Assembly: GCA_001873215.1 (NCBI GenBank)
Contig: MNYS01000006.1
Location: 56,839-120,838 of the forward strand
DNA: 64,000 nucleotides
Source of the DNA: Candidatus Levybacteria bacterium CG2_30_37_29
GTDB taxonomy: Bacteria > Patescibacteriota > Microgenomatia > Levybacterales > GWA1-39-11
Reading direction: 5' to 3'
Both the position numbers and the translations under genes were made by a program. This document shows positions 1-64,000 of the stretch, piece by piece. How positions within the stretch are numbered: position 1 is the first letter of the stretch; each line of letters begins with the position of its first letter. The notes beneath the pieces are model-generated. The model was not told the DNA's origin. It searched no databases and was given only the letters and a program-made list of their open reading frames with translations.

Positions 1-117
1 TTTATCCCTTGTGTCTCAAATTCGCTTTGCTCATTTGAGCCAGCGGCGGGAATGACAACCTTCGCTCCGCTCAGAACGTCGCTTTTTCTCGTAAAACTCA
101 AAAAAGTCGTCCCCTTG

Positions 118-190
118 AGCCTTGATCGGGAATCGGACCCGAGACCTCTTTCTTACCAAGAAAGCGTTCTGCCACTGAACTACCAAGGCG
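118..190 (-). tRNA. tRNA-Thr (anticodon GGT)
   Basis: Reverse complement folds as a cloverleaf: acceptor GCCTTGG/TCAAGGC (one G-U), D-arm GTTC..GAAC, anticodon stem CTTTC/GAAAG with loop TTGGTAA (anticodon GGT), T-arm TCGGG-TCCGATT-CCCGA. Length 73 nt. Confidence 0.8.
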
Positions 191-238
191 TTCTACGTCA
201 GAGTTTATTTTATCAGGAAGAATTTTGAAATACCAATA

Positions 239-904
239 TTAAAGTAGGGGAATTTGCGAGATTGGACCGTATGCATCTCCCATTCCAAGCAAAAATCCTC
301 TTGCATAAATTTTTTTATGCCCCAATACTTGCTTATATGCATTTGCAAGTTGTGGTTGGGATGAGAGCATCTCTTCTGCTAAATAATTTGCACCGCTTAC
401 AATATTTGCAAGAATTTCAGGAAAAGGATAACCAACAGTTTTCATTCGTGCAAGTTCTGCAATTTTTTGCGGTGTAAGATTTTCTCTTTGAGTGTTGGTC
501 AGTTCGCAAAGAAGTCTGATGCTTCTCCTGCTTTCCGGAAGACCCAATAATCCACTCCAATATGCGTCAATTGCTTTTTTGGGGACTACAAAATTTTTGT
601 TTTCGTCTGCCTGTTGTTCTCTAAAAGCCTGATGAACAAATCTTTGCCCCACTTTGTATTGATACAAACATGATGTTTCCTCTGGCGCAACAAACAACTC
701 GCGAATAGAATGCATGCCGTCCAAAAAATGAGAAAAATCAGAATAAGGTCTATCGTGTTCTCTAAGCATAAAAGTTTGTTCGTCAACAAACGGTTTGTCA
801 ATACCGTCAAAAAGGCTTCCTTCCACAATAGTCTTGAAAGCGTGTTGTCCAGGCTTCTCTTTTAGAGGAATAGTTTTTCTTATTGGTTGTGATTCGTTAG
901 TCAT
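239..904 (-). CDS. hypothetical protein, downstream gene of a two-gene operon next to tRNA-Thr
   Basis: 221-aa ORF with a 4-bp ATGA overlap onto the upstream ORF 901-1638. No recognisable motif. Confidence 0.5.
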   Translation of the reverse strand: MTNESQPIRKTIPLKEKPGQHAFKTIVEGSLFDGIDKPFVDEQTFMLREHDRPYSDFSHFLDGMHSIRELFVAPEETSCLYQYKVGQRFVHQAFREQQADENKNFVVPKKAIDAYWSGLLGLPESRRSIRLLCELTNTQRENLTPQKIAELARMKTVGYPFPEILANIVSGANYLAEEMLSSQPQLANAYKQVLGHKKIYARGFLLGMGDAYGPISQIPLL

Positions 905-1638
905 GCTTTTTGATATTGTCCCAAGTCTTTGTCGTTTGAAGACGTGGCGTTAAACATCCGTTCAAGGGAGTCTCCGCTTTGAGTTTCACAAAAAATTCCA
1001 TGTGTGTCCCAAAAACCAAAAGTAAGAGATGACACATTCATTGTTCCTATCTGACCTTTTGCAGCAGAAAGAAACTTATAAAGAGTTTTTTCCTTTTCGG
1101 CATTTGCTCCGGATTTAGCATTTGATGTCTGTCCAATTGCACCGCCCATTTTTTTAATATACCAATTTGATGGATCTTGTCGGGCATAAAGTTCTTCAAA
1201 CAGTTTTATAGGACGCAGGCTTAATGAAGCATCCATATCTTGTTTGAAGCATTCAATTTCGGCAAGATTTGTCTCGCCCCAGTTTGTCAACAAATTTATA
1301 AAATATCTTTTTACATCACGTTCACCAACTTTTGGTACGGGAAGTCTATTTTTTCCTGCCTGCATTCTAATCGCCCTGTTGTAGAAAAGCGCGCCAACAT
1401 CAAACGCATTTGAATTCCAAAAAATATTTCCAACAGTTGCTCTTAAATCAGATAAATCGCTTAAAGTAGAATAGAGTAGACCATTTTCTTCTCTCATTAC
1501 ATTAGTTTCACGGTTAAATTCTGTTCTATCATCTTCTGCAAGAGGCAAGACAATTTGGCGTAAAGACATTTCAAGTGCGCCTTCCTCAATTGTGATTGGA
1601 TGATTTGGCTGGCCAATTCTTTCTATTTCTTTTGACAT
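901..1638 (-). CDS. hypothetical protein, upstream gene of the tRNA-adjacent two-gene operon
   Basis: 245-aa ORF translationally coupled to 239-904. No confident domain assignment from sequence alone. Confidence 0.5.
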   Translation of the reverse strand: MSKEIERIGQPNHPITIEEGALEMSLRQIVLPLAEDDRTEFNRETNVMREENGLLYSTLSDLSDLRATVGNIFWNSNAFDVGALFYNRAIRMQAGKNRLPVPKVGERDVKRYFINLLTNWGETNLAEIECFKQDMDASLSLRPIKLFEELYARQDPSNWYIKKMGGAIGQTSNAKSGANAEKEKTLYKFLSAAKGQIGTMNVSSLTFGFWDTHGIFCETQSGDSLERMFNATSSNDKDLGQYQKA

Positions 1639-1764
1639 GACGTGAATTATAGTACTAAATTATTCAATAATCAAAGGATAAAAAATATCTACGATCTAAG
1701 ATTTAAAAATAAGAAAGAGAACAGAAAAGGGGTTTGAAAGCAAAGCCAAACAATATGTTTGAGC

Positions 1765-2409
1765 TTACAACAGAAGGAGGGAAAAAAGTGCGCTGCCTGC
1801 CCCAAGCAATGCTCCGCCTACAACGTCAGTTGTCCAGTGTTCTCCTAAAGAAACTCGGGAAACAATCATAGAAATAACTAGTGTTAATATCATAGTATGT
1901 ATGAATAGTTTTATAGATTTTGAAAATTTTGAGTTGTAAAGAATAATTGAAAAAAGAACTCCCAAAAAAACAATACGCATAGAATGTCCTGATGGGTAAG
2001 ACGATTCGGTAAAAACGTGAAGCCCCGGAAATTCGGAAAATTGAGCCCTTAAAAACATGCGAGGAGGTCCGGGTTGCTCAAGTATGGTTTTGCCGATATA
2101 TTCAAGTACGTGTGCGGCGGAAAAAATTATTATAGGAACAAATCCTGTAAGTTTTCTTTTAAATAAAATAAAAATAAGAAGAATAAATGCTGTAAATTCA
2201 AAACGACCGACAACCGAAAGAATTGAGAAAAAAGTGTCAAATTTTACCGGAATCTTGCTTTGGACCCTAACGGTTGTATCAAAATCAAAACCTCTAAGCG
2301 TATCCGACCTAACAATAAGCGTAAAAACAAAAAACCCAACTAATAAGAAGAGGCTTATAAATAGATAGTATTTTTTGAGATTAGAGTGACTTTTTTCTTC
2401 TTTTGGCAC
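1765..2409 (-). CDS. PAP2-family membrane phosphatase (undecaprenyl-diphosphatase-like)
   Basis: Multi-TM protein carrying PAP2 signature blocks PSGHS...SRVSLGEHWTTDVVGG. Confidence 0.7.
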   Translation of the reverse strand: MPKEEKSHSNLKKYYLFISLFLLVGFFVFTLIVRSDTLRGFDFDTTVRVQSKIPVKFDTFFSILSVVGRFEFTAFILLIFILFKRKLTGFVPIIIFSAAHVLEYIGKTILEQPGPPRMFLRAQFSEFPGLHVFTESSYPSGHSMRIVFLGVLFSIILYNSKFSKSIKLFIHTMILTLVISMIVSRVSLGEHWTTDVVGGALLGAGSALFSLLLL

Positions 2410-2437
2410 AGCTATACTATCTTATCAAAATTTTAAA

Positions 2438-3703
2438 CTAAGTGTGGAGAGTATTCCTGTATTGTCTAATCAGTTCCAAATCTTCGTCTGAAGGATTTGT
2501 TGGATTTATGCCAAGAGATATTGCAGCTCTATAAATAGATGTTCTTGATGTTCCGGTTTCAACCGCAAGTTGCGCAATAGCTCCATTGGTCTTATGCGTT
2601 CCGCCCATTTCCAGAAGCTCTCTTCTGTAATTGCGTATCTTTTCAATATCCTCAGAAGACAAACGTTTTCTATCTTTAATATCCAGTCTATCAACATATT
2701 GACCCACTGATGAGGCAGAAACCCCAAACTCTTTTGCAAGCGAGAACATCGTGCCTTCCGAAACAGGCCTTCCTGCTCTGATAATTCCTTCGGCAGACTG
2801 CCTTTTATACTCTCTTATCTCTTCAACAACTTTCCAAGGAAGACTATTACCTTTATATCCAAGACGTTTTTTTATCTGATGCATGCGTGCACGCGTTAAT
2901 ACGTACTCTTTCCCAAGCATTTCAAGACTTATTGTTTCACGATATTGATCAAGCCAATAATTTATAATTTTTTTTCGTTGTCTTTTTGTCATACTGCTTG
3001 TTTCAAGCATTGCTCCAAATTGTTCAGGATTTGGCAACTGTCTACGATTTAAAATCCAAGGACAATCTTTAAATACAGTAGGATCTTTTCCTAAAATTTT
3101 TCCCGCCCCCAGCGCAAATTCATTTGTAACCATGCTTTTTTCAGCACGCTTTTCATCTCTTGATGCAATCTCATCTTTTATTTTCTGAGCCTGCTCCTCT
3201 GTAATAATCGCAGAAAATCCTAAACCTTTTCTTATCCTCCCAACCATAGTAACATTTGGAGATTTTTCTCTATTTGGCATATCCTCCGAACTTAAGCTTT
3301 GAGATAGTTGAGTGTCGGTAAACGTAACGCACGGAAGTTCTTTGGCAACTGTTCTTGGGACCAAAGGAGGAATTCTGCCGTAAAGTTTCCCTTTCTTTTC
3401 AAGTGTTATTGCAATTGTTTCTTCTACCGCATCAGCAAGAGAGGCTAATTCCGACTCTGTAGCACCGTTAATTTCTGCCCCCTGCAGCATTTGTTCAAGA
3501 GTGTAAAGAGAGGTATCTTCTGTTCTGTTTCTTCCTGTAACATGCAATGAATGCAAATTAAATTTTTCATCCATTTCCCTAGATGTAATTCCTCGCAGCA
3601 TACGAAAATCTTCCGCCCATTGTCCAATAGGGTTAAGAGGACGAAGGCGTTGAGTTTTAAATTGTGATTGATTTTCTCCAAATGCTTCAGGTGTTTTGCT
3701 CAC
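2438..3703 (-). CDS. hypothetical protein with three C-terminal helix-turn-helix (sigma-70 region-4-like) repeats
   Basis: 421 aa. C-terminal half contains three HTH-like units (LGKEYVLTRARMHQIKKRLG; MFSLAKEFGVSASSVGQYV; GAIAQLAVETGTSRTSIYRAAISLG). Confidence 0.55.
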   Translation of the reverse strand: MSKTPEAFGENQSQFKTQRLRPLNPIGQWAEDFRMLRGITSREMDEKFNLHSLHVTGRNRTEDTSLYTLEQMLQGAEINGATESELASLADAVEETIAITLEKKGKLYGRIPPLVPRTVAKELPCVTFTDTQLSQSLSSEDMPNREKSPNVTMVGRIRKGLGFSAIITEEQAQKIKDEIASRDEKRAEKSMVTNEFALGAGKILGKDPTVFKDCPWILNRRQLPNPEQFGAMLETSSMTKRQRKKIINYWLDQYRETISLEMLGKEYVLTRARMHQIKKRLGYKGNSLPWKVVEEIREYKRQSAEGIIRAGRPVSEGTMFSLAKEFGVSASSVGQYVDRLDIKDRKRLSSEDIEKIRNYRRELLEMGGTHKTNGAIAQLAVETGTSRTSIYRAAISLGINPTNPSDEDLELIRQYRNTLHT

Positions 3704-3734
3704 AAGGTTATTTTATCAAAATTCGCTCAAAACT

Positions 3735-4385
3735 TCAAACTCTGGGATACTTTTTACAGAACTCAGGGCGGTGTAGAGAAGAAAGACCGTGTTTTATAAT
3801 GGCATTTCGGTGAAGTAATGTTCCATATCCTTTATGTTTTTCAAACCCGTATTCCGGATACTCTTCAGAAAGTTTTACCATATAATTATCGCGGTGGACT
3901 TTTGCAATAATGCTTGCCGCGGCAATTGAGATAGAAGCGGAGTCGCCGCGAATAATATTTAATTGCTTACTTTTTTCAACAGAAGGAATACTAAAAGCAT
4001 CTGTTATAAAAAAAATATTTTTGTTGCCGATTTTTTCAAAAACTTTTTTTGCTATTTTTTCAAACCCCAAAGTTGTCGCTTTCCCTATGCCGATTTCATT
4101 TATTATACCAACGGAAATATATTGTAAATCCAAGTAAAATGTAAATTCTTGAATACTTTTATTGAGCAGTTCCCTTTTGTATCCACTTAGTTTTTTTGAG
4201 TCGTTTATTCCAAGATTTTGAAGCTTTTCCAGTTGTAGTTTGTTTAAATCCGGATGTAAAATAACTCCTCCAACAACAAGCGGTCCGGCAAAACACCCGC
4301 GTCCCACTTCGTCAATTCCGACAACAATAAATCCCTTATTCCATAAATCTTTTTCAATTTTAAGAGTCGGTAAATTCTTTTTCAT
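3735..4385 (-). CDS. rnhB: ribonuclease HII
   Basis: N-terminal GIDEVGRGCFAGPLVV motif and DSKKLS motif typical of RNase HII. 216 aa. Confidence 0.85.
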   Translation of the reverse strand: MKKNLPTLKIEKDLWNKGFIVVGIDEVGRGCFAGPLVVGGVILHPDLNKLQLEKLQNLGINDSKKLSGYKRELLNKSIQEFTFYLDLQYISVGIINEIGIGKATTLGFEKIAKKVFEKIGNKNIFFITDAFSIPSVEKSKQLNIIRGDSASISIAAASIIAKVHRDNYMVKLSEEYPEYGFEKHKGYGTLLHRNAIIKHGLSSLHRPEFCKKYPRV

Positions 4386-4434
4386 AAAGACAGTATATCA
4401 TTCAAATTTTTATGCGATGTGATATAAAGAGGAT

Positions 4435-5169
4435 ATGGGTATTGAAAATTATTTCGCACATCCTGTAGATCAGAAAGATGTTGAAAGTTTTCAAAGAAGA
4501 AAAAATTTTTTAGGTCCGGCGCATTCTAATATTGATGCAGTTGCTCTAGACATGGCACAGGAAGGAAAAAATGCTCTGTCAAGTTTTGTTGTCAGCAACG
4601 TATCACCAGACGGCATGATCTATTTTACGCCATCTTTTATGAGAGAAATGGGTTTACGTGTCGGAACAGACATTGTTGGTATTCATCTTGCGGCATCAAT
4701 TCTCAGTCTTGGTGAAACTATGGTTGAAAGACAATTTGATTTGAAAAATCATGTAGCAAGGCTTAATTGGTATTTAAGCGATTTTCCTCCAAGTCAGATG
4801 AATATTGAAAATGCAGGAATCGAGGCTATACCATACAGAAAACTTCGTGATATGTGGGCGCTTGCCCGTTGCGACAGAACTCTTTCGCGCTTTTTTACAA
4901 CCGATACAAATCTGCTTCCGGATTACCTGCGTTCTCTTTTAGATAATACAGTCATGAAAGATATTCCTGCAATCATAAAACATTATGAACATAAAAGCGG
5001 TAGGCTTCTTGCAGCTCTTGAATCGCTTGATTTACAAGAGGATGAAAAAAGAGAACGTGGTGAAGTATATTCGATTGCTCAAAAAAAGTTTCTAGATGAT
5101 ATAGATTTGCAGATTGCCATACTTCAGGAAGAAATTGATGACAGACGAGGTCTAAGGAAAAGAGTTTAA
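4435..5169 (+). CDS. hypothetical protein
   Basis: 244-aa ORF, no recognisable motif. Confidence 0.5.
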   Translation: MGIENYFAHPVDQKDVESFQRRKNFLGPAHSNIDAVALDMAQEGKNALSSFVVSNVSPDGMIYFTPSFMREMGLRVGTDIVGIHLAASILSLGETMVERQFDLKNHVARLNWYLSDFPPSQMNIENAGIEAIPYRKLRDMWALARCDRTLSRFFTTDTNLLPDYLRSLLDNTVMKDIPAIIKHYEHKSGRLLAALESLDLQEDEKRERGEVYSIAQKKFLDDIDLQIAILQEEIDDRRGLRKRV

Positions 5170-5218
5170 CTGTTTTGAAATTCCAAAAATCGCCCAAAAT
5201 TGCTATACTAGTAATCTC

Positions 5219-6403
5219 GTGTTAATTTTTCGCAACAATCGTAATTTGGCAATAGTCGCTTTAATCGCAATAGTTAATGCCTTGGGGTATGGGATTATAA
5301 TACCTATTCTGTATCCGTATTCAAAAAGTTTTGGGCTTACGGATTTTCAAAACGCCCTTCTCTTATCCACTTTTTTTCTATGCTCATTTTTCTCCGCTCC
5401 TATAATAGGCCGTCTTTCTGATAAATATGGGAGAAAACCGCTTTTGGTCACTTCAATTGCAGGAACAGCGACCTCCTTTTTGTTGCTTGCTGTGGCGCCG
5501 AATGCAATTTTTCTTTTTTTGGCGCGTGCTCTTGACGGAATAACCGCAGGTAATATTCCTGTTGTAGCGGCTGTCATTTCAGATACGAATGAGTCGCATA
5601 ACCGCGCGAAAGGATTTGGAATAATCGGAGCGTCATTTGGTTTTGGATTTTTCTTTGGTCCTGCAATTTCTGCTTTGACGGTTGGGTTTGGAACGCATAT
5701 TCCGTTTTTGATTGCGGCATTAATTTCTATTTTTGCAACAATTATTACAATTCTTTTTTTGCCCGAAACAAATAAAAACATAGGACAGGTTCGCAAAGGA
5801 AAATTGTTTGATTTTAAAAGACTTGCAGGAGCGCTTGTTCACCCTGCTGTCGGGAAAACTCTTTTTGTATCATTTCTTTACAACATTGCATTTGGGGCTC
5901 TTCTTTTTGCTTATCAGCCTTTTGCAATAAAAATATTGCATTTTACCCCTGCGCAAATCGGGCTAGTATTTACCATGATTGGCGCAATTGGGATATTTGT
6001 TCAAACATTTCTTCTTCAAAGAGTGATTAAAAAATTTGGAGAGAAAAAAACTTTTACTTATGCTGTATTTATCGCGTCGTGGGCATTTGTTTCGTATTTT
6101 TTTGTAAGGAGCGTTCCTATATATATTGTAACTGTTATTGTTTTTGGTTTTTCAAATTCCTTTGTGGGGCCGCTTATCCAAACTCTTTTATCGCGCGAAA
6201 CAGATGAGAAATCACAAGGAACAATTCAAGGACTTAATTCTTCCTATGTAAGTATTGGTAATATTTTGGGGCCGATTATCGCGGGAGCTCTTGCAACTTT
6301 CTATATTCCTCTTCCTTTTCTTCTCTGCGCTCTGGTTGGATTCAGTTGTTTTTTCTTATCGTTTAGAATAAGGAAAGCGCCAAAAGAACACGCATTCGGC
6401 TAG
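5219..6403 (+). CDS. MFS transporter
   Basis: ~12 predicted TM segments and MFS motif GRLSDKYGRKP between TM2 and TM3. Confidence 0.8.
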   Translation: MLIFRNNRNLAIVALIAIVNALGYGIIIPILYPYSKSFGLTDFQNALLLSTFFLCSFFSAPIIGRLSDKYGRKPLLVTSIAGTATSFLLLAVAPNAIFLFLARALDGITAGNIPVVAAVISDTNESHNRAKGFGIIGASFGFGFFFGPAISALTVGFGTHIPFLIAALISIFATIITILFLPETNKNIGQVRKGKLFDFKRLAGALVHPAVGKTLFVSFLYNIAFGALLFAYQPFAIKILHFTPAQIGLVFTMIGAIGIFVQTFLLQRVIKKFGEKKTFTYAVFIASWAFVSYFFVRSVPIYIVTVIVFGFSNSFVGPLIQTLLSRETDEKSQGTIQGLNSSYVSIGNILGPIIAGALATFYIPLPFLLCALVGFSCFFLSFRIRKAPKEHAFG

Positions 6404-6416
6404 GTGCTCTTCGAGT

Positions 6417-7067
6417 CTAGTTTATTTCGGAAGCGTTTATCTTCAGATTTACACCGTCGTATTCGAATGCAAAACGTATATCTTTATCTTTTGTATTTTT
6501 AATATACAAGTTCTGATTTTCGCTTGTGTTTTTTTGACCGGGCATATAATAAATTGATACTCCATATTCTTTCGGAACTTCCGGAATGTTTGCAAAGTTA
6601 TGGTTTGTAGGTGCTTTTGTTTCGAGCCCGGCATCTTTTGCGACCCAGTAGAGAAGAGATGCAAAATGGCAAACACCGTCACCTACAAGCCAGCCGTCTG
6701 ATTTAAATCCTTCACCGGAATTAAAATGGGCGCCTGTTGTAACGGCTACTTTACCTGAATAATCAGGAAGGGCATCTTCGTGGAACGCAAAAACCTCACC
6801 CTTTTTGAGGACAATTTCAACATCACCTTTTTTTCTGAGCTTTTCCCAGTTTATGTCTTTTGCTGACTTTACCTGACCGTCAAGATATGCAAGCGTAAGA
6901 AGAATATTATCTTTAAACACTTCATTTACTTGGGGCACGGCGTATCGGGTTTCAAGAGACATGGTATGGTTTGCCAATACACGTGAATTAGGAGAGGCAA
7001 GAGGACTTTGAATTGCCGTAAACCCAAAAATAGATAAAATTGTAAAATGAATTAGATTCTGAAACAT
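6417..7067 (-). CDS. VanW-like domain protein (secreted)
   Basis: Signal peptide. Motif GDGVCHFASLLYWVA resembles the VanW core G-G-G-V-C-Q-x-S-T-L-Y. Confidence 0.5.
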   Translation of the reverse strand: MFQNLIHFTILSIFGFTAIQSPLASPNSRVLANHTMSLETRYAVPQVNEVFKDNILLTLAYLDGQVKSAKDINWEKLRKKGDVEIVLKKGEVFAFHEDALPDYSGKVAVTTGAHFNSGEGFKSDGWLVGDGVCHFASLLYWVAKDAGLETKAPTNHNFANIPEVPKEYGVSIYYMPGQKNTSENQNLYIKNTKDKDIRFAFEYDGVNLKINASEIN

Positions 7068-7134
7068 ATAATTATAGGCTATATAAAAAAGCCTGTAATC
7101 GTGGATTATAGCATACTATAAGCCTTTAGTCAAG

Positions 7135-7899
7135 TTGTCTCTTTACTTTTTGTACAAGACGGATTACGATAAATTTGTGAAAAAGAGAAAAACCAAAAGA
7201 AAAAAGCAAACTTTCAAATTCAGCTTCAGGCTATGCGTATTTTTTGTTTTAGCATTAGGCATTGGTGTGGGTACCTATATTTTGAGCGTAAACGGTATGG
7301 GTACAAGATGCGCAAATTCTATAAGCTGTATAAAAGATCTTTCAGGCCGTTTTATGCCTGGTTTAAGAGGCGAATTTTCTGGAAGGAAAATCGACGGCCC
7401 CAGCTTTGCTGTAAGCATTGCTTTGCCAAAGGTGCTTGGAGAGAAAACAGACTCAGAAAAGCGTATTTTTGTAGACTTATCTACTCAGCATTTATGGTCA
7501 TATGAAGGGCCACAGCTTGTTTTTGATTTTCCCGTATCAACAGGAAAATGGTATCCTACGCCTACTGGTGACTTTAATATCTGGATAAAGCTAAGATTCA
7601 CACGCATGGAGGGCGGAAATACTGCTTTGGGCACATATTACAATCTTCCAAATGTTCCATTCACAATGTTTTTTTATAACGCCGACTACCCAAAAACCCT
7701 CGGTTATGGTCTGCACGGTGCGTATTGGCATAATAATTTTGGCCACCCCATGAGCCATGGGTGCGTAAATATCAGTGTTGAGAATGCAGAAAGGCTGTAT
7801 GCGTGGGCACAGCCTCAGACCACGGATAATTCAACGTATGCAACGGAAATAAATCCCGGAACAAGAATTACCATCTTCGGAACAACCCCGGCGGAGTAA
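7135..7899 (+). CDS. L,D-transpeptidase (YkuD family), paralog 1
   Basis: N-terminal TM anchor. Catalytic block HGAYWHNNFGHPMSHGCVNISVENAERLYAW (His...SHGC). Confidence 0.8.
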   Translation: MSLYFLYKTDYDKFVKKRKTKRKKQTFKFSFRLCVFFVLALGIGVGTYILSVNGMGTRCANSISCIKDLSGRFMPGLRGEFSGRKIDGPSFAVSIALPKVLGEKTDSEKRIFVDLSTQHLWSYEGPQLVFDFPVSTGKWYPTPTGDFNIWIKLRFTRMEGGNTALGTYYNLPNVPFTMFFYNADYPKTLGYGLHGAYWHNNFGHPMSHGCVNISVENAERLYAWAQPQTTDNSTYATEINPGTRITIFGTTPAE

Positions 7900-7907
7900 A
7901 ATTGGGT

Positions 7908-8240
7908 TTAATTTTCGTTTGGCAAAGCTAAATGTTGTTCGATTTTACGAACACGCCTTGCAAGTCTTGTATCTTCAACGTTGAAAACATCAATTGCAAC
8001 ACTTATATCCTTTTGGAGTTTTCTAATATCTTTTCTTGAACCTTTAACTTCCTCTCCAATAGAAGATAACCTGACTTCTACATTTTTTATTCTATCTCCT
8101 TGCTTGTGAATCGCATTTCTAAGATGAATATTTGCAGTTCTAACTTCGTGCGAGAAACTATCCTTAATATTTCCAGCTTCAGCTTCTATCTCTTCACGAA
8201 CCACTTTCTTAATTGCTTTGAGGTCTGACGTTGTTAGCAT
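7908..8240 (-). CDS. hypothetical coiled-coil protein
   Basis: 110-aa charged, helical ORF. Confidence 0.45.
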   Translation of the reverse strand: MLTTSDLKAIKKVVREEIEAEAGNIKDSFSHEVRTANIHLRNAIHKQGDRIKNVEVRLSSIGEEVKGSRKDIRKLQKDISVAIDVFNVEDTRLARRVRKIEQHLALPNEN

Positions 8241-8301
8241 AGGATTAATTATTATTTAGGAAGTTTAAATAAATTTCAAGAGCACAAACTATATCAGCAG
8301 G

Positions 8302-8322
8302 AATTGAGGTGCCACCTCAATT
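8302..8322. promoter_or_regulatory. perfect 10-bp-arm palindrome AATTGAGGTG-C-CACCTCAATT (candidate operator or hairpin)
   Basis: Read directly in sequence. Lies in the intergenic region between minus-strand genes 7908-8240 and 8376-8663. Confidence 0.4.
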
Positions 8323-8375
8323 AGCCACAGAAATTGGTGTTTGACAAGAAGTTTGTATGTAATTACGTCAAAGGT

Positions 8376-8663
8376 TTAAGGCTTTTTGGTGGGACATTTA
8401 GCGAATTCGCAGTTTGGACCAACCCGTCCGACATAACTTCCGTCAGGACACAATTTTGCTTCCATCGTACACGCTTTTGTTTCAGGTTTGGATAAAACAG
8501 AATTTACAAGAGGTTGGTCAAGCCCTTTTTGATACTGCATTCCAAGATAAAATCCGATGAAGGGAAGTGATATGAATAGAATTAGCGCAATTGTTTTTGA
8601 AAGAGTAGTAACCGTGTTGTATTTTTTGGACAGTTTCACAGATTTAGTATAGCAAAAGCACAA
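8376..8663 (-). CDS. small membrane-anchored Cys-rich protein carrying the CTMEAKxCPDG module
   Basis: TM anchor followed by ACTMEAKLCPDGSYVGRVGPNCEFAKCP. The same module occurs at the N-terminus of ORF 40484-41680. Confidence 0.55.
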   Translation of the reverse strand: MCFCYTKSVKLSKKYNTVTTLSKTIALILFISLPFIGFYLGMQYQKGLDQPLVNSVLSKPETKACTMEAKLCPDGSYVGRVGPNCEFAKCPTKKP

Positions 8664-8734
8664 AGAAGTTGCAGGATTGTGAGAATTTGTTCGAACTTTA
8701 ATTATTGCCTATTCATTTACATCTGCCGCCTCTT

Positions 8735-9028
8735 TTACTCTAGAGAGACATGTGCATGATTTGGTAGTCCTTCTCTGCGTGTTCCTTCGGGACGCAACCT
8801 ATCATTATCATTCGGAAGAGGTAAAGGTGCAAATTCAGGTATTATGGTTTCACCCCGGTGTCTTTGCCTCCCGGGATTCCACGCTTCATCTCGTCGGTCA
8901 ATTGCCCGCAAAGCAGCACTTGCATCTACCCAGCTGCCTTTTCTTAGCTGTTCAAGAACCTGCCGGTTATTCATATTGTTTGTCGATATAATTTCCAGTT
9001 TGCTTATATGAGTTTCCGAGGATCTCAT
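8735..9028 (-). CDS. hypothetical protein
   Basis: 97-aa ORF. Local GC is higher than the surroundings. Weak call. Confidence 0.3.
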   Translation of the reverse strand: MRSSETHISKLEIISTNNMNNRQVLEQLRKGSWVDASAALRAIDRRDEAWNPGRQRHRGETIIPEFAPLPLPNDNDRLRPEGTRREGLPNHAHVSLE

Positions 9029-9068
9029 TATAGGGCAGATTATACCACTTTATGTATCCTGTCGGGAG

Positions 9069-9560
9069 CTAGCATACTTTGTGATTGTTCAGTAAATCTG
9101 CTAGCGCAATTCGTGCACGGTGCGGAATATCCCGAGCAGTAGGGTTTTGAACTTGTGCTGCGTGAACAACTCTCAAATGAAGAGGCATATTCGGAAGGGG
9201 AAGATAATAAGTAAAGTAATCCAACTCTTCTAATTGTTTAGCTGTTACTGTATAGAGGTGGTCAGTTCTCCGAGCTTTTCTGTCAAATAACGCTCCACAA
9301 GCAATATCGCAATTTTCGGTAAAAGTTACATGTGCAGATTTTCCCGGAGTAATAAATTCTCCTACCGGTTGTCTATCAGCATTTCTTAAGTCAAAAGAAG
9401 TGGGGATCAGTCCGTTGTTGCCCATAAAAGAAACAGAAATGTCTAGTGGGATTACTTTTCCCACAGTTAGTTTTTCGCAAACAGCAGTGTATGCCGTACG
9501 GTATTCAGCATAATATAAGGCTCGTGGTTCTCCGTCAACGCGATAATTTTCTATACTCAT
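9069..9560 (-). CDS. hypothetical protein
   Basis: 163-aa ORF. Confidence 0.45.
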   Translation of the reverse strand: MSIENYRVDGEPRALYYAEYRTAYTAVCEKLTVGKVIPLDISVSFMGNNGLIPTSFDLRNADRQPVGEFITPGKSAHVTFTENCDIACGALFDRKARRTDHLYTVTAKQLEELDYFTYYLPLPNMPLHLRVVHAAQVQNPTARDIPHRARIALADLLNNHKVC

Positions 9561-9635
9561 GTGGAGAATTATATCAAAAGAGGGCGGAAAACAGAACTAT
9601 AAGATTAATCTTTCCTTCGGATAAGACTATCTTGC

Positions 9636-9704
9636 AGGGGTATCAGGGCTCGAACCTGAAATAACGGTTTTGGAGACCGTTGTGATGCCATTTCACTATA
9701 CCCC
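9636..9704 (-). tRNA. tRNA-Trp (anticodon CCA), short D-arm
   Basis: Reverse complement GGGGTAT..: anticodon stem AACGGT/ACCGTT with loop CTCCAAA (CCA), T-loop TTCGAGC, acceptor ATACCCC. The D-arm is atypical, so the boundaries are approximate. Confidence 0.55.
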
Positions 9705-9790
9705 TATCTTACTCACATTATATTGTATAATCAGGAGTGTTGCAAATATTCGTGCTTGAATAATAGCCTATAATAGTATATAATTTTTAT

Positions 9791-10528
9791 ATGAATCCTG
9801 AAAAACCAGCTACACAGCTTTATAGAACTGTTAAGCCTGATTATAATTCGTTTGACCAAACTTGCGTGCCCAGGATGTATCTTAAAACAGTCGGTGCGGA
9901 CGATGTGCCTGGACCATCAGTTGTTGAAGAATTTGGTTTGGATGAGACAAAACGATTGATTTTAGGCGAACCACTTCCAAGAGACGGAGTATATAGGAAA
10001 CGACTGATTGATACATCAGAAGAAAGAAATGGAGAAACAATAGATTGGTATTTTATGTTAATGCCTCAAATTGACAGATCGGATATGGTTACATTAACAA
10101 GAATGTTAACCGGTTTGCCTGATAGATTAAAAATGTCTGCCGGCAAATCCTTATGGGAAAATCTACCTACTTGTGAGCTGGAAAAAGACGGAGACATAAC
10201 ATTTTCAAACAACAGTGTTGGATTGCGCCTTGATGGGGTAACTGTCAGTCAAACATACATAGATGAAATTGAAGGAGAAATTGAAGATGAAATTACAGAA
10301 GATGCAAGAGGAAAATCAACAGAGATAATTTTACCTATTGATACGCTTTTTCCTTCTGAAATTGCCGGTATGTTTGGAGATTACGAAATTGCAATAGGAA
10401 TTAGACTTGCAGGATTCGGCTCAGAAAGCATTTTAAAAAAAGCAGAGGAAATGTTGCAGGGGGGAAAATTTAAAGAAAGTGAATTGAGAAAATATCTAAA
10501 TCCATATCTTAAGTGTTATAAGTATTAG
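9791..10528 (+). CDS. hypothetical protein
   Basis: 245-aa acidic ORF upstream of era. Confidence 0.5.
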   Translation: MNPEKPATQLYRTVKPDYNSFDQTCVPRMYLKTVGADDVPGPSVVEEFGLDETKRLILGEPLPRDGVYRKRLIDTSEERNGETIDWYFMLMPQIDRSDMVTLTRMLTGLPDRLKMSAGKSLWENLPTCELEKDGDITFSNNSVGLRLDGVTVSQTYIDEIEGEIEDEITEDARGKSTEIILPIDTLFPSEIAGMFGDYEIAIGIRLAGFGSESILKKAEEMLQGGKFKESELRKYLNPYLKCYKY

Positions 10529-10542
10529 ATATAATAAATAAA

Positions 10543-11355
10543 ATGACTGAATTTGTTGGGAAAAACCCCGATAGTATTGATACCCTTTCGCAGGATTCAA
10601 ATTTTTCTGCCGGTTTTGCGCTGGGTTTAACTGGTGAGCCATTTCCACTAAAGGCGGTAAAAAATGTACGCAGATCATGTATGACTCCGCAAGGAGTTCA
10701 GAATTACGAAAATGGATACATTACAGGCCTTGGTAAAAGAATAGATGATTTAAAAATAAAATTACCAATCATTGAAGTTAAAGAAGATTTATCTCATATT
10801 TTTGCCGAAGACGAGGGAATAAAAGGACTCAATATGGGACTTGCAAGAAGTATTCCTTCCTTTCCGGAATCAGAAACAAAGCAAAAGGTTAATACAGCCA
10901 AGGCACATTACACCGATGGGTACAAAGTCGGGTGGGCTATTGTTACTGCTTCAGAATACGGAAATCCTCCGATTCTTGATGAGATACCTCAAGACGATGA
11001 TGAGCATGCCATTTATGTAAAAGCTAGAAATGGAGATTTTAAAGATATTAATTATAGAGATGCGACTTTTGATGGTGAAATAAAAAAGGATAGAAACAGG
11101 ATAATTCTTCGCACGGGAATTTCCCATTGGCTTTTTGACAAACAGGTAAGTCTTGATCCTGAATTAATTGTTCATTTTCATCCTTTGGTTCGTCTTGGAT
11201 TTGCGTCTGCAATAAACAATACACGTCTTTCTGCAAAGGATTTAAAAAACGAATATGTGAGGCGGGGAGCAATCTTTGCGCGAAAAATATTGGAGATAAA
11301 AAGAACGCAGCAAAAAAACGGATTTCATAAAAAAACAGAAGGAGAAGTTGTATGA
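10543..11355 (+). CDS. hypothetical protein
   Basis: 270-aa ORF whose stop overlaps the era start (ATGA). Confidence 0.5.
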   Translation: MTEFVGKNPDSIDTLSQDSNFSAGFALGLTGEPFPLKAVKNVRRSCMTPQGVQNYENGYITGLGKRIDDLKIKLPIIEVKEDLSHIFAEDEGIKGLNMGLARSIPSFPESETKQKVNTAKAHYTDGYKVGWAIVTASEYGNPPILDEIPQDDDEHAIYVKARNGDFKDINYRDATFDGEIKKDRNRIILRTGISHWLFDKQVSLDPELIVHFHPLVRLGFASAINNTRLSAKDLKNEYVRRGAIFARKILEIKRTQQKNGFHKKTEGEVV

Positions 11356-12200
11356 AAGTAGGCGTTGTAGCATTAATTGGAAGGCCGAATACCGGAAAAT
11401 CAACCTTGGTTAACAATCTTGTTGGACATAAAGTGGCAATTACTTCCCCAAAGCCACAGACAACACAATTTTCAATATATGCTGTTTATGAAGATGAAAA
11501 TGCCCAAATAGTTTTTGTAGATACTCCCGGAATTTTTGCCCGTTCGACTCGCTCCGCGCGCTCAGGGCAGGCCAATCTTGCTGCGTCCAAAGCTTTAAAA
11601 GAGGATGTGAATGTCGTCTTATATATTGTTGATCACACAAGACGCCGTGGCATTGAAGAAAATCGTGTCTTAGGAATTTTACGAAAAATTGATAAGCCAA
11701 AAATCTTGGTAATCAATAAAATTGATAAGAAAGAACCAAGCTATAGGGAAGAGTATAGATTTTTGGAAGACGAATTTGATTCTGTTGTGGAGGTGTCTGC
11801 AATAAAACCGTTGAATCTCTCTCTTCTTGTTGCAAAAATTCTTGAGTTTTTGCCCGAGGGAGAAAAACAAATAGTCCGTGAAGATATGGCAACACCGGCG
11901 CTCAACCTTAGTTCGAACCTTTATATTGAAGAGAATATCCGTGAGAAAGCGTTTCTTGTTTTGCGAGACGAGCTTCCGTACAAGCTTCGAGTGGTAGTTG
12001 ATGAAGTAAAAAAAAGAAATAAATCAAAAATATTTTACATTAAAGCAAGAATTATTGTTGCCGACAAGCGTTATAAAAAAATGGTAATTGGCGCAGGGGG
12101 GCAAAGGATAAAAGTTATAGGAAGTATGGCGCGACGCGAGTTGGAGGTTGCAACCGGACAGAAAATTTATCTTGATTTGACAGTTGAGGTGGAGGAATAA
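11352..12200 (+). CDS. era: GTPase Era
   Basis: G1 motif GRPNTGKST, G3 motif DTPG, NKID, and a C-terminal KH domain. Confidence 0.85.
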   Translation: MKVGVVALIGRPNTGKSTLVNNLVGHKVAITSPKPQTTQFSIYAVYEDENAQIVFVDTPGIFARSTRSARSGQANLAASKALKEDVNVVLYIVDHTRRRGIEENRVLGILRKIDKPKILVINKIDKKEPSYREEYRFLEDEFDSVVEVSAIKPLNLSLLVAKILEFLPEGEKQIVREDMATPALNLSSNLYIEENIREKAFLVLRDELPYKLRVVVDEVKKRNKSKIFYIKARIIVADKRYKKMVIGAGGQRIKVIGSMARRELEVATGQKIYLDLTVEVEE

Positions 12201-12521
12201 ATGATAAGTGAAACAGGGCAGTTTTTAGGAAGACGAATGCAGGAGCCGCGTCCGGTGGATTCTACAGTCGTAAAACAAGCAATCCGCGAAAATATAAGAA
12301 AGCTTGATTATTTTCCCAAAATGGAAATGATAGTGGATGATAAAGGAACAGTGGAAGACAAATGGGGAGTAGAAATCGCATGGACTAGAAGCAATCCGGA
12401 ATTAACGCATCCTGATACAGGATTTATTCTTACGTGGAACGGATTATATGAAGAAGAAGTTGCAAGATGCGATTATAATCATTCAAGTAAATTAAGTATA
12501 CACTGGATTTTAGAACGCTAG
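12201..12521 (+). CDS. hypothetical protein
   Basis: 106-aa ORF starting at the era stop. Confidence 0.45.
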   Translation: MISETGQFLGRRMQEPRPVDSTVVKQAIRENIRKLDYFPKMEMIVDDKGTVEDKWGVEIAWTRSNPELTHPDTGFILTWNGLYEEEVARCDYNHSSKLSIHWILER

Positions 12522-12628
12522 TTGAGGCGGCAGACGAAAAATACAGCATTTATGCAAGAAAAGCTATGGTGGAGATTAGCGATTTATTGTTCAAGCAACA
12601 CAATGTCAAAGCTTTTCAAATACCCCAA

Positions 12629-12690
12629 AGTTAGTTAAATGTGTTTGAGGAGGTCTGTCAAGTCTGTCAAGGTCCGTCCTTGATTAGAGG
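12629..12690. promoter_or_regulatory. tandem GTCTGTCAA GTCTGTCAA GGTCCGTCC repeats in the intergenic region
   Basis: Tandem 9-mers read directly. Positioned after era-12201 and downstream of the receiver gene on the opposite strand. Confidence 0.3.
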
Positions 12691-12780
12691 ATTTGGGTTT
12701 ATTAGTGAGCTAAACTGAAAATTAAAGGTGCGGTTCTTGCATTAAAAAGTTAACGAGTTAACGGGTTAATAGATTTGGAG

Positions 12781-13254
12781 TTATGGGGTTGGAGGTTTTT
12801 GGCTGTTACTGCGAAGGGCATTTTCTATGGTTTCTATAAATTCATTAGGTACATATGGTTTTCGTATGATTTGAAGTACTCCCATAGCCAGTAATTGAGT
12901 TGCTTCATCTTGAGTCATTCCTCCCGTCATAACGACAACAGGTACCAGAGTCTCATCCATCACTTCTTTTACGCTAGTTCTATCTTTTCTTTGAAAATCG
13001 GTAACAATTAGTTCTGGTCTGTCGTTTCTCTCCGTTTCTTCAAAATATTCAAGGAGCTCACTTCTACTATTAAAGGTAGAAACCTTCGTAAATCTGGATC
13101 TTTTTAACACTTCTTCATGTATCCTACGTAGCCCCGGGTCAAAACCTTCCACAACCCAAACTCTTTTATCAGAGACATCAATTTTTTCACTTTTTGCCGC
13201 GTTATGAGTTTCGGGTGGTGAAACTTTCTGAAATAATTCTCGTTCGTGAGTCAT
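12781..13254 (-). CDS. single-domain response-regulator receiver (CheY-like) protein
   Basis: Receiver pattern RVWVVEGFD, ELIVTDF (putative phospho-Asp), VVVMTG, IIRKPY. Confidence 0.55.
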   Translation of the reverse strand: MTHERELFQKVSPPETHNAAKSEKIDVSDKRVWVVEGFDPGLRRIHEEVLKRSRFTKVSTFNSRSELLEYFEETERNDRPELIVTDFQRKDRTSVKEVMDETLVPVVVMTGGMTQDEATQLLAMGVLQIIRKPYVPNEFIETIENALRSNSQKPPTP

Positions 13255-13338
13255 AAGTAAATATTATATAATCACTTTTGTGCGATTGCAATAAACAGAA
13301 AATATGTCCGGAACGAAGAATAAAGGAAGAATTGTGTT

Positions 13339-14688
13339 TTAGGTTTGACTATTTTTTTTGTGGCGTGCTTCCCAATCCCTGACTTGTTGAACACTAGGTG
13401 CTTTATACGTAAGTCTCTTCCCGTGCGTAGGACAGCTTGCTGCAACAAAGTGTTTATATCCTCCATTACCATCTTCAACGGTAAATTCTTTATATGAAAG
13501 TTTTGCCGGAAAACGGATATGTTCATCTTTACATTCAAAACACACATGTGCTGTGGGATGGGAAAAACCCGGTTCAAGCACAGCTTTTCTGACAGCCTCT
13601 TCTTCAATAGTTCCCATGCGAGATTTATAGGGCCCTTTGTTTTGCTCCCTTTTATATTGATGTTGTATTTGTCTTGAGGATTCGCCTTCTCCGACAAGAG
13701 CCGTGAATGAATCATGAAATGAAGATGTTCCGGTTTCATGTGCGCATTCCTTATCTCCGCAATGTTGTAAAATATCTTGACGTATATTTTTCTCTCTTCC
13801 TGAAATTCTAATTTTTGTACCACATGTAAATGTAATATCCCTGTCCAGTCCATTTAGAAGATCATATTTAAATCTTCTATAATCTTTGACCATCCGACTC
13901 AAAATTCTCGAATCATCGATTTCTTCAACATCAGGATTATCTTCCCGCAAAGCTCTGTTGCCTTCTTCCAAAAAAGCTAAATAATTTTTATGTTCATCAA
14001 TGGTTTCATCATTATCGATTTTTGCCCTACATTCTTCAACAATATCATTAGCCAATTTACCATCCTGTTCTGCTTCTTTTGGAATTCTGGCTTCCCAAAT
14101 CATTGGATTTTTGCTTGATCTTCCCGGCAGGACATTTACCTTAACAAAACCGGCCTCGACAAGCTTTTCCTTCCTTAATTCAACATTTCTGTCGTTTCCG
14201 CCTTCCTCATAACCAAATATGGCCCCGCATTTTTCCTCACCTATTCTTGCCTTATTCTTGTCTCTTTTAGGATCTTGTCTATTTAGAAGATCTCTATATA
14301 GACTAAATAGTCCTTCCGGAATTTTGTCCAGATCAATAGGGTGGTTGCTGACAAAAAAAATCGCTGCATATTTTCTTTCTCCCGGTTGATTTAGGTCAAA
14401 AAGATGTGCAATTTTCTTCAAGTTATCTCTTTCAAGGGAAGCGCCTACCGTAGGGTTACTTAAATCCACGACAAGAAATTCTCCATTTTTACCCTTGCCG
14501 GGAATTTGTTGCATAAGATGACGGGTGAAAAGCTCTTCCGGTATGTGCGGAAAAATAGTTGGGAAAAGTTCAATAGGGGAAGCGGGTCCTTTAGATTGCG
14601 GTTGTATTTCCTTTGCTGACATTCCTAAACTTTGTAGTGGTTTTTCGTCGTTCCCAAATTCTCCAATGGGCTCTCCTATTTCTGTCAT
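13339..14688 (-). CDS. hypothetical protein with C-terminal zinc-ribbon motifs
   Basis: 449 aa. HVCFECKDEH...CPTHG Cys/His cluster. Overlapping ORF 13272-13853 judged spurious. Confidence 0.55.
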   Translation of the reverse strand: MTEIGEPIGEFGNDEKPLQSLGMSAKEIQPQSKGPASPIELFPTIFPHIPEELFTRHLMQQIPGKGKNGEFLVVDLSNPTVGASLERDNLKKIAHLFDLNQPGERKYAAIFFVSNHPIDLDKIPEGLFSLYRDLLNRQDPKRDKNKARIGEEKCGAIFGYEEGGNDRNVELRKEKLVEAGFVKVNVLPGRSSKNPMIWEARIPKEAEQDGKLANDIVEECRAKIDNDETIDEHKNYLAFLEEGNRALREDNPDVEEIDDSRILSRMVKDYRRFKYDLLNGLDRDITFTCGTKIRISGREKNIRQDILQHCGDKECAHETGTSSFHDSFTALVGEGESSRQIQHQYKREQNKGPYKSRMGTIEEEAVRKAVLEPGFSHPTAHVCFECKDEHIRFPAKLSYKEFTVEDGNGGYKHFVAASCPTHGKRLTYKAPSVQQVRDWEARHKKNSQT

Positions 14689-15072
14689 AGTGAATATATT
14701 TTACCATAGCATGGATAGAGAGTGGTTGTTTTTTTCTTGCGTCTTTTAAAAAAGACGCCCAAAACTTCTTGTGAATGAAGCCGGACTATTTTTGTTCGTT
14801 CACTTGTCGGGTGATTTCACCCCTTCCTCGATCCTTCGGACGAGGAATCCCCCTGACGCGTTCACTCACAAAAACTTTACGTCCTAATGCTTCAATCGCA
14901 AGGAGAAAATATGCTGTGAAATGGTGAATTTTTGCAAGATTTTTCCAAGAAAAAACCGCCCTTTGGCAAAACCCGTGTGACGTTGAGGTCACAGGAAATC
15001 GTTTGGGGCGGTTTTTCAACCAAGGGTCACGGTGACATGAGCTTCTCCTTGCGAAGAGTGGTGGTGCCAGAG

Positions 15073-15399
15073 CTAGTCAGGAACGCCAAGACAGAGCTTG
15101 AAGTCCATTCTGGTTATTTCGAGCCTGATCCGCTCTGCGAGTTGTCGTAGATAGAACTGGTCGAGGTCAGTCGTCAGCACGACGGCGTATTCGAAAGGAC
15201 CTGCGACGGTCGTAGTCACTTCGGCGGTTTTTCCCATCATCGCACGGATTTCGTGTGCGACGGTGTTAGCCGTTCCCTTCGTGACTTCGAAGATGGCGTA
15301 TCCTCTCACCAAAGATCTCTTCGATCGGGCTTCGAGCTTCTGTGGAAGACTTCGTCGGTCCACCCGGTGTACACGAGGATTACCTCGTTTCGAATCCAT
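15073..15399 (-). CDS. small protein resembling the Lrp/AsnC C-terminal (RAM/ACT-like) domain, inside the high-GC island
   Basis: GYAIFEVTKGTANTVAHEIRAMMGKTAEVTTTVAGPFEYAVVLTTDLDQF follows a beta-alpha-beta-beta-alpha-beta pattern. GC-rich codon usage unlike its neighbours. Confidence 0.4.
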   Translation of the reverse strand: MDSKRGNPRVHRVDRRSLPQKLEARSKRSLVRGYAIFEVTKGTANTVAHEIRAMMGKTAEVTTTVAGPFEYAVVLTTDLDQFYLRQLAERIRLEITRMDFKLCLGVPD

Positions 15400-15421
15400 C
15401 TGGCGAGCCTTTTGATGCTCT

Positions 15422-15721
15422 TCATTTTAACTTCCGAACGGGCTCGGTCCATCGCTCGATACAATTTCGCGCGGCTTTGTCTTCATCGCGTGCGAAATCA
15501 AGATCTGCGAGGATCTGGTTGACGGTGGCGTGATCGCCCGATGCGTCCGCGAGCACAGATGCTTCTCGTAGCTTGTACTCGAGATCGGCAACGTTCTGTC
15601 GCGCTTCGGCAAGAGCTGTGAGAGCCGAGTAGGCTTCCTCCATTGCGAATGCTACCTGTAGCATCATTCGGGATATACCTCTCCTAGTGTTCGATTGACC
15701 TGACGGATGTCTGTCCGGCAA
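15422..15721 (-). CDS. hypothetical Ala/Arg-rich protein (island)
   Basis: 99-aa helical ORF in the high-GC segment. Overlapping ORFs occur on both strands, so frame choice is uncertain. Confidence 0.3.
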   Translation of the reverse strand: MPDRHPSGQSNTRRGISRMMLQVAFAMEEAYSALTALAEARQNVADLEYKLREASVLADASGDHATVNQILADLDFARDEDKAARNCIERWTEPVRKLK

Positions 15722-16263
15722 GCTTGTCTATGAAGCTCTGAATCCTGGTGTCATCACCTGTTAGAGTAATGGTTGCCACCGTAGGACCAAAGCTTTTTCT
15801 CTGGATTCTAACCCCATCCGGGATGTGTTTGTTGACCCAGCTTGCCACGCGGGTTTGGACGAAGGAGGTGTAATGCACCTTGACTTTCGTTGTCTTGGTA
15901 AACACCTTTCCTCCTACTTGCCGCTGCCGAATGTTTGGCTGTTACCGATCTTAACGCCGTTTGGCTTGCGCCTTGGTTTTGTCGGCGGTTCGACCTTGAC
16001 TCCAGGGATTCCTGGTTTTGTCGTTCGTACGAACCTTGATGGATTATTTGCCACGGAATTGTCCCTCTCCTGCCCGTTTGCTATGTGGGATCTGCGTAGA
16101 AGCGAGATGTGACTGCCGGTTGAGAGAAGGTACACCTCCCCCAAGTGCACTTAACAAAGAGCGTCTTACCATTTTGGAGCTGGACGATCGTGTTAAGCCT
16201 CTTGCACTTTGGGCAAATGGTTTTTTTCCTTTTATCTCTCTTGGCCACCGTGTTTCCCTCCAT

Positions 16264-16497
16264 TCAGACGGTAAGCGTAAGGATCCGTTCGACGGCAAGC
16301 ATGATGCTGCCGATGAAGCTTAAAGCTGCTCCCGCAATAAACGTTATAGCGAGATTCTCGATGACCCAAGGCTCCCAAGAAGGAGATCCTCGAATTGAGA
16401 CGAATCGTTTCAACGAATAAAAAGTAAGAGCTGTAAGTCCCACAAAAGCTCCTCCAATCGTTGAACCCCAAAGTCCCAATATGAATACGACGTGCAC
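16264..16497 (-). CDS. small two-TM membrane protein (island)
   Basis: 77 aa with two hydrophobic helices. Confidence 0.35.
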   Translation of the reverse strand: MHVVFILGLWGSTIGGAFVGLTALTFYSLKRFVSIRGSPSWEPWVIENLAITFIAGAALSFIGSIMLAVERILTLTV

Positions 16498-16507
16498 GAG
16501 TCCCTCC

Positions 16508-16897
16508 CTAATGGTGGTTTTTGTGATAGTGTCCGAGAGTGAGCAGTCCGATGAAGACGGTTCCGATGACGACGCCGGTTATGGCCCGATAGTCAGTGTG
16601 TACTCCATTTTTGTAGGCGTTGTCGATGAGGACAGCGCCGCACAGAAGTGTTAGTACGATAATGGTTCCAAGCCTGTCAAAATAATCCAAGTCTCCCTCC
16701 CTGCGGGGTTGAAAGGTGGTCGTTGACGAGATGCATTGGCTTCCCTTGCCAATCTGACTGTTGATGAATTCATGTCTAAAACACGCGGATTCGCAAATAT
16801 GCAAATTGTCATCTGCTGTCCACGCGTGTGTGACCCAAGTTGTCAAAGAACAAAGCCAAATCCCAAAGCAGGGAAGTGGTCTTGCAAATTGACACAA
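16508..16897 (-). CDS. small membrane protein (island), start uncertain
   Basis: C-terminal half has two TM helices and a His-rich tail. N-terminal part is doubtful. Confidence 0.3.
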   Translation of the reverse strand: MCQFARPLPCFGIWLCSLTTWVTHAWTADDNLHICESACFRHEFINSQIGKGSQCISSTTTFQPRREGDLDYFDRLGTIIVLTLLCGAVLIDNAYKNGVHTDYRAITGVVIGTVFIGLLTLGHYHKNHH

Positions 16898-17162
16898 TCC
16901 CTAAAGACGGATTTGGCGATATAGATGCGATTATAGCACTTTATTAACAAGGAATCAAAAAGACTATAAGATTGTATTTGAGGCTATTGGATCCCAGCTT
17001 CGAACATTATATAGCCTATAGATATTTACTATACACACCCGAGTTCAAGTATCTTTAATAGCTCATAGTGATTTATTACATTTGCAGAGGCTTATAGAGG
17101 TTAGTTGTGTTAAGTAAATCTATCCTCTTGTCAAAACAATCAATGAACGATACTATAAATAT

Positions 17163-18041
17163 ATGTCGGATTATAAATTCGTTAACATTCCGAGTCTTGA
17201 GAATTGGGTGATACTCGCGCCAAAGCGCTCAAAAAGACCGGATATTCATGAAAAGAAAAAAAAGCTTTGCCCGTTTTGTGTGGGTAACGAGAAAAAAGAT
17301 CCTGACGTTTATAGAATAGGAGGCGAGGGGTTGGATCAAAACTGGTCTGTACGCGTCGTAAAAAATAAATATCCGTTTGCTCCTATTCACGAAGTAATTA
17401 TTCATTCCCCACAGCACATAGAGCACTTGACAGATCTTCCTCTTTCCCAGATACAGCTTGTTATTGAGGCATTTGTTAATAGATTCAACGCTCACATAAA
17501 AGAAGGAACCGTAATTATTTTTGGGAATTCGGGACATGATGCAGGGGAAAGTATCGGTCACACGCATTCACAGCTTGCAGTTGTTCCAAGGGATGTGCCC
17601 GTTGTCGTACCGCGACTTGAGGAAATTCTTGATTATACAGGAGAGCATTTTATGGTAAAAGACTTCAAGCTTATTTGTCCGCCTTATTCTCAGTGGCCTG
17701 ATGAAGTTTGGATAATACCTACGGCTCGCGGAAAAATTTTTAGTGAAATCACTTTTGAAGAGATAGAAAGTCTTTCTTATGTGCTAAAACATCTGCTTCG
17801 TATTCTTGCTGCACGTCACGGCCACGAATTCCCGTATAACTTTTACATTTACCCTTATCGTGACTGGTACTTGCGAATTATGCCGCGTGCAAAAATCGCC
17901 GGTGGATTTGAGATGGCAACGGGGATTTTCGTAAATACGCAGGATCCGCGTGACACAATGAAATTTATAAAACAGCACTTTTTTGAGGAAGACGAAGAGA
18001 AAATTAAGATAAACAAAGCGGAGTATAGAAAAGGAGTGTAG
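17163..18041 (+). CDS. GalT-like HIT-superfamily nucleotidyltransferase (galactose-1-phosphate uridylyltransferase family)
   Basis: CPFC zinc motif near the N-terminus and H-T-H-S-Q (HxHxQ) active-site motif. Confidence 0.6.
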   Translation: MSDYKFVNIPSLENWVILAPKRSKRPDIHEKKKKLCPFCVGNEKKDPDVYRIGGEGLDQNWSVRVVKNKYPFAPIHEVIIHSPQHIEHLTDLPLSQIQLVIEAFVNRFNAHIKEGTVIIFGNSGHDAGESIGHTHSQLAVVPRDVPVVVPRLEEILDYTGEHFMVKDFKLICPPYSQWPDEVWIIPTARGKIFSEITFEEIESLSYVLKHLLRILAARHGHEFPYNFYIYPYRDWYLRIMPRAKIAGGFEMATGIFVNTQDPRDTMKFIKQHFFEEDEEKIKINKAEYRKGV

Positions 18042-18042
18042 G

Positions 18043-19194
18043 TTAGAGTTTGACCTGATTTGAATTTAAAAGTGTTTGAGCAGGAGTTGGTTTTGGGACA
18101 GGAATAGCTCGTATTTCTTCTACGTCTTTTTCGCTTTCATAAAAAGCATTTGATATTTTTTCCAACTCTTCAGCCGCTTGTAAAGCCCCACGAGCCGCTT
18201 TCAGGGTTATTCCAATAAGTGTTGCTTGTTTTATTGCTTCTTGTTCAAGAAGATCTTTTTGTTCTTTTACAAGTTCAGCGTTTTTTTCTTCAATTGCTTT
18301 TTTGAGTGCTTCTTCACGCCTTGTTAACGATTTTTGAGCTGCGTCTGACGCTTCTTTCGAAAGTTCTTCCAGTGAATTTTTTATTCCTTGAGATACGTCT
18401 TGCGCGTCCTTTATTTTGTCCTCCAACTCACTATTTATACTATCCCGGATTTCATTCTCCATAATATTTTGCGGAAGTGAGTCTTCTACTTCTACTTTTG
18501 CTTTTTTCACAGTGGCCTGTGTCAATTCAATCCGTAGTTTTAATTCTCCATCTGCTTGTTTTTCAAGACCTTTCAAAATATCCCGTTCTGTTTTGATCTT
18601 TTCATTTATTTGTTGGGATAGTAGTGAAACATCTTTCCCTTTTTGCTCTGCATCAGTCAGCGCGGTTGCTGCTTTTTGTGTTTCTGATGCCAATTCGGAA
18701 AGTGCAATATTTATACCCTTTTGATTATTTTTTAGAAGTTCTGCCTTTAATTCTGCAAGTCTTTCACCGGCAATATCTGCTCTAAGCTTTGCCTTGTCTT
18801 CCGGTGAAAAGGCTAGTAAAAGACGTACTTGCTGTTTTAATTTATCGACGAAATAAAAAGGGCTGTCTGGAAGAATAAGTCCAGGGCCGGAAGAGATAGA
18901 AGGAAAATTCAACTCTGATGCTTGTGTTGATGCTCCTAGGACTCGGTTTCTATGGCGTGCCAAGACTGACTGTGTAGCTGAAAAAAGCAAAACCAGAGCA
19001 AGAAAAACAGGTATAATTCTTTTCACGCTTATAGCGTAATACAGTTTGTTTGTAAATGTCAAGCTGGTAGCGTATCCGGTAATTGCACGATGTATATTCT
19101 TTATGTATAATCCTTGGTTAATATGAAAGAAAAGCTGGATGATAATAAGTATACGATAAGAAGAAGTAATAGAACTGTAGAAACAAAAATACAT
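18043..19194 (-). CDS. secreted/membrane-anchored coiled-coil protein (probable GTG start near 19026)
   Basis: Signal-peptide-like VKRIIPVFLALVLLFSATQSVLA, then ~250 aa of Lys/Glu-rich coiled coil. The first ~55 codons of the track ORF are probably not translated. Confidence 0.5.
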   Translation of the reverse strand: MYFCFYSSITSSYRILIIIQLFFHINQGLYIKNIHRAITGYATSLTFTNKLYYAISVKRIIPVFLALVLLFSATQSVLARHRNRVLGASTQASELNFPSISSGPGLILPDSPFYFVDKLKQQVRLLLAFSPEDKAKLRADIAGERLAELKAELLKNNQKGINIALSELASETQKAATALTDAEQKGKDVSLLSQQINEKIKTERDILKGLEKQADGELKLRIELTQATVKKAKVEVEDSLPQNIMENEIRDSINSELEDKIKDAQDVSQGIKNSLEELSKEASDAAQKSLTRREEALKKAIEEKNAELVKEQKDLLEQEAIKQATLIGITLKAARGALQAAEELEKISNAFYESEKDVEEIRAIPVPKPTPAQTLLNSNQVKL

Positions 19195-19400
19195 GGTTGT
19201 GAGGCAAATTTTTTCAGACTTGGAGCAAGAATTAATCGTGGCGTAGAGGAAATGGCAGCTTCACTTTGGAAAATGAATTGTGAAGGATGTAATGTTTCAT
19301 CGGTTTTTGAAACAGGAACAAATACCAAGCTAACAAGCGAGCTTGGGGGAATGAGAGATTCAGATTGTCAAAAAAATCAGCCTCTAATCTAAAGCCCTTT

Positions 19401-20264
19401 TTAAGAAACTACAAGGCGAATTGCGGGGCTCATGGTGGATTTGAGAGTAACAGAGTTAATTTTTTCTGACCCTATTGTTTTAAGAGTTGTTTTTATATTC
19501 TCTTCCAGTTGCTTGTCTTCAAAAGATATTTTACCAACAGAAAGATGAATAATTGGCGCTTCTGACTCTGTTTTATAAGACACTTGTCCATGTGAGAGTT
19601 TTTCAATTAAAGCATCCGGCTTGTCTGTGATGGTTCCATTTTTTGGATTCGGCATAAGACCGCGCGGTCCCAAAATTTTTGCTACCTTTGCAAGAAGAGG
19701 CATTGTTGCTGGAGCGGCTATCAAAATATCAAAATCTATTTTTCCTTTTTCAACTTCGGCAATTAATGCTTCGTCTGCAACCTTGATTCTTAATTTCTTG
19801 CCGGTGCCGTGAGGTAAAGGAATTTGGCCTGAAATTCCTTTTTCTTTCACATTCAAATGAAGTTCTACTGTTTCGTCAAATTTTCCCTTTTTAAATTTTC
19901 GCAAGATAGATATGCCTTCAGAAAGTGGATAAATTGTGTCTTTTGCAACCAAATTTTTATTTTCTTTATATCGCTTTGAGAAAACTTTTACTTTTTTAAA
20001 TTTCTCTTTTTTCGTTTTTCCGCCAGAGTCGGACTGCGCTTCGCTTGTTGTTCCTTCTTGTGATGTTTGGTCAAGGGTTTGGGCAAGAATTTCTTCCTCT
20101 GTTGGTCCGACTGTTGTTATTCTTTGGCCCCCACCCATGTTTTTTAAGTGAGCAACACCTTGACCTTCGCGAAGAGTTTTCTGCTCACGTTTTTCCTTGA
20201 GCTTTTTTTGCTCTTCTTGTTCAAGACTTTCGTCGCCAATTGTTTTGACTCGTATTTTACCCAT
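19401..20264 (-). CDS. rplA: 50S ribosomal protein L1 with ~95-aa Lys/Glu-rich N-terminal extension
   Basis: Core KRYKENK...KFDETVELHLNV...PLPHGTGKK matches L1. The only in-frame Met lies far upstream of the core. Confidence 0.85.
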   Translation of the reverse strand: MGKIRVKTIGDESLEQEEQKKLKEKREQKTLREGQGVAHLKNMGGGQRITTVGPTEEEILAQTLDQTSQEGTTSEAQSDSGGKTKKEKFKKVKVFSKRYKENKNLVAKDTIYPLSEGISILRKFKKGKFDETVELHLNVKEKGISGQIPLPHGTGKKLRIKVADEALIAEVEKGKIDFDILIAAPATMPLLAKVAKILGPRGLMPNPKNGTITDKPDALIEKLSHGQVSYKTESEAPIIHLSVGKISFEDKQLEENIKTTLKTIGSEKINSVTLKSTMSPAIRLVVS

Positions 20265-20348
20265 AGTTTTTTTTAGCGTTTAGTTACTTAGCGTTTAGGG
20301 ATTAGTTTCTATAACTATACGCTATGCCCTAAAAACTAACAGCTAATA

Positions 20349-20771
20349 TTATTCCGTCTGTATTCCCATTGAACGGGCGGCGCCTTTTACTATTTTTGCC
20401 GCTTGTTTTACGTCTTTTGTATTCAAATCATCCATTTTTATTGTTGCTATTTCTTCTGCCTGTGCGTTCGATAATTTAGAAACAATTTCTCTCCCGGGTT
20501 TTTGCGAAGCCTTTTCAAGCTTAAGAGCCTTTTTTATAAGCTCTGCAACCGGTGGTTTTTTGACTATGAAAGAGAATGTTCTATCTTCAAAGACTGTTAT
20601 AACTACAGGCAATACTGTTCCTTTTTGATCTCCTGTTTTATCATTAAAAGCCTTTACAAATTCCATAATAGGAAGTCCATGTTGTCCCAGTGCCGGGCCA
20701 ACAGGAGGAGCCGGATTTGCCTCTCCGCCTTTTATGTTTAATTTTATTAATGTCTTAATTTTTTTTGCCAT
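20349..20771 (-). CDS. rplK: 50S ribosomal protein L11
   Basis: [32 protein letters not shown].. is a canonical L11 N-terminus. Confidence 0.9.
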
Positions 20772-20858
20772 TTTAGTTTAGGGTATAGTTTTTAGGGTAT
20801 AGGGTTTAGTTTGGAATTATAATTAACTAAACGCTAAACACTAGCAACTAAACGCTTT

Positions 20859-21404
20859 CTAGATTTTCGCAACTTGCAAGAAATCTAATTCTACCGGTGT
20901 TTCACGGCCAAAAATACTTACAAGGACTTTTACTTTTCCCTTGCTTTCGTCAATTGATTCAACGGTTCCAAGAAAATCAGAGAAAGGTCCATCTGTAATT
21001 TTAACTGCTTCTCCCGATGAGAAAGCCGATTTGTAAATAGGCTCTTTCATTTCAACAAACTTTACAATTGCTTCCACTTCGTCATCTCTTACCGGTGTTG
21101 GTTTATTTTGTGTTCCGACAAAACTTGTTACCCCCGGAGTTGTGCGGACAAGAAGCCATGCCTCGTCATCAAGCGCCATTTTTACAAAAATATATCCCGC
21201 AAAAATCTTTTCCTTTACTGTTTCTTTTTTCCCGCCACGAACTTTTACTATTTCTTTTGTCGGGACCAAGACTTCAAAAATGCGTTCCTTAAATCCCATT
21301 GATTCCACGCGCTGCATGAGGGTCTTTGCGACTTTATTCTCGTGCCCCGAGTAGGTGTGGACAATATACCACCGTGGTCTGTTTTCTTGTAATAATGTAT
21401 CCAT
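20859..21404 (-). CDS. nusG: transcription termination/antitermination factor NusG
   Basis: NGN domain (WYIVHTYSGHENKV) and C-terminal KOW domain. Confidence 0.85.
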   Translation of the reverse strand: MDTLLQENRPRWYIVHTYSGHENKVAKTLMQRVESMGFKERIFEVLVPTKEIVKVRGGKKETVKEKIFAGYIFVKMALDDEAWLLVRTTPGVTSFVGTQNKPTPVRDDEVEAIVKFVEMKEPIYKSAFSSGEAVKITDGPFSDFLGTVESIDESKGKVKVLVSIFGRETPVELDFLQVAKI

Positions 21405-21467
21405 ATCAGTTAATTTTCAATTTTAAGTTTTAAGTTTGCGATGACTTTATAACTAGCGAACAATAAG

Positions 21468-21626
21468 CTCAAGCATTTTCGTAAAAATAAAATCCGCGCC
21501 GCCAAGGTAAAGTCCTACAATTAAAGTTATTCCTATTACGATAAAGGTAAGACGTGCAACTTCCGTGCGGCTTGGCCACGTAACTTTACCTAATTCGCTT
21601 TTTACTTCAATCAAAAACGTAAACAT
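21468..21626 (-). CDS. secE: preprotein translocase subunit SecE (52 aa; not in the ORF track)
   Basis: Manual translation MFTFLIEVKSELGKVTWPSRTEVARLTFIVIGITLIVGLYLGGADFIFTENA. Conserved K-x-E-L-x-K-V-x-W-P motif plus a single TM. Located immediately upstream of nusG. Confidence 0.7.
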
Positions 21627-21780
21627 AGTTTCGGACTTAGAAAGATTATTCTACCACAGAAGTCAGGGTCGTATCAAGGGTAACTTTGTTTTGTCTTACT
21701 TGACAAGGGTTTTGGAGCGTTTTACAATTACAGATACAATCGCGAAAGATACTTAAATAATTATCAATTATAAATTATAA

Positions 21781-21862
21781 ATTTTAAGTGAAATCTAAAT
21801 TTTAAAATTAAAGAATTAAAAATTCATTTAAAATTGAGAATTGAAAATTAAAAATTAATTTT
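21781..21862. repeat. AT-rich AATTGAAAATT-type repeat cluster (intergenic, upstream of galU)
   Basis: aaattgagaattgaaaattaaaaatt and related units. Same family as 25524-25557, 26742-26777 (inverted), 29848-29912 and 40201-40234. Confidence 0.55.
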
Positions 21863-22756
21863 ATGACTAAAATTAGAAAGGCTGTAATACCTGCGGCGGG
21901 CTTTGGAACCCGTTTTCTTCCTCAAACAAAAGCAATGCCCAAAGAAATGCTTCCGATAGTTGATAAACCAATTGTACAGTATATTGTTGAAGAGCTTGTT
22001 AATGCGGGAATTGAAGACATAATTATCGTTACGGGTTCTCACAAAAGGACAATTGAAGACCATTTTGACAGTCCATCTATGGAATTGGTAGAAAACCTTC
22101 GTATGGGTGGAGAAAAGAAGATGAAATTTTTGGAAGAAGCAGAAAGAATTGCTTCTATGGCCAATTTTATTTACGTCAGGCAAAAAGGCCCATATGGTAA
22201 TGGAACGCCATTATTAAACGTAAAGTCACTTATTGGCAATGAACCCTTTATTTATACTTGGAGCGATGACTTTATAAAAGCTCGTCCTAAATCACGTTTT
22301 CAACAGATGATTGAAGTTTATGAGAAGTATGGATGTTCGGTTTTGGCTTCTGTTAAGGCAAAAAGTGATGAGGATTATGATCGGTATGGTTTTGCAGGAG
22401 GGGAAGAAATTGAAGACGGACTTATTGATGCAAAAACCATTATTGAAAAGCCGGGGAAGCAAAATGCCCCTTCAGACCTTGCAACGGTCAGTGGATTTAT
22501 CTTTACTCCTGACATCTTTCAATATCTTGATGGTGCGCTCAATAATCTTCGTGAAGGGGACGAACTTTATTATAACGATGCATTGAAATTAATGCTGAAC
22601 GATAAAAAAAGAGTTTTGGCGTATGAAATAAAGGGTGGGAAATACTACGATACGGGTAATAAGTTGGAGTATATGAAAACTGTTGTTGAGTTGGCGTTGG
22701 AGCATCCGGACGTAAAAGAAGAATTCAAAAAATTTCTAAAAGACCTGAATCTATAG
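21863..22756 (+). CDS. galU: UTP--glucose-1-phosphate uridylyltransferase
   Basis: N-terminal AVIPAAGFGTRFLP.TKA.PKEMLPIVDKP is the GalU signature. Confidence 0.85.
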   Translation: MTKIRKAVIPAAGFGTRFLPQTKAMPKEMLPIVDKPIVQYIVEELVNAGIEDIIIVTGSHKRTIEDHFDSPSMELVENLRMGGEKKMKFLEEAERIASMANFIYVRQKGPYGNGTPLLNVKSLIGNEPFIYTWSDDFIKARPKSRFQQMIEVYEKYGCSVLASVKAKSDEDYDRYGFAGGEEIEDGLIDAKTIIEKPGKQNAPSDLATVSGFIFTPDIFQYLDGALNNLREGDELYYNDALKLMLNDKKRVLAYEIKGGKYYDTGNKLEYMKTVVELALEHPDVKEEFKKFLKDLNL

Positions 22757-23584
22757 TTCTTTCCCAAGATACTCTTTTGGCGCTATTTTAGCTTGTTCAG
22801 AAAATACAGCTTCTTCAATATTTTGCAAATTTCTTTGCCTCCATTTATCTCTTGTTTCATTTTCTTTTATATCAATTTTTGCTCTGTTTAATAATTCATT
22901 AAGCGTTATCGTTTCACCGTGAATTACTTTATATTTCTTAAACAACTTAAGACCTCTTACTTTTTTGTCGCCATAATTTTCAAGACCATTTATTTCAAAC
23001 GCGACAAAATGAATCCACGAATCCTCAATCGATACTCCGCGGTCATAAAGTCCTTTGATAAGACGCGTTACAACGCCATCTTTATCAAGTGTTAATTTTG
23101 GTTTTCTTGTTGCGTTTGATGCGACAACAACAATTCCACCGTCTCTAACGGTTGGCGCCGCCTCATCTAAATATTGAAGAGTTCCCTCACCGCGTTTCAA
23201 ATCATTTTCTCCTTTTTTGTCTGCGCGATATTTTGATTCAGGAGTGACGACCTTAATTGCTTTTACGCCAATAGATTTTGCAAACGGCAAAAGACCAAAA
23301 AATGCCTGATGTTTTGCAATTGGCGCTGTAATTTTTACACTTTTTGCTTGATTTTTTGTGATGCTGTCAATTGCCCAAAGAGGATCCGAAGTACTAAAAT
23401 GCATCTCAACAACTATTCCGCCTTTTCCCTGCCCTACATATTCGCAAAGTTTTTCAAGGCCACCAAAATCATCTACAGATCCTTCCGTTCTAAGAAGAGG
23501 ATGCCGCAATATTCCCCGCGCCGCTTCTCTCCAAACAACCTGCAAGGGATTTATTCCGGCAGATCTTTCTTGGGATTCTTTCAT
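22751..23584 (-). CDS. putative acyltransferase-like protein (HX4D motif)
   Basis: EMHFSTSD contains an H-x4-D motif typical of glycerolipid acyltransferases. Otherwise unassigned. Confidence 0.4.
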   Translation of the reverse strand: MKESQERSAGINPLQVVWREAARGILRHPLLRTEGSVDDFGGLEKLCEYVGQGKGGIVVEMHFSTSDPLWAIDSITKNQAKSVKITAPIAKHQAFFGLLPFAKSIGVKAIKVVTPESKYRADKKGENDLKRGEGTLQYLDEAAPTVRDGGIVVVASNATRKPKLTLDKDGVVTRLIKGLYDRGVSIEDSWIHFVAFEINGLENYGDKKVRGLKLFKKYKVIHGETITLNELLNRAKIDIKENETRDKWRQRNLQNIEEAVFSEQAKIAPKEYLGKEL

Positions 23585-23613
23585 AGAGTGGGATTATAGC
23601 ACAAAAGTCAATT

Positions 23614-23643
23614 ACCCTTGCCAAAAGAGAGGGGGTGCGGCCC
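23614..23643 (+). repeat. CCCTTGCCAAAAGAGG motif, copy 1
   Basis: ACCCTTGCCAAAAGAGAGGGGGTGCGGCCC. Related copies at 24324 and 25267. Confidence 0.6.
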
Positions 23644-23668
23644 TTAAAAGGAATTTAAAGTTGAATAG

Positions 23669-23697
23669 TTGACAATTTGCGAAACTATAGTAGAATA
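23669..23697 (+). promoter_or_regulatory. sigma-70-like promoter (TTGACA, ~16 nt, TAGAAT) upstream of the antitoxin gene
   Basis: Hexamers read directly in sequence ~45 nt upstream of the 23739 ATG. Confidence 0.4.
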
Positions 23698-23738
23698 TAT
23701 AGTAGATATATAATTAGACATATACTAAGGAGAAATAT

Positions 23739-24014
23739 ATGCAAACAACACAAGATAGAGTACAAAAATTAGTAACATTTTCCCCAAAGCTATATAACAG
23801 TGCTGTAGCCAGAGCCAACAGCCTGGGTATTCCCTTTGCTGAGTATGTCAGACACACGCTCATTAAAGATGTTGAGGAAAGCACAAGAAACCTACCAATG
23901 GTTGACTCCGGAACAGAGAAAAGAATTGGTCAAAGCCTTAAGGATCTGGAAGAAGGCAGATATACTGTTATTCGTGGCAAAAAAGAACTAGATTCTCATC
24001 TGGATAGCCTCTAA
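23739..24014 (+). CDS. type II antitoxin (RelB/ParD-like)
   Basis: 91-aa ORF ending 8 nt upstream of a RelE/ParE-like toxin gene. Confidence 0.55.
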   Translation: MQTTQDRVQKLVTFSPKLYNSAVARANSLGIPFAEYVRHTLIKDVEESTRNLPMVDSGTEKRIGQSLKDLEEGRYTVIRGKKELDSHLDSL

Positions 24015-24022
24015 AGCTTAGT

Positions 24023-24313
24023 ATGTTTACTCTTGTTTTTACCAAGAATTTTGATGAAACCTACGCTTCAGTTATTAAAGAAAACAAAGAAGTAGAAAAG
24101 AAAGCCAGAAAAGCATTACATTTTTTGGAACAAGATCCATTTTATCCCTCGCTTAAGACACACAAAGCTAATACCAAAAATTATGGAGAAAAATGGAGCA
24201 GTTGGGTAACCGGAGATATTCGTATTATTTGGGATTATGATACTGAAAAGAGATTAATTATTATCCTTTTAGATATAGGCAAACACAGCGGAACTCACAA
24301 AGTATATAAATAA
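24023..24313 (+). CDS. type II toxin, RelE/ParE superfamily
   Basis: 96 aa. Pattern ...LKTHK...WSSWVTGDIRIIWDYDTEKRLIIILLDIGKHSG..Y is typical of RelE/ParE/YoeB-fold toxins. Confidence 0.6.
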   Translation: MFTLVFTKNFDETYASVIKENKEVEKKARKALHFLEQDPFYPSLKTHKANTKNYGEKWSSWVTGDIRIIWDYDTEKRLIIILLDIGKHSGTHKVYK

Positions 24314-24323
24314 CATTCACTTT

Positions 24324-24351
24324 ACCCTTGCCAAAAAAGGGGCGTAAGTCC
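24324..24351 (+). repeat. CCCTTGCCAAAAGAGG motif, copy 2
   Basis: ACCCTTGCCAAAAAAGGGGCGTAAGTCC, 10 nt after the toxin stop codon. Confidence 0.6.
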
Positions 24352-24730
24352 TTCAATAACTCTTTTTTGAAAATAATTTCAAATCTAAACTCGAGGAATA
24401 GAAAACATTTGAACCAGGTTGTATTAGGTGCGGTAAATAAAAATCTACCGAGTCTACCAATAGGCGTTAAAGTTCTTTATTCTATCCGCCAGTTTTCTTC
24501 TTTACCCACGTAATGTTTTAGAACTATCTTAACAACTCGACCTATACTTCCCTTTGAAAAGAGACTGTGTGTGAATTCTCAAGACTTTCAATATACCCAA
24601 ATTAAAACAACCAGCCTGCAAACTACCGAGCATAGCTAACGATTATACTAGAGGCAAGGCGGAATTGTAAAGGAATCTTTGTCAGTTCTCGGCCTGAAAG
24701 CCTCGAAGGGTGAAGTGTGAGACTAATTCA

Positions 24731-25303
24731 TTATCTAAAAAGTCTAAAAAGATAATAAGGACCAGTATAAATTATAGTAGCTAGTCCATAGTATATATAA
24801 TATATTATTTTTGAAAGACCGAGAATGCCGATTATCGAAATGCTTAACAGCCATAATAAAACGATATATTTAAGTCTGAATTTTGAGAACACAACCATTG
24901 GAAATAGTATCGGTAGAGAATTTATGATTCCTATTGAAATAAAAAAAGCTAGCGTAGCGTAGAGTCCTAAACCAAATCCTGGGGTGCCGAGTCCAGTACC
25001 GCTCCCGGTTGCAGTGGCCGAAAAAAAGACAAGAATAACCCCAATTATTAATGATAAAATACATAGAACAATCGATGAGATAATTATTACTTTTCTAATC
25101 TTTCCATAACGATAGCTCAAGTAATTAAGACACAGAAGAATGAAAAAAAGTAAAAGAATAATTGGCGCAATTGTCCAAATATAATTCATATAAAACACTG
25201 ATCTATCCGTAAACATATTTACTCTCGCTAAATCCATTAAAACAAAGCTTGAGTTATATTGCAAATTCCCTTGCCAAAAGAGGAGCGCGCCGCACAAAAT
25301 CAT
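24731..25303 (-). CDS. hypothetical integral membrane protein (true start probably at an internal Met, ~25237)
   Basis: Five or six hydrophobic helices. The annotated 5' end overlaps repeat copy 3. Confidence 0.45.
   Translation of the reverse strand: MILCGALLFWQGNLQYNSSFVLMDLARVNMFTDRSVFYMNYIWTIAPIILLLFFILLCLNYLSYRYGKIRKVIIISSIVLCILSLIIGVILVFFSATATGSGTGLGTPGFGLGLYATLAFFISIGIINSLPILFPMVVFSKFRLKYIVLLWLLSISIIGILGLSKIIYYIYYGLATIIYTGPYYLFRLFR
25267..25293 (+). repeat. CCCTTGCCAAAAGAGG motif, copy 3
   Basis: TCCCTTGCCAAAAGAGGAGCGCGCCGC. Confidence 0.6.
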
Positions 25304-25340
25304 TGTTTCAAAACGTTTTTTAGGGTAAGATAAAGAGGCT

Positions 25341-27047
25341 ATGATGGATATAAAAGAACATATTGCAGGAAAACTTAAGGCGATTTTGACTGAATTAAAG
25401 TTTGAAGGTGTGCCGGAAATAAAAATATCGGATAATCCCGAGCATGGCGATTACTATACAAATTTAGCCATGCGTCTTGCAAAACAATCCGGAAAAAATC
25501 CACTGGAAATTGCCGAAGAGCTTAAATTGAAAATTGAAAATTTAAAATTGAAAATTCTCGACAGAGTCGAAGCTGTCAAACCGGGATTTATTAATTTTTG
25601 GGTTTCTGAAAAGTATCTGCTGGAAAATTTAAGTTCGATTGTTGACAAAAAAGAAGAATTCGGAAAAGGGAGTTTGTTCACAAGCAAAAAAGTAATGGTT
25701 GAATTTACGGATCCAAATCCTCTTAAGGAATTTCACATAGGTCATCTCTACAGTAATGCGGTGGGAGAGAGTCTTGCGCGTTTATTCGAGTCTCAAAGTG
25801 CGGAAGTTTGGAGAGTGTGTTATCAGGGGGATGTAGGACTTCATGTTGCAAAAGCGCTTTACGGAATATTAAATCACAGTGAAGGTATTAAGAGCTTTGA
25901 AGACAAACCGCTTTCGGTTCGCGCAAAATTTTTAGGCGAAACATATGCGGAAGGCGCAAAAGCTTATGAAAATGACGAAGATGCCAAAAAAGAAATTGAG
26001 AGTTTGAATAAAAAGGTATACGAGAAAGATGCATCTATTTTTCCTTTGTATGAAATAGCAAAAGGGTGGAGTCTTGAATATTTTGAGACGATTTATCAAA
26101 AACTTGGGACAAAGTTTAAACGCTATTATTTTGAATCAGAAGCAGGTGTTGTAGGTTTGAAAATTGTGAAACAACACATCGGCGATATTTTCGCAGAAGA
26201 TAAAGGCTCTGTCATTTTTCCAAAAGAAAAGTCAGGCCTTCACACGCGGGTTTTTGTAAATTCGTTGGGGCTTCCGACATACGAAGCAAAAGAGCTTGGT
26301 CTTGCGCCCACAAAATACAAAGATTTCCCCTACGACTTATCAGTAATTGTGACGGGAAATGAAATTAATGAATATTTTAAAGTTTTGCTGAAGGCTTTGT
26401 CATTGATCGAGCCTAGTTTGGCCGCTAAAACAAAACACATTTCTCATGGGATGGTTAGATTGCCCAGCGGAAAAATGTCCAGTAGAACAGGAGATATAAT
26501 TGCCGGAGACGCACTTATTGATGAAGTAGAGAATAGAATTCAGAAATCATATCCTGATGTTACAAAAGAGGTCATATCAAAAATTGCCGTTTGTGCCGTA
26601 AAATACGCACTTCTTAAGTCAAATATCGGAGGAGACATAACTTTCTCTTTTGAAGAATCTATTAATTTAAACGGAAATTCAGGACCGTATCTTCAATATA
26701 CGTATGTAAGGACGCAAAGTGTTCTGGGCAAGGCAAAAAATAATAATTTTCAATTTTCAATTTTAAATTTTCAATTAAATGAGGAAGAGTTAAATGTTCT
26801 AAGATTGTTATCAATATATCAACAAATTGCTTTAGAGGCAGCAGAAAAGTACTCACCTAATCTGGTTGCAAATTACCTTTTTGAACTATCTCAAAAGTTT
26901 AATCTTTTCTATCAGAAGCATTCTATACTTACGCCGGAAGAAGGTAAAGAGATTCGAGATTTTCGTTTAAGTTTAACTTCTGCCGTAGGCCAAGTCCTCA
27001 AAAACGGCCTTCAACTTCTCGGGATCGAAACGGTTGAGAAGATGTAA
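25341..27047 (+). CDS. argS: arginine--tRNA ligase
   Basis: Class I HIGH motif (HIGHLYSN), MSSR (KMSKS-type) motif, DALR anticodon-binding C-terminus. Contains two in-frame AT-rich repeat insertions (25524-25557 and 26742-26777). Confidence 0.9.
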   Translation: MMDIKEHIAGKLKAILTELKFEGVPEIKISDNPEHGDYYTNLAMRLAKQSGKNPLEIAEELKLKIENLKLKILDRVEAVKPGFINFWVSEKYLLENLSSIVDKKEEFGKGSLFTSKKVMVEFTDPNPLKEFHIGHLYSNAVGESLARLFESQSAEVWRVCYQGDVGLHVAKALYGILNHSEGIKSFEDKPLSVRAKFLGETYAEGAKAYENDEDAKKEIESLNKKVYEKDASIFPLYEIAKGWSLEYFETIYQKLGTKFKRYYFESEAGVVGLKIVKQHIGDIFAEDKGSVIFPKEKSGLHTRVFVNSLGLPTYEAKELGLAPTKYKDFPYDLSVIVTGNEINEYFKVLLKALSLIEPSLAAKTKHISHGMVRLPSGKMSSRTGDIIAGDALIDEVENRIQKSYPDVTKEVISKIAVCAVKYALLKSNIGGDITFSFEESINLNGNSGPYLQYTYVRTQSVLGKAKNNNFQFSILNFQLNEEELNVLRLLSIYQQIALEAAEKYSPNLVANYLFELSQKFNLFYQKHSILTPEEGKEIRDFRLSLTSAVGQVLKNGLQLLGIETVEKM

Positions 27048-27250
27048 AATTAGTGGCTGTTATTTCCAGAACTTGAAAGGTAAGACGTAGCATGAGATAA
27101 TATAAAAATACTGGACGGTAGAGAATAGAATGTAGAAGATTGTGTTTGAGGGTTGAAAATATGAGATAGGGAATTTAAAATTTCTATTTTCCAGTTTCCA
27201 TCTTCAAAAAACCATTTTCTATTGTCAATTATCTATCGTCAATTTATTTT

Positions 27251-28519
27251 ATGATTTACCACAATTTTACACTTAAAAACGGTTTGAGGATTGTTGTTGT
27301 ACCTATCAACGAAGTTGAAAGCGTCACAACCATGATACTTGTCGGTGCAGGAAGTCGTTATGAAGACAAGACAAATAGCGGAATTTCCCACTTTTTGGAG
27401 CACATGGCTTTTAAGGGAACAAAAAACCGCCCGACCGCACTTGAAATTTCTACTCTTATTGACGGTGCCGGTGCTGAAAGCAACGCCTTTACAGGTAAAG
27501 AAATTACAGGTTATTTTATAAAGTCTGCTGCAAGCCAGGTAAATCTTTCGCTTGATATTCTCTCAGACATGCTGACAAATTTACTTTTGGATCCCAAAGA
27601 AATTGCCAAAGAACGCGGAGTAATTTTGGAAGAGATAAATCTTTATGAGGATACACCACCCCGGAAAATCGGAGATGTTTACGAACAGTTATTATATGGA
27701 GATACGCCGATGGGATGGGATGTTGCAGGAAATAAAGACATCATAAATAAAATTATACGAGAGGACTTCGCAAAATATATGAAAAAATTCTATTCGGCAA
27801 CAAATATGGCTGTTATCGTTGCGGGAAAAGTGAAAGTAGAGGATATATTAAAAAAAGCCGATAAGTATTTTTCAGGACTACCGACTTTTGTGACGCCGCC
27901 TCCGCCAGGAATTGTTGAAGTTCAAAAAGCTCCTGCTGTTTCAATAAAATTCAAAAAAACAGAGCAGGCGCATTTTGCTCTTGGTGTAAGAACTATCGGT
28001 CTTGTAAATGAAAAAGATCATTATCCGCTTTCTGTTCTTGCCGCGATTTTGGGAGGTGGAATGTCTTCTCGTCTTTTCCATGAGGTCAGGGAAAAAAGAG
28101 GACTTGCTTATTATGTCAGAACTTCTTCTGATAATTATGTGGATTGCGGAACACTTGCGACTTATGTCGGAGCAGATCCGGCCCGAATTGATGAAGCGAT
28201 AAAAGTGGTTGTTGAGGAATACAAAAAAATCCAAAAAAAAGGCGAGATAACGCAAAAAGAGCTTGATAAATCAAGAGAATACGTGAAGGGTCATTTTGTT
28301 TTGGAACTTGAGGATACGCGCTCTGTTGCGATTTTTTATGGTTCTTCTTTGCTTCTTGAAAAAAAACTTGAGAATCCGGATGTGATAATCAAAAAAACAG
28401 ACGCGGTTACATTAGATGATATTCAAAGAGTTATAAAAAAATACCTCACAGGCCCTCTAAATCTTGCCATCATCGGCGATTTTGAAAACTCCGAAAGATT
28501 CGAAAAACTGCTGAAATAG
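27251..28519 (+). CDS. M16-family zinc peptidase (pitrilysin-like)
   Basis: Inverted zinc-binding motif HFLEHMAFKGT (HxxEH). Confidence 0.8.
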   Translation: MIYHNFTLKNGLRIVVVPINEVESVTTMILVGAGSRYEDKTNSGISHFLEHMAFKGTKNRPTALEISTLIDGAGAESNAFTGKEITGYFIKSAASQVNLSLDILSDMLTNLLLDPKEIAKERGVILEEINLYEDTPPRKIGDVYEQLLYGDTPMGWDVAGNKDIINKIIREDFAKYMKKFYSATNMAVIVAGKVKVEDILKKADKYFSGLPTFVTPPPPGIVEVQKAPAVSIKFKKTEQAHFALGVRTIGLVNEKDHYPLSVLAAILGGGMSSRLFHEVREKRGLAYYVRTSSDNYVDCGTLATYVGADPARIDEAIKVVVEEYKKIQKKGEITQKELDKSREYVKGHFVLELEDTRSVAIFYGSSLLLEKKLENPDVIIKKTDAVTLDDIQRVIKKYLTGPLNLAIIGDFENSERFEKLLK

Positions 28520-28561
28520 ATTTTTTCTAACAGATTAAACTTCTAAAAAGTTTATTTTTAG

Positions 28562-29041
28562 TTATTTCGTGCGGGGGTGGAGCATTCTTTCGGCCATTCT
28601 TTCTGTGTTTGGGGCTTTTAGAATAGGTGCGTTAGCTTGATAGGCTGTTATATTCTCCCAAATTCTAGGTTGTGACCCCGGAGAAAACGTTGCAATAACA
28701 GGCGCATTGTAATCTTTCCAATGGGGGAAAACTATATTTCCTCCATTTTCAAGAATAGCTTTTGCAGCCTCAACTTGCCTTTTCCATACATTAGATTCTT
28801 CGGCATATTTACAAAGTAAAGGTTCATTTGCTTGGCGGAATCCATCAGTCACAAGAAGAACCGGAATGGCAAGCGGGTTTCTATCGTTAAGAAGATTGAG
28901 TCCTTTGTTTGCAAGTTTTTGACGGCTCAATTTTGCATTTGACGGGTCTTCTATCAGCTCACCCAAAAGAACCCGTACATCTTTTAAAATCTTTCTTGAA
29001 CTTTCAATTTCACTTGTTTGAAGACTTTCTTTTTGACTCAT
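28562..29041 (-). CDS. hypothetical protein
   Basis: 159-aa ORF. Confidence 0.45.
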   Translation of the reverse strand: MSQKESLQTSEIESSRKILKDVRVLLGELIEDPSNAKLSRQKLANKGLNLLNDRNPLAIPVLLVTDGFRQANEPLLCKYAEESNVWKRQVEAAKAILENGGNIVFPHWKDYNAPVIATFSPGSQPRIWENITAYQANAPILKAPNTERMAERMLHPRTK

Positions 29042-29127
29042 AAAGCTTTTGCATTTTAGTGTTTGATAATTCTTTTGTCAAGAAAGAGTTCTCCTTGCAA
29101 TTTAATATGATTTTTTATATGATAATT

Positions 29128-29182
29128 TATACCTGTAACTCTTGGCTTGCCCAAGCTCAGCCAGAGACTCTAGGTATATTTG
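29128..29182. repeat. 55-bp palindromic MITE-like element, copy A
   Basis: TATACCTGTAACTCTTGGCTTGCCCAAGCTCAGCCAGAGACTCTAGGTATATTTG. 54/55 identical to 33203-33257. Terminal inverted repeats ATACCTG/CAGGTAT plus internal CTTGG..CCAAG. Confidence 0.8.
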
Positions 29183-29204
29183 CTTCAGAGGAAGCAGCGC
29201 AAAT

Positions 29205-29786
29205 ATGGAACAAACATTTGTAATGATAAAGCCGGACGGAGTCAGGAGGGGACTGACAGGAGAAGTTATTCATAGGTTTGAAAGGTCAGGCTTAAAGCTT
29301 GTTGGAATAAAAATGCTTGAGCCTTCTGTTGAGCATCTTCATGAACATTACAAAACAACAGAAGAAGAAACAATTTTGCGTCTTGGCGGAAAAACACTTG
29401 CGACGTATGAAAAATACGGACGCGATGCAAAAAAAGATTTTGGGACAAATGATCCAAAAGATTTGGGAAAACTGGTTGTAGAATGGCTTATAAAATATAT
29501 GAAGTCCGGGCCTGTTGTGGCTATGGTTTGGGAAGGAAGGCACGCAGTCGATAATGTTATCTCTTTGGTTGGTCCGACAATGCCGGTTGCGGCCTCCGGA
29601 GGAACTATTAGAGGTGATTTCTCAACCGATTCTGCGGCTTACGCAAATATAGAAAGACGTGGAGTTTTGAATATTGTTCACGCTTCAGGAAGTATCGAAG
29701 AGGCAAAATTTGAAGTTGCACTTTGGTTTGAACCTTCAGACCTTCATTCCTATAAGCGCGTTGAGGAATATTTAACTCAGGAATAA
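29205..29786 (+). CDS. ndk: nucleoside diphosphate kinase (with ~40-aa internal insertion)
   Basis: FVMIKPDGVRRGL, GPVVAMVWEG, NIVHASGS. Start taken at ATG 29205 (RBS GAGGAAG upstream) rather than the track start 29142, which lies inside the repeat. Confidence 0.8.
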   Translation: MEQTFVMIKPDGVRRGLTGEVIHRFERSGLKLVGIKMLEPSVEHLHEHYKTTEEETILRLGGKTLATYEKYGRDAKKDFGTNDPKDLGKLVVEWLIKYMKSGPVVAMVWEGRHAVDNVISLVGPTMPVAASGGTIRGDFSTDSAAYANIERRGVLNIVHASGSIEEAKFEVALWFEPSDLHSYKRVEEYLTQE

Positions 29787-29847
29787 CGCGCTTTTGTTCA
29801 TTTCGTTTTTCAATAAAAGCGTTGAAGAATATCTTACAGAGTAATCT

Positions 29848-29912
29848 TCAAATTTCTAATTTTAAATTTACAATTTTCAATCAATTTTTAATTTTTCAAT
29901 TATTATTAATGC
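29848..29912. repeat. AT-rich AATTTTCAATT-type repeat cluster (intergenic, inverted orientation)
   Basis: aatttctaattttaaatttacaattttcaatcaatttttaatttttcaatt. Confidence 0.55.
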
Positions 29913-29974
29913 CTAAATTTTCTCTTGGAGGAAAAAAGCAGAGGTTAAATATCTTGTTTTAATATAAAATATTT

Positions 29975-30820
29975 CTAACTCTCTTCAGCAGTTTTTTTCA
30001 AAGGCAATATCATAGGAGGCTTTTCAAGCAGGCTCTTTGATATTGCGAGTTGGTATTCCGTAAGATTGTCATACGCAAGTGTCCGTTCATTTCTATATCC
30101 TGATGTTGTTGCTTCAATTGTTGCCTGAGTATTTGCTTCAATGGCATCGAATTCTTGTTCTATCGCCAAGCGTTGCTGTTGTGTCATAAATCGAAGAATA
30201 AGACGGAAATCGCCCCGGCATGCGTATTCCATCATAATTCCGAATTGTTGTCTTCTGATATGACTGTCTTCGGTTTCCGGATTAAGCCAGTGCGGCATAG
30301 GGTAAAGCCCGTCTGATATTAGTATTCCGTCTGCCATCAGCCTGCTTGTTCTTCCGTTTCCGTCGGAAAATGGATGGATATCGATAAGATCAACCATCAT
30401 TTCGGCAGCATGCTCAATGACTTTATAAGTAAGTTCCGGGTCTTCCGGTTTAAATTTCATATAGCTTTCATATTGTTTTGCAAGTCTTTGCATTCTTGCG
30501 TCTATTGTGTCCGGTTCTGCGAATGGTTTGCATTCCCAATTACCTCCTCCGACGATTTTTTTACGGGAATATGAATATTTTCCTTTATACCGGCTTTCGA
30601 TTTTGGGGTTATTGTTGGTTATCATTGCTTGAAACAATTTTATTGTTCCTTCACCGAAAGGAGCGTCTTTGTCGATCAAATCCTGCAAGTGTCCGTACGT
30701 ATCTACCAGATCCCAAGCCTGCCTTTTTTCTACGGTTACCTCACCGTCGGCATTAAGTTTTTTTGCAAATTCGGCTAGTTCATCAGGCGTTGGTTCCATC
30801 GGGTTTATCTTTTTCTCCAT
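29975..30820 (-). CDS. Fic/Doc-family protein (putative AMPylating toxin)
   Basis: Fic motif HPFSDGNGRTSRL. Confidence 0.8.
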   Translation of the reverse strand: MEKKINPMEPTPDELAEFAKKLNADGEVTVEKRQAWDLVDTYGHLQDLIDKDAPFGEGTIKLFQAMITNNNPKIESRYKGKYSYSRKKIVGGGNWECKPFAEPDTIDARMQRLAKQYESYMKFKPEDPELTYKVIEHAAEMMVDLIDIHPFSDGNGRTSRLMADGILISDGLYPMPHWLNPETEDSHIRRQQFGIMMEYACRGDFRLILRFMTQQQRLAIEQEFDAIEANTQATIEATTSGYRNERTLAYDNLTEYQLAISKSLLEKPPMILPLKKTAEES

Positions 30821-30989
30821 CTGGCGGAGTTGTCTGTGGATTTTTCAATTTCAAATCTTTCCTGACTTGCTCAAGGGGAATATCAATGCCTTCAATAAAT
30901 AAGCTGTCTACTATTCCGGTTGCTTCGGCTTCATCCTGTATTACTTTCTTTATGTCAGAAATGCTTTGGGGTTCTTCATGTTCAGCCAT
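30783..30989 (-). CDS. putative Fic antitoxin (VbhA/FicA-like) with S-x-x-x-E-G inhibitory motif
   Basis: 68-aa acidic ORF overlapping the Fic start by 38 nt. Contains SLFIEG matching the (S/T)xxxE(G/N) inhibition motif. Confidence 0.5.
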   Translation of the reverse strand: MAEHEEPQSISDIKKVIQDEAEATGIVDSLFIEGIDIPLEQVRKDLKLKNPQTTPPDGEKDKPDGTNA

Positions 30990-31018
30990 AAAACAATTAT
31001 ATCAGATAGTTAATATTT

Positions 31019-31654
31019 TTAGATGTTTGCAAGGCTAATTGATTGTTTTATAGTGAAATTATTAACTCTTGTGCGAACGAGACTTTTTAAATATCCGCCT
31101 GTGCTTAAACTCTTCCCTATGTCGCGGGCAAGAGACCTGATATAAACTCCCGGACCGGTTGTGACATTAAGTTTGATTACCGGATACTTATATAATAGAA
31201 GCCTAATTTCTTTTATTTCGACTTCACGGACTTTAAGTTCTACCGTTTTTCCTTTTCTTGCGTATTTATAAGCCTCTTTTCCGGCAATTTTTATTGAGCT
31301 GTAGAGTGGAGGGGTTTGCTTAATTTTTCCCACGAACTGTTTGAGTGTCTGTTCGATTTCTTCCAATGTTGGTTTAATCTTTGTATTTACTTCGATTTTT
31401 TCTCCTTCTTCGTCATCGGTTGTTGAGTCAAACCCGAGTTTTATTTCTGCAACATATTCCTTTTCCCCTTTCACAAACTCGTTTAACCGCTTTGTATTTT
31501 CCCGCCCTACTGCAATAACAAGAACTCCCGATGCCAAAGGGTCTAGTGTTCCGCCATGTCCGACACGTTTAACCCCTGTTTTTTTGCGAACTAAATCCAC
31601 CACATCATGGCTTGTCATGCCGAGAGGTTTATTTACTGCGAAAATTCCATCCAT
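31019..31654 (-). CDS. truB: tRNA pseudouridine(55) synthase TruB
   Basis: GHGGTLDPLASGVLVIAVG catalytic-Asp motif. Start taken at MDGIF (31654) because the longer ORF to 31708 runs through a TATAAT-like promoter. Confidence 0.8.
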   Translation of the reverse strand: MDGIFAVNKPLGMTSHDVVDLVRKKTGVKRVGHGGTLDPLASGVLVIAVGRENTKRLNEFVKGEKEYVAEIKLGFDSTTDDEEGEKIEVNTKIKPTLEEIEQTLKQFVGKIKQTPPLYSSIKIAGKEAYKYARKGKTVELKVREVEIKEIRLLLYKYPVIKLNVTTGPGVYIRSLARDIGKSLSTGGYLKSLVRTRVNNFTIKQSISLANI

Positions 31655-31679
31655 AGCGTTTGTATTATATAATACAACA

Positions 31680-32435
31680 ATGAAAATAAAGTTTTTGACA
31701 ATTAACATTTTGCACGGGGGAACTTTTTGGGATAATTTGGTTTCTTTCGTGCACCAGCAAAAACCGGATATAGTTTTTTTACAGGAAGTTTACAACGGCC
31801 ATGATCAAAGTTTGGAAAAGCGTTTCAGAACAGTTGATGAATTCAAAAAAGAATTTACTTTTTTGTCCCATGCTAAATTTGAACCGTCGTTGTTTGACAC
31901 AAATATGGGAAATATAGAATGGGGGAATGCGGTATTCTCAAAGTTTCCGATAAGCTCCTCAAAAGCCCTGTTTTTTGATATACCGCTAAAACCTTCACCG
32001 TTGGTAGAAAATGAAGATCCGCGTCAAACGCCCGAGAGCATGACATGTGTTGAAATTGATATTTTGGGTAAGATTTTATATGGGTTTAATATCCATGGAA
32101 TTTGGGATACGCACGGAAATGATACTGTAAGGCGTTTTGAAATGCTTACGGTCGTAAAAGGCGCAATTCATGGAAAATCTCCGGCAATTCTCGCTGGAGA
32201 TTTCAATCTTTCTCCAATTACAAAATTTGTCGATGAGATTGAAAAAGAGTTAACCAGCGTTTTTGGTAATAGTTTGTCTTCCACCTTTAATATGATGCAT
32301 AAAACCAAACCCGGTTATGCAACAGCTGTTGTTGATATGGTTTTTGTAAGCTATGATATAAAAGTTTTGTCAAAAGAAATGCCGAATGTTGATGTGTCTG
32401 ACCACATGCCGCTTGTTGCAATCTTAGAAATTTAA
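31680..32435 (+). CDS. endonuclease/exonuclease/phosphatase (EEP) family protein
   Basis: MKIKFLTINILHGG...FLQEV...GDFN...DH pattern. The first ~113 codons of track ORF 31341-32435 are antisense to truB and rejected. Confidence 0.65.
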   Translation: MKIKFLTINILHGGTFWDNLVSFVHQQKPDIVFLQEVYNGHDQSLEKRFRTVDEFKKEFTFLSHAKFEPSLFDTNMGNIEWGNAVFSKFPISSSKALFFDIPLKPSPLVENEDPRQTPESMTCVEIDILGKILYGFNIHGIWDTHGNDTVRRFEMLTVVKGAIHGKSPAILAGDFNLSPITKFVDEIEKELTSVFGNSLSSTFNMMHKTKPGYATAVVDMVFVSYDIKVLSKEMPNVDVSDHMPLVAILEI

Positions 32436-32443
32436 AGCTCCCC

Positions 32444-33202
32444 TTGCAAGTCCCTTTCAATGTATCTATTCTAATACTGATGGCAAAAAAATCGCACAGA
32501 CAAAAAACAAATAAATCAAGAAAAAAAACAATCGGGTACCACCTTCGCGTTTATTTTCTTTCGATTTTTGCCGGTGTTGCCGTTTTTATAGCCGGAAATT
32601 ATTTTTTTAACTCCCAACCTATTTGCGCAAATTCAAAAACCTGCACGACGGACCTATCGTTTAGTATAGATAACGATGCCACCGGTATTTTTCAGGGACG
32701 CACAATTATTCCTCCAAAAATAAACCTGGCTCTTGATAATTCCAACCTCTCAATTCTCGGAGCTGATACCCCAAGCGGTGAAAAACACATTTATGTTGAC
32801 CTTTCAAATCAGACGATTTATGCGTTTCAGGGGAAAACACAAATCATGAAAACACTTATTTCATCAGGAAAATGGGGGAAGACTCCCGTTGGAAATTTCA
32901 ATATTTGGACAAAGTTACGTTCTACGCGTATGGCAGGAGGAGTAGGGGCGGATGCTTATAGCTTGCCAAACGTTCCGTATGTTATGTATTTTTTCCACGA
33001 TTTCGGTTTTCATGGAGCATACTGGCATAATAATTTTGGCCATCCTATGAGTCATGGGTGCGTAAATATGAGGATTGTAGATGCGCGAGATTTATTCAAT
33101 TGGGCGGACGGACCAAGCGGAAGTCAGAAGGGTACGCCTGTTTCAGTATGTAATAGTCTTACGGAAGACGGTAATTGCGTACAGAAGAATCCGGTAAATT
33201 AA
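32444..33202 (+). CDS. L,D-transpeptidase (YkuD family), paralog 2
   Basis: HGAYWHNNFGHPMSHGCVNMRIVDARDLFNWA. Catalytic block nearly identical to 7135-7899. Confidence 0.8.
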   Translation: MQVPFNVSILILMAKKSHRQKTNKSRKKTIGYHLRVYFLSIFAGVAVFIAGNYFFNSQPICANSKTCTTDLSFSIDNDATGIFQGRTIIPPKINLALDNSNLSILGADTPSGEKHIYVDLSNQTIYAFQGKTQIMKTLISSGKWGKTPVGNFNIWTKLRSTRMAGGVGADAYSLPNVPYVMYFFHDFGFHGAYWHNNFGHPMSHGCVNMRIVDARDLFNWADGPSGSQKGTPVSVCNSLTEDGNCVQKNPVN

Positions 33203-33257
33203 TATACCTGTAACTCTTGGCTTGCCCAAGCTCAGCCAGAGACTCCAGGTATATTTG
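33203..33257. repeat. 55-bp palindromic MITE-like element, copy B
   Basis: TATACCTGTAACTCTTGGCTTGCCCAAGCTCAGCCAGAGACTCCAGGTATATTTG. Confidence 0.8.
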
Positions 33258-33302
33258 AAAGTTTAGTTTATTTATAATTTAAAGAAAGGTAACTTTACAA
33301 AT

Positions 33303-33938
33303 ATGACTATAACAAGAACACAATTTGAGATAGAGACAGTTTCATTTATTGCATTTGCTGTTGCCGTAAGCATGTTTTTTCTTTGGCAAAACAACCAGAA
33401 GTATCGGCAATTCCCCATTGTTACTCCGGTGGTAAATATGACTGAGACTGCTCCTGCGCAAGCGATGGTTAAAAAAGTAGACATTGCGTCTCAAATTTCC
33501 TCCGATGGAGAAAAAAAAGTAATTATGAAAACTACAAATAATAATACAGGGACACTTACTTACGTTTTTTCAACAGCCGACGGCTCAGGGGATAACGAAA
33601 AAGAGATTTATACAACGACTCTTAGCGCAGAAGAAACAATGAGTATACCTTTTAATACCTGGTCACCGGACAATAAATATTTGTTTATTCAAAAGGGAGA
33701 TAGAGGTTTTATGGTTTTTAAAGATTCGGGAGAGGCATTTTCCGATGGGCAGTTATTTCTTGATCTGACAGATTTATTTGCCCAGCGCAAAACAGGACAT
33801 AATCTTTCCGAAGCAACAGGGTGGGGATCAGAAACTCTTATTATTATAAATACAGCCGGAGAGGGAGAAGCAAAAGGACCTTCTTATTGGTTTGAAGTTC
33901 CCAGCAAGGCAATTATTCAACTTTCAACAGAATTCTAA
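33303..33938 (+). CDS. hypothetical secreted/membrane-anchored protein
   Basis: N-terminal TM helix, then a 180-aa Thr/Ser-rich domain. Confidence 0.5.
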   Translation: MTITRTQFEIETVSFIAFAVAVSMFFLWQNNQKYRQFPIVTPVVNMTETAPAQAMVKKVDIASQISSDGEKKVIMKTTNNNTGTLTYVFSTADGSGDNEKEIYTTTLSAEETMSIPFNTWSPDNKYLFIQKGDRGFMVFKDSGEAFSDGQLFLDLTDLFAQRKTGHNLSEATGWGSETLIIINTAGEGEAKGPSYWFEVPSKAIIQLSTEF

Positions 33939-34047
33939 ATTCAGTCGGGGTGGTTGGATAAGACGAAGAACTCACCTCTTGATAATATTAATATACAATC
34001 TATAATTCCATTATGAATCTAACAACCTACCAACAGACTAGCTGTGA

Positions 34048-34530
34048 GAGCTGTTTACCCGTTTTTTATTAAGCTTAGGTGGAATAGAAATTACCAGAGA
34101 AAAAGAGCTAAAACTGCTTTTCGATGGTTTAGCAGGTTTAAAAGATAGCTATGCCTTTGGTGTACTGGAAGCATTTGTTAAAACTTACAATAAAAAAGTA
34201 GACTTGTTTGTTGATAATAAATTCTTTACTAATCTTCTGATTGAGAAATGTAATTCACCCAAGATTACTATAATTCACAAACCAGTTAATTTAGAGTTTG
34301 AAGCTCCTTTCGTCCTTTATTTAGATTCTCAAGTTTTAGGTGGTTATAGCCATGCGCCACATTTTGTCATCGTGGGAAAAATAGTAGGTGATATTTGTAC
34401 AATAATAGACCCTTGGGAAGGGAAGAGAAAAAGGTTGTCAAAAGAAAAACTAACTGAAGCAATTAGTTCACTTAAATATTATTTAAAGTATTGTCCTATA
34501 TTGATAAAGCTCAATTCTTCTGAAGTTTAA
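34048..34530 (+). pseudogene. possible truncated C39-like peptidase fragment (open frame without an ATG upstream of a TTG-start ORF)
   Basis: Frame is open from 34048 with no canonical start. C-terminal part GGYSHAPHFVIVGKIVGDICTIIDPWEG resembles the His block of papain-like C39 peptidases. The Cys-containing N-terminal portion is absent. Confidence 0.3.
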
Positions 34531-34579
34531 GATAGGTTCCAAACCAAATTTCTCAGTCGGGGTGAGAGGAATGGTTTAA

Positions 34580-34840
34580 CTATTGTTTAATGATCGGTTG
34601 ACCGAATTTGATTAAATTCTCCTTTTTTGCTCGTCGCCAACCCTTGATTTGTTTTTCTCTTCGTCTTGCCTCAGGTAAAGTTTCAAATTGTTCAGAATAA
34701 ACTAGGTCGTATACTTTATTTCTTTTAGTAAATTCAGCTCCATCTCCCAGCATATGACGCTTGATTCTTTTCTCAATATTTTCAGTAACTCCCACATACA
34801 AATGATTTTTCGGACCACGAAGAATATAAAGAAAAGACAT
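34580..34840 (-). CDS. GIY-YIG domain nuclease (small, UPF0213-like)
   Basis: FLYILRGPKNHLYVGVTENIEKRIKRH..G is a GIY-YIG core. Confidence 0.7.
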   Translation of the reverse strand: MSFLYILRGPKNHLYVGVTENIEKRIKRHMLGDGAEFTKRNKVYDLVYSEQFETLPEARRREKQIKGWRRAKKENLIKFGQPIIKQ

Positions 34841-34913
34841 AGGTATGATGTCCTTCGATAAACTCAGGGCTTTTCTTCATCTCCAAGTCGGAGACTTTGA
34901 GCTTGTCGAAAAG

Positions 34914-34985
34914 TCGGGGTGAGAGGAATTGAACCTCCTGCTTCGCGAACCCGAATCGCGCGTTCTACCGATGAACTACACCCCG
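34914..34985 (-). tRNA. tRNA-Pro (anticodon CGG)
   Basis: C1:G72 acceptor pair typical of bacterial tRNA-Pro. D-arm GTTC-ATCGGTA-GAAC, anticodon stem CGCGA/TCGCG, loop TTCGGGT, T-loop TTCAATT. Confidence 0.75.
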
Positions 34986-35005
34986 CAAATAAAGTTTAAA
35001 TTGTG

Positions 35006-35077
35006 CGCCCCCGATAGGAATCGAACCTACATTGGGCCCTTAGGACGGGTCTGTTCTATCCGTTGAACTACGGGAGC
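35006..35077 (-). tRNA. tRNA-Arg (anticodon CCT)
   Basis: Acceptor GCTCCCG/CGGGGGC, D-arm GTTC-AACGGATA-GAAC, anticodon loop GTCCTAA, T-arm GTAGG-TTCGATT-CCTAT. Confidence 0.65.
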
Positions 35078-35445
35078 GTAGTTTATATTTTATCACACAG
35101 TTAACTAATTCCTCCTGCGCCAAAATATCGAGCAGAGCATAAATCTATTCAGACCTCTTATGTCAGTGTGTTAATATTAGAATATGAGCATAGAAGCAGA
35201 TGCTGTTACACAACCAGAGCCAAATGAATCAGCTCCTAAACCCGAGATTAACAGGCGAGAAAAAAATCAAAAGAGCTCTTAGAAGAAGCAAAAAGAAAAG
35301 TAGAAGAAATGATAGAAAAAGGTAGTGAAAATTAAATGGCAATAGATTTCTTAAAAATAGGTTAGCCAGTTAAAGTTTATTTGTAGTTTGTAGTATGAAT
35401 AATTTGTCCTTGACGAATTCTTTCGTTTGACTTATCATAAGTTTC

Positions 35446-36171
35446 ATGGATGAAAAGCGGCCAACAAAAAAAGAGCTGAAGGCGATGCGGAAATTGGCGC
35501 AATTGGAGGGTAAGACTCTTGAGCAAAAACAAAACATGGTGAAATGGATTGTGATTGGGATATCATCCGTTCTTTTTCTTGCATTTTTCACTGTCATTAT
35601 TATCGTTTCCAAACAAAAAGCTTCAGAGATAAAAATATCAACTTCGGGATGGGTACGAGGCGACCAAAACGCAAAAGTGACTCTTGTTGAGTTTTCAGAT
35701 TTGCAGTGTCCGGCTTGCAAAGCGTACCAGCCGGTTATTGAGCAGACTCTTAAAGATTTCAAAGGACGAGTGAAACTTCTTTACAAGCATTTCCCTCTAA
35801 GTCTTCACAAAAATTCTACAATTGCGGCAAAATCAGCAGAAGCTGCCGGCGCTCAGGGTAAATTTTTTGAAATGCACGATAAGCTTTTTGAAAAACAAGT
35901 AGATTGGTCTGGAATGGATGCATCAACAGTTGAAGCAACTTTTATTTCATACGCAAAAGAGTTAAATCTTGATATTGATAAATTCAAAAAAGATTTAAAT
36001 GACAAAACGTTTGAAGAAAAAATCAGATCCCAGGAAAATGAAGGGGCAGCGGTTGGGGTTAATTCTACGCCGACTTTTTACATCGGACGTGGAGAATCAT
36101 ACAAAAAAATAGAGGGCGCTTCACAGGTGTATTCCGAATTTAAAAAAGAAATTGAAAACGCTTTAAGGTAA
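35446..36171 (+). CDS. DsbA/BdbD-like thiol-disulfide oxidoreductase (thioredoxin fold)
   Basis: N-terminal TM anchor and CPAC active-site motif in the context VEFSDLQCPACKAY. Confidence 0.7.
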   Translation: MDEKRPTKKELKAMRKLAQLEGKTLEQKQNMVKWIVIGISSVLFLAFFTVIIIVSKQKASEIKISTSGWVRGDQNAKVTLVEFSDLQCPACKAYQPVIEQTLKDFKGRVKLLYKHFPLSLHKNSTIAAKSAEAAGAQGKFFEMHDKLFEKQVDWSGMDASTVEATFISYAKELNLDIDKFKKDLNDKTFEEKIRSQENEGAAVGVNSTPTFYIGRGESYKKIEGASQVYSEFKKEIENALR

Positions 36172-36177
36172 GAAGTA

Positions 36178-36705
36178 ATGAACTATCTAATTCAGCCTTT
36201 TGCAGGAATTATTGTTATAGTCGATATTTTAATCCTCGTATATCTTTTTTTATTTGTTTTATCTCTCAAAACAAAAAATGAAGCTCTGAAGAGCTTCTTT
36301 AATTTCATTTCCGGCAATTTTCTTTCTTTTGGTTTTTTAGTTTCGCTTTCTGCGACTCTTGGAAGTATATTTCTTTCCGAAGTTGCAAAATATCCCCCGT
36401 GTGAACTTTGCTGGATTCAGAGGGTTTTTATGTTCCCCCAAGCGGTTATTTTAGGAATCGGAATGGTAAAAAATGACATTTCAGCAAGACTTTATTCTGT
36501 GGTTTTGTCAACAATTGGTCTTTTGATTGCGGCTTATCACATTCTTGTACAGAACGGTCAGCTTCTTTCTCCGTGCTCAAATCAGTCAGTAAATTGTTCC
36601 GTAAAACAGTTTGTTTACTTTGGATATGTAACAATTCCTGTCATGTCAGCAACCGCTTTTGCCGTCCTTATTCTTCTGGCGCTTCCCGCGTTTAAACGGA
36701 AATAA
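36178..36705 (+). CDS. DsbB/BdbC-like disulfide bond formation membrane protein
   Basis: Four TM segments with Cys pairs CELC and C..NC in the loops. Located immediately downstream of the DsbA-like gene. Confidence 0.6.
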   Translation: MNYLIQPFAGIIVIVDILILVYLFLFVLSLKTKNEALKSFFNFISGNFLSFGFLVSLSATLGSIFLSEVAKYPPCELCWIQRVFMFPQAVILGIGMVKNDISARLYSVVLSTIGLLIAAYHILVQNGQLLSPCSNQSVNCSVKQFVYFGYVTIPVMSATAFAVLILLALPAFKRK

Positions 36706-36754
36706 TCATATAATTGTGTTTGACTAAGGAATTTATTCCTGTGATAATTTAACT

Positions 36755-37480
36755 ATGAAACGAAAGGACTATGTTCGATTGCTAATTCTTAGAACGGTTG
36801 GAAACTTTTTAATTTTGTTTATGCTTTTTGGCGTAGTTGCGACATTTGGTCCGGCGCTTTATTATGAAGCCGCATTCAGGATAGAAAAATTACAGGGTAT
36901 ACGCTATAAAGTAGCACAAGTGGAGACGGTTTCTGAATTCGGAAAGCTTTTGGAAAAATACAAAGGGACCAATTCTGTTAATTCGCCAAGCTATTTTGGA
37001 GAGATATTAAAAGGCCCGCATGAAAAAATACTTGTTCCGCCAAATGTAGATTTTTCAATTGTTGTGCCGAAAATAGGCGCAAGCGAGGGTGTTACAGCAA
37101 ATGTTGATCCTTCAAACAAAGACGAGTATTTACAGGTTTTGATGCGTTCAATAGCGCACGCTAAGGGAACTTCCTTTCCGGGACTCGGCGGCACAACTTA
37201 TCTTTTTGCGCATTCGGCTGACAATTTCTGGGACGTTGGCAGGTACAACGCCGTTTTTTACCTTCTAAAAGAACTTGAGTCAGGAGATGATGTTTATTTA
37301 TTTTTTCAAGGAAAAAGATTTAATTATACCGTCTATGACAAAAAAATAATCGATGCAGAAGATACTACACTAATTGATTCAAAAAGCGATATGGGGGAGA
37401 GGGTTATTTTGCAAACTTGCTGGCCTCCGGGAACAGCGTGGAAAAGAATGATCATCTTCGCAAAGCCGAAAAATCAATGA
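36755..37480 (+). CDS. sortase-family transpeptidase
   Basis: N-terminal TM. Blocks YLFAHS (His), DDVYLFFQGKRFNYTV, VILQTCWP (TLxTC-like Cys), WKRMII (Arg). Confidence 0.55.
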   Translation: MKRKDYVRLLILRTVGNFLILFMLFGVVATFGPALYYEAAFRIEKLQGIRYKVAQVETVSEFGKLLEKYKGTNSVNSPSYFGEILKGPHEKILVPPNVDFSIVVPKIGASEGVTANVDPSNKDEYLQVLMRSIAHAKGTSFPGLGGTTYLFAHSADNFWDVGRYNAVFYLLKELESGDDVYLFFQGKRFNYTVYDKKIIDAEDTTLIDSKSDMGERVILQTCWPPGTAWKRMIIFAKPKNQ

Positions 37481-37532
37481 TGCCCTTTTAAAAGTTTGTA
37501 ATTTTTCCGCGTCCCGAGTACAATAACATGAA

Positions 37533-38312
37533 ATGAAAAAAAATTATGTAGTAATTCTTGGCATCTTTATTTTAGCTTCTTTTACTTTAATTATCTTAAG
37601 TTCAATATCTTTTTCAGATTTTATTATTTTACCGATACAAAAGATTTTCTCAGTCCCCAAGTCTTTTGTTTATTCACTAAAAGTAAATAAAAAACAGCCT
37701 GCTAATGGTGAAATTGAAAAGTTACAAGCGGAAAATAAAAGGCTTTCGGAAAAACTTGTTGAATATTACAGTCTCAAAAAAGATAATGAGGCGTTAAGAA
37801 GTCAGTTTGAAACATATGGACCACAATCTCAAACTCTCCTTCCCGCAAAAGTTATCGGAGCGATTGGAAATTTTAGTCTTCCACATACTCTTATTATTGA
37901 TAAAGGTAAAAAAAACGGTGTTAGAACTGATATGGCTGTTGTTTCCGGAAAAAACTTAATCGGTAAAATCGGTATGGTAGGTGTTGGTTACTCGCAAGTT
38001 ATTTTAATGACCAATCAAAATTTTAAAACTCTTGGGAAAGGTGCCGACGGGGATACAAGAGGAGTTGTAATTGGTAAGGACGATTTCATCTTACTTGATA
38101 AAGTAACAACTACCCAAAACCTTTCAAAAGACGACATTATACTCACAAAAGGTGAAACAAATAATTCAGGTATTGGAATACAAAATGACTTAATTGTAGG
38201 AAAAATTATCTCAATAAATAAAATAGAATCGCAAGTTTTTCAGAGTGCAAAAATAGAAAGTTTGGTCAAATTTGACGAGCTTCAAACTGTCTTTGTGCAA
38301 ATAGGTTTTTAA
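37533..38312 (+). CDS. mreC: rod shape-determining protein MreC
   Basis: TM anchor, coiled coil (LQAENKRLSEKLVEY), then a beta-rich domain. Located upstream of mreD and PBP2. Confidence 0.7.
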   Translation: MKKNYVVILGIFILASFTLIILSSISFSDFIILPIQKIFSVPKSFVYSLKVNKKQPANGEIEKLQAENKRLSEKLVEYYSLKKDNEALRSQFETYGPQSQTLLPAKVIGAIGNFSLPHTLIIDKGKKNGVRTDMAVVSGKNLIGKIGMVGVGYSQVILMTNQNFKTLGKGADGDTRGVVIGKDDFILLDKVTTTQNLSKDDIILTKGETNNSGIGIQNDLIVGKIISINKIESQVFQSAKIESLVKFDELQTVFVQIGF

Positions 38313-38317
38313 TAAAT

Positions 38318-38722
38318 ATGTTTGTTAAGTATTTTTTCTTCTTCGCGCTTTTTATACTTGCTTTTTTTGAGTCAACGATATTTTCTTTCCCGATTTTTTT
38401 TACCTGCTCAATTTTACTTTTTATTTTGTATCCAACAAAAGATTTATATATCACGATTTTTTTCGGAGCGCTCTTTTTAGATGTATTAAAAGCACAATCC
38501 ATAGGAACAACGTCACTTTTTATTTTTCTAGCTTTTTTGCTTCTTACCTTTATAAATAGATTTTTAAACCTTAAAGAACCAAAAACCTTAGCATTTTTTA
38601 TTTTGGTATTTAGTATTTTATATTCTTCAATTTTTTCATACCCCTTTTCATTCATTTATTATTCGGTTTTTTTCTTAGCGCTATTTTTTGGAATGACGTA
38701 TTTTAAAAGACGAGTTTTATGA
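38318..38722 (+). CDS. mreD: rod shape-determining protein MreD (small polytopic membrane protein)
   Basis: 134 aa, about five TM helices. Positioned between mreC and mrdA. Confidence 0.5.
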   Translation: MFVKYFFFFALFILAFFESTIFSFPIFFTCSILLFILYPTKDLYITIFFGALFLDVLKAQSIGTTSLFIFLAFLLLTFINRFLNLKEPKTLAFFILVFSILYSSIFSYPFSFIYYSVFFLALFFGMTYFKRRVL

Positions 38723-40482
38723 AAAAGGTTGGTATTGCTTTCGGAGATTTTGTAACGGAAGAGAGAATGAATAGACGTCGTGGTGGGGGAAGTGGTGCAA
38801 TCGGTGAAATATTAGGAGTTTTCCCTCTTTTTGTGCTTGGGATTGCTTTTTCATTTCTTTTTGCGCGCCTTTTTTACATTCAAATTATAAGAGGTGATTA
38901 TTATAAAAAACTTTCAGATTCCAACCGTACCCTAACAAAAATACTTCCAGCTCCCCGTGGGATTATTTTTGATCATACTGGAAAAAAACTAGTTAGCAAT
39001 TCACCCGCATTTTTTATTCTTGACAAAGGTGTAGTAAAAAATCTTGATGAAAATGAGGCGCTTTCCAGGCTCTCACTTGGTGTGCCGGTTGAAAATGAAA
39101 TAAAAAGAGAATACTTATATAAAGATGCGGCGGCCCATGTTTTGGGTTATGTCGGGAAAGTTTCAAGTGAAGAAGTAAATCTTCCTGCATTTGAAGATTA
39201 CGAAACTACTGATGACGCTGGAAAAACGGGTCTTGAAAAAGAATATGAAACAGTGTTGCATGGGAAAAACGGACGCGAATTATTTGAAGTAGATTCAAAA
39301 GGAAAAATTGTAAAAAAGCTTGGACGGCAGGATCCGACGGACGGAAAAAATATTACCACAACCCTTGATCTTACCATTCAGCTTGCCGCTTATAATGCAA
39401 TGAAAAATGTCAAAAAAGGCGCTGTTGTTGTATCAGACCCGCGGGATGGAGGAATTCGCGCGCTTTTTTCAAAGCCTTCTTTTGACCCAAATATTTTTAT
39501 AAGGTCTAAAAATTATGAAGGTATTGGTGATTATAAAACGCGCGAATCTATTCTTTTGGACTCTGAAAATAATCCGCTTTTAAATCGTGCAATTGGTGGA
39601 GTGTATCCGCCGGGATCTACATTTAAGTTGGTTACGGCGATTGCGTCACTTGAAAAAGGCGCGATTAATCCTTCTACAAAAATTACCGACACTGGAATTC
39701 TTAAGGTTGGAGATTTTTCTTTTGGGAATTGGTACTTTTTGCAGTATGGAAAAACAGATGGGGAGATTGACATTGTAGGTGCTATAAAACGTTCAAATGA
39801 CATATTTTTCTATAAAGCCGCAGAAGGTGCGGGAGTTGATTTTATATCGTCGTGGGCAAAAAATTTGGGACTTGGTGAGCGGCTTGGAATAGATTTACAG
39901 GGTGAAGTTGCGGGTACTGTTCCGACACCCGAATGGAAAGAAAAAACACTCGGTGAACAATGGTATCTTGGGGATACATATAATTACGGAATAGGTCAAG
40001 GATATTTATTGACAACACCTCTTCAGGTAAATTTTTGGACGAGCGTTTTTGCAAACGACGGAACGCTTTACCGCCCGCATTTAATTGACGGTAAAAAAGA
40101 AACTATTAAAAAGAATTTTTTAAAAAAAGAATATGTGGATTTGGTCCGCGAGGGAATGCGGCAGTCGTGTGATGCGGGTGGGGTTGCATGGCCATTTTTT
40201 CAATTCAAAGTTGAAAATTCAAAGTTGAAAGTTGATGGAATAGATTATGTTGATGCGAGTTCCGGTAGCGCAAAAATGGTTCAAATTAAACTCGGATGTA
40301 AGACGGGAACTGCGGAAATTGGCGGAAAAGAAACAAAGCCTCATGCATGGATTACGGTTTTTGCGCCGTTTTATCATCCCGAAGTTGTTGTTACGGTGTT
40401 AGTTGAAAATGGAGGAGAAGGATCTTCATTCGCCGGCCCCATCGCAAAAGAAATCCTCACAAAATACTTCGAGGCAAAATAA
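38719..40482 (+). CDS. mrdA: penicillin-binding protein 2 (peptidoglycan D,D-transpeptidase)
   Basis: PGSTFK (SxxK), SxN, and KTGTAE motifs. Contains an in-frame repeat insertion FQFKVENSKLKV at 40201-40234. Confidence 0.85.
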   Translation: MKKVGIAFGDFVTEERMNRRRGGGSGAIGEILGVFPLFVLGIAFSFLFARLFYIQIIRGDYYKKLSDSNRTLTKILPAPRGIIFDHTGKKLVSNSPAFFILDKGVVKNLDENEALSRLSLGVPVENEIKREYLYKDAAAHVLGYVGKVSSEEVNLPAFEDYETTDDAGKTGLEKEYETVLHGKNGRELFEVDSKGKIVKKLGRQDPTDGKNITTTLDLTIQLAAYNAMKNVKKGAVVVSDPRDGGIRALFSKPSFDPNIFIRSKNYEGIGDYKTRESILLDSENNPLLNRAIGGVYPPGSTFKLVTAIASLEKGAINPSTKITDTGILKVGDFSFGNWYFLQYGKTDGEIDIVGAIKRSNDIFFYKAAEGAGVDFISSWAKNLGLGERLGIDLQGEVAGTVPTPEWKEKTLGEQWYLGDTYNYGIGQGYLLTTPLQVNFWTSVFANDGTLYRPHLIDGKKETIKKNFLKKEYVDLVREGMRQSCDAGGVAWPFFQFKVENSKLKVDGIDYVDASSGSAKMVQIKLGCKTGTAEIGGKETKPHAWITVFAPFYHPEVVVTVLVENGGEGSSFAGPIAKEILTKYFEAK

Positions 40483-40483
40483 A

Positions 40484-41680
40484 TTATTTAGTGAATTTGA
40501 AAGTGGAGAGGATTTTGTATTTTATATCTTTTAAAGAGTTTTCGTAAAAAACAATGTTATACGGAACGGAGTTTTTGTATGCAACAATATGAACTTCATT
40601 TTTTGCTCCTCCCACGATCATGTTATTACACAAATCTTTATCATTAAATACTGTATTTGAATATTTTGTAGCAGTGATACCGTCAATCATTGTTGTTTCT
40701 TCTTTCACAGAATAACATTTAGGATATTCGGAGGTTTGAAATTTTCCGGTTCCTTCCAGTGTATTGATAATAAGAAATTCTGGGGTTTCTTCACCGAGTG
40801 CGCATTCGCGTGACCCCTCTTTTCCTTCATAAAGATAAAAACCATAGGTTTTAGAGCAGTCAGTGAATTTATCGGTGGGATATTTCAAAGAGTAGCCATA
40901 TTTGCTATTTGTATACGTTTTCCAGTTTGACGTGTCGACTGTTTGATTCTGATCGGTGAATTTGAAGGTAGAGAGAATCTGTTCTTTTTCCTGCTCGTTA
41001 AAACTGAGCAAGACAATTTCGTATTTTATCCCTTTCTCTATGAAAGAATAAGTATAAGTTAATGGACCCATAGGATAAGGAGGTGCATGACTTCTCCAAT
41101 CAAGAGCTTTGTAGCTATTTACAGTAGTGCACGTGGCATTAGGATATCCTTCGGGCAACACAATACATGGATCAGTCTCGTCCGTAGTTTTCCATGATAT
41201 GAAAAAAGATTTTATATTATCTTCATTGCCCAATGATTGAGCAAACGATTCCCACCCAGACTGCAGATTTTTTGTCACATAATAATTTTGTGGAAGTATA
41301 AGTTGATAACCATAGCCTTCATGCAGTCCTTTTTCTAAAGTGGGAGTTGGAGTAGGAGTTGAAAAAGCAGGGCAGGGAGTGAATTCACATTTGGGTCCGC
41401 TTCTTCCCACACTTGTTCCGTCAGGACAAACTTTTGCTTCCATTGTGCAAGCTATTTGTTTTGGGACTTGTTGATTAAAGATATAAAATCCTGCAGCGCT
41501 TCCGGCAACTAGTAAAAATAAAATTATTCCGATTATTAGAATTGGAAGTTTTGCCGCCTTCGCTTTTGGCTCCAGCGAGCCAAGGGATTTTTCCGGGTTT
41601 GAAACGGGAGGAGTTTGAACAACTGGCGGAACGGGTGAGGTGGGGTTTTGGTTTTGTTCGGTCGGAATATTATTTTCCAC
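40484..41680 (-). CDS. paralogous Pro-rich membrane-anchored secreted protein (family member 1) with CTMEAKVCPDG module
   Basis: N-terminal PVPPVVQTPPV, TM LPILIIGIILFLLVAGSAAGFYIFNQQ, Cys module, C-terminal ILSTFKFTK. Confidence 0.6.
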   Translation of the reverse strand: MENNIPTEQNQNPTSPVPPVVQTPPVSNPEKSLGSLEPKAKAAKLPILIIGIILFLLVAGSAAGFYIFNQQVPKQIACTMEAKVCPDGTSVGRSGPKCEFTPCPAFSTPTPTPTLEKGLHEGYGYQLILPQNYYVTKNLQSGWESFAQSLGNEDNIKSFFISWKTTDETDPCIVLPEGYPNATCTTVNSYKALDWRSHAPPYPMGPLTYTYSFIEKGIKYEIVLLSFNEQEKEQILSTFKFTDQNQTVDTSNWKTYTNSKYGYSLKYPTDKFTDCSKTYGFYLYEGKEGSRECALGEETPEFLIINTLEGTGKFQTSEYPKCYSVKEETTMIDGITATKYSNTVFNDKDLCNNMIVGGAKNEVHIVAYKNSVPYNIVFYENSLKDIKYKILSTFKFTK

Positions 41681-41874
41681 CTATCCAGTGTTTCATTTTT
41701 GAGCTTTTGTGTCAACAGAAGGCATAATAAAACTGTCACAAGTTGACAAAGAGATTTTGTTCGTTTGTTCGAACAAACGAACGGCAAATGTTCTAATGTT
41801 TCGATACATTAGAACAAATAAAAATAAGTGATAGACAAAAGAGTTCGAAATTTCTTTTGAAAGTATGCGAGAGC

Positions 41875-43221
41875 CTATGGTTTAAAGGAAAAAGTTTTGG
41901 CAATTTTTAGCAAAAGTTCCTTATTTTGATTAATAAAATTTGTATCTATTCTTTTTTCTTGTGGATATTGAAGAACTAAATATCCCTCACTTTTTCTATT
42001 TGTTATTTGCCGAATACCGATAGCCGGTCCCGTAAAATGTCCAACACAATCCATGTCTTCCAGAAATGTTTGGTTTTCAAGCACATTAATACTGGTTGAA
42101 TTTTGAATATTACAGCTCATGTTATAGTTGTAAGGTTTTATTAGGGGTTGGTCTAAAATATCTCCGGTTAAATAAACCCCCTTTGTAACGGAAGGAATTC
42201 CACCTCCTTGCTCAAAATCACTGCTGCTTAAATTAATCATATGAAGATCATATTCATCCTTGTTCCAACCGGCAGGATATTTAAAGGAAAATTTTTGAGA
42301 ATCAAAAGTTTTCCAACTTGATGTATCAGTCGTTTGATTATTTGTGAATTTGAAGGTTTGTATCACTCGATCAAAATCCTTAACAGCATTATTAAATGCA
42401 GGAATATCCCAACTCGTTAGTTGAAATGTATAAACCTTACCATCAATAAGTAGTAAATACCATTTGTTTGCTATGCCCCCTTCTACGTATTTTGGTTCTG
42501 GCGAATATTTATCTATCCATGAGAGTTCTTTAATGCCACTCGGGAGTAAGGATGGAATTAATGGCAAGGAGTTAATTGGATTACCGTAATTATTATTCTC
42601 CTCTACATGTATTCCTTGGACATAATCCAAATTATTGATTGCGAATGTTTCAAGAGAAGACGTTTTCTCGGGTAGAGCTTGCGAGTAAAAATTAACCCTA
42701 GTAACACTATAAAGTACATTTTTACTTCCCAACCTTAATCTATACATTTCCAGTTGATAATTACTATTTGAACAACTTGTGCCTTCACTAAATTGAGCAT
42801 CGGGAAAGTTAGTTAGGTTAATCTGGTAGTTATTAATAGTATCCTTGAGAATTACCTCGTTACCATTTCGCTGGAAGAAGATTTTTTCTTCAAAATCATT
42901 ACGACAAGTTTTCTTCCAATCTACCGGTTTTGGTGTTAGTGTGGGTGTTTGTTTCTGCACAATTGGAGCGGGTGTGGGTTTTGCGGCTGTTTTTAAACTT
43001 TGCTGTTTGAAAACATAAAATCCTGCGGCGCTTCCTGCGATGAGTAAGAATAAAATTATCCCAATAATTAAAATTGGAAGTTTTGATTTAGGTCCGCCAA
43101 CTGGCGGATTGATTGGGTTTGGAACTGGAGGCGTTTGAACAGGGGGAGTTTGGGGTTGAGTTTGAGCAACCGGTGGAACGGGTGGGGTAGGATTTTGATT
43201 ATCTTGATTTTGATCTTCCAT
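41875..43221 (-). CDS. paralogous Pro-rich membrane-anchored secreted protein (family member 2)
   Basis: Same N-terminal architecture (PTPPVPPV..LPILIIGIILFLLIAGSAAGFYVFKQQ), internal TDTSSWKTF motif, C-terminal FSFKP. Confidence 0.6.
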   Translation of the reverse strand: MEDQNQDNQNPTPPVPPVAQTQPQTPPVQTPPVPNPINPPVGGPKSKLPILIIGIILFLLIAGSAAGFYVFKQQSLKTAAKPTPAPIVQKQTPTLTPKPVDWKKTCRNDFEEKIFFQRNGNEVILKDTINNYQINLTNFPDAQFSEGTSCSNSNYQLEMYRLRLGSKNVLYSVTRVNFYSQALPEKTSSLETFAINNLDYVQGIHVEENNNYGNPINSLPLIPSLLPSGIKELSWIDKYSPEPKYVEGGIANKWYLLLIDGKVYTFQLTSWDIPAFNNAVKDFDRVIQTFKFTNNQTTDTSSWKTFDSQKFSFKYPAGWNKDEYDLHMINLSSSDFEQGGGIPSVTKGVYLTGDILDQPLIKPYNYNMSCNIQNSTSINVLENQTFLEDMDCVGHFTGPAIGIRQITNRKSEGYLVLQYPQEKRIDTNFINQNKELLLKIAKTFSFKP

Positions 43222-43279
43222 AATATAAGTATAGAATAACTTTTGTTAATTGTACATTCACCCTAGTTGATTGCTTATG

Positions 43280-44344
43280 TCACGGCAGTTTTTTAGGAGG
43301 GGGATTATTTTCATTAAGACTTGCAATACTGACGGTTTTTCTCTTCCCGTTTGGACTGAAAACAGTAACTGAACCATTTTGGTTATATATTCCAACTGTC
43401 CAGTCCGAATCAATTTTTCCATCTGAACGCATAACATTTACCGTTGATCCGATAGGAATAGTTTTTTCATCTCGTGACGAATCGGCTCCAATTTTAACAA
43501 CAATAGCTGTTATGTCGTCGCGTTTTGACCTTGCGTAGTTATCTTTGCCCATTTGTGAAATAGTATGCGCATTTCCCGTAAGACGTTTTGCGGCATTTTC
43601 CGGCTCGGCATTGAAGCGCATAATCGATTCTATTTCTCGGTCTGTTAGATTATCATGCACACCATCCGTAGTCAAAATAACCCTATCTCCCGTGCGAAGA
43701 GTTATTGTATATATTTTTGGTACGACTCCATCTTCTGACCCTAAAGCAGCCGAAATTATATTTCTTTTAGAAAAATATTCAGCCGCTTCTTGCGAGTTAC
43801 GGGTTAATAAATTACTTAATCTTGACTGAATTTCTTTTGCTTCTTCGTGCAGCTTCCCCTGCGTAAAAGAGCTGTCGTCAATTGTTGTGCAATCAAGCTT
43901 TCCGTCACGAAATACATAAGCCCTGCTGTCCCCGACATTTCCAATAACCGCAGTATATGTTCTATCCTTATTGTCTATTATTTGCGCAACAGTTCCTGTT
44001 GTTCCCATTCCTTCAAATCCGGGTCTTTGCGCATTAAGGCGGATATTCTGGTGAGCGTGCATTAAAATTTCCGCTATGTTTTTCTTTGCCTCTGCGATTG
44101 ACGTAGGGTTTCTGAAAAGCAGTGTTTGTTTTACTGTTTCCATGCCAATTCTTGATGCTTGGGCTCCTCCGGCATTTCCTCCTATACCGTCAAAAACTCC
44201 TGCAATTCCGCGTTTGGGAATTCCGAAATATGAATCCTGATTTGGTTTGGTTTCATCTCTTGCAATCGTTTCAGCAGCCATTTTTATTGGCATTGGTGCT
44301 TCTTTTTGGGGACCAAGTTCATGATAATCGCTTCCGTCTGGCAT
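43280..44344 (-). CDS. PP2C-family Ser/Thr protein phosphatase with ~100-aa C-terminal extension
   Basis: VFDGIGGNAGG, GNVGDSRAYV, and LTTDGVHD motifs. Confidence 0.75.
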   Translation of the reverse strand: MPDGSDYHELGPQKEAPMPIKMAAETIARDETKPNQDSYFGIPKRGIAGVFDGIGGNAGGAQASRIGMETVKQTLLFRNPTSIAEAKKNIAEILMHAHQNIRLNAQRPGFEGMGTTGTVAQIIDNKDRTYTAVIGNVGDSRAYVFRDGKLDCTTIDDSSFTQGKLHEEAKEIQSRLSNLLTRNSQEAAEYFSKRNIISAALGSEDGVVPKIYTITLRTGDRVILTTDGVHDNLTDREIESIMRFNAEPENAAKRLTGNAHTISQMGKDNYARSKRDDITAIVVKIGADSSRDEKTIPIGSTVNVMRSDGKIDSDWTVGIYNQNGSVTVFSPNGKRKTVSIASLNENNPPPKKLP

Positions 44345-44365
44345 ATAACCAGTATAGCAAAATAA

Positions 44366-44971
44366 TTAATTAAATTTTGCAGTTGAGATTATTTCCTCCA
44401 AGAGTTGGGTGTTAGCGCGAATCAGATCAGGGCCGTCTGCAAAAATTGCAAAATTATAAATAAAATCTCCGTTTTGAAATATATTGTAGTAAAAATATAC
44501 ATCTGCCTTTTTGTCAATATTTGTAATTCTAAGGCCGTTAGCTTTAACGAGCAGTAATCTTTGTTTTTGAAGACCTTTTGTTTCGGATAGATTATTATTA
44601 ATAAACTCGGAAAGTTTTCCTTTAAATTTCCAACCATCGGCTTCAAAAATAACGTTATAGGAGTTTGAATTTGCGGTTACTGTAGATTTTTTTATTGTCT
44701 CGATAGTATTCTGGGTCTGTTGTGTGGAGCTTGAGGTTTGGACATGAAAATTACTAAGCAGTCCTTCCGGATATTTAAAAGAAAAATGATATTCGGAATT
44801 TTCATAGACTTTCCATCCCGTTGTTTTTTGAGTATTTTCTTTTGGAATTATTAACGGTTTTTGATTAATGATCGGTTGGATGAATAAAACCACACCTAAT
44901 AAAATAAAGATTATTGCCAATGGTTTCTTATATTTTTTCTGAGCGAGCAAAGAATCTTTTTTTGAAACCAT
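44366..44971 (-). CDS. paralogous membrane-anchored secreted protein (family member 3, short)
   Basis: TM anchor, TTGWKVYENSEYHFSFKYPEG motif shared with other members, C-terminal ISTAKFN. Confidence 0.55.
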   Translation of the reverse strand: MVSKKDSLLAQKKYKKPLAIIFILLGVVLFIQPIINQKPLIIPKENTQKTTGWKVYENSEYHFSFKYPEGLLSNFHVQTSSSTQQTQNTIETIKKSTVTANSNSYNVIFEADGWKFKGKLSEFINNNLSETKGLQKQRLLLVKANGLRITNIDKKADVYFYYNIFQNGDFIYNFAIFADGPDLIRANTQLLEEIISTAKFN

Positions 44972-44988
44972 AATATAAAATAGAGCGA

Positions 44989-45945
44989 TTAAAGAGGGAC
45001 TGCTTCGCCTTCCTTAGAACAAACTTTTTCAAGAGGTTGATTTGGGATAATTGGTCCCACAGTTATGCATGTTGATCCACTCGGACAATCCACATTGGAA
45101 GTGCAGGTTGTTTGGCTGTTTGAAATTGTAGGTGATGGAGTAGTAGTTTGAGAATCGGTGAATTTGAAGGTGGAGAGGATTTGGTCAACGTCTTTATATG
45201 TAGCATCATTTTTGTTTTCGTAGTAGGTACCGAGGACAATTACAAGATTATTATTTTTTAACACAAGCCTTCTATCATGTCTTGTTTTGCTTAAAACATC
45301 ACCGTTGCTTTCAAAAACCATATATGTTTTGTCTCCAATTTTTATATTTGGTAGCCTTGTAAGTATTGAGCTGCGAGTGTCAAATGTTTCGCCAATTTTT
45401 GTTTGAAGAAGTTTCTCAATATCAACTTTATTATAATCAGGTTGAGAGTCGGACAGATTATTTAAATCATACGTATTAACATAAAAAAGAGGCAAGCCAA
45501 AATAAGGGGTAACGACAAGGAGACTTTTTTCCGTGCCGTTTGTGGGTCCATCAAGCGCGCCATTCCCTGTTTTATAATTAGAAGGATAAGAAAAGCTGTA
45601 ATTATAAAGAGTATTTTCGTATGTTTTCCAGTTGGCAGTTGACTCAATTGTGGTCGTTGGGTTTGGTATTTGTTTTTGAACAACTGGGACAGGAGTTGGT
45701 TTCGCAAAAGTCTTTGAACTTTGTTGCTTGAAAATATAAAAACCTGCAATACTTCCTGCAATGAGTAAAAATAAAATTATTCCAATAATAACCAAGAGTA
45801 GTTTGGATTTTTTGGGAGGAGTGGGTTGAACCTGAATAGGGGTTGAGCTCGAAACTGGAGGAGTCGAGGGGATGCTCGGTTCTCTTACGGTCGCGGCAGG
45901 CTGTATTGGTTTTTCTTCCATTTCGCTTTTGCTCAATGCGAGCAC
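44989..45945 (-). CDS. paralogous Pro-rich membrane-anchored secreted protein (family member 4) with C-terminal Cys-rich tail
   Basis: PVSSSTPIQVQPTPPKKSKLLLVIIGIILFLLIAGSIAGFYIFKQQS, TANWKTYENTLYNYSFSYP, ILSTFKFTD, then a C-rich tail. Confidence 0.6.
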   Translation of the reverse strand: MLALSKSEMEEKPIQPAATVREPSIPSTPPVSSSTPIQVQPTPPKKSKLLLVIIGIILFLLIAGSIAGFYIFKQQSSKTFAKPTPVPVVQKQIPNPTTTIESTANWKTYENTLYNYSFSYPSNYKTGNGALDGPTNGTEKSLLVVTPYFGLPLFYVNTYDLNNLSDSQPDYNKVDIEKLLQTKIGETFDTRSSILTRLPNIKIGDKTYMVFESNGDVLSKTRHDRRLVLKNNNLVIVLGTYYENKNDATYKDVDQILSTFKFTDSQTTTPSPTISNSQTTCTSNVDCPSGSTCITVGPIIPNQPLEKVCSKEGEAVPL

Positions 45946-46075
45946 CTCATCAGTATTTCACCATTAAATCCATATGTCAATAAATTCAAGTTTATTCTTA
46001 ATTCTACTCTTGATAAATCTTATGCAAGTATTTATTATTGAATACGTAATTACATTGTAATTACGTAATAAAAAT

Positions 46076-46249
46076 ATGGAAAGGAAATTGGTAATAATAG
46101 GGAATTCACAAGGAATTGTACTTCCAAAAAATATACTAAAGCTTATGGGTTGGGAAGGAATGTATTATCTAGAAATAGACAAGGTTGGGAAAGAACTTAT
46201 TTTATCTCTTCCGAAAACCCAACGGAAATTTAAAAATAGTCAGATATAA
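46076..46249 (+). CDS. AbrB/MazE (SpoVT/AbrB-fold) family small DNA-binding protein, putative antitoxin (57 aa; below the ORF-track cutoff)
   Basis: Manual translation MERKLVIIGNSQGIVLPKNILKLMGWEGMYYLEIDKVGKELILSLPKTQRKFKNSQI. GNSQGIVLPK is the swapped-hairpin AbrB/MazE signature. Confidence 0.55.
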   Translation: MERKLVIIGNSQGIVLPKNILKLMGWEGMYYLEIDKVGKELILSLPKTQRKFKNSQI

Positions 46250-46331
46250 AAAAAACAGACTTTTATCACGGAAAACCGGCATTTCCCCCTTTTTTTATAA
46301 AAAAAATTTTGCTATAGTTTCAGTCTGAACT

Positions 46332-47636
46332 ATGGTTGGTAACATCAAGGAAAACGGTATTCGCAACGGTGACCATTTAAAAGTTGCAAAAGACTCTCAT
46401 TTACCTTCCGAGTCCAGGCATAAATTTACAGGCGCCTGGCTTCCTTTTGAATCGATAAGTAGGCTTGAGCAGCCCCGTAGAACATTTGAGGAAATTCCTT
46501 CTCTTGCCGACAGTATTGCGGTTCATGGTGTTGCAAATCCGATTACCGTTGCCCAGCTTAGCGAAGAAGCGTGCGCCAGATATCTTGATGTAATAAATAA
46601 GGTCTGGGGGACAGTGCATGCATCAGCCGATCTTGAAACTCTTACTTTAGAAAGAGAGAAAAAATTTCATATTCTTATTGCGGGAGAAAGACGGTACCGG
46701 GCAATCGGTCTTTTGAAAGAACAAGGATGCGAAGACTGTCAGGCGGAGGAAATTGCAGAAACATGTTACGAAAATCATTTTGGGAGAAGTGAAGTGGAAG
46801 TAAGGCTTATGGTAAATGTTTCTGCCCGTGATGCGCTTGACCTTCAGTCCGCAGAAAATATTCACAAAAGGGTTCCGCCTCATGAAGATGCAAGGTTTTT
46901 GTATGAGTACTACAGATTTGTAAAAGAAGATGAGCCGGAGTGTACTTTAAGAGGTTTTGCTCGAGGAGTAAGTAGGGGAGAAGAACAAATAAGAGATGCA
47001 ATTAGGTTTTGCGAACTACCGGAAAACGTACAAGATTCTGTCAAGCTTGGTCAGATTTCTTATGGGATTGCAATTCAAATTTCACGGCTTCATAGACATT
47101 CAAATCCTAACGTCGCTGTTTCAAAAGAAGAGCTTGACTGGTGGGTTATTAAAGCGATAACAGGGCAATACAAAGTTCCTGATTTCAAAGAGTTGATTAC
47201 GGGATATATTAAGGAAAGAGAAGGGGGACAAAAAAGTATGTTTGAGATAATGACTGAGTCTCAAAGAAACGAATTTGAGCATGCTCAAAGAGAATTGGTT
47301 GTTGAAAAGGGAATTTTACGCGCTCTTCACGCTCAAATAGCGTATCTTCAAAGAGTTCAGGATCTATACAAAACAGGTAAGCTTGGAGAAAAGGATTCTC
47401 CATATTCTCAGGGCAGTCCGGGGAGATTGGTTTTAAAATTAGCTGAAGTTATGAGTCAAATTATTCCTGATCTAAAAGAGCACAAAGCGCTATCCAGGAA
47501 AAACCTTGCATTTGTAGATGAGGTTGTAAGTGACACAATGAAATTAGTTGAAAAAGCAGAAGCAGATACTGGAATTGTTTTGTCCGAAGGAAAACAAGAA
47601 GCTATTAATAGTGGCCAGACCGGTTTTTCCCTCTAA
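46332..47636 (+). CDS. ParB/Srx-like nuclease-domain protein (434 aa)
   Basis: HILIAGERRYRAIGLL matches the ParB N-terminal box II (GERRxRA) motif. Followed by a ~270-aa uncharacterised helical region. Confidence 0.55.
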   Translation: MVGNIKENGIRNGDHLKVAKDSHLPSESRHKFTGAWLPFESISRLEQPRRTFEEIPSLADSIAVHGVANPITVAQLSEEACARYLDVINKVWGTVHASADLETLTLEREKKFHILIAGERRYRAIGLLKEQGCEDCQAEEIAETCYENHFGRSEVEVRLMVNVSARDALDLQSAENIHKRVPPHEDARFLYEYYRFVKEDEPECTLRGFARGVSRGEEQIRDAIRFCELPENVQDSVKLGQISYGIAIQISRLHRHSNPNVAVSKEELDWWVIKAITGQYKVPDFKELITGYIKEREGGQKSMFEIMTESQRNEFEHAQRELVVEKGILRALHAQIAYLQRVQDLYKTGKLGEKDSPYSQGSPGRLVLKLAEVMSQIIPDLKEHKALSRKNLAFVDEVVSDTMKLVEKAEADTGIVLSEGKQEAINSGQTGFSL

Positions 47637-47667
47637 TTTCTTATCCAAACTTTTGTAATATAAAGAC

Positions 47668-48768
47668 ATGGAGTCTTTGTTCTATTTATCTTTTTCTCTT
47701 GCTGATGGGATTGGGCCGAAAACGTTTGAGCTTCTTTTAAAAAAGTTTGGGACAGCCGAGAAAGCGTGGGAAAGTTCGGTTAATGAGTTGAAAGATGCGG
47801 GTCTTGGTCCAAAAACAATTGATGCACTGAATCTGTTTAGAAACACTTATAATCCCAAAGAATATATTCAAAAACTTGAAAAAAATAAAATTTGGTATAT
47901 TTCGCAAAACGATAAAGAATATCCGGAAAGTCTAAAAAAATTACCAAATCCTCCGATTGTTGTTTTTGGTCGCGGCGATAAATCATGTTTAAGTTCTCCT
48001 AAAACGATAGGAGTTGTCGGCGCAAGAAAAGTTACATCTTACGGGCGTGAAGTGACAGAAGGTTTGGTTGCGGATTTGGTTTCATATGGTTTTACAATAA
48101 TTTCCGGAATGGCATTAGGAGTTGATGCAATCGCACACATTGCGTGTTTGGAAAATAACGGTGCGACAATTGCTGTTTTAGGAAATGGTGTTGATCTGCC
48201 TTTTCCGCGCGAGAATCAAAGCTTGTACCAGAATATAATCGAACAGGGTAGCGCGATAATTTCAGAATACCCGCCCGGAACAAATCCGTCAAAAGGAAGT
48301 TTTCCGGCCCGCAATAGAATTATTGCAGCATTATCTGATGGAATTTTAATTACTGAAGCGGCGGAAGATTCGGGATCTCTAATTACTGCGGATTGGAGTC
48401 TGAAGCTTAATAAAAAAGTATTTGCCGTGCCGGGACCTATCACATCAAGGATGTCTGATGGAACTTCAAGGTTGTTGAAGCAAGGAGCAGTACTCGTTCA
48501 AAACACACAGGATATTTTGAACGAATTTTCCCTTCAGTTTCCCTCAGGGCAGGCAAGTTCAAACAAATCAAAAAAAATAAATTACAAAAAAATGGGTTTG
48601 GCAAAAGACGAAATTAAAATTTTAAAACTTTTGGAAAATGAAGAAATGACTGTTGATGAACTCTCAAAAAGGGTAAATTACTCTGTTCCGGTAATTATGC
48701 AGATATTAGGAGTAATGGAAATCAAAGGAATTATAGGAAATATAAATGGTAGATATAGAGTTATTTAA
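47668..48768 (+). CDS. dprA: DNA processing protein DprA/Smf
   Basis: Rossmann-like core GMALGVDAIAH..., SEYPPGT, RNRIIAAL, plus a C-terminal winged-helix. Confidence 0.85.
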   Translation: MESLFYLSFSLADGIGPKTFELLLKKFGTAEKAWESSVNELKDAGLGPKTIDALNLFRNTYNPKEYIQKLEKNKIWYISQNDKEYPESLKKLPNPPIVVFGRGDKSCLSSPKTIGVVGARKVTSYGREVTEGLVADLVSYGFTIISGMALGVDAIAHIACLENNGATIAVLGNGVDLPFPRENQSLYQNIIEQGSAIISEYPPGTNPSKGSFPARNRIIAALSDGILITEAAEDSGSLITADWSLKLNKKVFAVPGPITSRMSDGTSRLLKQGAVLVQNTQDILNEFSLQFPSGQASSNKSKKINYKKMGLAKDEIKILKLLENEEMTVDELSKRVNYSVPVIMQILGVMEIKGIIGNINGRYRVI

Positions 48769-48795
48769 TCGGTTTGAAAAGGTGCAACAAAGAAA

Positions 48796-50361
48796 TTATC
48801 TGTCAAACGCTGAGTAGGAGAGGTTGAAGCTTTTATTGATTAACGGAAAATCGGGTACGATATTGCCAACAACTGCATATGGTACTGCCGACCAGTTGAG
48901 AAATGATGCATCTCTGACCCCAACACGGCTTATCTCTCCCTTACTATCAGTTGCTACAAAATAGAGGATATCGCCTCTCCATCCTTCGGTAATTCCTATT
49001 GCATATGCATTTTTTTCAAGTTTTTTAGCTGTTTTATTTAAGATATTTCCTTTAGGCATTTTTTTCAAAGCTTGAAAAATGATATCAATTGAACTATAAA
49101 TTTCACTAATTCTTACTTGAAAGCGGGCATGTACATCACCGGTTGACTGACTTGCAATTTTCATATTTATTTCCGAATATGCGGCATATGGGTATTCACT
49201 ACGTGCATCACGTGGAAGTCCTACGGCGCGAGCAGCAATGCCAACAACTCCGTGATCGGTAGCTATTTGTTTGTCTATTTTTCCTGTTCCCTTTAATCTG
49301 TTAAGTACCGATTCGCTGTCTTCAATAACTGCTATTACTTCTTCAAAATCCTTTTTCATTTTTTGTAGTTCATATTCTAATGTTGTTTGCATTTCTTTTG
49401 AAATATCTTTAGTGATTCCACCTATTGTGTTTACACCTCTTAAAAATCTACTTCCCGTCAAAAGTTCACACAATTGCATAATTTTTTCTCTGAGTCTTGG
49501 TCCATTTCCACCAAAGCTAAACCCGGTGTCGCTAATAATAAAACCAACATCATTAAAGTGATTCGCAAGTCTCTCAAGTTCGGAATAAATAACTCTTATG
49601 TATTTTGCGCGAGAAGAAATTATTGTGTTGCTCAACGTCTCAACTGCTTGGCAATAAGAAAGGGAATGTGTAAAAGATGTATCTCCGGAAATTCTTTCTG
49701 AAAGTCGAATTTTATCATCGAAAGGGAGCTCTTCAAATAATTTTTCACTTCCTTTGTGTGTGTATCCAAATTTCGGTTCAAGTGACACAATTTCTTCGCC
49801 TGCAACGCTAAATCTAAAATGACCCGGCTCGATAATTCCTGCGTGAACAGGGCCAACCGGAATTTCGTAAATTCCCTCACCGTCAACTTTTTGAAATTCA
49901 TAAGGTGTTGCGGCTGTTGCCGGCCTTTTTTGGAAATGAAAGTCCTTTCGTAATGGATAAATATCTGCGGGCCAATTATTATGAACTAGAAATGGTCGAA
50001 TTTGGGGGTGACCTACCGGAGTCAGACCAAAGAATGATTTTATCTCCAACTCATATAGCGATGCTTGATAGATAAATGGAGCAAGAGATGGAAATTCATT
50101 TGCGTCTCTTATTAAAAGGTAAGGCACTATAAAAAATTCAGATCCGGGGATTCCAAAGATATAAAATATTTTATATCCTCCATTTTCGGCTCTTTCATCT
50201 GTCGCTTTAATTGCCTTAAGTAACAATTGATGTTTGTCACGAAGATTAAGACATGTATCAATGATGGAATCTGTTGCAACGTGAAATAAAATAAGGTTAT
50301 TATTTTTTTCAATTATAGTATCCTTGTCTAAGTACTTATTAACAATTTCTGTATATGTCAT
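48796..50361 (-). CDS. fused NuoC/NuoD-like subunit ([NiFe]-hydrogenase large-subunit homolog lacking Ni-binding cysteines)
   Basis: NuoC block F.GHP, then GPVHAGIIEPGHFRF and GYTHKGSEK (NuoD/HycE family). Positions of the RxCGxC and DPCxxC motifs read SGDT and NLSYS. Confidence 0.75.
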   Translation of the reverse strand: MTYTEIVNKYLDKDTIIEKNNNLILFHVATDSIIDTCLNLRDKHQLLLKAIKATDERAENGGYKIFYIFGIPGSEFFIVPYLLIRDANEFPSLAPFIYQASLYELEIKSFFGLTPVGHPQIRPFLVHNNWPADIYPLRKDFHFQKRPATAATPYEFQKVDGEGIYEIPVGPVHAGIIEPGHFRFSVAGEEIVSLEPKFGYTHKGSEKLFEELPFDDKIRLSERISGDTSFTHSLSYCQAVETLSNTIISSRAKYIRVIYSELERLANHFNDVGFIISDTGFSFGGNGPRLREKIMQLCELLTGSRFLRGVNTIGGITKDISKEMQTTLEYELQKMKKDFEEVIAVIEDSESVLNRLKGTGKIDKQIATDHGVVGIAARAVGLPRDARSEYPYAAYSEINMKIASQSTGDVHARFQVRISEIYSSIDIIFQALKKMPKGNILNKTAKKLEKNAYAIGITEGWRGDILYFVATDSKGEISRVGVRDASFLNWSAVPYAVVGNIVPDFPLINKSFNLSYSAFDR

Positions 50362-50382
50362 AAATTTAAAAATATTTTATTA

Positions 50383-51831
50383 TTAATTGCCGAGAAACAT
50401 TGTGTAACTTTCGTTTAGTAACTTTTGTAGGGGGGTGGGTAAATATACGCTAAAAACAAACAGGATTATTGCAAGGCCTATTATAGGTACGATTGTCCAA
50501 TTATTATTTTCTCCTTTTTGGATTTTTTTGGGTGGTTCACCAAATAACATTTCGATTATATGCTTGAAAAAGCCTAAAAATACAAGGACTAGAGAGAACA
50601 ATGCAATAAGCGCAATAAGTGGCGAATGATGAAACCCTGCAAATAATATATAAAATTCCGTGAAGAAAATACCAAATGGTGGAATACCTACCATTGTCAG
50701 AAAACCAATGATATATAAAACGCTACTGTATGGCAATACTTTTACCATGCCTGTTACGTCAGTAATTCTTGAAGAACTATATTTTACCGCAATATTGCTG
50801 GACACGAAGAAAAGCAATGATTTTGCAAATGAATGATATACCATATGTAGGATTGCACCAAAAATTCCAATTCCTCCAAATCCAAAACCAAGCATCATAA
50901 TGCCCGCGTGTTCAGTGCTATGATATGCAAGCATTCGTTTATAATTTTTTTGTGTATAAATAATAAAAGCCGCAATGACAATTGAGAGAATCCCAAAAAA
51001 GACAAAGAGATTTTGTGAAAAAGAACTACCAGCTACAATGTCAACAATGAGTTTAAAACGTAAAATTGCAAGAAAAGCAACATTAAGAAGTGCTCCGGAT
51101 AACAAGGCGGCAATTGGTGATGGTGCCTTATTGTATGCATCAGGTCTCCAAGTATGCATAGGAACGAGTCCCATTTTCGTTCCGTATCCGATAAGTACAA
51201 ATACAAAAGCAAACTTGCTGATTAAGGGATTCATATGAGTAGCTGAAGCTATAAGATTATTCCAATTGAAAAAACCATTAAAAGTTGATCCTTGTGACAA
51301 AAATAAAGTAGTTCCCAAAAGTCCCAGAAGTAGTCCAATAGAATTGATAATCAGGTATTTCCAAGCAGCTTCGATGTCTGCCTTTCTATTAAAAAAGCTT
51401 ATGAGAAAAACCGTTGAGAGTGTTGTTGCTTCAATGGATATCCACATAATTATTGGATTTGTTATCGTGATTGCAACATACATGCAAAGTAAAAATAAAT
51501 TCATAAGAATATAATATTCTTTTATTCGCCTAAATCCGATCATTCCTTTTGCTTGTTCACATCTTAAATATCCTACAGAATGAAGTGTTGCAACAAATCC
51601 TACAGTAACTGTTATCCCTAGAATAAGCGCTTCAAATGCGCGTACCGAAAAAGTATCGCTTATTAAATATGCGTTTTGGCTTAAAACAGTGTAGATTATT
51701 GATAGAATAGCAATTATTTGTGTTCCTACCGAAGCTATAGCTATTTTTTCAAGCATGCTTCTTTGTTTATTTACAACGATAGACGCGAGTATTGCGATAA
51801 TTGGTGAAATGAATAGTAAAAGTAATAACAT
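50383..51831 (-). CDS. NuoM/NuoN/MrpD-like proton-translocating antiporter subunit
   Basis: 482 aa, ~14 TM. WRPDAYNKAPSPIAALLSGALLNVA matches the conserved antiporter-module motif. Confidence 0.7.
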   Translation of the reverse strand: MLLLLLFISPIIAILASIVVNKQRSMLEKIAIASVGTQIIAILSIIYTVLSQNAYLISDTFSVRAFEALILGITVTVGFVATLHSVGYLRCEQAKGMIGFRRIKEYYILMNLFLLCMYVAITITNPIIMWISIEATTLSTVFLISFFNRKADIEAAWKYLIINSIGLLLGLLGTTLFLSQGSTFNGFFNWNNLIASATHMNPLISKFAFVFVLIGYGTKMGLVPMHTWRPDAYNKAPSPIAALLSGALLNVAFLAILRFKLIVDIVAGSSFSQNLFVFFGILSIVIAAFIIYTQKNYKRMLAYHSTEHAGIMMLGFGFGGIGIFGAILHMVYHSFAKSLLFFVSSNIAVKYSSSRITDVTGMVKVLPYSSVLYIIGFLTMVGIPPFGIFFTEFYILFAGFHHSPLIALIALFSLVLVFLGFFKHIIEMLFGEPPKKIQKGENNNWTIVPIIGLAIILFVFSVYLPTPLQKLLNESYTMFLGN

Positions 51832-51832
51832 A

Positions 51833-52474
51833 TTATTTTTTAAGTTCCCTTAATTGTGTTACGTCAATTGATCCGAAGTGTTTGATTATAGTTCTGACAA
51901 AAATACTTGAAATAATTATCCAGAAAAATACATCAAAAAGCATGCTTATCTCTAAGGCAGCAGATTGTTGTAAACCCAAAAAATATCCAAAAGTAAAAAT
52001 ACAATTCTCCAAAGACAATATGCCGATTATTTGAGAAATAGCTCCTTTTCTATTGATAGTAAAAAATATAGACATTAGCATACCCCCAATTAGTAGAACT
52101 CTAAGTAGTGGAGTTAACGCTGTAAATGGTGAGAAAACATCCGATTGCGCAAAAATACTTAATATAACCAAACATCCGAGTGTCATCGGTACATTCAAAT
52201 ATGTAGTGGCCGATATGTTGGCTTTGTGTTGCTTAATAATACGCAGAAGCAACTGTGGTGCAATTATTACTTTTATGATCAATAAAATTATTGTTACGAT
52301 TCCTATCTCAAATGACATCTCATGGTAGGATTTAATACCCATTATGGCAACAAGCATGAGGGATTGAATAAGATAAGCAAAAATAAGAATGGTATTTTTT
52401 TTTGCAATATTCATCACTACAATACATAGAAAAATAACAAGAGCAAATAGCTGTAGTTGAAAAATTATATTCAT
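51833..52474 (-). CDS. small polytopic membrane subunit of the complex (unassigned)
   Basis: 213 aa, about six TM. Stop and start abut the flanking subunits. Confidence 0.45.
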   Translation of the reverse strand: MNIIFQLQLFALVIFLCIVVMNIAKKNTILIFAYLIQSLMLVAIMGIKSYHEMSFEIGIVTIILLIIKVIIAPQLLLRIIKQHKANISATTYLNVPMTLGCLVILSIFAQSDVFSPFTALTPLLRVLLIGGMLMSIFFTINRKGAISQIIGILSLENCIFTFGYFLGLQQSAALEISMLFDVFFWIIISSIFVRTIIKHFGSIDVTQLRELKK

Positions 52475-52475
52475 A

Positions 52476-53420
52476 TTAAATAGTGACTGTAATGAGTGAT
52501 ATTACGCAAAAAATAAATCCGGTTAGCAATAGGTCGGGAAGTCGGAACAATCTAAGTTTTGCCATGCTTGATTCAAGAATAGCAACCCCGACAATTAGTG
52601 TTGTTGCTTTTACGATGACTAGTATGAATGGAAAAAGTAATGAAGAGAGATTGGCAGTTGTTGAAAGTCCCCAGGGAAAAAATAAATTGACTCCAAGTAT
52701 TATAAAAAAAATAAATTTATTTGCATTAGCCCATTCTATAAGTGCCAGTCTTTTACCTGAATATTCCAAGATCATTGCTTCATGAATCATCGTCAGCTCC
52801 AGATGGGTTGATGGATTGTCAAACGGAATGCGTCCGGTTTCTGCCATAAGTGCGATAAAAAAGCCCATAAAGGCGATGACAAATGGCAAATAGTTAAAGA
52901 ACGGTAGACCTGAAGCAGTTGTTGCCATAAGTATTACGTTTGTAGTGTGTGTGACCAGGGCAATTGGCAGGAAAGAGAAAAGCAAAGTCCCTTCGGTAAG
53001 AGCTGCAATTGTCATTTCGCGGCTTGATCCAAAACCTCCGAATGCGCTACCTACATCAAGACCGCTTAACGCAATAAAAAAAGTCATTGTTGCCAATAAA
53101 TAAATAGTAATAATAAAGTCTCCGAAAAATGAAAGAGATTCGATGCTTCCCAAAAGCGGAATTCCGAGCGGAAGAAGAATACTCAATCCAAACAGCAAGA
53201 AGGGTGTCAGGTAGAATATCCACGATGCGTCTCTGGCTATTACTTCATCTTTGTGAAAAAGTTTCCATAAATCATAATAGGGTTGGAAAATTCCTGCTCC
53301 GCGTCGATTTTGCATATAAGCCTTTACTTTTCTGACAATTCCAACACACAGAGGGGAGAGTGTGGGAAGCAAAATAAGTTTTAGAATAATAATAAAAATG
53401 CTCATATTAATATCTGGCAA
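52476..53420 (-). CDS. NuoH/HycD-like membrane subunit
   Basis: GRIPFDNPSTHLELTMIHEAMILEYSG matches the NuoH/HycD conserved loop (R.PFD..E.E.EL..G...EYSG). Confidence 0.7.
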   Translation of the reverse strand: MPDINMSIFIIILKLILLPTLSPLCVGIVRKVKAYMQNRRGAGIFQPYYDLWKLFHKDEVIARDASWIFYLTPFLLFGLSILLPLGIPLLGSIESLSFFGDFIITIYLLATMTFFIALSGLDVGSAFGGFGSSREMTIAALTEGTLLFSFLPIALVTHTTNVILMATTASGLPFFNYLPFVIAFMGFFIALMAETGRIPFDNPSTHLELTMIHEAMILEYSGKRLALIEWANANKFIFFIILGVNLFFPWGLSTTANLSSLLFPFILVIVKATTLIVGVAILESSMAKLRLFRLPDLLLTGFIFCVISLITVTI

Positions 53421-55434
53421 AAATTAACAGACCAAGCAGTAAAATAAATATATATAACAAATATTGATTAACATTTCCGCTTTGTATTTTCCTTATTTGT
53501 TTTGAAATAATACTCAAGCCATTGTGTAGAGGGTAGTATAAATATGCCTCATAAATATTGACAATTCCCAAAGTTACTGTTTTTGATTTTGAGAAATAGC
53601 GTATATCTGCATCGACATATTCTATTTCATGTTGTTTTGATGGTTGGAAAATTCCTCTAAAAATAAGTATTAGTGTTCTTGAAAACCCCGTTGCAGTTAT
53701 TTCCATTTTGGGGCTTAGTGCATTAAATCCACAATCCCAAACTGTGCGTAGAACCACCTTTTGTTTTCTACTGACAATATATACAAGTCCAAAAGAAAGG
53801 GCTATGAAAACTGCCATAACCAAGAAAATAACTGGCATATTTAGATGTGCAACGTTCTGATTTACTTGAAGAGAAATGCCTGTTGATGAAAGTGATGAAG
53901 TTTTACTTGAAAATAGTGACAGGTTTTTAACAATTAGTTGTATATTTGTTATAACAAAAAAAGAAAATACTCCAAGGGTCAGACATAAAACAGCCAGTGT
54001 TCCCATGCTTATTAATAGTAAAGGTGATACCTCTGTTGCTTTTTCACTTTCTATGCTTCGACTTCTTGCAAGAAATGTAATACCAAATGCTTTTACAAAA
54101 CATGCTGCAGCAAGCCCTCCGGTAAATGTGAGACAAGCCGCTCCAAAAATGAAAATACTTTTTATTAATATAGAAGAGGTTGCAATACCACTGAAGAGGC
54201 TTTGGAACGTGAGCCATTCGCTGACAAATCCATTAAATGGGGGTAGACCTGAAATTGCAACAGCGCCTACTAAAAAGAATATAGCAGTATATGGCATCAG
54301 CTTTATGAGTCCTCCATATTCTTCAATATTACGGGTATGAGTTTGAGAGATTACAGAACCTGCGCCCAAAAAAAGCAACGATTTAAATACGGCATGATTT
54401 AGTGTGTGAAATAGCCCGGCGGTAATTGCAAGCATTGCAAGAGAGGGCTGTTTTAATGCAATAAAGATCAGTCCGCTTCCAAGTCCCAAAAGTATAATTC
54501 CAATGTTTTCTATGCTGTGGTATGCAAGAAGTCTTTTAATGTCATGTTCCGATAGGGCGTACAAAACTCCAAGAATTGAAGAAACAGCTCCGATAATAAG
54601 AACAACATACCCGAGCCACAGTGGAGTTTGAGGAAGAATATCCAAAAACATTTTAAAAAGCATAAATATTCCTATTTTTATCATAACTCCGGACATAAGG
54701 GATGAAACATGAGATGGAGCTGCACTATGTGCCCATGGAAGCCAAATGTGAAAAGGAACAATTCCTGCTTTGGTTCCAAATCCAATAATCATACAAAGAA
54801 AAATTATAGTTTGAATAACGAATGGAATTGATGCGAAATGTTGCTTTATTGTTTCAAAATCGAAAGATCCGGTAAATTGAAAAAGAAGCAAGAAACTTAA
54901 AAGAATAAATGCGGTTGCCGCGTGAGTCATTATAAAGTAGATAAATCCTGATTTTATGATTTGAAGTTTTTTATTCTCAAATATAACCAAAAATAGTGAG
55001 CTTAGAGACATTATTTCCCAAACAAAAAGAAAATACAAAGCATTATGTGCGGTTATCACCAGAAGAAGACTTATGAGAAATATATTGTAGAAAAATCCAA
55101 AAACCCCTAAATTATATTCTTTTGCATATTGTTTCATATATCCAATCCCGTACAGTGATGCGGGTAGGGCTATAAGCGATACGATTAAAATAAAAAAAGC
55201 GGCAAGAGGATCTATGTGCAAGGAGATATTGAACATTGGGAATGAAGTGGGTAAAGTGGTTGTAAGGGTTGATTGTGTAATTAATGCTCCTATTGAGAAA
55301 ATTAGCGCAAGTAATGAGCCAAACATAGAAAACACACTACTGACATAAGAAAGTTTGGTATCTCTCTGGACAATAAGAGAAATTATTGAGCCTCCCGTAA
55401 GCACCAAAAGCGATGTAAAAAATAAATTCTGCAT
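53407..55434 (-). CDS. NuoL/MrpA/HyfB-like antiporter subunit
   Basis: 675 aa, more than 16 TM. WLPWAHSAAPSHVSSLMSGVMIKIG antiporter motif. Confidence 0.7.
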   Translation of the reverse strand: MQNLFFTSLLVLTGGSIISLIVQRDTKLSYVSSVFSMFGSLLALIFSIGALITQSTLTTTLPTSFPMFNISLHIDPLAAFFILIVSLIALPASLYGIGYMKQYAKEYNLGVFGFFYNIFLISLLLVITAHNALYFLFVWEIMSLSSLFLVIFENKKLQIIKSGFIYFIMTHAATAFILLSFLLLFQFTGSFDFETIKQHFASIPFVIQTIIFLCMIIGFGTKAGIVPFHIWLPWAHSAAPSHVSSLMSGVMIKIGIFMLFKMFLDILPQTPLWLGYVVLIIGAVSSILGVLYALSEHDIKRLLAYHSIENIGIILLGLGSGLIFIALKQPSLAMLAITAGLFHTLNHAVFKSLLFLGAGSVISQTHTRNIEEYGGLIKLMPYTAIFFLVGAVAISGLPPFNGFVSEWLTFQSLFSGIATSSILIKSIFIFGAACLTFTGGLAAACFVKAFGITFLARSRSIESEKATEVSPLLLISMGTLAVLCLTLGVFSFFVITNIQLIVKNLSLFSSKTSSLSSTGISLQVNQNVAHLNMPVIFLVMAVFIALSFGLVYIVSRKQKVVLRTVWDCGFNALSPKMEITATGFSRTLILIFRGIFQPSKQHEIEYVDADIRYFSKSKTVTLGIVNIYEAYLYYPLHNGLSIISKQIRKIQSGNVNQYLLYIFILLLGLLIFARY

Positions 55435-55440
55435 AATAAA

Positions 55441-55980
55441 TTATTGCTTTTTCTGATCTGATTTATCATCAATAATGTTAAGTATATATAATAATGAAGA
55501 AAGAATGGTCATGGCTGAAGGGGGGTCCCCAGGGATTTGAAAATTGACTGGAATGACATTATGAACGCCATCAAGTACAGCATAAGATCCTTTAAATATT
55601 CCTCCATCAATTGCATCATCGCCAACAGCAACAACTATTTTAGGGTCAGGAGTTGCCTCATAAGTTTTTTTCAAAGCCTCTGCCATATTTCGTGATACGG
55701 GTCCTGTTACCATTAACATGTCAGCGTGTCTCGGGGATGCGACAAAGTGAATTCCAAATCTTTCAATATCATAATATGTGTTTGTTAAAGCCATAAGTTC
55801 CTGTTCGCATGCATTTGTTGAGCCTGTATCTACTTCTCGGATTGCAAGGGATCCGCCAAACAGCTTTTTTATTTTTTTCTCGATGCCTTTTTGAACAATA
55901 GTAACGTCATTTTGCTGATTTATTATTTTTCTTGGAACGAGTGTTAAAGGAACTGATAATATTTTTGAATAAAGTGACAT
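55441..55980 (-). CDS. NuoB/hydrogenase small-subunit homolog lacking [4Fe-4S] cysteine ligands
   Basis: HADMLMVTGPVS...PDPKIVVAVGDDAIDGG...IPGDPP aligns with NuoB ADLMVVAG...PEPRYVISMGSCANGGG...IPGCPP, but three of the four cluster cysteines are replaced (one Cys remains in ACEQE). Confidence 0.7.
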   Translation of the reverse strand: MSLYSKILSVPLTLVPRKIINQQNDVTIVQKGIEKKIKKLFGGSLAIREVDTGSTNACEQELMALTNTYYDIERFGIHFVASPRHADMLMVTGPVSRNMAEALKKTYEATPDPKIVVAVGDDAIDGGIFKGSYAVLDGVHNVIPVNFQIPGDPPSAMTILSSLLYILNIIDDKSDQKKQ

Positions 55981-56325
55981 AATATTTGTTTACATGAAAA
56001 AAAATTCCTCTGCTTCGTAGCTGTAAAAGGAATTCTTAAATATCTGACTATGGCAGTATATTATATTTCAATGAGCTTAAATTATCAAGGAAAATTATCC
56101 TTGATAATTCTGGCTTGAATTTTCAGCTTACTTCTGCTAGAATACAAATTAGATCCAGAGACAATAAGTTCTGCCAGCTGGCGGATTAAACAAGAAAGCT
56201 TATCGAGGAAACGTTCAGTTTAAAATTAAAAGTTTAAAGTGAAAAGTTGAAGCGTCTTTGGGAAGGCGCTTTTTTATTGGTTTTAAACTAATAACTAACG
56301 ACTAATAACTTTTAGCTAATAGATT

Positions 56326-56853
56326 ATGGCATCACAAAAAAATATAACAAGTTTGGAAGAAATAAAGCAAAGGCTTGAGAAGGCTCAGGCGGTCTTTTTG
56401 GTTGACTATACCGGACTTACCCATATGCAGCTGGAAGATTTTAGACACGAGCTCGCAACCGTTAAAGCGGAGGTTGTAATTCTTAAAAATACATTGGTAA
56501 ACATTGCATTTAAAGATAAAAAAATTGACGTTACAGAAAAATTGAAAGGGCCACATGCAGTCATTTTTGCAAACGAAGATCCGATTGGAGCGGCAAGAGT
56601 AATCGTTGCATTTAATAAGAAAAATTCACTTCCGATTATTAAGTTTGGAATTTTTGAAAATAATATTATCGAAGAAGGAATGGTAACAACACTTTCATCA
56701 ATTCCTCCAAAAGAGGTATTATTATCAAAGCTTCTGGGACTTTTAAATTCTCCAATCACAAGTCTTGTTTATGACTTAAATTTCAATATACAGAAACTTG
56801 CAATTTTACTTAAAGAAGTTGAGAAGAAGAAAGTAGATACGGATGTATCCTAA
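56326..56853 (+). CDS. rplJ: 50S ribosomal protein L10
   Basis: N-terminal K.....E..E.L..A...FLVDY.GLT pattern. Located upstream of rplL. Confidence 0.85.
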   Translation: MASQKNITSLEEIKQRLEKAQAVFLVDYTGLTHMQLEDFRHELATVKAEVVILKNTLVNIAFKDKKIDVTEKLKGPHAVIFANEDPIGAARVIVAFNKKNSLPIIKFGIFENNIIEEGMVTTLSSIPPKEVLLSKLLGLLNSPITSLVYDLNFNIQKLAILLKEVEKKKVDTDVS

Positions 56854-56939
56854 TTTTTATTCCGAATCAATCCGAATATATATGGATAAATTTGGATTAA
56901 AAATTCGTATAAATTAGTATTGAGAGGTGGTGACTACAT

Positions 56940-57332
56940 ATGGCAAAAACAAATACAGAAGAATTATTAAAACAAATTGAAGAAATGTCCGTTTTGGAAC
57001 TTTCGGAGCTCGTAAAGGCTTTGGAGGAAAAGTTTGGCGTTACAGCCGCGGCTCCAGTCGCAGTTGCAGCAGCTGCAGGAGCAGCTCCGGCAGCAGACGG
57101 AGAGCCAGCTGAAGAACAAACAGTCTTCAATGTGGTCATCGCATCTTCAGGTGCAAATAAATTAAGCGTAATTAAGACATTGCGAGAACTCGCCCCAACA
57201 TTGGGACTTAAAGAAGCAAAAGACTTAGTTGATGCAGCACCAAAAGAAGTGTTGACAGCAGTTAATAAAAAAGTTGCCGAGGAAGCAAAAGAAAAGCTTA
57301 CTGCGGCCGGAGCAACAGTTGAGTTGAAGTAA
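56940..57332 (+). CDS. rplL: 50S ribosomal protein L7/L12
   Basis: Ala-rich hinge and C-terminal domain ...[11 protein letters not shown].......[17 protein letters not shown]. Confidence 0.9.
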
Positions 57333-57349
57333 TCTTTTTTATTACTGAA

Positions 57350-57381
57350 AAAAAGCTCTCTTTTTTTGAGAGCTTTTTTTG
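57350..57381 (+). terminator. rho-independent terminator after rplL
   Basis: AAGCTCTC-TTTTTTT-GAGAGCTT hairpin followed by a T-run. Confidence 0.7.
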
Positions 57382-57411
57382 TGGCAACTTTTTTTCTTCC
57401 GCTTCGCTTCA

Positions 57412-57480
57412 GATAAAAAAACAGCAGAAGAAGCTAAGGAAAAATTGACAGCCGCAGGTGCTACTGTTGAATTAAAATAA
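57412..57480 (+). pseudogene. degenerate duplicate of the rplL 3' end (encodes ..[19 protein letters not shown])
   Basis: Nineteen codons ending in TAA give the same peptide as the rplL C-terminus, but with synonymous substitutions at most third positions. Confidence 0.6.
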
Positions 57481-57521
57481 GCTCTTTCGTCCTTCGGACG
57501 ACAAGCCCCTGAGGGAAGAGC
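57481..57521 (+). terminator. stem-loop GCTCTT..(UUCG hairpin)..AAGAGC
   Basis: GCTCTTTCGTCCTTCGGACGACAAGCCCCTGAGGGAAGAGC nested hairpin directly after the rplL remnant stop. Confidence 0.4.
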
Positions 57522-57605
57522 TTTCTTCAGCTTCAATTCCTCCCCAATAAAATTGGGGTTTCCTTGAAGCTTTAGATAGTTTTAGTTTCTCTGAAGTTTA
57601 CAAAA

Positions 57606-57631
57606 GGCCCCGATTAAATCGGGGTTTTTTT
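57606..57631 (+). terminator. rho-independent terminator (GGCCCCGATTAAATCGGGG + T7)
   Basis: Hairpin plus T-run read directly. Confidence 0.6.
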
Positions 57632-57678
57632 GTTGGAAAATATTTGCAAATATCTTTTATTTAAGACATAATCGAATC

Positions 57679-58299
57679 ATGAGTGAGCTAGGTGAAGGAC
57701 CGTCTACAAATAATACAACCATAGAAACAGTACGTGCAATTCCCGAAAGCAGAAATCAAATAATTACCAAAAGAGAAGAAATCCCAACATTAGTAGAGTT
57801 GCCTTTAGTCGAAGCATGTGAAAATTTGTATGACAGAAATATTCAGACACTTTCTTCTTCCGCAAATTCTAATGATATAAATCCTGAAAATCCCGATAAC
57901 AGTTTTGCAAATATTATTATTGATTACAATTCATTATCCGGGGAAAATAAAAAAATTGTTGAAATTTTAATAAAAGATGGGAAAGCTGACATGATTGGCA
58001 ATTATGACAATAGAGCTGTAGTTCGTCTGCGTTTTCCATTAGCAAGAGGCACACAGGTAAAAGAATTGCAAGAAGTCTCGGTTTGGATTTCGGAGCAATT
58101 TAGAAAACAGCCAATGACATGGGCTCCAACGATGAATGTCGATGATGTTGCTAAAATGTATATGTCAGAAGAAGTAAAAGATGTGGATCCGCAAAAACTT
58201 GCTGAAGAAATTGGATATTATTATTCACCTGAAGAAAAACTTTTCTATCTAAGCGAAGAACATTATAAAAAAGTTAAAGACGGTTTGGTTACTGGATGA
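57679..58299 (+). CDS. hypothetical protein
   Basis: 206-aa acidic ORF. Confidence 0.5.
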   Translation: MSELGEGPSTNNTTIETVRAIPESRNQIITKREEIPTLVELPLVEACENLYDRNIQTLSSSANSNDINPENPDNSFANIIIDYNSLSGENKKIVEILIKDGKADMIGNYDNRAVVRLRFPLARGTQVKELQEVSVWISEQFRKQPMTWAPTMNVDDVAKMYMSEEVKDVDPQKLAEEIGYYYSPEEKLFYLSEEHYKKVKDGLVTG

Positions 58300-59323
58300 T
58301 GTCGCTTAGGGATTCCCCGACATATATCCGTTTTATCGCTTCGGCAAGAAGAGGGGCAATAGAAATTACTTGAATTTTAGGATACTTTTTTGCTTTAGGA
58401 TTAAGCTTGATAGAATCCGTAACAAAAACCGTATTTATCTTTGATGCATTAATTCTTTCAATTGCGGGATTTGAAAAAAGGCCATGAGTGGCCGCAACCG
58501 AAACACTTTTTGCACCCCGCTCTATAAGCATATCCGTAGCATTCACTATTGTTCCTGCAGTGTCTATCATGTCATCAACGAGAAGAACCTCTTTTCCTTC
58601 CACGTCTCCTATCATGCCTAGAGCTTCCGATTTATTTGCAACATCAACGTCTCGTTGTTTGAAAACCATTGCCACTCCTTGCGACTGCAGCCTTTTCGCG
58701 TAAGCAGTGGCTCTTGTCATGCCGCCCTTATCAGGAGAAGCAACCACAAGATTATCGTTTGAAAAATGGTTTTTTAAAACAGGAAGCACAGCAATGCTGG
58801 CATGCAGATTATCCCATGGAATATTTACAAATCCTTCCTCGGGTTCCGAGTGAAGGTCTAAAGTAACAATTCTGTCCGCGCCGGCTGCTTCAATTTCACG
58901 GGCAACAAGAGCTGCAGAAATCGGTACTCTTGACCTGTCTTTTCTGTCTTGTCTCGCATAACCAAAATATGGAACTATTGCCGTTATTTCACTTGCCGAT
59001 GACCTTCTTGCCGCATCAAGCATGAATTTTAATTCTGCCAGATTATTATTTACCGGAGGAGAAGAAGGTTGGACAACGAATACATCACGCCTTCTGATGT
59101 TATCGGGAATTCTAATTCGTGTTTCTCCATCTGCAAATCGACCGGCAGTTTCCTGAATTTTGGTTTTCAATATTCTTCCAACTTGACGGGCAAGATCTTT
59201 ATTTCCGTTTCCTGTAATAATTGAAAAATCAGGGGTGAATAAAACTGTTTCGGGGTAAGGGTATCTTCCTGTGTCAAGAAGATTATATGGTCTTGTTCCA
59301 AGATCTCGTTCTGCTCCTGCCAT
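58289..59323 (-). CDS. prs: ribose-phosphate pyrophosphokinase
   Basis: PRPP-binding loop VLLVDDMIDTAGT, flexible loop, N-terminal domain DLHS. Confidence 0.85.
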   Translation of the reverse strand: MAGAERDLGTRPYNLLDTGRYPYPETVLFTPDFSIITGNGNKDLARQVGRILKTKIQETAGRFADGETRIRIPDNIRRRDVFVVQPSSPPVNNNLAELKFMLDAARRSSASEITAIVPYFGYARQDRKDRSRVPISAALVAREIEAAGADRIVTLDLHSEPEEGFVNIPWDNLHASIAVLPVLKNHFSNDNLVVASPDKGGMTRATAYAKRLQSQGVAMVFKQRDVDVANKSEALGMIGDVEGKEVLLVDDMIDTAGTIVNATDMLIERGAKSVSVAATHGLFSNPAIERINASKINTVFVTDSIKLNPKAKKYPKIQVISIAPLLAEAIKRIYVGESLSDIIQ

Positions 59324-59479
59324 GCCAAAATTATAGCAGAAGAAAAATCGTACTCAAGAGGCAATAATTGAGTTTGGCTCGGTATGATTACCCATGTTGA
59401 AGCTTAATGTGCTAAAAATCCTTATGGAATGTAATTCTTTGTTGAAAAATACGCACGTCTCCTGTATAATCAATAAACT

Positions 59480-59740
59480 ATGGCAAGCAAATGCAGCAAT
59501 TGTGGTAAAAGTAGAATGATGGGACATAAAGTGTCTCACGCGAAAAATAGGACAAACCATGCTTTCAAGCCAAACCTTCAAAATAAAAAAATTGAAGTAG
59601 AGGGGCGAAAAATTTCCGTGAAGATTTGTACTAACTGTATAAAGCTTATGAAAAAGATTACCAAGGATAAGCTTGCAAAAATCGCTTTGAAACAAGCACA
59701 ATTAGATACACAATCCCAAACTCCCTTGATAACTCCGTAA
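59480..59740 (+). CDS. rpmB: 50S ribosomal protein L28 (with C-terminal extension)
   Basis: M.SKCSNCGK....G..VSH...RT...F.PNLQ......G....V..CT.C.K. Confidence 0.75.
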   Translation: MASKCSNCGKSRMMGHKVSHAKNRTNHAFKPNLQNKKIEVEGRKISVKICTNCIKLMKKITKDKLAKIALKQAQLDTQSQTPLITP

Positions 59741-59776
59741 GTAGTTTTCTTAAAGGTTTTAAATATTCTGTAAAGT

Positions 59777-60610
59777 TTAAGTAAGTTTTAATTTTTCTAA
59801 AACGTTTTTTGCGTCTTTGCCGTAGCCGTTTATAAAGTCTTTATAGCTTACCGCATTTTTTCCTTCAACTTGAATCTTTTTTTGCGGGAATAATTTGATG
59901 AGTTTCTTTTCGCCACCGAGTGATGCAGTAAGATATATACCCGGCCAAGGAAAAAATGCCCTAATTTTTCGGTCCAGATCTTCTGAGTTTGGGAGTTTAT
60001 TTAAGTCAATAGATCCATCTTTCTTTTCTATTTTTTGCGTCCAAAGTTCTTTTTTATGGTCTTGAGGTATTTCCTGAAATTCCGTTCCTTTTTCAAGTTT
60101 TTGTATAATCTTTTCAATCAGACTTGCGCCAAGAAAAAATAGTTTTTCAGTAAGCACTAACATGGTTTCATCACCGTTTAAAGACATTTCAATTTGTCCT
60201 AAAATTGGTCCATGATCTACCTTATCGTCAAGTTTTATAATTGTAGTTCCGCTTTTTTTATCGCCATTAAGAATTGTAAATTGAACAGGTGACGGACCTT
60301 TATATTTTGGTAAAAGACTTGGATGAATATTAAAAATTCCTAAAGGAAAAATACTAATTATTTTTTTTGGAATGATTGCGCCATAGCTTGCGAGAATTCC
60401 AAGAGTCGGTTTTAGCTGTTCTATTTTCTCAATATCAATCTTTTCTTTTAATCTTGATTGGATAAAAGGAATATTATTTTTTTCCAAGTATGTTACAAAT
60501 TTTCCTTCAACTTCAGTTGTCACAACAAGTTGCAAATTGTGTTGTCGCAATTTTTCAACAATCGGAATGACATAATATCCCGAACCGAAAAATACAATCC
60601 GTTGCTTCAT
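59777..60610 (-). CDS. fmt: methionyl-tRNA formyltransferase
   Basis: RIVFFGSG..., NIHPSLLPKYKG (formyltransferase SLLP motif). Confidence 0.85.
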   Translation of the reverse strand: MKQRIVFFGSGYYVIPIVEKLRQHNLQLVVTTEVEGKFVTYLEKNNIPFIQSRLKEKIDIEKIEQLKPTLGILASYGAIIPKKIISIFPLGIFNIHPSLLPKYKGPSPVQFTILNGDKKSGTTIIKLDDKVDHGPILGQIEMSLNGDETMLVLTEKLFFLGASLIEKIIQKLEKGTEFQEIPQDHKKELWTQKIEKKDGSIDLNKLPNSEDLDRKIRAFFPWPGIYLTASLGGEKKLIKLFPQKKIQVEGKNAVSYKDFINGYGKDAKNVLEKLKLT

Positions 60611-60672
60611 ATACGTATTTTACCACTAAATGGTTTGAATTGGAGAGCTCTTAGGGGTATAATTATCGCTCT

Positions 60673-61755
60673 ATGAGTCAAATAGAAAGACATATTGTAA
60701 GAAAAAGGGTTCCGGGGCTACCAGGACAAATGGGATTTGAAGGAGTAGAGTTTATCGAAAGAAATCCTGACAGAAGTAGATTGGTTGAATCTTTTCCCGT
60801 TTTAAACAACCATCCAAAAATTAGATACAATGACGAAAATGGTAAGCCATATATTCTTTATTACCCTCCGGTAACAGGCCAGCCTGCAGGTAAAAAGATG
60901 GCACAGAGGGAGTGGCGGGAGTTTGATGATGTTGAAAGTGCTCTCCGCGCAGAAACCCTTATAAGAGATATTTACGATAAAGATGATGGTGACGTCGCCG
61001 CTAGAACGAAAAGCGTTATTCGCATGGTAAGCTCTCTCTCAAAACAATTTATGGGGCAGGTTTCAAAAGAAGACTTGATGGAGATGGAAAAACTTGCGGC
61101 AAAAGTTTTTGTGGAAGAAAAATTTGCAAACGCAGTTTCAGAAGAAAAACAAATGGTAGTCAGGCAGGTATTAAAAGCAACAAGGAAAGATATTCGTGAA
61201 CAAATAAATCCTCCTCGTTCAGAAATGATTCTTGGACATGTAAGAGTGGGGCTTGTGCAGGAGCGTATAGTAGAGCAAATAACAAATAAAGCGCATAAAG
61301 GCGTAGTGGAGACTTTAAAACGGGAGCGTGCGGTAGAGCGTTTTATGCTTGAGCAGGCCGCTGATTACGCAGAGTATGTATCGACATTAAAACCCGGAAT
61401 CGGTTCCCCATTAAGAAATGCTCTGCCCGGAATAGAAGATTTTTTCAGAAGAAACATGTCTCACGAAATAATTAGATTAAAACCTTATTCTGACGTTGCG
61501 GTAGAGTCAAGGTTTTTAGTTGCCGGCCGCGCCGATAATTTAATTGATCAAGCCATTTTAAAAGGTTATCTTGGAGAACAAGAAGCGAGTCGTTTGCTAA
61601 ATTTCGGTGTGCCACAAATAAGACATATAACAGTGTCAAGTTTTCATAACAGATTGCTTGGAATAGCCTCTAAAATACGTTCCGTATTAAGTCAAGGAGA
61701 CATTAACCTTTTACCTGAAGAACAAAGACCGACGCCAAAAGGACTTTTTGGATAA
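60673..61755 (+). CDS. hypothetical protein
   Basis: 360-aa ORF, no recognisable motif. Confidence 0.5.
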   Translation: MSQIERHIVRKRVPGLPGQMGFEGVEFIERNPDRSRLVESFPVLNNHPKIRYNDENGKPYILYYPPVTGQPAGKKMAQREWREFDDVESALRAETLIRDIYDKDDGDVAARTKSVIRMVSSLSKQFMGQVSKEDLMEMEKLAAKVFVEEKFANAVSEEKQMVVRQVLKATRKDIREQINPPRSEMILGHVRVGLVQERIVEQITNKAHKGVVETLKRERAVERFMLEQAADYAEYVSTLKPGIGSPLRNALPGIEDFFRRNMSHEIIRLKPYSDVAVESRFLVAGRADNLIDQAILKGYLGEQEASRLLNFGVPQIRHITVSSFHNRLLGIASKIRSVLSQGDINLLPEEQRPTPKGLFG

Positions 61756-61768
61756 ACGTCAGTAAACT

Positions 61769-62257
61769 TTAATTGCTTGATATTACCGGTACTGATATAA
61801 ATTCTGCAATTTTTTTGATCGCATCAAATCCTGTATTGTTTTGTTTTTTTAGGTTCATGTTTATGTTTAAAGAGTATTCTTCCCCGTTTGCTAAACAAAA
61901 TGTTAAACTATCTCGATAAAAAAATAATAATTTCTGTTTGATTAATTTAATTTGAATGATCGATGGAATACTTAATTCTTTATTGAAAGTAAATGGATAA
62001 ATTACCCTTTTTATTTTTATTTGTCCGTTTGTTTTATCTATTATAATACTTAATTTGTGATGGCCAAACATAAATCCTAATAAAAAATCAAGAATACCAG
62101 ATATAAAGTAGTATCCTACGAGATCCGTTTTAAAAAAGCCAGTAAAAATAAAAATGGTGCCTATAACAAAAATCAAAATAAGAGGTAAGAAGCCGGCATA
62201 AAAAACATGACCTTCATAAAACTCCAAATTTTCTTCAGATTCTTTAGTAATTTCCAT
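61769..62257 (-). CDS. hypothetical membrane protein
   Basis: 162 aa, two or three TM helices. Confidence 0.45.
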   Translation of the reverse strand: MEITKESEENLEFYEGHVFYAGFLPLILIFVIGTIFIFTGFFKTDLVGYYFISGILDFLLGFMFGHHKLSIIIDKTNGQIKIKRVIYPFTFNKELSIPSIIQIKLIKQKLLFFYRDSLTFCLANGEEYSLNINMNLKKQNNTGFDAIKKIAEFISVPVISSN

Positions 62258-62260
62258 TAT

Positions 62261-62839
62261 CTAAATTTCTATTTCATCAAACACGTCTTCGCCTTTTTTA
62301 TTTTTATGGGATCTGTATAGTTGTTCTTTTTGTTCCATCACATGTTTTGTAAAAAGTATTCCGTTAAGATGGTCCATTTCGTGTTGTATAATAACAGCAG
62401 GAAATCCCTTAAAATGTTTTGTATGAAAAGTTCCATCTTCATCCTGCCATGCAAGAGTCAATTCTTTTTTCCTGCTAACATTCCCCCAAATATTTGGTAA
62501 TGAAAGACAGCCCTCAAGCAGTTTTTTCTTTGACGATTTTGGCTTGTTTGCTTCAATTTTTTTTGAGTTAGAAAACTTTAAAACGGCCTCATCTTTTGAT
62601 TCATGTTTTATAACAGGATTTATATAAATTGAAGTAGGTGATTGATCGCTTGGTTTTGTTAAAAAAAGACGAAAAGAAAGACCAACTTGAGGTGCAGCAA
62701 GTCCCACGCCGACGGGATCAACTGTTGCGATAAGAGTTTTCTCCATGTCGATAATTATATTTTTCAATTTTCTATCAAATTTTTTGACCGGCTTAGATTT
62801 TGTTATCAAGATTGGATTTGGAGTAGTAATAATTTTCAT
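62261..62839 (-). CDS. def: peptide deformylase
   Basis: GVGLAAPQVG, EGCLSLP, QHEMDHLNG motifs. Confidence 0.85.
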   Translation of the reverse strand: MKIITTPNPILITKSKPVKKFDRKLKNIIIDMEKTLIATVDPVGVGLAAPQVGLSFRLFLTKPSDQSPTSIYINPVIKHESKDEAVLKFSNSKKIEANKPKSSKKKLLEGCLSLPNIWGNVSRKKELTLAWQDEDGTFHTKHFKGFPAVIIQHEMDHLNGILFTKHVMEQKEQLYRSHKNKKGEDVFDEIEI

Positions 62840-62878
62840 AAGGCGAATAGTTTACCACCAAAACTTGCTCTATTCAAC

Positions 62879-64000
62879 TTAATATTTTCCTTCAAGGCTT
62901 TTGAGAAGCTCTTGCGCTTCTTTTTTCGGGGCGATATTTTCAAGTATGTACTTAAGATGGCTTGCCGCATCCCTTCTTAATTCGCGGGCTTTTGCCGGAT
63001 TTTTAGCGTCATAATCTTGCGCAAGCTTTATGTTAATTGCCGCAAAGGCATTATGCGCATCTTCATAATTTGGTTTTAGAAAAAGGGATTTTTGTAAGTA
63101 TTCTATTCCTTTTTGCTCGTCTCCTTTTTGGTTATAAAATAGCGCGAGATTATATGCAATTTTTGCGTCAGTTGGCGCAAGCTGTTCGGCTCTTTGAATT
63201 GATTTAACCGCTTCATCAATATATGCAGGATTCAATTGCGCAAGCGTATATAGAATACGGGTGCGGGACTTGAAAAATACGACGTTATTCGGGTGTTTTT
63301 GGATAACTTCATCTGAAAATTGTTTTGCTTGATTGGCAAATTGCGCGGCTTGGGTTGATTGGTTTTGTTGTTGTAGTACAACCGAGAGAGTTGCCAGATT
63401 TACCGCAAGTTCGTCTTTAAAAATATCTTCACCAGGTCTAAGTTTTAGAGCATTTGTTAGTGGTTCGTTGGCCTGACCGTACTCACCGATTCTATTAAGA
63501 TTGTAGCCCAGTGCATATTTTTGGTCTGCCACCCAATAAGTTATAAGCATAAATTCTAAATATAAAATAACAAGCCCGACTATAACAATCAAAATGTATT
63601 TACCTGAGGTGATAGAATTGTCATCATGCGATTTATAATTTTGTAAAGATGGATCTTGTTTTTTCCAGACAGGAATACTAAATGTTTTCATTAAAGAAGA
63701 AGGAATTTCCAGTTCATAAAATAATAAAGGAATAAAGAATAAAAATAAGTTAACAATAACAACGGAAAATCCAAAAAAATTCGAAATAAGGATTGTCGCA
63801 AAACTTCCAATCAGAGCAAGAGAGATAGGAAAGTAAGAAAAGTCATGAGTCTTTCTTTTTATTAAATCTCTAATCGCTTTTATCAAAAACAAAAAAATAA
63901 ATGCAAGATATGTGCCAAGTCCAAAAGCGCCCGTTGTCGCCAGATAATTTAAATATTCGTTATGGGCCTTATTGTATAAATAATCCCACTCGGAAGTCAG
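62879..64000 (-). CDS. O-antigen ligase-like (Wzy_C) membrane protein with C-terminal TPR repeats; 5' end beyond window
   Basis: Frame stays open to the window edge. AHNEYLNYLATTGAFGLG matches the Wzy_C signature. The C-terminal 250 aa are TPR-like (AYNLALFYNQKGDEQKGIEY...). Confidence 0.6.
   Translation of the reverse strand: MTSEWDYLYNKAHNEYLNYLATTGAFGLGTYLAFIFLFLIKAIRDLIKRKTHDFSYFPISLALIGSFATILISNFFGFSVVIVNLFLFFIPLLFYELEIPSSLMKTFSIPVWKKQDPSLQNYKSHDDNSITSGKYILIVIVGLVILYLEFMLITYWVADQKYALGYNLNRIGEYGQANEPLTNALKLRPGEDIFKDELAVNLATLSVVLQQQNQSTQAAQFANQAKQFSDEVIQKHPNNVVFFKSRTRILYTLAQLNPAYIDEAVKSIQRAEQLAPTDAKIAYNLALFYNQKGDEQKGIEYLQKSLFLKPNYEDAHNAFAAINIKLAQDYDAKNPAKARELRRDAASHLKYILENIAPKKEAQELLKSLEGKY

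What the first reader, a model, noticed from the sequence alone, without database searches (positions are those of the whole stretch)
14740..17150. ~2.3-kb compositional island (~55% GC versus ~37% background) with small Arg/Ala-rich and membrane ORFs
Directly visible: GC content jumps sharply between roughly 14.78 and 16.93 kb. Sixty-base samples give 55-57% GC, and the flanks return to AT-rich sequence. Inside it, the six-frame track shows ORFs on both strands, as expected for high-GC DNA. The most protein-like ones are on the minus strand: a 108-aa ORF with an Lrp/AsnC C-terminal (RAM)-like pattern, a 99-aa Ala/Arg-rich helical ORF, and two small two-TM proteins. A perfect hairpin GCGTCTTTTAAAAAAGACGC (14739-14758) sits at the left boundary. 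Inference: this is horizontally acquired DNA from a high-GC donor (host bacterium, plasmid or phage remnant) or a chimeric assembly join. Either way it is not native to this genome and its genes are uncharacterised.
Basis: seen in the sequence. Interest (0 to 1): 0.7.

Follow-up and report, generated by a model that had tools for sequence, protein, structure and literature searches.

The report
Foreign small-gene operon in a Levybacteria genome
The GC-rich patch is a real 2-kb operon of eight tiny genes with no known relatives, almost certainly acquired from outside by an AT-rich groundwater Levybacteria (CPR) bacterium; it is not an assembly error, its last gene is swapped between strains, and its function is unknown.

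Summary
The compositional island is real: 50.5% GC over 14800-16900 against 36.9 +/- 1.5% for the rest of the window (z = 8.8). It is not a chimera. The same sequence and the same junctions occur in more than 20 independent assemblies of Ca. Levybacteria CG2_30_37_29.

It is one minus-strand transcription unit. A host-type promoter (16958-16930) is followed by a ~230-nt leader, eight tightly packed or overlapping small genes (g1-g8, 39-81 aa) and an intrinsic terminator (15016-14951). Third-position and synonymous substitution patterns against two diverged copies show the genes are coding.

The expression signals look foreign. The island uses GGAGG Shine-Dalgarno sites, mostly GTG starts, and has GC3 of 0.57. 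Host genes have GC3 of 0.29, almost no Shine-Dalgarno sites, and often look leaderless. Sixteen related species lack the island. No profile library, phage or plasmid collection matches any gene.

The last gene, g8, has a ferredoxin-like fold that cannot be placed in the RAM family. It is a sharply bounded allelic cassette: 27-29% identity between alleles, with identical flanks.

Function is unknown. My best guess is a conflict or exclusion cassette.

Verdict: horizontally acquired ORFan islet; moderately interesting.

The parts
16930..16958 (-). Promoter-like site: TTGATT, 17-nt spacer, TGcTATAAT (extended -10). Predicted transcription start is near 16922.
   Evidence: The consensus scan scores it 10/12 with a TG motif. 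Both hexamers are conserved in the diverged copy L040. The same TGCTATAAT-type -10 is common in front of host genes.
16691..16922 (-). ~230-nt 5' leader with conserved blocks, the hairpin ATTGGC-AAGGGAA-GCCAAT, and two copies of TGCAAATTG(T/A)CA at 16800 and 16883. It is either a cis-regulatory RNA or operator region, or less likely an N-terminal extension of g1.
   Evidence: It is 77% identical in nucleotides to L040, which is more conserved than the coding parts at 67-68%. The RNA fold z-score is -2.5. With only two sequences, covariation is uninformative. L041 loses homology upstream of CAGTCAGATTGG. The repeat is.
16508..16690 (-). g1: 60 aa, TTG start after GGGAGGGAG, two TM segments, His-rich C-terminus.
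   Evidence: It is 92% identical in amino acids in L041, with substitutions concentrated at the third codon position. L040 has an analogous 56-aa two-TM ORF.
16264..16497 (-). g2: 77 aa, GTG start after the sequence TAG-GGAGGGA, two TM segments.
   Evidence: Amino-acid identity is 55% in L040 and 91% in L041.
16081..16248 (-). g3: 55 aa (or 60 aa if it starts at ATG 16263). Very basic (+11) zinc-ribbon protein with CPKC-x18-C-x4-C.
   Evidence: Amino-acid identity is 61% in L040, where the ORF starts at the equivalent MAKRDKRK. The Pfam Zn_ribbon_16 match is sub-threshold only.
15914..16054 (-). g4: 46 aa, basic (+9), Pro/Lys-rich and probably disordered. GTG start after GGAGAGGGA.
   Evidence: It is 87% identical in L041, with 9 of 14 changed codons synonymous. 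The resemblance in L040 is weak.
15684..15905 (-). g5: 73 aa, basic (+6), ferredoxin-like beta-alpha-beta-beta-alpha-beta domain (ACT / NikR-C / RAM-like).
   Evidence: AF2 pLDDT is 85.7. Foldseek gives only generic matches, with E >= 2e-3 and TM up to 0.77. The word-index search of the 5.8-billion-protein collection returned only its own cluster. It is present in L041 and absent from L040.
15422..15667 (-). g6: 81 aa, acidic, helical protein. The first ~35 codons are conserved; the remainder is divergent in L041.
   Evidence: Amino-acid identity is 44% to L040, where it is fused to a g7-like tail as a 127-aa ORF.
15306..15425 (-). g7: 39 aa. Its start overlaps the g6 stop (ATGA). It carries the conserved motif YTGWTDEVF...RRDLW.
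15073..15309 (-). g8: 78 aa. Its start overlaps the g7 stop (GTGA). Ferredoxin-like fold. This is the hypervariable allelic cassette.
   Evidence: AF2 pLDDT is 83.5. L021 has 100% identical flanks, but this ORF alone is replaced by an allele with 27-29% amino-acid identity. In L022 and L039 every difference falls in codon 40 onward plus ~20 nt downstream, and many are synonymous. Only 3 genuine hit clusters were found among 1.84 billion representatives.
15027..15054 (-). Strong SD (AAGGAGAA) followed by a 3-codon mini-ORF, ATG-TCA-CCG-TGA, just before the terminator. It overlaps the palindrome GTCA-NNN-TGAC.
   Evidence: The sequence is. It is conserved in L040 as AAGGAGAACGTCATGTCAACGTGA. Its function is unknown.
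14951..15016 (.). Intrinsic, formally bidirectional terminator hairpin: AAAAACCGCCC ... GGGCGGTTTTT(T).
   Evidence: (I6). The stem and T-run are conserved in L040 while the apical part differs. Homology with L040 ends ~10 nt beyond the T-run.
14760..14950 (.). Spacer of moderately raised GC (~0.44) containing a UUCG-type hairpin at about 14826-14845. It is not shared with L040 and probably not part of the operon.
14739..14758 (.). It lies upstream of the 449-aa host gene and outside the transcription unit.
   Evidence: No T-run follows it on either strand. No significant direct or inverted repeat pairs the two island edges.

Best explanation
The island is a genuine accessory operon of foreign origin, a 2-kb 'genomic islet', in the chromosome of Candidatus Levybacteria bacterium CG2_30_37_29 (Patescibacteria/CPR).

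Shown:
- It is one leftward transcription unit. A host-type extended -10 promoter (16958-16930) is followed by a ~230-nt conserved leader, eight very small genes, and a conserved intrinsic terminator (15016-14951).
- The genes are chained by TAG-GGAGG-N5-9-GTG junctions or by ATGA/GTGA overlaps.
- The genes are under purifying selection in these frames.
- Their base composition and translation signals (Shine-Dalgarno-led, mostly GTG starts) differ from the host's. Host genes are AT-rich, start with ATG, have almost no Shine-Dalgarno sites and often look leaderless.
- Different copies exchange segments by homologous recombination. The 3' module (g6 C-terminal part, g7, g8) is mosaic. g8 alone is replaced, ORF for ORF, between otherwise identical genomes of one population.

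Inferred:
- The DNA entered this lineage from a GC-richer gene pool and is slowly drifting toward host composition.
- The products are two membrane hairpins (g1, g2), three strongly basic proteins that are probably nucleic-acid-binding (zinc-ribbon g3, disordered g4, ferredoxin-like g5), and a fast-diversifying cytosolic trio (g6-g8).
- The most likely function, at roughly 30% within this explanation, is an inter-genomic conflict cassette: defence, exclusion or addiction. In that model the variable ferredoxin-like g8 is the specificity or sensor component and the small membrane proteins are the effectors.
For: - Composition: (z = 8.8). Island GC1/2/3 is 0.52/0.43/0.57, against 0.48/0.36/0.29 for host ORFs.
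- Not a chimera: the identical segment and junctions occur in more than 20 contigs from ENA, JGI, NCBI and Logan assemblies.
- Operon anatomy: SD and start sites, promoter and terminator, both conserved in L040.
- Coding status: window against L041 has 48 third-position substitutions, against 19 first-position and 18 second-position. 41 changed codons are synonymous in the annotated frames, more than in either shifted frame. AF2 models are confident.
- Foreign signals: SD in 6 of 8 island genes against 1 of 56 host ORFs. 23 of 56 host ORFs have a TATAAT-like box ending 5-13 nt before the start, against 7% at random positions, and none of the island genes do.
- Patchy distribution: no homologue of g1-g8 in 16 related species that share the neighbouring gene.
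- ORFan status.
- Recombination and cassette behaviour.
- AT-ward skew of the window copy relative to L041: 58 against 31.
- A second GC-richer islet of 1.29 kb, flanked by a 41-nt direct repeat of the 3' end of the GalT-like gene, is present in only some strains. This shows that such insertions happen at this locus.
- Genomic islands are common in groundwater Patescibacteria (PMC12455944).
Against: - No donor, mobility gene, tRNA target or flanking repeat was found for this island.
- A diverged lineage (L040; GalT-like protein 72.5% identical) has the homologous operon near the same gene. Its nucleotide divergence (67-77%) is similar to that of the host gene (71%), and its GC3 is even higher (0.61-0.74). 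After that much time a passively inherited foreign segment should have lost its GC signature. Acquisition may therefore be repeated, or GC may be actively maintained.
- The AT-ward skew is unpolarised because no usable outgroup exists.
- The functional guess has no homology support. PADLOC and PHROGs gave nothing. The ferredoxin-like fold is generic.
- All comparative evidence rests on three lineages, two of them short contigs.
Confidence: 0.65

Rival explanations
1. The operon is native and vertically inherited in this small Levybacteria clade. Its high GC is actively maintained, either by selection (for example on stability or structure of an SD-dependent polycistronic mRNA) or by GC-biased gene conversion at a recombination hot spot. 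On this view it is not a leftover of a foreign donor.
For: A homologous operon sits near the same GalT-like gene in L040. Its divergence is like the host gene's, and GC3 is still ~0.3 above the flanks in both lineages. The promoter is of host type. There is direct evidence of frequent recombination in the locus. No mobility signature was found.
Against: The island is absent from 16 related species. The SD and GTG usage is alien to the host. Non-coding parts are also GC-raised, at 0.47. The window copy is AT-shifted relative to L041, 58 against 31, as expected for decay rather than maintenance. Known gBGC effects in bacteria are much smaller than +0.3 in GC3 (established knowledge, not tested here). 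The contexts on the far side of the island differ between lineages.
Confidence: 0.2
2. The island is a remnant or cargo module of a temperate phage, satellite or integrative element. An example would be a lysis, exclusion or regulatory cassette with holin-like two-TM proteins and small DNA-binding proteins, left behind without its integrase.
For: The genes are tiny, tightly coupled and SD-led, and evolve as a mosaic, all typical of phage modules. There are two small two-TM proteins and basic zinc-ribbon and other small proteins. A neighbouring polymorphic 1.29-kb islet has att-like 41-nt direct repeats.
Against: There are no PHROG matches, no blastn match to 50,697 phage or 72,556 plasmid records, no relatives in IMG/VR by protein or DNA pattern, and no significant BFVD fold match. 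There is no integrase, endolysin, capsid or replication gene within +/-10 kb. No att repeats flank this island.
Confidence: 0.15
3. The 3' half (g6-g7-g8) is a polymorphic toxin/immunity or toxin-antitoxin type addiction module. It would have a conserved N-terminal part, a sharply divergent C-terminal 'warhead', and co-varying small downstream protector genes.
For: Identity between window and L041 drops abruptly after ~105 nt of g6 and stays low through g7 and g8. g6 and g7 are fused in L040. g8 alleles are exchanged by recombination at short conserved motifs.
Against: No toxin, immunity, TA or defence profile matches. g6 has no secretion signal or carrier domain. In L021, g8 is swapped alone while g6 and g7 stay identical, which would break a cognate toxin-immunity pair.
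Confidence: 0.1
4. The GC-rich stretch is a large structured non-coding RNA, and the small ORFs are artefacts of GC-rich sequence.
For: Structured RNAs are typically GC-richer than AT-rich genomes. Gene callers disagree on ORFs here. The leader and 3' region fold better than shuffles, with z = -2.5 and -3.1.
Against: There is no Rfam match even at E <= 10. Third-position and synonymous substitution bias holds in every annotated frame. Regular SD-start spacing precedes each ORF. Protein-level conservation at 40-60% persists where DNA is only 67% identical. AF2 folds are confident for g5 and g8.
Confidence: 0.03
5. The island is a chimeric assembly join that placed DNA of a GC-richer organism into a Levybacteria contig.
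For: There is an abrupt compositional change. One MAG (GCA_002773275.1) has N-gaps near the left end.
Against: The identical 2,461-bp segment, including both junctions, occurs in more than 20 contigs from different samples and assemblers, up to 252 kb long. The N-gaps coincide with the strain-variable g8 region, which explains them. A diverged homologue lies near the same gene in another lineage.
Confidence: 0.01

Closest known systems
Horizontally acquired genomic islands or islets of Patescibacteria (as surveyed in groundwater MAGs, PMC12455944)
   Same: It is a compositionally deviant block of accessory, mostly hypothetical genes in a streamlined CPR genome. It is patchily distributed and lies in a strain-variable neighbourhood.
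   Different: It is only ~2 kb and has no integrase, transposase, tRNA target or direct repeats. All eight genes are ORFans. Its translation signals differ in kind from the host's. A homologous copy in a diverged lineage keeps the GC anomaly.
Stand-alone RAM / ACT-like small ligand-binding domains (Lrp/AsnC C-terminal domain, PF01037; NikR C-domain; ACT)
   Same: g5 and g8 are ~75-aa beta-alpha-beta-beta-alpha-beta domains of the right size. The top fold matches include NikR-C, ACT, PII-like and Lrp/AsnC-family structures.
   Different: There is no significant sequence or profile match. PF01037 is reached only at E = 0.058 by 2 of 10 family members, and not by the window protein. The Foldseek E-values (>= 1e-3) are those of a generic ferredoxin-like fold. 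There is no ligand-site evidence and no partner HTH domain.
Polymorphic toxin-immunity loci (for example the CdiA-CT/CdiI and Rhs-CT/RhsI architecture)
   Same: There is a sharp switch from conserved to highly divergent sequence inside a gene (g6), followed by divergent small downstream genes. Alleles are exchanged by recombination within a population.
   Different: There is no recognisable toxin, immunity, delivery or secretion component. The proteins are tiny. g8 can be swapped without its upstream partners.
Phage lysis or superinfection-exclusion cassettes with class II (two-TM) holins
   Same: There are two adjacent 60-77-aa two-TM proteins in a tightly coupled, SD-led, mosaic small-gene operon.
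   Different: There is no endolysin, spanin or any phage gene nearby. There is no PHROG, IMG/VR or BFVD support.
Integron gene cassettes
   Same: There is ORF-sized replacement of g8 between otherwise identical genomes, and a palindromic element lies downstream of the ORF.
   Different: There is no IntI integrase. The downstream palindrome is shared by the different alleles and is a terminator, not a cassette-specific attC. The breakpoints are short homologies consistent with ordinary homologous recombination.

Membership tests
Lrp/AsnC ligand-binding (RAM) domain, PF01037 | Significant match to the family profile | tested here: not met
   There is no PF01037 hit for the 108-aa or 78-aa protein at E <= 1. 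Only 2 of 10 g8-family members reach E = 0.058, below threshold. The PDB profile search finds an Lrp-like chain at E = 1.1.
Lrp/AsnC ligand-binding (RAM) domain, PF01037 | beta-alpha-beta-beta-alpha-beta fold of ~75 residues | tested here: met
   The AF2 model has pLDDT 83.5 with element order E-H-E-E-H-E. The fold is shared with ACT, NikR-C, PII and S6, so it is not discriminating.
Horizontally acquired genomic island | Base composition and codon usage deviating from the genome | tested here: met
   GC is 50.5% against 36.9% (z = 8.8). GC3 is 0.57 against 0.29. Tetranucleotide distance peaks over the island.
Horizontally acquired genomic island | Sporadic phylogenetic distribution | tested here: met
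   The island is absent from 16 related species that share the GalT-like neighbour. It is present in only three lineages found anywhere.
Horizontally acquired genomic island | Mobility signature: integrase or transposase, tRNA or gene-3'-end target, flanking direct repeats | tested here: not met
   There are no such genes within +/-10 kb. The nearest tRNA is 5 kb away. Edge-to-edge alignment is no better than shuffles. The neighbouring polymorphic 1.29-kb islet does have 41-nt direct repeats.
Horizontally acquired genomic island | Identifiable donor lineage or closer homologues elsewhere | tested here: not met
   No homologues exist outside the three Levybacteria-type loci.
Known anti-phage defence systems (PADLOC-DB v2) | Profile match of at least one component | tested here: not met
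   There are no matches below E = 0.01 for any of g1-g8 or the alternative g8 allele.
Prophage or phage-derived module | Matches to phage protein families or phage genomes | tested here: not met
   PHROGs gives nothing below E = 0.01. INPHARED blastn finds none. IMG/VR scans find none. BFVD fold search gives E >= 3.6e-3.
Class II holin | Small protein with two TM segments, encoded beside an endolysin | tested here: inconclusive
   g1 and g2 each have two TM-like segments. No endolysin-like gene is present and there is no family match.
Integron gene cassette | IntI integrase and a cassette-specific attC at the cassette boundary | tested here: not met
   There is no integrase in the window neighbourhood. 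The downstream palindrome is identical between alleles A and C.
Polymorphic toxin / immunity locus | Conserved N-terminal region with an abrupt junction to a variable C-terminus, plus a variable downstream gene | tested here: met
   Window against L041 has 2 mismatches in the first ~105 nt of g6 and ~50% identity from there through g7 and g8.
Polymorphic toxin / immunity locus | Recognisable toxin domain, and co-inheritance of toxin and immunity alleles | tested here: not met
   There are no toxin or immunity profiles. L021 carries a foreign g8 with unchanged g6 and g7.
Rfam structured RNA families | Covariance-model match | tested here: not met
   There is no hit in 14600-17200 even at E <= 10, apart from a meaningless SCARNA8 match at E = 6.

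The most novel reading that the evidence does not exclude
The operon is a previously unknown type of conflict system specific to CPR bacteria. It would be a defence, superinfection-exclusion or addiction system. Its parts would be small membrane effectors (g1, g2), small basic nucleic-acid binders (g3-g5), and an exchangeable ferredoxin-like specificity subunit (g8) kept polymorphic by frequency-dependent selection. Its GC-rich, Shine-Dalgarno-dependent design would be maintained, not merely inherited, in a host that otherwise translates mainly leaderless mRNAs. That design could, for example, couple its expression to a particular ribosomal or physiological state.
Probability: 0.15. Interest if true: 0.7.

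Novelty: new member of a known kind. Interest (0 to 1): 0.38.

Why it matters
CPR/Patescibacteria genomes are tiny, mostly uncultured and full of unannotated genes. This case is well documented. A foreign 2-kb operon is fixed in a natural population. Its expression signals follow rules different from the host's. One of its genes is being swapped between co-existing strains.

If the conflict-system reading is right, it adds a new family of very small proteins to the defence and exclusion repertoire of episymbiotic bacteria. It would also offer a natural system for asking two questions: how Shine-Dalgarno-led genes are expressed in a largely leaderless host, and how long a compositional signature can persist.

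If the reading is wrong, this is simply one more ORFan genomic islet. Its value is then mainly as a caution that such GC spikes in MAGs need not be misassemblies.

Tried and rejected
1. One concatenated 676-aa pseudo-protein of all ORFs was sent to the search for homologous proteins.
2. Rfam at gathering and at E <= 10 gave no RNA family. The large-ncRNA idea was dropped after the codon-position tests.
3. blastn (distant mode) against the phage and plasmid collections found no match.
4. Pfam, PHROGs, PADLOC, NCBIfam and PDB sequence searches of all ORFs and of family profiles gave only sub-threshold noise.
5. IMG/VR scans with g5, g6 and two conserved DNA blocks found nothing.
6. The single metagenome scan, using the g7/g8 junction 27-mer, found only one contig, carrying allele B. 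Allele diversity therefore could not be enumerated that way.
7. The search for att-like direct or inverted repeats between the island edges found nothing better than shuffled sequence. The 10-nt word TCAAAAAGAC recurs but also occurs elsewhere.
8. The 12-nt inverted repeat 14896-14907 / 15043-15054, which would close a 160-nt structure around the terminator, is not conserved in L040. It was not pursued.
9. Leader RNA covariation could not be assessed with only two alignable sequences. An ORF reading through the leader in frame with g1 has a compensated frameshift in L040 and is missing from L041, so it was not adopted.
10. g5 and g8 were tested as possible paralogues. hhalign gave probability 0.2, so this was rejected.
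11. The GC-rich patch next to the GalT-like gene in L038 turned out to be a Cys/Gly-rich 371-aa ORF and is unrelated.
12. The apparent deletion of the response-regulator region in L018 is just a run of N.
13. The afdb50 fold library was unavailable.

Full report
OBSERVATION

The window is AT-rich: 1-kb bins run at 0.31-0.41 GC. The exceptions are 15001-16000 (0.532) and 16001-17000 (0.472). At 200-nt resolution GC stays between 0.46 and 0.55 from about 14900 to 16900 and falls to 0.31-0.34 by 17000. Over 14800-16900 the mean is 50.5%. Background 2.1-kb windows average 36.9% (sd 1.5, maximum 40.4), so z = 8.8. A two-state likelihood segmentation puts the core at 14956-16750 (51.8%). The tetranucleotide distance to the rest of the window peaks at the same place.

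'55%' describes the peaks rather than the mean. No rRNA, tRNA or other Rfam family lies in the island, even at E <= 10.

NOT AN ASSEMBLY ARTEFACT

The exact 108-aa and 81-aa products and the neighbouring 292-aa protein are found on dozens of contigs. The sources are ENA, JGI, NCBI (GCA_002793055.1, GCA_002773275.1) and Logan assemblies of Crystal Geyser groundwater samples, made with different assemblers and up to 252 kb long. The 2,461-bp segment 14700-17160, including both junctions, is 99.9-100% identical in 16 of these loci and in the overlapping part of four more. NCBI names the organism Candidatus Levybacteria bacterium CG2_30_37_29 and calls all these proteins hypothetical.

ANATOMY

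All coding sense is on the minus strand. A sigma-70-type site, TTGATT-17-TGcTATAAT, lies at 16958-16930. About 230 nt of leader follow, and then eight ORFs. Their starts were fixed from ribosome-binding sites, from the overlaps and from the diverged copies.

| Gene | Coordinates | Length | Start |
|---|---|---|---|
| g1 | 16690-16508 | 60 aa | TTG |
| g2 | 16497-16264 | 77 aa | GTG |
| g3 | 16248-16081 | 55 aa | GTG |
| g4 | 16054-15914 | 46 aa | GTG |
| g5 | 15905-15684 | 73 aa | GTG |
| g6 | 15667-15422 | 81 aa | ATG |
| g7 | 15425-15306 | 39 aa | ATG, overlapping the g6 stop (ATGA) |
| g8 | 15309-15073 | 78 aa | GTG, overlapping the g7 stop (GTGA) |

Five junctions have the form stop codon, then GGAGG-type motif, then start. 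A conserved strong SD with a three-codon mini-ORF follows g8 (15054-15027). The unit ends in a long hairpin with a T-run (15016-14951).

THE ORFS ARE GENES

Two diverged copies were found through the one full HMMER search and exact look-ups.

L041 is a 1.8-kb contig. It is ~92% identical in DNA across g1-g5. Its substitutions fall 19/18/48 on codon positions 1/2/3 of the annotated frames. 41 changed codons are synonymous, more than in either shifted frame for every gene.

L040 is a 6-kb contig whose GalT/HIT-like neighbour is 72.5% identical in protein. It has the operon at 40-61% protein identity for g2, g3, g6 and g8, where DNA identity is only 67-68%.

Within the Crystal Geyser population, a third g8 allele differs at 17 sites, about half of them synonymous third positions. 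AlphaFold2 models of g8 (pLDDT 83.5) and g5 (85.7, from a single sequence) are confident beta-alpha-beta-beta-alpha-beta domains. This rules out the 'large structured RNA' reading for the body of the island.

WHAT THE PROTEINS LOOK LIKE

- g1 and g2 each have two hydrophobic helices.
- g3 (+11) is a zinc ribbon (CPKC...C-x4-C).
- g4 (+9) is Pro/Lys-rich.
- g5 (+6) and g8 are ferredoxin-like.
- g6 is an acidic helical protein.
- g7 is a 39-aa basic peptide with a conserved YTGWTDEVF...RRDLW motif.
- In L040, g6 carries a g7-like tail in one 127-aa ORF.

None of the eight proteins matches Pfam, PHROGs, PADLOC, NCBIfam or PDB sequences at a meaningful level. Fold searches of g5 and g8 return only generic ferredoxin-like neighbours at E >= 1e-3: NikR C-domain, ACT, PII-like, S6 and Lrp/AsnC-family structures. 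PF01037 is reached at E = 0.058 by only two of ten family members. g5 and g8 are not detectably related to each other.

A profile of the g8 alleles, searched against 1.84 billion representative proteins, finds only three genuine clusters. All belong to this kind of locus. By word-index search, g5 has no relative other than itself.

FOREIGN SIGNATURE

Island genes have GC1/2/3 of 0.52/0.43/0.57, against 0.48/0.36/0.29 for the window's long ORFs. The leader and the 3' region are also raised, at 0.47.

The translation signals differ in kind, which is more telling. Six of eight island genes have a GGAGG-type site and the other two are overlap-coupled. Five start with GTG and one with TTG. Among 56 non-overlapping host ORFs of at least 150 aa, one has any GGAG/GAGG/AGGA upstream and 45 start with ATG. 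Twenty-three carry a TATAAT-like box ending 5-13 nt (mode 6) before the start codon, against 7% at random positions. That is the signature of leaderless mRNAs. The island's own promoter, by contrast, is of the host's TGnTATAAT type.

Sixteen related species (Levybacteria and other Patescibacteria; GalT-like protein 38-54% identical) have no homologue of g1-g8 and no comparable GC rise beside that gene. There is no match in phage, plasmid or IMG/VR collections.

Genomic islands are known to be frequent in groundwater Patescibacteria (PMC12455944).

In some strains of the same population, a different 1.29-kb islet of two ORFan genes (48% GC, GC3 0.50-0.66) is inserted at the 3' end of the GalT-like gene. 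It sits between 41-nt imperfect direct repeats of that gene's end. Insertion of GC-richer DNA at this locus is therefore an ongoing process.

COMPLICATION

The operon is not a very recent arrival, or it has arrived more than once. In L040 it lies near the same gene, although 1.7 kb of other genes intervene and the far flank differs. Its DNA divergence (67-77%) resembles that of the host gene (71%). Its GC3 (0.61-0.74) is again ~0.3 above its flanks. Promoter, leader blocks, mini-ORF and terminator are conserved.

A passively inherited foreign segment should have ameliorated over that distance. This leaves two possibilities: repeated acquisition from a GC-rich pool, or a local force maintaining GC. 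One piece of evidence favours decay in the window's lineage. Among window-L041 differences, the window has A/T where L041 has G/C 58 times, and the reverse 31 times. The GC ranking is L040 > L041 > window. The comparison is unpolarised, so I keep the 'maintained GC' rival at 0.2. No att-like repeat, integrase or tRNA target was found for this island.

RECOMBINATION AND THE g8 CASSETTE

L021 comes from another Crystal Geyser sample. It is 100% identical to the window on both sides, but the g8 ORF alone (15306-15074) is replaced by a 247-bp sequence encoding a protein 27-29% identical. That allele is ~88% identical in DNA to the g8 of L041. The breakpoints are the shared GAGATCTYTGGTGA at the g7/g8 overlap and the first bases after the stop.

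A third allele (L022, L039, L020) is a mosaic that diverges from codon 40 to ~20 nt past the stop. The N-gaps in MAG GCA_002773275.1 fall exactly there.

Between window and L041, identity drops abruptly ~105 nt into g6 and stays low through g7 and g8. The 3' module is therefore shuffled by homologous recombination among diverged copies, and at least three g8 alleles coexist in one population.

MECHANISM

Shown: this is an SD-dependent, translationally coupled operon of eight small proteins, driven by a host-type promoter with a long conserved leader and closed by an intrinsic terminator. It is foreign in composition and signals, and its terminal gene is recombinationally exchanged.

Inferred: the DNA was acquired from a GC-richer pool and has partly ameliorated.

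Guessed (about 0.3 given the main explanation): it is a conflict cassette. The arguments for this are the membrane hairpins, which could act as effectors; the basic small proteins, which could bind nucleic acid; the intracellular component that is kept polymorphic; and the accessory distribution in a variable neighbourhood. A toxin-immunity reading of g6-g8 is weakened because g8 is swapped without g6 and g7. A prophage-remnant reading has no positive homology support. A regulatory or transport role for ACT/RAM-like domains with small membrane proteins cannot be excluded.

VERDICT

The donor is unidentified. This is a new, ORFan member of a known kind: a genomic islet in a CPR genome. It has three features worth noting: SD-led genes in a largely leaderless host, a GC anomaly that persists in a diverged lineage, and an ORF-exact hypervariable terminal gene. 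Interest is moderate, at 0.38.

Noticed in passing
whole window (for example 901-1638, 9069-9560, 13339-14688, 17163-18041, 22751-23584, 58289-59323): Host genes look predominantly leaderless. 23 of 56 ORFs of at least 150 aa have a TATAAT-like box (>= 5/6 match) ending 5-13 nt, most often 6 nt, before the start codon, against 7% at random positions. Only 1 of 56 has a Shine-Dalgarno 4-mer.
   Followed up: partly
L020:4847-6135 and L016 (inserted after window 18044, at the 3' end of the GalT/HIT-like gene): A strain-polymorphic 1.29-kb insertion is absent from the window. It has 48% GC and two ORFan genes of 97 and 148 aa (GC3 0.50 and 0.66). It is flanked by a 41-nt imperfect (83%) direct repeat of the gene's 3' end, which is att-like. 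It shares no homology with the main island.
   Followed up: partly
window 15027-15054 (minus strand); L040:4757-4780: A strong SD plus a three-codon mini-ORF (ATG-TCA-CCG-TGA, or ATG-TCA-ACG-TGA in L040) sits between g8 and the terminator in both lineages. It overlaps a GTCA-NNN-TGAC palindrome. GTGAC/GTCAC words recur in the terminator loop and in the leader.
   Followed up: no
L040:1313-1971: The diverged lineage has a second GC3-rich module (0.61-0.76) of three small ORFs (58-aa two-TM, 36 aa, 100 aa) between the GalT-like gene and an h106-like gene. The 58-aa ORF has a weak T4SS_pilin hit at E = 0.0085.
   Followed up: no
window 12201-14688: Three genes to the left of the island have host-like composition (GC3 0.28 for the 449-aa gene): a 106-aa ORF coupled to era, a stand-alone 157-aa receiver-domain protein, and a 449-aa Cys-motif ORFan. 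All three are missing from the 16 relatives' loci. In L040 the 106-aa homologue sits on the other side of the island, so the neighbourhood is rearrangement-prone.
   Followed up: partly
L020:1665-1801 and 1921-2000 (corresponding to window ~14843-15195): MAG GCA_002773275.1 has runs of N exactly over the strain-variable g8 and terminator region. This illustrates how population heterogeneity breaks assemblies at this spot.
   Followed up: yes
L038:11832-12947: Another Patescibacteria MAG has a 60-67% GC patch next to its GalT-like gene. It is a 371-aa, extremely Cys/Gly-rich ORF (compositional bias from amino-acid content) and is unrelated to this island.
   Followed up: yes
window 16800-16811 and 16883-16894: Two exact copies of TGCAAATTG(T/A)CA lie 83 nt apart in the operon leader. 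The only other near-match in 64 kb has one mismatch. They may be an operator, but this is not statistically compelling.
   Followed up: partly
window 14826-14845: A GC-rich hairpin (CCTCGATCC-TTCG-GACGAGG type) lies in the spacer between the island terminator and the 449-aa gene's upstream region. It is not shared with L040. One MAG's N-gap starts right after it.
   Followed up: no

What the first reader, a model, noticed from the sequence alone, without database searches (positions are those of the whole stretch)
23614..25293. RelE/ParE-type toxin-antitoxin cassette bracketed by a thrice-repeated CCCTTGCCAAAAGAGG motif
Directly visible: the motif (A/T)CCCTTGCCAAAAGAGG followed by a GC-rich tail occurs at 23614, 24324 and 25267, all on the plus strand. 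Copies 1 and 2 flank the antitoxin (23739-24014) and RelE/ParE-like toxin (24023-24313) pair precisely; copy 2 starts 10 nt after the toxin stop. Copy 3 lies 0.95 kb further on, beyond an ORF-free 200-bp stretch and a membrane-protein gene. Inference: these are boundaries of a small mobile cassette (recombination sites) or binding sites for a common regulator. Either way the TA pair looks like an inserted unit.
Basis: seen in the sequence. Interest (0 to 1): 0.5.

Follow-up and report, generated by a model that had tools for sequence, protein, structure and literature searches.

The report
Short repeat bounding acquired gene modules
A conserved 45-base DNA element sits at every boundary between small, horizontally acquired gene modules (here a toxin-antitoxin pair and a membrane-protein gene) in this candidate-phylum bacterium, and it does the same in an unrelated relative, which looks like a gene-cassette array of a kind not yet described, although nothing shows that the modules move.

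Summary
Three same-strand copies of CCCTTGCCAAAAGAGG (0-1 mismatch) lie at 23615, 24325 and 25268. None occurs elsewhere in the 64 kb.

The window is a Candidatus Levybacteria genome (CPR). The motif is the core of a ~45-nt element, which I call W. W has a unique 5' half (CAyTTTACCCTTGCC) and a terminator-like 3' half.

The toxin has a RelE/YoeB/YafQ fold. The toxin-antitoxin (TA) module is horizontally mobile:
- Toxin homologues reach 91% amino-acid identity, while the nearest non-conspecific argS is 70%.
- A relative (L174) has the empty site, p277 and argS 77 nt apart, with no W.

W does not travel with this TA: seven homologous TA loci lack it.

An unrelated Microgenomates contig (L136) carries four same-strand W copies. 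They separate three single-transcription-unit modules, one of them a Fic pair.

W is not an attC, a dif site, a known RNA, a coding sequence or a convincing promoter. No recombinase lies nearby, and no empty-site polymorphism exists in the population.

Best reading (confidence about 0.4): W marks junctions in an integron-like cassette array served by a recombinase acting in trans. The rivals are a terminator or insulator family, a REP-like mini-element and an operator.

The parts
22751..23584 (-). Left flank: p277, a conserved 277-aa CPR protein. Its invariant HFxxxDP and GG.V...R motifs look acyltransferase-like (inference). Its start lies 31 nt from W1. A TGCTATAAT box is followed 8 nt later by the ATG, a leaderless-like geometry.
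   Evidence: ORF. No Pfam or NCBIfam hit. Family alignment. A 277-aa orthologue lies beside the W array in L136 and beside argS in L174.
23604..23652 (+). W1: first copy of the ~45-nt junction element (core 23615-23630, 1 mismatch). It lies between the divergent p277 and TA promoters.
   Evidence: Covariance model score 43.4 bits, E about 1e-11.
23669..23696 (+). TA promoter-like site TTGACA-16-TAGAAT, overlapping the direct repeat ATATAGTAGA x2 (probable operator).
   Evidence: (11 of 12 matches) and the sequence. The site is conserved in L165.
23739..24014 (+). Antitoxin gene (91 aa). It has no family hit and is identified by position. The C-terminal part co-varies with the toxin, while the N-terminal part and the promoter are swapped among homologous loci.
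   Evidence: DNA homology with L169-L172 starts at 23914.
24023..24313 (+). Toxin gene (96 aa), RelE/ParE superfamily, YoeB/YafQ-like fold.
   Evidence: Pfam YafQ_toxin E=7.8e-5, below the curated cut-off. Profile against PDB: YoeB E=0.02. AlphaFold model pLDDT 88.9; top Foldseek matches YoeB, YafQ and RelE with TM 0.70-0.72.
24314..24362 (+). W2: second copy (core 24325-24340, 1 mismatch). It starts 1 nt after the toxin stop codon.
   Evidence: Covariance model score 52 bits.
24357..24730 (.). ORF-poor spacer of the second module. On the minus strand, a TTTACA-18-TATAAT site (24671-24642) is followed 8 nt later by the ATG of a 34-codon ORF (24633-24529). There is no sign of a structured RNA.
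   Evidence: Rfam found nothing. Fold z-scores -1.0 and -0.6.
24731..25303 (-). Hydrophobic membrane-protein ORF. The longest form (190 aa) would read through W3. A later start (25237, 25216, or 25120 as some gene callers chose) is more likely.
   Evidence: Alternative 129-aa gene calls. No Pfam hit. No homologue in the held loci.
25257..25305 (+). W3: third copy (core 25268-25283, exact). Its 3' half is diverged. It lies between the divergent membrane gene and argS.
   Evidence: Covariance model score 44.6 bits.
25341..27047 (+). Right flank: argS (arginyl-tRNA synthetase), a core gene.
   Evidence: Pfam hits. 100% identical to proteins of Candidatus Levybacteria MAGs.

Best explanation
W is a ~45-nt junction element. 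Its consensus is (T)GCAyTTTA-CCCTTGCCAAAAGAG-GGGyGCrGyCCyTT-wAAAA. It separates small, independently transcribed, horizontally acquired gene modules in arrays, all copies on one strand, with n+1 copies for n modules.

Shown:
- In this Levybacteria genome, about 1.7 kb (W1 - YafQ/YoeB-like TA - W2 - spacer plus membrane gene - W3) has been gained between p277 and argS, compared with the empty site of a relative.
- The TA module is exchanged among CPR genomes.
- The same element bounds three other modules in an unrelated Microgenomates contig.

Inferred: W is a recombination (att-like) site at which modules are joined by a site-specific recombinase supplied in trans, in the manner of integron cassette arrays or Xer-dependent modules. 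The core has the geometry of a tyrosine-recombinase core site: 5-bp inverted arms CCCTT / GAGGG around a 7-nt spacer GCCAAAA, and that spacer is invariant in 9 of the 10 copies. The array here is old and fixed, not currently mobile.
For: - Non-random, clustered copies: three within 1.7 kb and none in the other 62 kb.
- Empty site without W in L174, and GalU-argS adjacency in L094, L011, L014 and L021.
- TA homology with L165 runs from 23656 (by eye from about 23645) to 24314, that is from the end of W1 to the start of W2.
- The TA is much more widely shared than core genes and sits in varied contexts.
- Independent replication: L136/L137 has four + strand copies (cores at 3687, 4447, 5959, 6906). 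They separate a 207-aa gene (+), a 458-aa gene (-) and a 63-aa+Fic pair (+), one transcription unit per interval, whatever the gene orientation.
- Single copies in L108 and L125. The L125 copy lies beside an orphan RHH gene, a ThsB-TIR gene and an Eco57I-like restriction-modification gene.
- The core is identical between genomes whose p277 orthologues share only 44% identity.
- The contexts are mixed (three divergent, three convergent, two tandem), which argues against a promoter or terminator role and for a junction role.
- No match in Rfam, the literature, plasmids or phages.
Against: - No recombinase or transposase was found among about 60 window ORFs, nor near W in L136 and L125.
- No empty-site or variant arrangement among the 46 same-species contigs read.
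- W is absent from seven homologous TA loci and from the empty site. Neither the TA nor the target demonstrably carries it.
- The sharp homology boundaries may only mark where selective constraint ends.
- The fourth L136 copy has a changed spacer (GGTAAAA).
- The 3' half of W looks like a terminator hairpin; in L125 it is a perfect bidirectional one.
- Only 10 copies from 4 genomes are known.
- The genome-wide frequency of W could not be measured.
Confidence: 0.4

Rival explanations
1. W is a family of (bidirectional) intrinsic terminators or transcriptional insulators. Each acquired module comes with one, or the host places one in each intergenic gap of the island. The copies resemble each other because they share an origin in one mobile gene pool.
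For: - The 3' half is an A-tract, a GC hairpin and a T-tract. In L125 the hairpin is AAGAGGGGC-GCA-GCCCCUUUU with -18.5 kcal/mol.
- On the minus strand every copy has the run CUCUUUUGG directly after the hairpin.
- W2, L136b, L136d and L125 lie downstream of converging or minus-strand genes.
- The 3' half alone matches generic terminator-like hairpins in plasmids.
- There is exactly one W per intergenic gap inside the arrays.
Against: - The most conserved part (CAyTTTACCCTTGCC) lies outside the terminator stem.
- The hairpin is degenerate or missing in W3 and L136a and has only 3 bp in several other copies.
- Folding energies equal those of shuffled sequences (z from -1.6 to +1.2).
- W1, W3 and L136c lie between divergent gene starts, where nothing needs terminating.
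- About 60 other gene ends in the window use other sequences, for example the terminator at 56250-56278.
- All copies share one strand, although gene orientation is mixed.
Confidence: 0.25
2. W is a REP-like or miniature selfish element: a conserved linear 5' part plus a GC hairpin, spread by a single-strand (HUH/Y1-type) transposase encoded elsewhere. It accumulates in the slack intergenic DNA of acquired islands.
For: - The architecture, a conserved 5' sequence followed by an imperfect GC palindrome of about 40 nt, resembles REP elements.
- Strict same-strand orientation within each array, here the G-rich strand of a uniformly skewed window, fits strand-biased ssDNA transposition.
- All copies are intergenic.
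- The distribution is patchy across genomes.
Against: - No Y1/RAYT or other transposase hit in the window.
- Only three copies in 64 kb and four in 9.9 kb, all clustered, with none in the other intergenic regions.
- The regular pattern of one copy per module boundary is not expected from random insertion.
- The hairpin is weak and shows no covariation.
Confidence: 0.15
3. W is the operator of a trans-acting DNA-binding protein, for example a silencer or regulator of acquired modules. It sits beside the promoters it controls.
For: - Conservation is at the sequence level, without structural covariation.
- W1, W3, L136a and L136c end 15-45 nt upstream of the promoter-like elements of the next + strand gene.
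- W1, W3 and L136c also abut the promoters of divergent minus-strand genes.
Against: - W2, L136b, L136d and L125 have no downstream + strand gene and lie at converging gene ends.
- Spacing to the -10 elements is not constant: 16 nt at p277 and 9 nt at the membrane gene.
- The core is only weakly symmetric.
- The element is missing from homologous TA promoters elsewhere, which keep their own operator repeats.
Confidence: 0.12

Closest known systems
Integron gene-cassette arrays / clusters of attC sites lacking an integrase (CALIN)
   Same: Arrays of small single-gene or single-operon modules (0.7-1.5 kb). They are separated by a repeated site, all copies in one orientation, with n+1 sites for n modules. 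TA modules and small unknown proteins are typical cargo. No integrase need be adjacent.
   Different: W is about 45 nt and is conserved in sequence. It lacks the RYYYAAC / GTTRRRY core sites. It lacks the long imperfect palindrome of attC: ssDNA folds are no better than shuffles. The modules carry their own promoters and lie in both orientations. No IntI was found.
Xer-dependent modules (pdif modules of Acinetobacter plasmids; IMEX elements integrated at dif)
   Same: Small modules, often TA pairs, bounded by short conserved recombination sites and moved by a host recombinase that is not encoded in the module. IMEX arrays show direct repeats of the site.
   Different: W has no 11-6-11 dif architecture. 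The copies are direct, not alternating in orientation. The array does not lie at a GC-skew switch.
REP/BIME elements and their RAYT transposases
   Same: A short, GC-rich intergenic repeat that can form a hairpin, with a conserved 5' single-stranded part.
   Different: Copy number is very low and clustered, with one copy per module boundary. No RAYT was found. The palindrome is weak.
Rho-independent (bidirectional) terminators
   Same: The 3' half is an A-tract, a GC hairpin and a T-tract. Some copies follow gene ends.
   Different: The conserved 5' half lies outside the stem. The hairpin is degenerate in several copies. Some copies lie between divergent promoters.
Type II toxin-antitoxin systems of the RelE/ParE superfamily (YafQ-DinJ, YoeB-YefM)
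   Same: A two-gene operon, antitoxin first, with an 8-nt gap. The 96-aa toxin has the RelE/YoeB/YafQ fold. The promoter carries repeat operators.
   Different: Sequence matches fall below the curated family cut-offs. The antitoxin has no recognisable family. Activity is untested.

Membership tests
Type II TA toxin, RelE/ParE superfamily (YafQ/YoeB-like) | Small toxin with the RelE-type alpha/beta fold | tested here: met
   AlphaFold model has pLDDT 88.9. Foldseek against PDB: YoeB 2a6r E=1e-5, TM 0.71; DinJ-YafQ 9lew TM 0.72; RelE and ParE lower.
Type II TA toxin, RelE/ParE superfamily (YafQ/YoeB-like) | Sequence match to a curated family model above its cut-off | tested here: not met
   PF15738 YafQ_toxin scores 23.3 bits against a cut-off of 30. 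TIGR02116 scores 20.0 against 51.8, and TIGR02385 scores 18.6 against 27.9. The profile of 31 homologues against PDB gives YoeB at E=0.02. Several homologues carry a precomputed PF15738 hit and YafQ or RelE names from their sources.
Type II TA toxin, RelE/ParE superfamily (YafQ/YoeB-like) | Adjacent upstream small antitoxin gene in one operon with an autoregulated promoter | tested here: met
   A 91-aa ORF ends 8 nt before the toxin ATG. A TTGACA-16-TAGAAT site with direct repeats lies upstream. The pair is conserved in all 7 homologous loci. Autoregulation itself was not tested.
Type II TA toxin, RelE/ParE superfamily (YafQ/YoeB-like) | Ribosome-dependent mRNA cleavage activity and its catalytic residues | not testable with these tools
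   H47, R67 and H88 are invariant in the family alignment. They were not mapped onto a solved active site.
Integron attC / cassette array | R'' (RYYYAAC) and R' (GTTRRRY) core sites at the ends of each site | tested here: not met
   Read. Only W1 has a GTTGAAT downstream; no copy has both sites.
Integron attC / cassette array | Imperfect palindrome of 57-141 nt that folds as single-stranded DNA | tested here: not met
   ssDNA folds of whole inter-module gaps on both strands give z from -1.65 to +1.15. Only a 5-bp hairpin recurs.
Integron attC / cassette array | Integron integrase (IntI) with attI at one end of the array | tested here: not met
   No recombinase Pfam hit among the window ORFs or the L136 ORFs. 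CALINs lack one too, so this alone does not exclude the family.
Integron attC / cassette array | Array of single-ORF cassettes separated by co-oriented sites | tested here: met
   Window: 3 sites and 2 modules. L136: 4 sites and 3 modules. All sites lie on one strand.
Xer/dif-type sites (IMEX, pdif modules) | 28-31-bp site with two ~11-bp inverted arms and a 6-8-bp spacer | tested here: not met
   W has only 4-5-bp inverted arms (CCCTT/GAGGG) around 7 nt.
Xer/dif-type sites (IMEX, pdif modules) | Chromosomal site located at the replication terminus (GC-skew switch) | tested here: not met
   Cumulative GC skew rises steadily from about 4 kb to 64 kb, with no switch near 24 kb.
REP elements / RAYT | High genomic copy number, dispersed in intergenic regions | tested here: inconclusive
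   3 clustered copies in 64 kb and 0 in about 60 other intergenic regions. The rest of the genome could not be scanned.
REP elements / RAYT | Cognate Y1 (RAYT) transposase gene in the genome | tested here: inconclusive
   None in the window. The rest of the genome was not available.
Rho-independent terminator | Stable GC-rich hairpin followed directly by a U-run | tested here: inconclusive
   Met in L125 and, weakly, in L136b. Only 3-bp stems in W1, W2 and L136c. Absent in W3 and L136a. The terminator scan found none at W.
Known RNA families (Rfam 15) | Covariance-model match | tested here: not met
   No hit at gathering thresholds in the window or in 8 W-bearing loci. Only E>6 noise in 23500-25400.

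The most novel reading that the evidence does not exclude
W defines a previously undescribed cassette-array system of CPR/Microgenomates bacteria. Single-gene defence and addiction modules (TA, Fic, small membrane proteins) are captured one after another at a ~17-bp 5-7-5 core site by a recombinase encoded elsewhere in the genome. This would be a functional analogue of integrons or Xer-dependent modules, with an unrelated site.
Probability: 0.2. Interest if true: 0.8.

Novelty: new variant of a known kind. Interest (0 to 1): 0.55.

Why it matters
CPR bacteria have tiny genomes, few recognisable mobile elements and no known integrons, yet their accessory genes (TA, Fic, defence systems) turn over quickly. 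A short conserved site that marks every boundary in small arrays of such modules, in two distantly related genomes, would give a concrete handle on how these organisms acquire and organise accessory genes. It would also give a searchable signature for finding such arrays and the recombinase behind them. If W turns out to be only a shared terminator, it is still a useful marker of a common mobile gene pool among co-resident CPR lineages.

Tried and rejected
1. Coding explanation. The reverse complement reads ...P-L-F-W-Q-G-stop in several copies, and the GC tail would supply Gly/Ala/Pro codons. Rejected: there are no long ORFs, an in-frame stop lies 9 codons upstream in L136c, copy 3 has no stop, and part of the pattern was forced by my own search pattern.
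2. Sigma-54 promoter on the minus strand (TGGCA...TTGCA). Rejected: the GG-GC spacing is 11-12 nt, not 10, and the -12 element is absent in most copies.
3. Sigma-70 promoter using TTGCCA as the -35. Only copy 3 passes the scan (9 of 12). The -10 candidates are poor, whereas real promoters nearby are near-consensus.
4. Antiterminator/terminator switch. Rejected: W1 has no upstream + strand promoter.
5. attC, dif and REP: see the membership tests.
6. DNA uptake sequence. Rejected: far too rare.
7. Conserved argS or p277 regulatory site. Rejected: absent from 80 CPR argS loci (1.2 Mb), from four closer argS loci and from L174.
8. Known ncRNA in the ORF-poor stretch. Rfam found nothing, and the fold z-scores are -1.0 and -0.6.
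9. Outer-stem covariation (TGC/GCA, ACTT/AAGT, ACT/AGT). Seen by eye in single folds, but RNAalifold supports only the invariant 5-bp stem, with no compensatory change.
10. Viral scan. It returned only one phage coding-sequence family that contains the 18-mer by chance.
11. Most of the 46 metagenome hits are chance or coding matches, for example rplQ in L135 and a plant-like expansin in L124.
12. Flanking direct repeats as a general property of this TA family. They exceed shuffles only in the window and in L165, where the repeat is AT-rich and low-complexity.
13. A possible fourth degenerate copy at 24551 (CCCTTTGAAAAGAGA). The covariance model does not support it.
14. Literature search. It found nothing relevant.
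Full report
**Observation.** The sequence and a pattern search confirm three + strand copies of CCCTTGCCAAAAGAGG. They lie at 23615 (1 mismatch), 24325 (1 mismatch) and 25268 (exact). With up to 3 mismatches, 5 sites were found against 0.58 expected from shuffles; the two 3-mismatch sites look like chance. A profile HMM and a covariance model built later find only these three copies in the 64 kb. The stretch 24357-24730 has no ORF longer than 61 codons. All the same-species contigs from independent metagenome assemblies that I read show the same gene order, and the ten aligned over these 1.8 kb are 99.9-100% identical. The arrangement is therefore real and fixed in the population.

**Organism and genes.** The argS protein is 100% identical to proteins of Candidatus Levybacteria MAGs (CPR, Microgenomates). 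The next relatives reach only 70% identity.
- The toxin matches YafQ, YoeB and RelE family models only below their cut-offs.
- A profile of 31 toxin homologues hits YoeB in the PDB at E=0.02.
- A confident AlphaFold model (pLDDT 88.9) superposes on YoeB, YafQ and RelE with TM 0.70-0.72.

The label 'RelE/ParE-type' is therefore correct at the fold level. The antitoxin has no family hit and is identified by position. A near-consensus promoter, TTGACA-16-TAGAAT, with direct repeats precedes the pair.

**The TA pair is an insertion.**
- In CPR relatives, GalU is directly followed by argS (L094, L011, L014, L021).
- The closest relative that carries the flanking gene p277 (L174: p277 78%, argS 68-69%) has p277 and argS divergent and only 77 nt apart. 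It has no TA, no membrane gene and no motif. The window lineage has therefore gained about 1.7 kb, and all three motif copies lie inside the gained DNA.
- The TA module is mobile over evolutionary time. Toxin homologues reach 91% amino-acid identity, far above core genes, and sit in unrelated contexts, often among other TA and Fic genes.
- One contig (L165) shares 84% nucleotide identity with exactly 23656-24314, that is promoter, antitoxin and toxin. By eye, the homology starts at the A-run that ends copy 1, and it stops one base after the toxin stop codon, where copy 2 begins.

**What the motif is.** Aligning the copies with matches found in a metagenome scan shows an element of about 45 nt, which I call W. 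Its consensus is (T)GCAyTTTA-CCCTTGCCAAAAGAG-GGGyGCrGyCCyTT-wAAAA.
- The 5' half has no match anywhere else.
- The 3' half resembles a GC hairpin flanked by A- and T-tracts. In L125 it is a perfect bidirectional terminator-like hairpin. On its own it matches generic terminator hairpins in plasmids only at E of about 2.
- RNAalifold supports only a 5-bp hairpin, CCCUU/GAGGG, with loop GCCAAAA and no compensatory change.
- Single-copy RNA and ssDNA folds are no more stable than shuffles.
- Rfam has nothing, and the literature search found nothing.

**W does not belong to this TA.** Seven homologous TA loci (L026, L165, L169-L173) lack W. Only the window and L165 have flanking direct repeats above shuffle expectation, and the L165 repeat is an AT-rich, low-complexity sequence. 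W is also absent from 1.2 Mb of CPR argS loci and from the closer relatives.

**W bounds other modules elsewhere.** This is the key result. An unrelated contig carries four + strand copies of W, with cores at 3687, 4447 (diverged, spacer GGTAAAA), 5959 and 6906. The contig is L136, identical to L137; its GC is 0.42, and its 277-aa p277 orthologue is 44% identical to the window's.
- These copies separate three single transcription units: a 207-aa gene (+), a 458-aa gene (-), and a 63-aa ORF plus a Fic-domain gene (+).
- The array starts beside a tRNA gene and a displaced tRNA 3' fragment.
- The intervals are 760, 1512 and 947 nt. In the window they are 710 and 943 nt.
- Single copies occur in L108 and in L125. 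The L125 copy lies next to an orphan RHH gene, a ThsB-TIR gene and an Eco57I-like restriction-modification gene.

Across the ten copies the contexts are mixed. W1, W3 and L136c lie between divergent gene starts. W2, L136b and L136d lie between converging gene ends. L136a and L125 lie in tandem settings. All copies within an array share one strand.

**Mechanism.** The pattern is one co-oriented site per module boundary and n+1 sites for n modules. The cargo is typical of cassettes, no recombinase lies in cis, and the core is identical between genomes whose core proteins are about 44% identical. This fits best with W being a junction or recombination site of a cassette-type array that is served in trans. 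The core has the 5-7-5 geometry of a tyrosine-recombinase core site, and its 7-nt spacer is invariant in 9 of 10 copies. This step is inference. I put it at about 0.4, for these reasons:
- No recombinase or transposase was detected among about 60 window ORFs or near W elsewhere.
- No excision or empty-site polymorphism exists in the population.
- Neither the TA elsewhere nor the empty target carries W.
- The sharp homology edges could simply mark the limits of selective constraint.

**Tests of known families.**
- attC fails: no R''/R' core sites and no long ssDNA palindrome.
- dif/Xer fails: no 11-6-11 architecture, and no GC-skew switch near the array.
- REP is doubtful: low, clustered copy number and no RAYT in the window.
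- Plain terminator is doubtful: the conserved part lies outside the stem, some copies sit between divergent promoters, and the hairpin is degenerate in several copies.

The rivals keep substantial weight: terminator or insulator family 0.25, REP-like mini-element 0.15, operator 0.12.

**The ORF-poor stretch 24357-24730.** There is no Rfam hit and no unusual folding. On the minus strand, a near-consensus TTTACA-18-TATAAT site (24671-24642) is followed after 8 nt by the ATG of a 34-codon ORF (24633-24529). The same TATAAT-8-nt-ATG geometry is seen at p277, at p277 of L174 and at the 63-aa ORF of L136. This suggests leaderless transcripts. It is unverified.

**Verdict.** 'TA is an inserted unit' is supported. 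'The motif is the TA cassette's own boundary' is not supported. 'The motif marks boundaries of acquired modules' is supported by an independent array. It is a new variant of a known kind, a site-bounded gene-cassette array, with the mechanism unproven. The decisive tests are whole-genome and pan-CPR scans for W with recombinase co-occurrence, searches of read data for excision junctions, and transcript end mapping.

Noticed in passing
window 15000-17000: A GC-rich island (GC 0.46-0.54 against 0.37 background) of about 2 kb. It holds only short ORFs without Pfam hits and has no Rfam match at E<=1. It could be foreign DNA or an undescribed structured RNA.
   Followed up: partly
window 23582-23604 (-), 24631-24671 (-); L174 2110-2138; L136 6008-6028: A recurrent TATAAT - 8 nt - ATG geometry, often with an extended -10 (TGn), at p277, at a 34-codon ORF, at the p277 orthologue of L174 and at a 63-aa ORF of L136. 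It suggests leaderless mRNAs in these CPR genomes.
   Followed up: partly
window 25532-25556 and 26752-26776 (inside argS); also 21411-21442 and 21798-21856: A perfect 25-nt inverted repeat of an AATTGAAAATT-type low-complexity unit lies within the argS coding sequence, 1.2 kb apart. Both arms are in frame (LKLKIENLKLKIL and NFQFSILNFQLN). Related copies lie in the intergenic DNA upstream of GalU.
   Followed up: no
window 23739-23913 compared with L169-L172: Nucleotide homology with four TA loci whose toxins are 84-91% identical begins only at 23914, inside the antitoxin gene. The antitoxin N-terminal (DNA-binding) part and the promoter have therefore been swapped independently of the toxin-binding part and the toxin.
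   Followed up: partly
window 1-4000: Cumulative GC skew has its minimum near 2-4 kb and rises steadily to 64 kb. A replication origin may lie near the left end of the window.
   Followed up: no
L165 3562-3619, 4407-4443, 5665-5722 and 6876-7731: In the contig that shares the TA module, an AT-rich repeat (CAGCnnTTAGTTATTAGTTA) flanks the TA and the next gene (Fic-HTH). Arrays of a 9-nt unit (CCTATTGGT) surround a 23S_rRNA_IVP-family gene.
   Followed up: partly
L136 3441-3521 and 3643-3665: A tRNA gene is followed 120 nt later by a displaced tRNA 3'-end fragment (GGTTCAAATCCTCTCC...), immediately left of the first W copy. This is the signature of an old integrase-type insertion at the edge of the W array.
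   Followed up: no
L136 8450-9283; window 22751-23584: The uncharacterised 277-aa protein p277 lies beside the W array in both genomes. It has invariant HFxxxDP and GG.V...R motifs, which look acyltransferase-like. In several relatives it is absent from the GalU-argS junction, so it may itself be part of the variable region.
   Followed up: partly
L125 5207-13888: The single W copy in L125 lies beside a defence-type cluster: DUF2779, ThsB-like TIR, an Eco57I/MmeI-like restriction-modification fusion and a further 971-aa ORF.
   Followed up: no

What the first reader, a model, noticed from the sequence alone, without database searches (positions are those of the whole stretch)
25524..26777. Short AT-rich repeat (AATTGAAAATT family) inserted in-frame into argS twice in opposite orientations and into PBP2, with intergenic copies
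Directly visible: 25524-25557 (aaattgaaaattgaaaatttaaaattgaaaattc) lies inside argS and encodes ELKLKIENLKLKIL. 26742-26777 is its reverse complement (aataattttcaattttcaattttaaattttcaatt), also inside argS, encoding NNFQFSILNFQLNEE. 40201-40234 (caattcaaagttgaaaattcaaagttgaaagttg) lies inside mrdA encoding FQFKVENSKLKV. Related clusters occur in intergenic DNA at 21781-21862 and 29848-29912. All coding insertions keep the reading frame. From established knowledge, in-frame palindromic/repeat elements in essential genes are known from Rickettsia (RPEs) but are otherwise uncommon. Inference: this is a mobile or slippage-generated short repeat that tolerates, or creates, low-complexity surface loops in essential enzymes.
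Basis: seen in the sequence. Interest (0 to 1): 0.6.

Follow-up and report, generated by a model that had tools for sequence, protein, structure and literature searches.

The report
Seven-base tandem repeats inside essential genes
Two variable linkers of the arginyl-tRNA synthetase gene of this groundwater Levybacteria genome are written as tandem 7-base repeats sharing a 25-base core in opposite orientations. This is a local case of an excess of 7-base microsatellites seen across candidate-phyla-radiation bacteria, not an insertion of a Rickettsia-style mobile palindrome, and the supposed PBP2 copy is conserved coding sequence.

Summary
argS (25341-27047) carries (AAATTGA)x4.7 at 25524-25556 and its reverse complement at 26745-26776, with a perfect 25-nt inverted core. 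Related arrays lie in intergenic DNA.

- **Not insertions.** Both argS linkers have the same length as in orthologs, including E. coli.
- **Not palindromic.** Each arm folds at only about -2 kcal/mol.
- **mrdA is not a copy.** FQFKVENSKLKV is conserved in about 110 orthologs, which meets the finder's own refutation test.

The units are 7 nt, and period 7 is the only enriched tandem period. The window has 6 such arrays against 0 in shuffles. In 1.28 Mb from 80 other CPR genomes there are 91 arrays against 2 or fewer for every other period from 4 to 12. About three quarters lie inside genes. In ArgRS they recur, with unrelated units, at the same five variable linkers.

Units that contain a stop triplet carry a one-base patch exactly where the stop would be in frame (here TGA to TTA). 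The same patch rides along in the inverted copy, where it is not needed, which suggests copying.

Best reading: heptanucleotide simple-sequence arrays, a class known since 1990/2007, made by a DNA-level process and kept only where proteins tolerate them. Their abundance inside essential genes appears unreported.

The parts
25341..27047 (+). argS (arginine--tRNA ligase, 568 aa), host of the two arrays
   Evidence: Pfam Arg_tRNA_synt_N, tRNA-synt_1d and DALR_1. Source names it 'arginine--tRNA ligase, Candidatus Levybacteria'.
25524..25556 (+). Array 1: (AAATTGA)x4.7, codons 62-72 (KLKIENLKLKI). The third unit is AAATTTA, a G>T patch that removes an in-frame TGA.
   Evidence: TRF and codon view. 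Lies in helix 54-67 plus turn 68-72, pLDDT about 95.
26745..26776 (-). Array 2: the same unit on the opposite strand, codons 469-479 (NFQFSILNFQL). It carries the same T-variant unit although no stop needs avoiding here.
   Evidence: TRF. Lies in coil 465-480 between the catalytic and DALR domains, pLDDT 70-74.
25532..25556 (+). 25-nt perfect core shared with 26752-26776 as an inverted repeat 1.2 kb apart
   Evidence: The inter-arm RNA duplex is -24.7 kcal/mol against -6.7 +/- 2.5 for shuffles.
26752..26776 (-). Inverted partner of the 25-nt core
40202..40235 (+). mrdA (38719-40482) stretch with period 14/7, encoding FQFKVENSKLKV. The peptide is conserved and is not an insertion. The DNA periodicity is stronger than the peptide requires.
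   Evidence: TRF. Ortholog alignment shows the same length, 37 against a median of 37 aa. Codon resampling gives P=0.007 for period 7 and P=5e-5 for period 14.
21825..21862 (+). Intergenic AAATTGA-like array ending 1 nt before the ATG of a nucleotidyl-transferase gene (21863)
21408..21440 (-). Intergenic array (AAACTTA/AAATTGA units on the - strand) ending 4 nt before the start codon of ORF 20859-21404 (-)
21753..21793 (.). Intergenic array with unit AATTATA
29847..29905 (-). Intergenic array between the convergent ndk-like and Fic genes. On the - strand it matches 28 of 34 bases of array 1, including the AAATTTA unit.
27172..27200 (.). Weaker period-7 stretch between argS and the M16 peptidase gene

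Best explanation
The argS segments are heptanucleotide simple-sequence arrays: tandem 7-nt units belonging to a small genome-specific family. They are made by a DNA-level, period-7-biased process, namely replication misalignment or template switching that copies sequence from 7 nt away or from another array. Selection then filters them. In essential genes they survive only in linkers whose sequence is free and whose length is kept, in an orientation or variant without in-frame stops. There they are simply translated as 7-residue-periodic low-complexity peptide. I see no evidence that they serve the cell.

Shown: tandem 7-nt structure, period-7 specificity, recurrence across CPR genomes, restriction to variable linkers, no net length change, stop patching, and shared cores.

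Inferred: the misalignment or template-switch mechanism and the neutrality.
For: - Period 7 is the only enriched tandem period in the window. The same holds in 1.28 Mb from 80 other CPR genomes: 91 arrays against 2 or fewer for each other period. A 50-kb E. coli control has none.
- Units are very diverse, including GC-rich ones. AAATTGA arrays are no commoner than same-composition controls in IMG/VR: 30 against 41, 42 and 14 stretches. The period is special, not the motif.
- The two orientations encode unrelated peptides (K/L/I/E against N/F/Q/S), so the shared feature is DNA, not protein.
- Across 81 ArgRS genes there are 40 arrays in 27 genes. Thirty-seven site occupancies fall in five variable linkers that make up 14% of the protein, with unrelated units. 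LeuRS genes also carry several.
- Genomes whose ArgRS is 76-80% identical do not share the arrays they carry, so turnover is fast. The closest orthologs (about 70%) lack the arrays.
- 30 of 88 arrays inside genes have a stop triplet in the consensus unit. In those examined, the unit where the stop would be in frame carries a one-base change. Stop-containing units make up 34% on the sense strand, 64% on the antisense strand and about 70% in intergenic DNA.
- In mrdA, synonymous and free positions are arranged into a perfect 14-nt repeat more than codon usage predicts (P=5e-5).
- Literature, as relayed by PMC4679880 and PMC4692102: Mrazek et al. 2007 found heptanucleotide repeats to be the most abundant long simple-sequence repeats in most prokaryotic genomes, and proposed polymerase slippage tied to a 7-nt contact length.
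Against: - Stepwise +/-7-nt slippage breaks the frame, so it cannot build an array inside an essential gene. The model needs misalignment without a length change, or copying of whole blocks.
- No copy-number variation was seen among six population contigs. They are 99.86-100% identical, so the test has little power.
- Identical blocks at distant sites point to copying rather than local slippage. These are the 25-nt core with its passenger T variant and a 30-nt block including a non-periodic prefix at two argS sites in L030.
- Units are shared within a genome about 8 times more often than between genomes (7.6% against 0.9%).
- Intergenic arrays are about 3-fold enriched per base, and 13 of 32 abut start codons. 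This leaves room for a function in leader regions.
Confidence: 0.6

Rival explanations
1. An ultra-small mobile or dispersed repeat, comparable to Rickettsia RPEs or Nostoc 21-27-nt SDRs. A preformed block of about 33 nt is copied by dedicated machinery into permissive sites, in either orientation, in coding and non-coding DNA.
For: - The 25-nt identical core carries the same internal variant in two argS sites, and a third related intergenic copy exists.
- A 30-nt identical block sits at two argS sites in L030.
- Units form genome-specific families.
- Several same-unit arrays occur per contig in metagenomes.
Against: - There is no net insertion at either argS site.
- There are no terminal repeats and no hairpin. 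I saw no target-site duplications by inspecting the aligned flanks.
- Unit sequences are extremely diverse, and only the period is shared.
- No candidate enzyme was identified.
Confidence: 0.15
2. The arrays are functional cis-elements. They could be binding sites for a protein or for ribosomal protein S1 or Csp-type RNA binders, as proposed for TAACTGA repeats. Alternatively, the two inverted arms could pair in the argS mRNA to form a 25-bp duplex that controls stability or translation.
For: - Four window arrays and 13 of 32 intergenic CPR arrays end within 25 nt of a start codon, including those of rplK and rplJ.
- The inter-arm duplex is -24.7 kcal/mol against -6.7 for shuffles.
- MacGregor 2015 proposes translational regulation for leader heptamer repeats (PMC4679880).
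Against: - Arrays inside genes have unrelated units in different lineages and are not conserved between close relatives.
- In L014 and L030 the same-unit pairs inside argS are direct, not inverted, so pairing is not general.
- The unit is not over-represented relative to controls.
Confidence: 0.12
3. Chance or protein-level cause. AT-rich codon bias, or selection for particular low-complexity peptides, produces similar-looking DNA with no repeat process involved.
For: - The mrdA peptide is conserved. Even ortholog peptides, coded with this genome's codon usage, give an above-background period-7 score of 0.42 against 0.27.
- The genome is 37% GC.
Against: - Shuffles give zero arrays.
- Only period 7, which is not a multiple of 3, is enriched.
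- The same DNA in two orientations gives unrelated peptides.
- GC-rich units occur in 50% GC genomes.
- Resampling codons for the same peptides rarely reaches the observed periodicity (P=0.007-0.02).
Confidence: 0.06
4. An intragenic invertible segment. The 25-nt inverted repeats flank the 1.2-kb catalytic core of argS and mediate inversion.
For: A perfect 25-nt inverted repeat brackets residues 73-468.
Against: - All 17 contigs that carry the gene encode the identical uninverted protein. Six aligned contigs are collinear without rearrangement.
- Inversion would destroy a single-copy essential enzyme.
- Other lineages have direct, not inverted, pairs.
Confidence: 0.02

Closest known systems
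Heptanucleotide long simple-sequence repeats of prokaryotes (Mrazek, Guo & Shah 2007, as summarised in PMC4679880 and PMC4692102)
   Same: Tandem 7-nt units. Period 7 dominates all other long simple-sequence periods. Units are diverse. The proposed origin is polymerase misalignment.
   Different: That survey reported that units whose length is a multiple of three are the ones most likely to be found in coding regions. Here 73% of arrays are inside genes, including aminoacyl-tRNA synthetases, at recurrent linker positions. The CPR lineage was not known at the time.
Cyanobacterial STRR heptamer repeats (Mazel et al. 1990, cited in PMC4692102) and the GGGAATC / GGGGAYT repeats of Xanthomonas and Nostoc (PMC4692102)
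   Same: Genome-specific families of tandem heptamers dispersed at many loci. Occasional inverted pairs. Function unknown.
   Different: Those are G-rich, mostly intergenic, and found in other phyla. The units here are different and are translated.
TAACTGA direct repeats of marine Beggiatoaceae, Cyanobacteria and Bacteroidetes (MacGregor 2015, PMC4679880)
   Same: Heptamer direct repeats lying a few nucleotides upstream of start codons, including ribosomal-protein genes. Inside ORFs only the stop-free orientation occurs. The rplJ leader here has AACTAAT/AACTAAC units, one base from TAACTGA.
   Different: That system has a single dominant unit, and copies inside ORFs are rare and peripheral. 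Here there are many units, and arrays sit in internal linkers of essential enzymes.
Rickettsia palindromic elements (RPE), from my own knowledge
   Same: Dispersed repeats found in frame inside essential genes, in regions that tolerate them.
   Different: RPEs are about 100-150 bp, palindromic, and add residues. The arrays here are 33-36 nt, tandem, not palindromic and add no length.
Tandem repeats of Borg elements (PMC9879509, abstract only)
   Same: Nucleotide tandem repeats that arise independently, evolve fast, and create low-complexity or disordered protein segments.
   Different: Those occur in archaeal extrachromosomal elements and are reported to be under selection to create disordered regions. 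Here the period is 7 nt, so all three frames of the unit are read in turn, and I see no evidence of selection for the peptide.

Membership tests
Heptanucleotide long simple-sequence repeats (general class) | Head-to-tail tandem copies of a 7-nt unit | tested here: met
   TRF gives period 7, 4.6-4.7 copies, 92% match at both argS sites.
Heptanucleotide long simple-sequence repeats (general class) | Longer and more frequent than composition predicts | tested here: met
   6 arrays against 0 in dinucleotide shuffles. 15 against 0.64 matches for the 19-mer.
Heptanucleotide long simple-sequence repeats (general class) | Period 7 over-represented relative to neighbouring periods | tested here: met
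   In the window, period 7 has 6 arrays and all other periods have 0. In 1.28 Mb of CPR loci, 91 against 2 or fewer.
Heptanucleotide long simple-sequence repeats (general class) | Copy-number polymorphism between strains (slippage in action) | tested here: inconclusive
   Six contigs at 99.86-100% identity show no indel and identical arrays. The divergence is too small to be decisive.
Cyanobacterial STRR families | Specific units (such as CCCCAGT) in heterocystous cyanobacteria | tested here: not met
   The unit here is AAATTGA and the organism is Candidatus Levybacteria. It works like STRR but is not a member.
Rickettsia palindromic element-type in-frame insertion | Palindromic sequence able to form a stable hairpin | tested here: not met
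   Each arm folds at -2.1 or -1.7 kcal/mol.
Rickettsia palindromic element-type in-frame insertion | Adds residues relative to orthologs lacking the element | tested here: not met
   Linker lengths are 18 and 19 aa against medians of 18 and 20. The closest ortholog shows a 36-for-36 nt replacement. E. coli has the same lengths.
Rickettsia palindromic element-type in-frame insertion | Length about 100-150 bp | tested here: not met
   33-36 nt.
TAACTGA-type leader heptamer repeats | Repeats lie within a few nt upstream of a start codon | tested here: not met
   The argS arrays are internal to the gene. Four other window arrays do abut start codons.
Intragenic invertible segment | Both orientations present in the population | tested here: not met
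   17 contigs encode the identical protein. Six aligned contigs are collinear. Reads were not available.
DNA uptake sequence | One short motif dispersed singly at high density through the genome | tested here: not met
   TTGAAAATT occurs 16 times in 64 kb, 8 of them inside the three main arrays.

The most novel reading that the evidence does not exclude
CPR bacteria have an active templated process that writes genome-specific heptamer arrays as whole blocks into permissive sites of essential genes. It could be a template-switching polymerase activity or an unrecognised ultra-small mobile repeat. Its effect would be to keep remodelling the linkers of aminoacyl-tRNA synthetases and other core proteins. 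The 25-nt core with its passenger stop patch, and the 30-nt block duplicated within argS of a Chisholmbacteria genome, would be its footprints.
Probability: 0.18. Interest if true: 0.7.

Novelty: new variant of a known kind. Interest (0 to 1): 0.48.

Why it matters
Why heptanucleotide repeats dominate bacterial long microsatellites has been an open question since 1990/2007. These repeats have been treated as mostly intergenic.

CPR genomes appear to carry them at about 70-90 per Mb, mostly inside genes. They recur at the same linkers of universal enzymes. This gives a natural experiment with built-in read-outs: frame, stop patches and linker length. Those read-outs can separate slippage, transient misalignment and block copying.

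There are practical consequences too. The arrays inflate apparent 'CPR-specific' low-complexity segments in core proteins. They can mislead alignments and phylogenies. They also mark which parts of ArgRS, LeuRS and PBP2 are free of sequence constraint.

Tried and rejected
- **RPE-like palindrome.** Rejected: no hairpin and no added residues.
- **Insertion relative to orthologs.** Rejected for both argS sites and for mrdA. One other ArgRS site (residues 43-54) does show arrays as insertions in other genomes, 21 against 10 aa.
- **AAATTGA as a special conserved motif.** The metagenome scan first suggested this, because the array occurs even in contigs of 60-66% GC. It was rejected after same-composition control units proved equally common in IMG/VR.
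- **Known RNA families.** Rfam finds only four tRNAs in the window and nothing at the arrays.
- **Hypervariability between strains.** Not seen.
- **Inverton.** No support.
- **Literature.** Searches for heptamer or simple-sequence repeats in CPR/Patescibacteria found nothing relevant in the held library. Mrazek 2007 itself is not held and is cited through two papers that summarise it.
- **PDB sequence alignment of PBP2.** Ambiguous around the segment and not used.

Full report
**What is there.** The window comes from a Candidatus Levybacteria genome (CPR/Microgenomates) assembled from groundwater metagenomes. The ArgRS protein is found unchanged on 17 contigs, and its sources name it arginine--tRNA ligase of Levybacteria MAGs. 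The ORF 25341-27047 is argS and 38719-40482 is a PBP2-type transpeptidase.

TRF reports the following:
- 25524-25556: period 7, 4.7 copies, 92% match.
- 26745-26776: period 7, 4.6 copies, 92% match.
- 40202-40230: period 14, 2.1 copies, 100% match.

The two argS arrays share a perfect 25-nt core in opposite orientation, at 25532-25556 and 26752-26776. This is far beyond chance. The 19-mer with up to 3 mismatches has 15 matches against 0.64 expected.

**Period 7 is the signal, not the motif.** I scanned the window for windows of four copies with at least 85% self-match at periods 4-15. Period 7 gave six arrays. Every other period gave none, and so did dinucleotide shuffles.

The other period-7 arrays in the window have different units: AATTATA, AAACTTA, TAGGGTA, TTAAAAG and AACTAAT.

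I then fetched 80 argS loci from other CPR genomes, 1.28 Mb in total.
- At the 85% threshold, period 7 gave 91 arrays. No other period from 4 to 12 gave more than 2.
- Units are very diverse and include GC-rich ones in genomes of 50% GC.
- A 50-kb E. coli control around argS has none.
- At the looser 80% threshold there are 119 arrays. Of these, 87 (73%) lie inside long ORFs. Intergenic DNA is still about 3-fold enriched per base (27% of arrays in 10% of the sequence, p=1e-7). Thirteen of the 32 intergenic arrays end within 25 nt of a start codon.

That looked like a special motif. However, same-composition control units are equally common in IMG/VR: 30 stretches for AAATTGA against 41, 42 and 14.

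**The argS arrays are not insertions.**
- In an alignment with 29 orthologs, both arrays sit in non-conserved linkers, and the window protein is no longer than the others.
- Over 81 ArgRS genes, linkers with and without an array have the same length. Site 1 has medians of 20 against 18 aa (p=0.14). Site 2 has 21 against 20 aa (p=0.25). The window has 18 and 19 aa.
- The closest orthologs (about 70% identity) lack arrays. At site 1, conserved flanks bracket a 36-nt block that is simply different sequence, 36 nt for 36 nt.
- E. coli ArgRS has near-identical linker lengths: the same at site 2, and two residues shorter at site 1.

In an AlphaFold model (pLDDT 89.8), array 1 covers residues 62-72. 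This is the end of helix 54-67 plus a turn, with pLDDT about 95. Array 2 covers residues 469-479. This lies in the 16-residue coil between the catalytic and anticodon-binding domains, with pLDDT 70-74.

**The same linkers are hit again and again.** Across the 81 ArgRS genes, 27 carry at least one array, 40 in all. There are 37 site occupancies in five variable linkers: residues 43-54, 58-77, 175-197, 462-482 and 527-541. Together these make up 14% of the protein. Units are unrelated between lineages and occur in both orientations.

Genomes whose ArgRS is 76-80% identical do not share the arrays they carry, so turnover is fast. LeuRS genes next to argS in several loci carry three or four arrays each.

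**The mrdA 'copy' is conserved sequence.** In about 110 same-length orthologs at 54-66% identity, the peptide reads WP(F/L)F-x-FKV(K/E)N-x-x-L(K/P)(I/V)D. It sits at the same position with the same segment length, 37 aa against a median of 37. This meets the finder's own refutation criterion.

One nuance remains. The window's DNA there is more periodic than the peptide requires. Resampling synonymous codons for the same peptide reaches the observed score in only 0.7% of trials for period 7 and 0.005% for period 14. So a DNA-level homogenising process seems to have acted on the free positions of a conserved peptide.

**Footprints of a DNA-level origin filtered by selection.**
- Because 7 and 3 share no common factor, every cyclic triplet of the unit is read as a codon. 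AAATTGA contains TGA. In array 1 the one unit where TGA would be in frame reads AAATTTA instead.
- This is general. Thirty of 88 arrays inside genes have a stop triplet in their consensus unit. In those examined, a one-base change sits exactly at the in-frame unit.
- Stop-containing units make up 34% on the sense strand, 64% on the antisense strand and about 70% in intergenic DNA.
- In metagenomes, pure (AAATTGA)n inside long ORFs is always read on the stop-free strand, as FSIFNFQ.
- The two orientations in argS encode unrelated peptides, so the shared entity is DNA.

**Evidence for copying between sites.**
- Array 2 carries the same T-variant unit although its frame does not need it. The intergenic copy at 29847-29883 carries it too.
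- In a Chisholmbacteria genome (L030), a 30-nt identical block, including a non-periodic prefix, occurs at two argS linkers. In L014 the same unit occupies sites 1 and 2.
- Identical units are shared by 7.6% of array pairs within a locus against 0.9% between loci (permutation p<0.0005). Part of this may reflect genome composition.

**Mechanism.** My best reading (confidence about 0.6) is that these are heptanucleotide simple-sequence arrays. They would be produced by period-7-biased replication misalignment or template switching, and they persist in genes only where sequence is free, length is preserved and stops are avoided.

Simple stepwise slippage cannot be the whole story. A change of +/-7 nt breaks the frame of an essential gene. 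No length change is seen between orthologs. No indel is seen among six near-identical population contigs. Misalignment without a net length change, or copying of whole blocks from another array, is needed. Both are inferences.

Rivals:
- A dedicated mini mobile element (0.15).
- A cis-regulatory role, including a possible 25-bp arm-to-arm mRNA duplex of -24.7 kcal/mol (0.12).
- Codon bias or selection on the peptide (0.06).
- An inverton (0.02).

**Comparison with what is known.** The class is known.
- Mrazek et al. 2007 found heptanucleotide repeats to be the most abundant long simple-sequence repeats and proposed polymerase slippage (as relayed in PMC4679880 and PMC4692102).
- Cyanobacterial STRR heptamers date from 1990 (Mazel et al., cited in PMC4692102).
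- Xanthomonas and Nostoc GGGAATC repeats are described in PMC4692102.
- TAACTGA repeats upstream of start codons are described in PMC4679880.

The arrays here fail the defining features of Rickettsia palindromic elements, which are palindromy, size and added residues.

What differs from the known class is the location. The arrays are mostly inside genes, in essential enzymes, at recurrent linkers, across a whole radiation. My searches of the held literature found no report of this for CPR. The library is incomplete, so this is not proof of novelty.

**Verdict.** I rate it a new variant of a known kind, of moderate interest.

Noticed in passing
window 20776-20809, 21408-21440, 21825-21862, 56286-56321: Heptamer arrays end 1-5 nt before start codons. 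The genes are rplK (L11), the ORF 20859-21404 (-) next to it, a nucleotidyl-transferase gene and rplJ (L10). I saw no obvious Shine-Dalgarno sequence between array and start. The rplJ leader units (AACTAAT/AACTAAC) are one base from the TAACTGA repeats described upstream of ribosomal-protein genes in Beggiatoaceae (PMC4679880).
   Followed up: partly
window 14690-17160: A stretch of about 2.5 kb with higher GC (0.43-0.47 against about 0.37) and no ORF longer than about 130 aa. Rfam gives no match even at E<=0.1. Its nature is unknown. It could be foreign DNA, a decayed gene or an undescribed RNA.
   Followed up: partly
window 20776-20809: The array upstream of rplK contains TTTAGGG-like units (gTTTAGGGtatag...TTTTAGGGtatagggTTTAG). 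This is the same heptamer as plant-type telomere repeats and is probably coincidental.
   Followed up: no
L019:11789-15361 and L021:3372-6392: An IleRS-like gene carries a histidine-phosphatase (His_Phos_1) domain inside it, and a LeuRS gene carries a NUDIX domain inside it. These are whole-domain insertions in CPR aminoacyl-tRNA synthetases.
   Followed up: no
ArgRS orthologs P0024 and P0080, alignment A1 columns about 240-260 (window residues about 176-187): Both carry a similar in-frame extra segment, LCHAE(L/F)xSxS...K(I/M)(L/M)KQ(V/I)(Q/E)D. It looks like a translated dispersed palindromic repeat. This would be a second, different kind of repeat in the same ArgRS linker. P0022 has several further insertions.
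   Followed up: no
L030:10137-11615 (Chisholmbacteria argS, GC 0.50): One argS gene carries four heptamer arrays at four different linkers. The same 30-nt block occurs at two of them, and a third array is the reverse complement of that block's prefix unit (AAATCCG).
   Followed up: partly
L028:11430-11470 and L033:8646-8685: Two genomes whose ArgRS is only 57% identical carry the identical unit (AAAAGTC x4, peptide KVKSQKSKVK) at the same ArgRS linker. This is either convergence on a common unit or transfer.
   Followed up: no
L101:5565-5663, L131, L148, L140 (metagenome contigs): Several unrelated contigs, some at 63% GC, carry two (AAATTGA)n arrays close together. One pair is inverted and 40 nt apart. 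Others are direct pairs inside one ORF.
   Followed up: no
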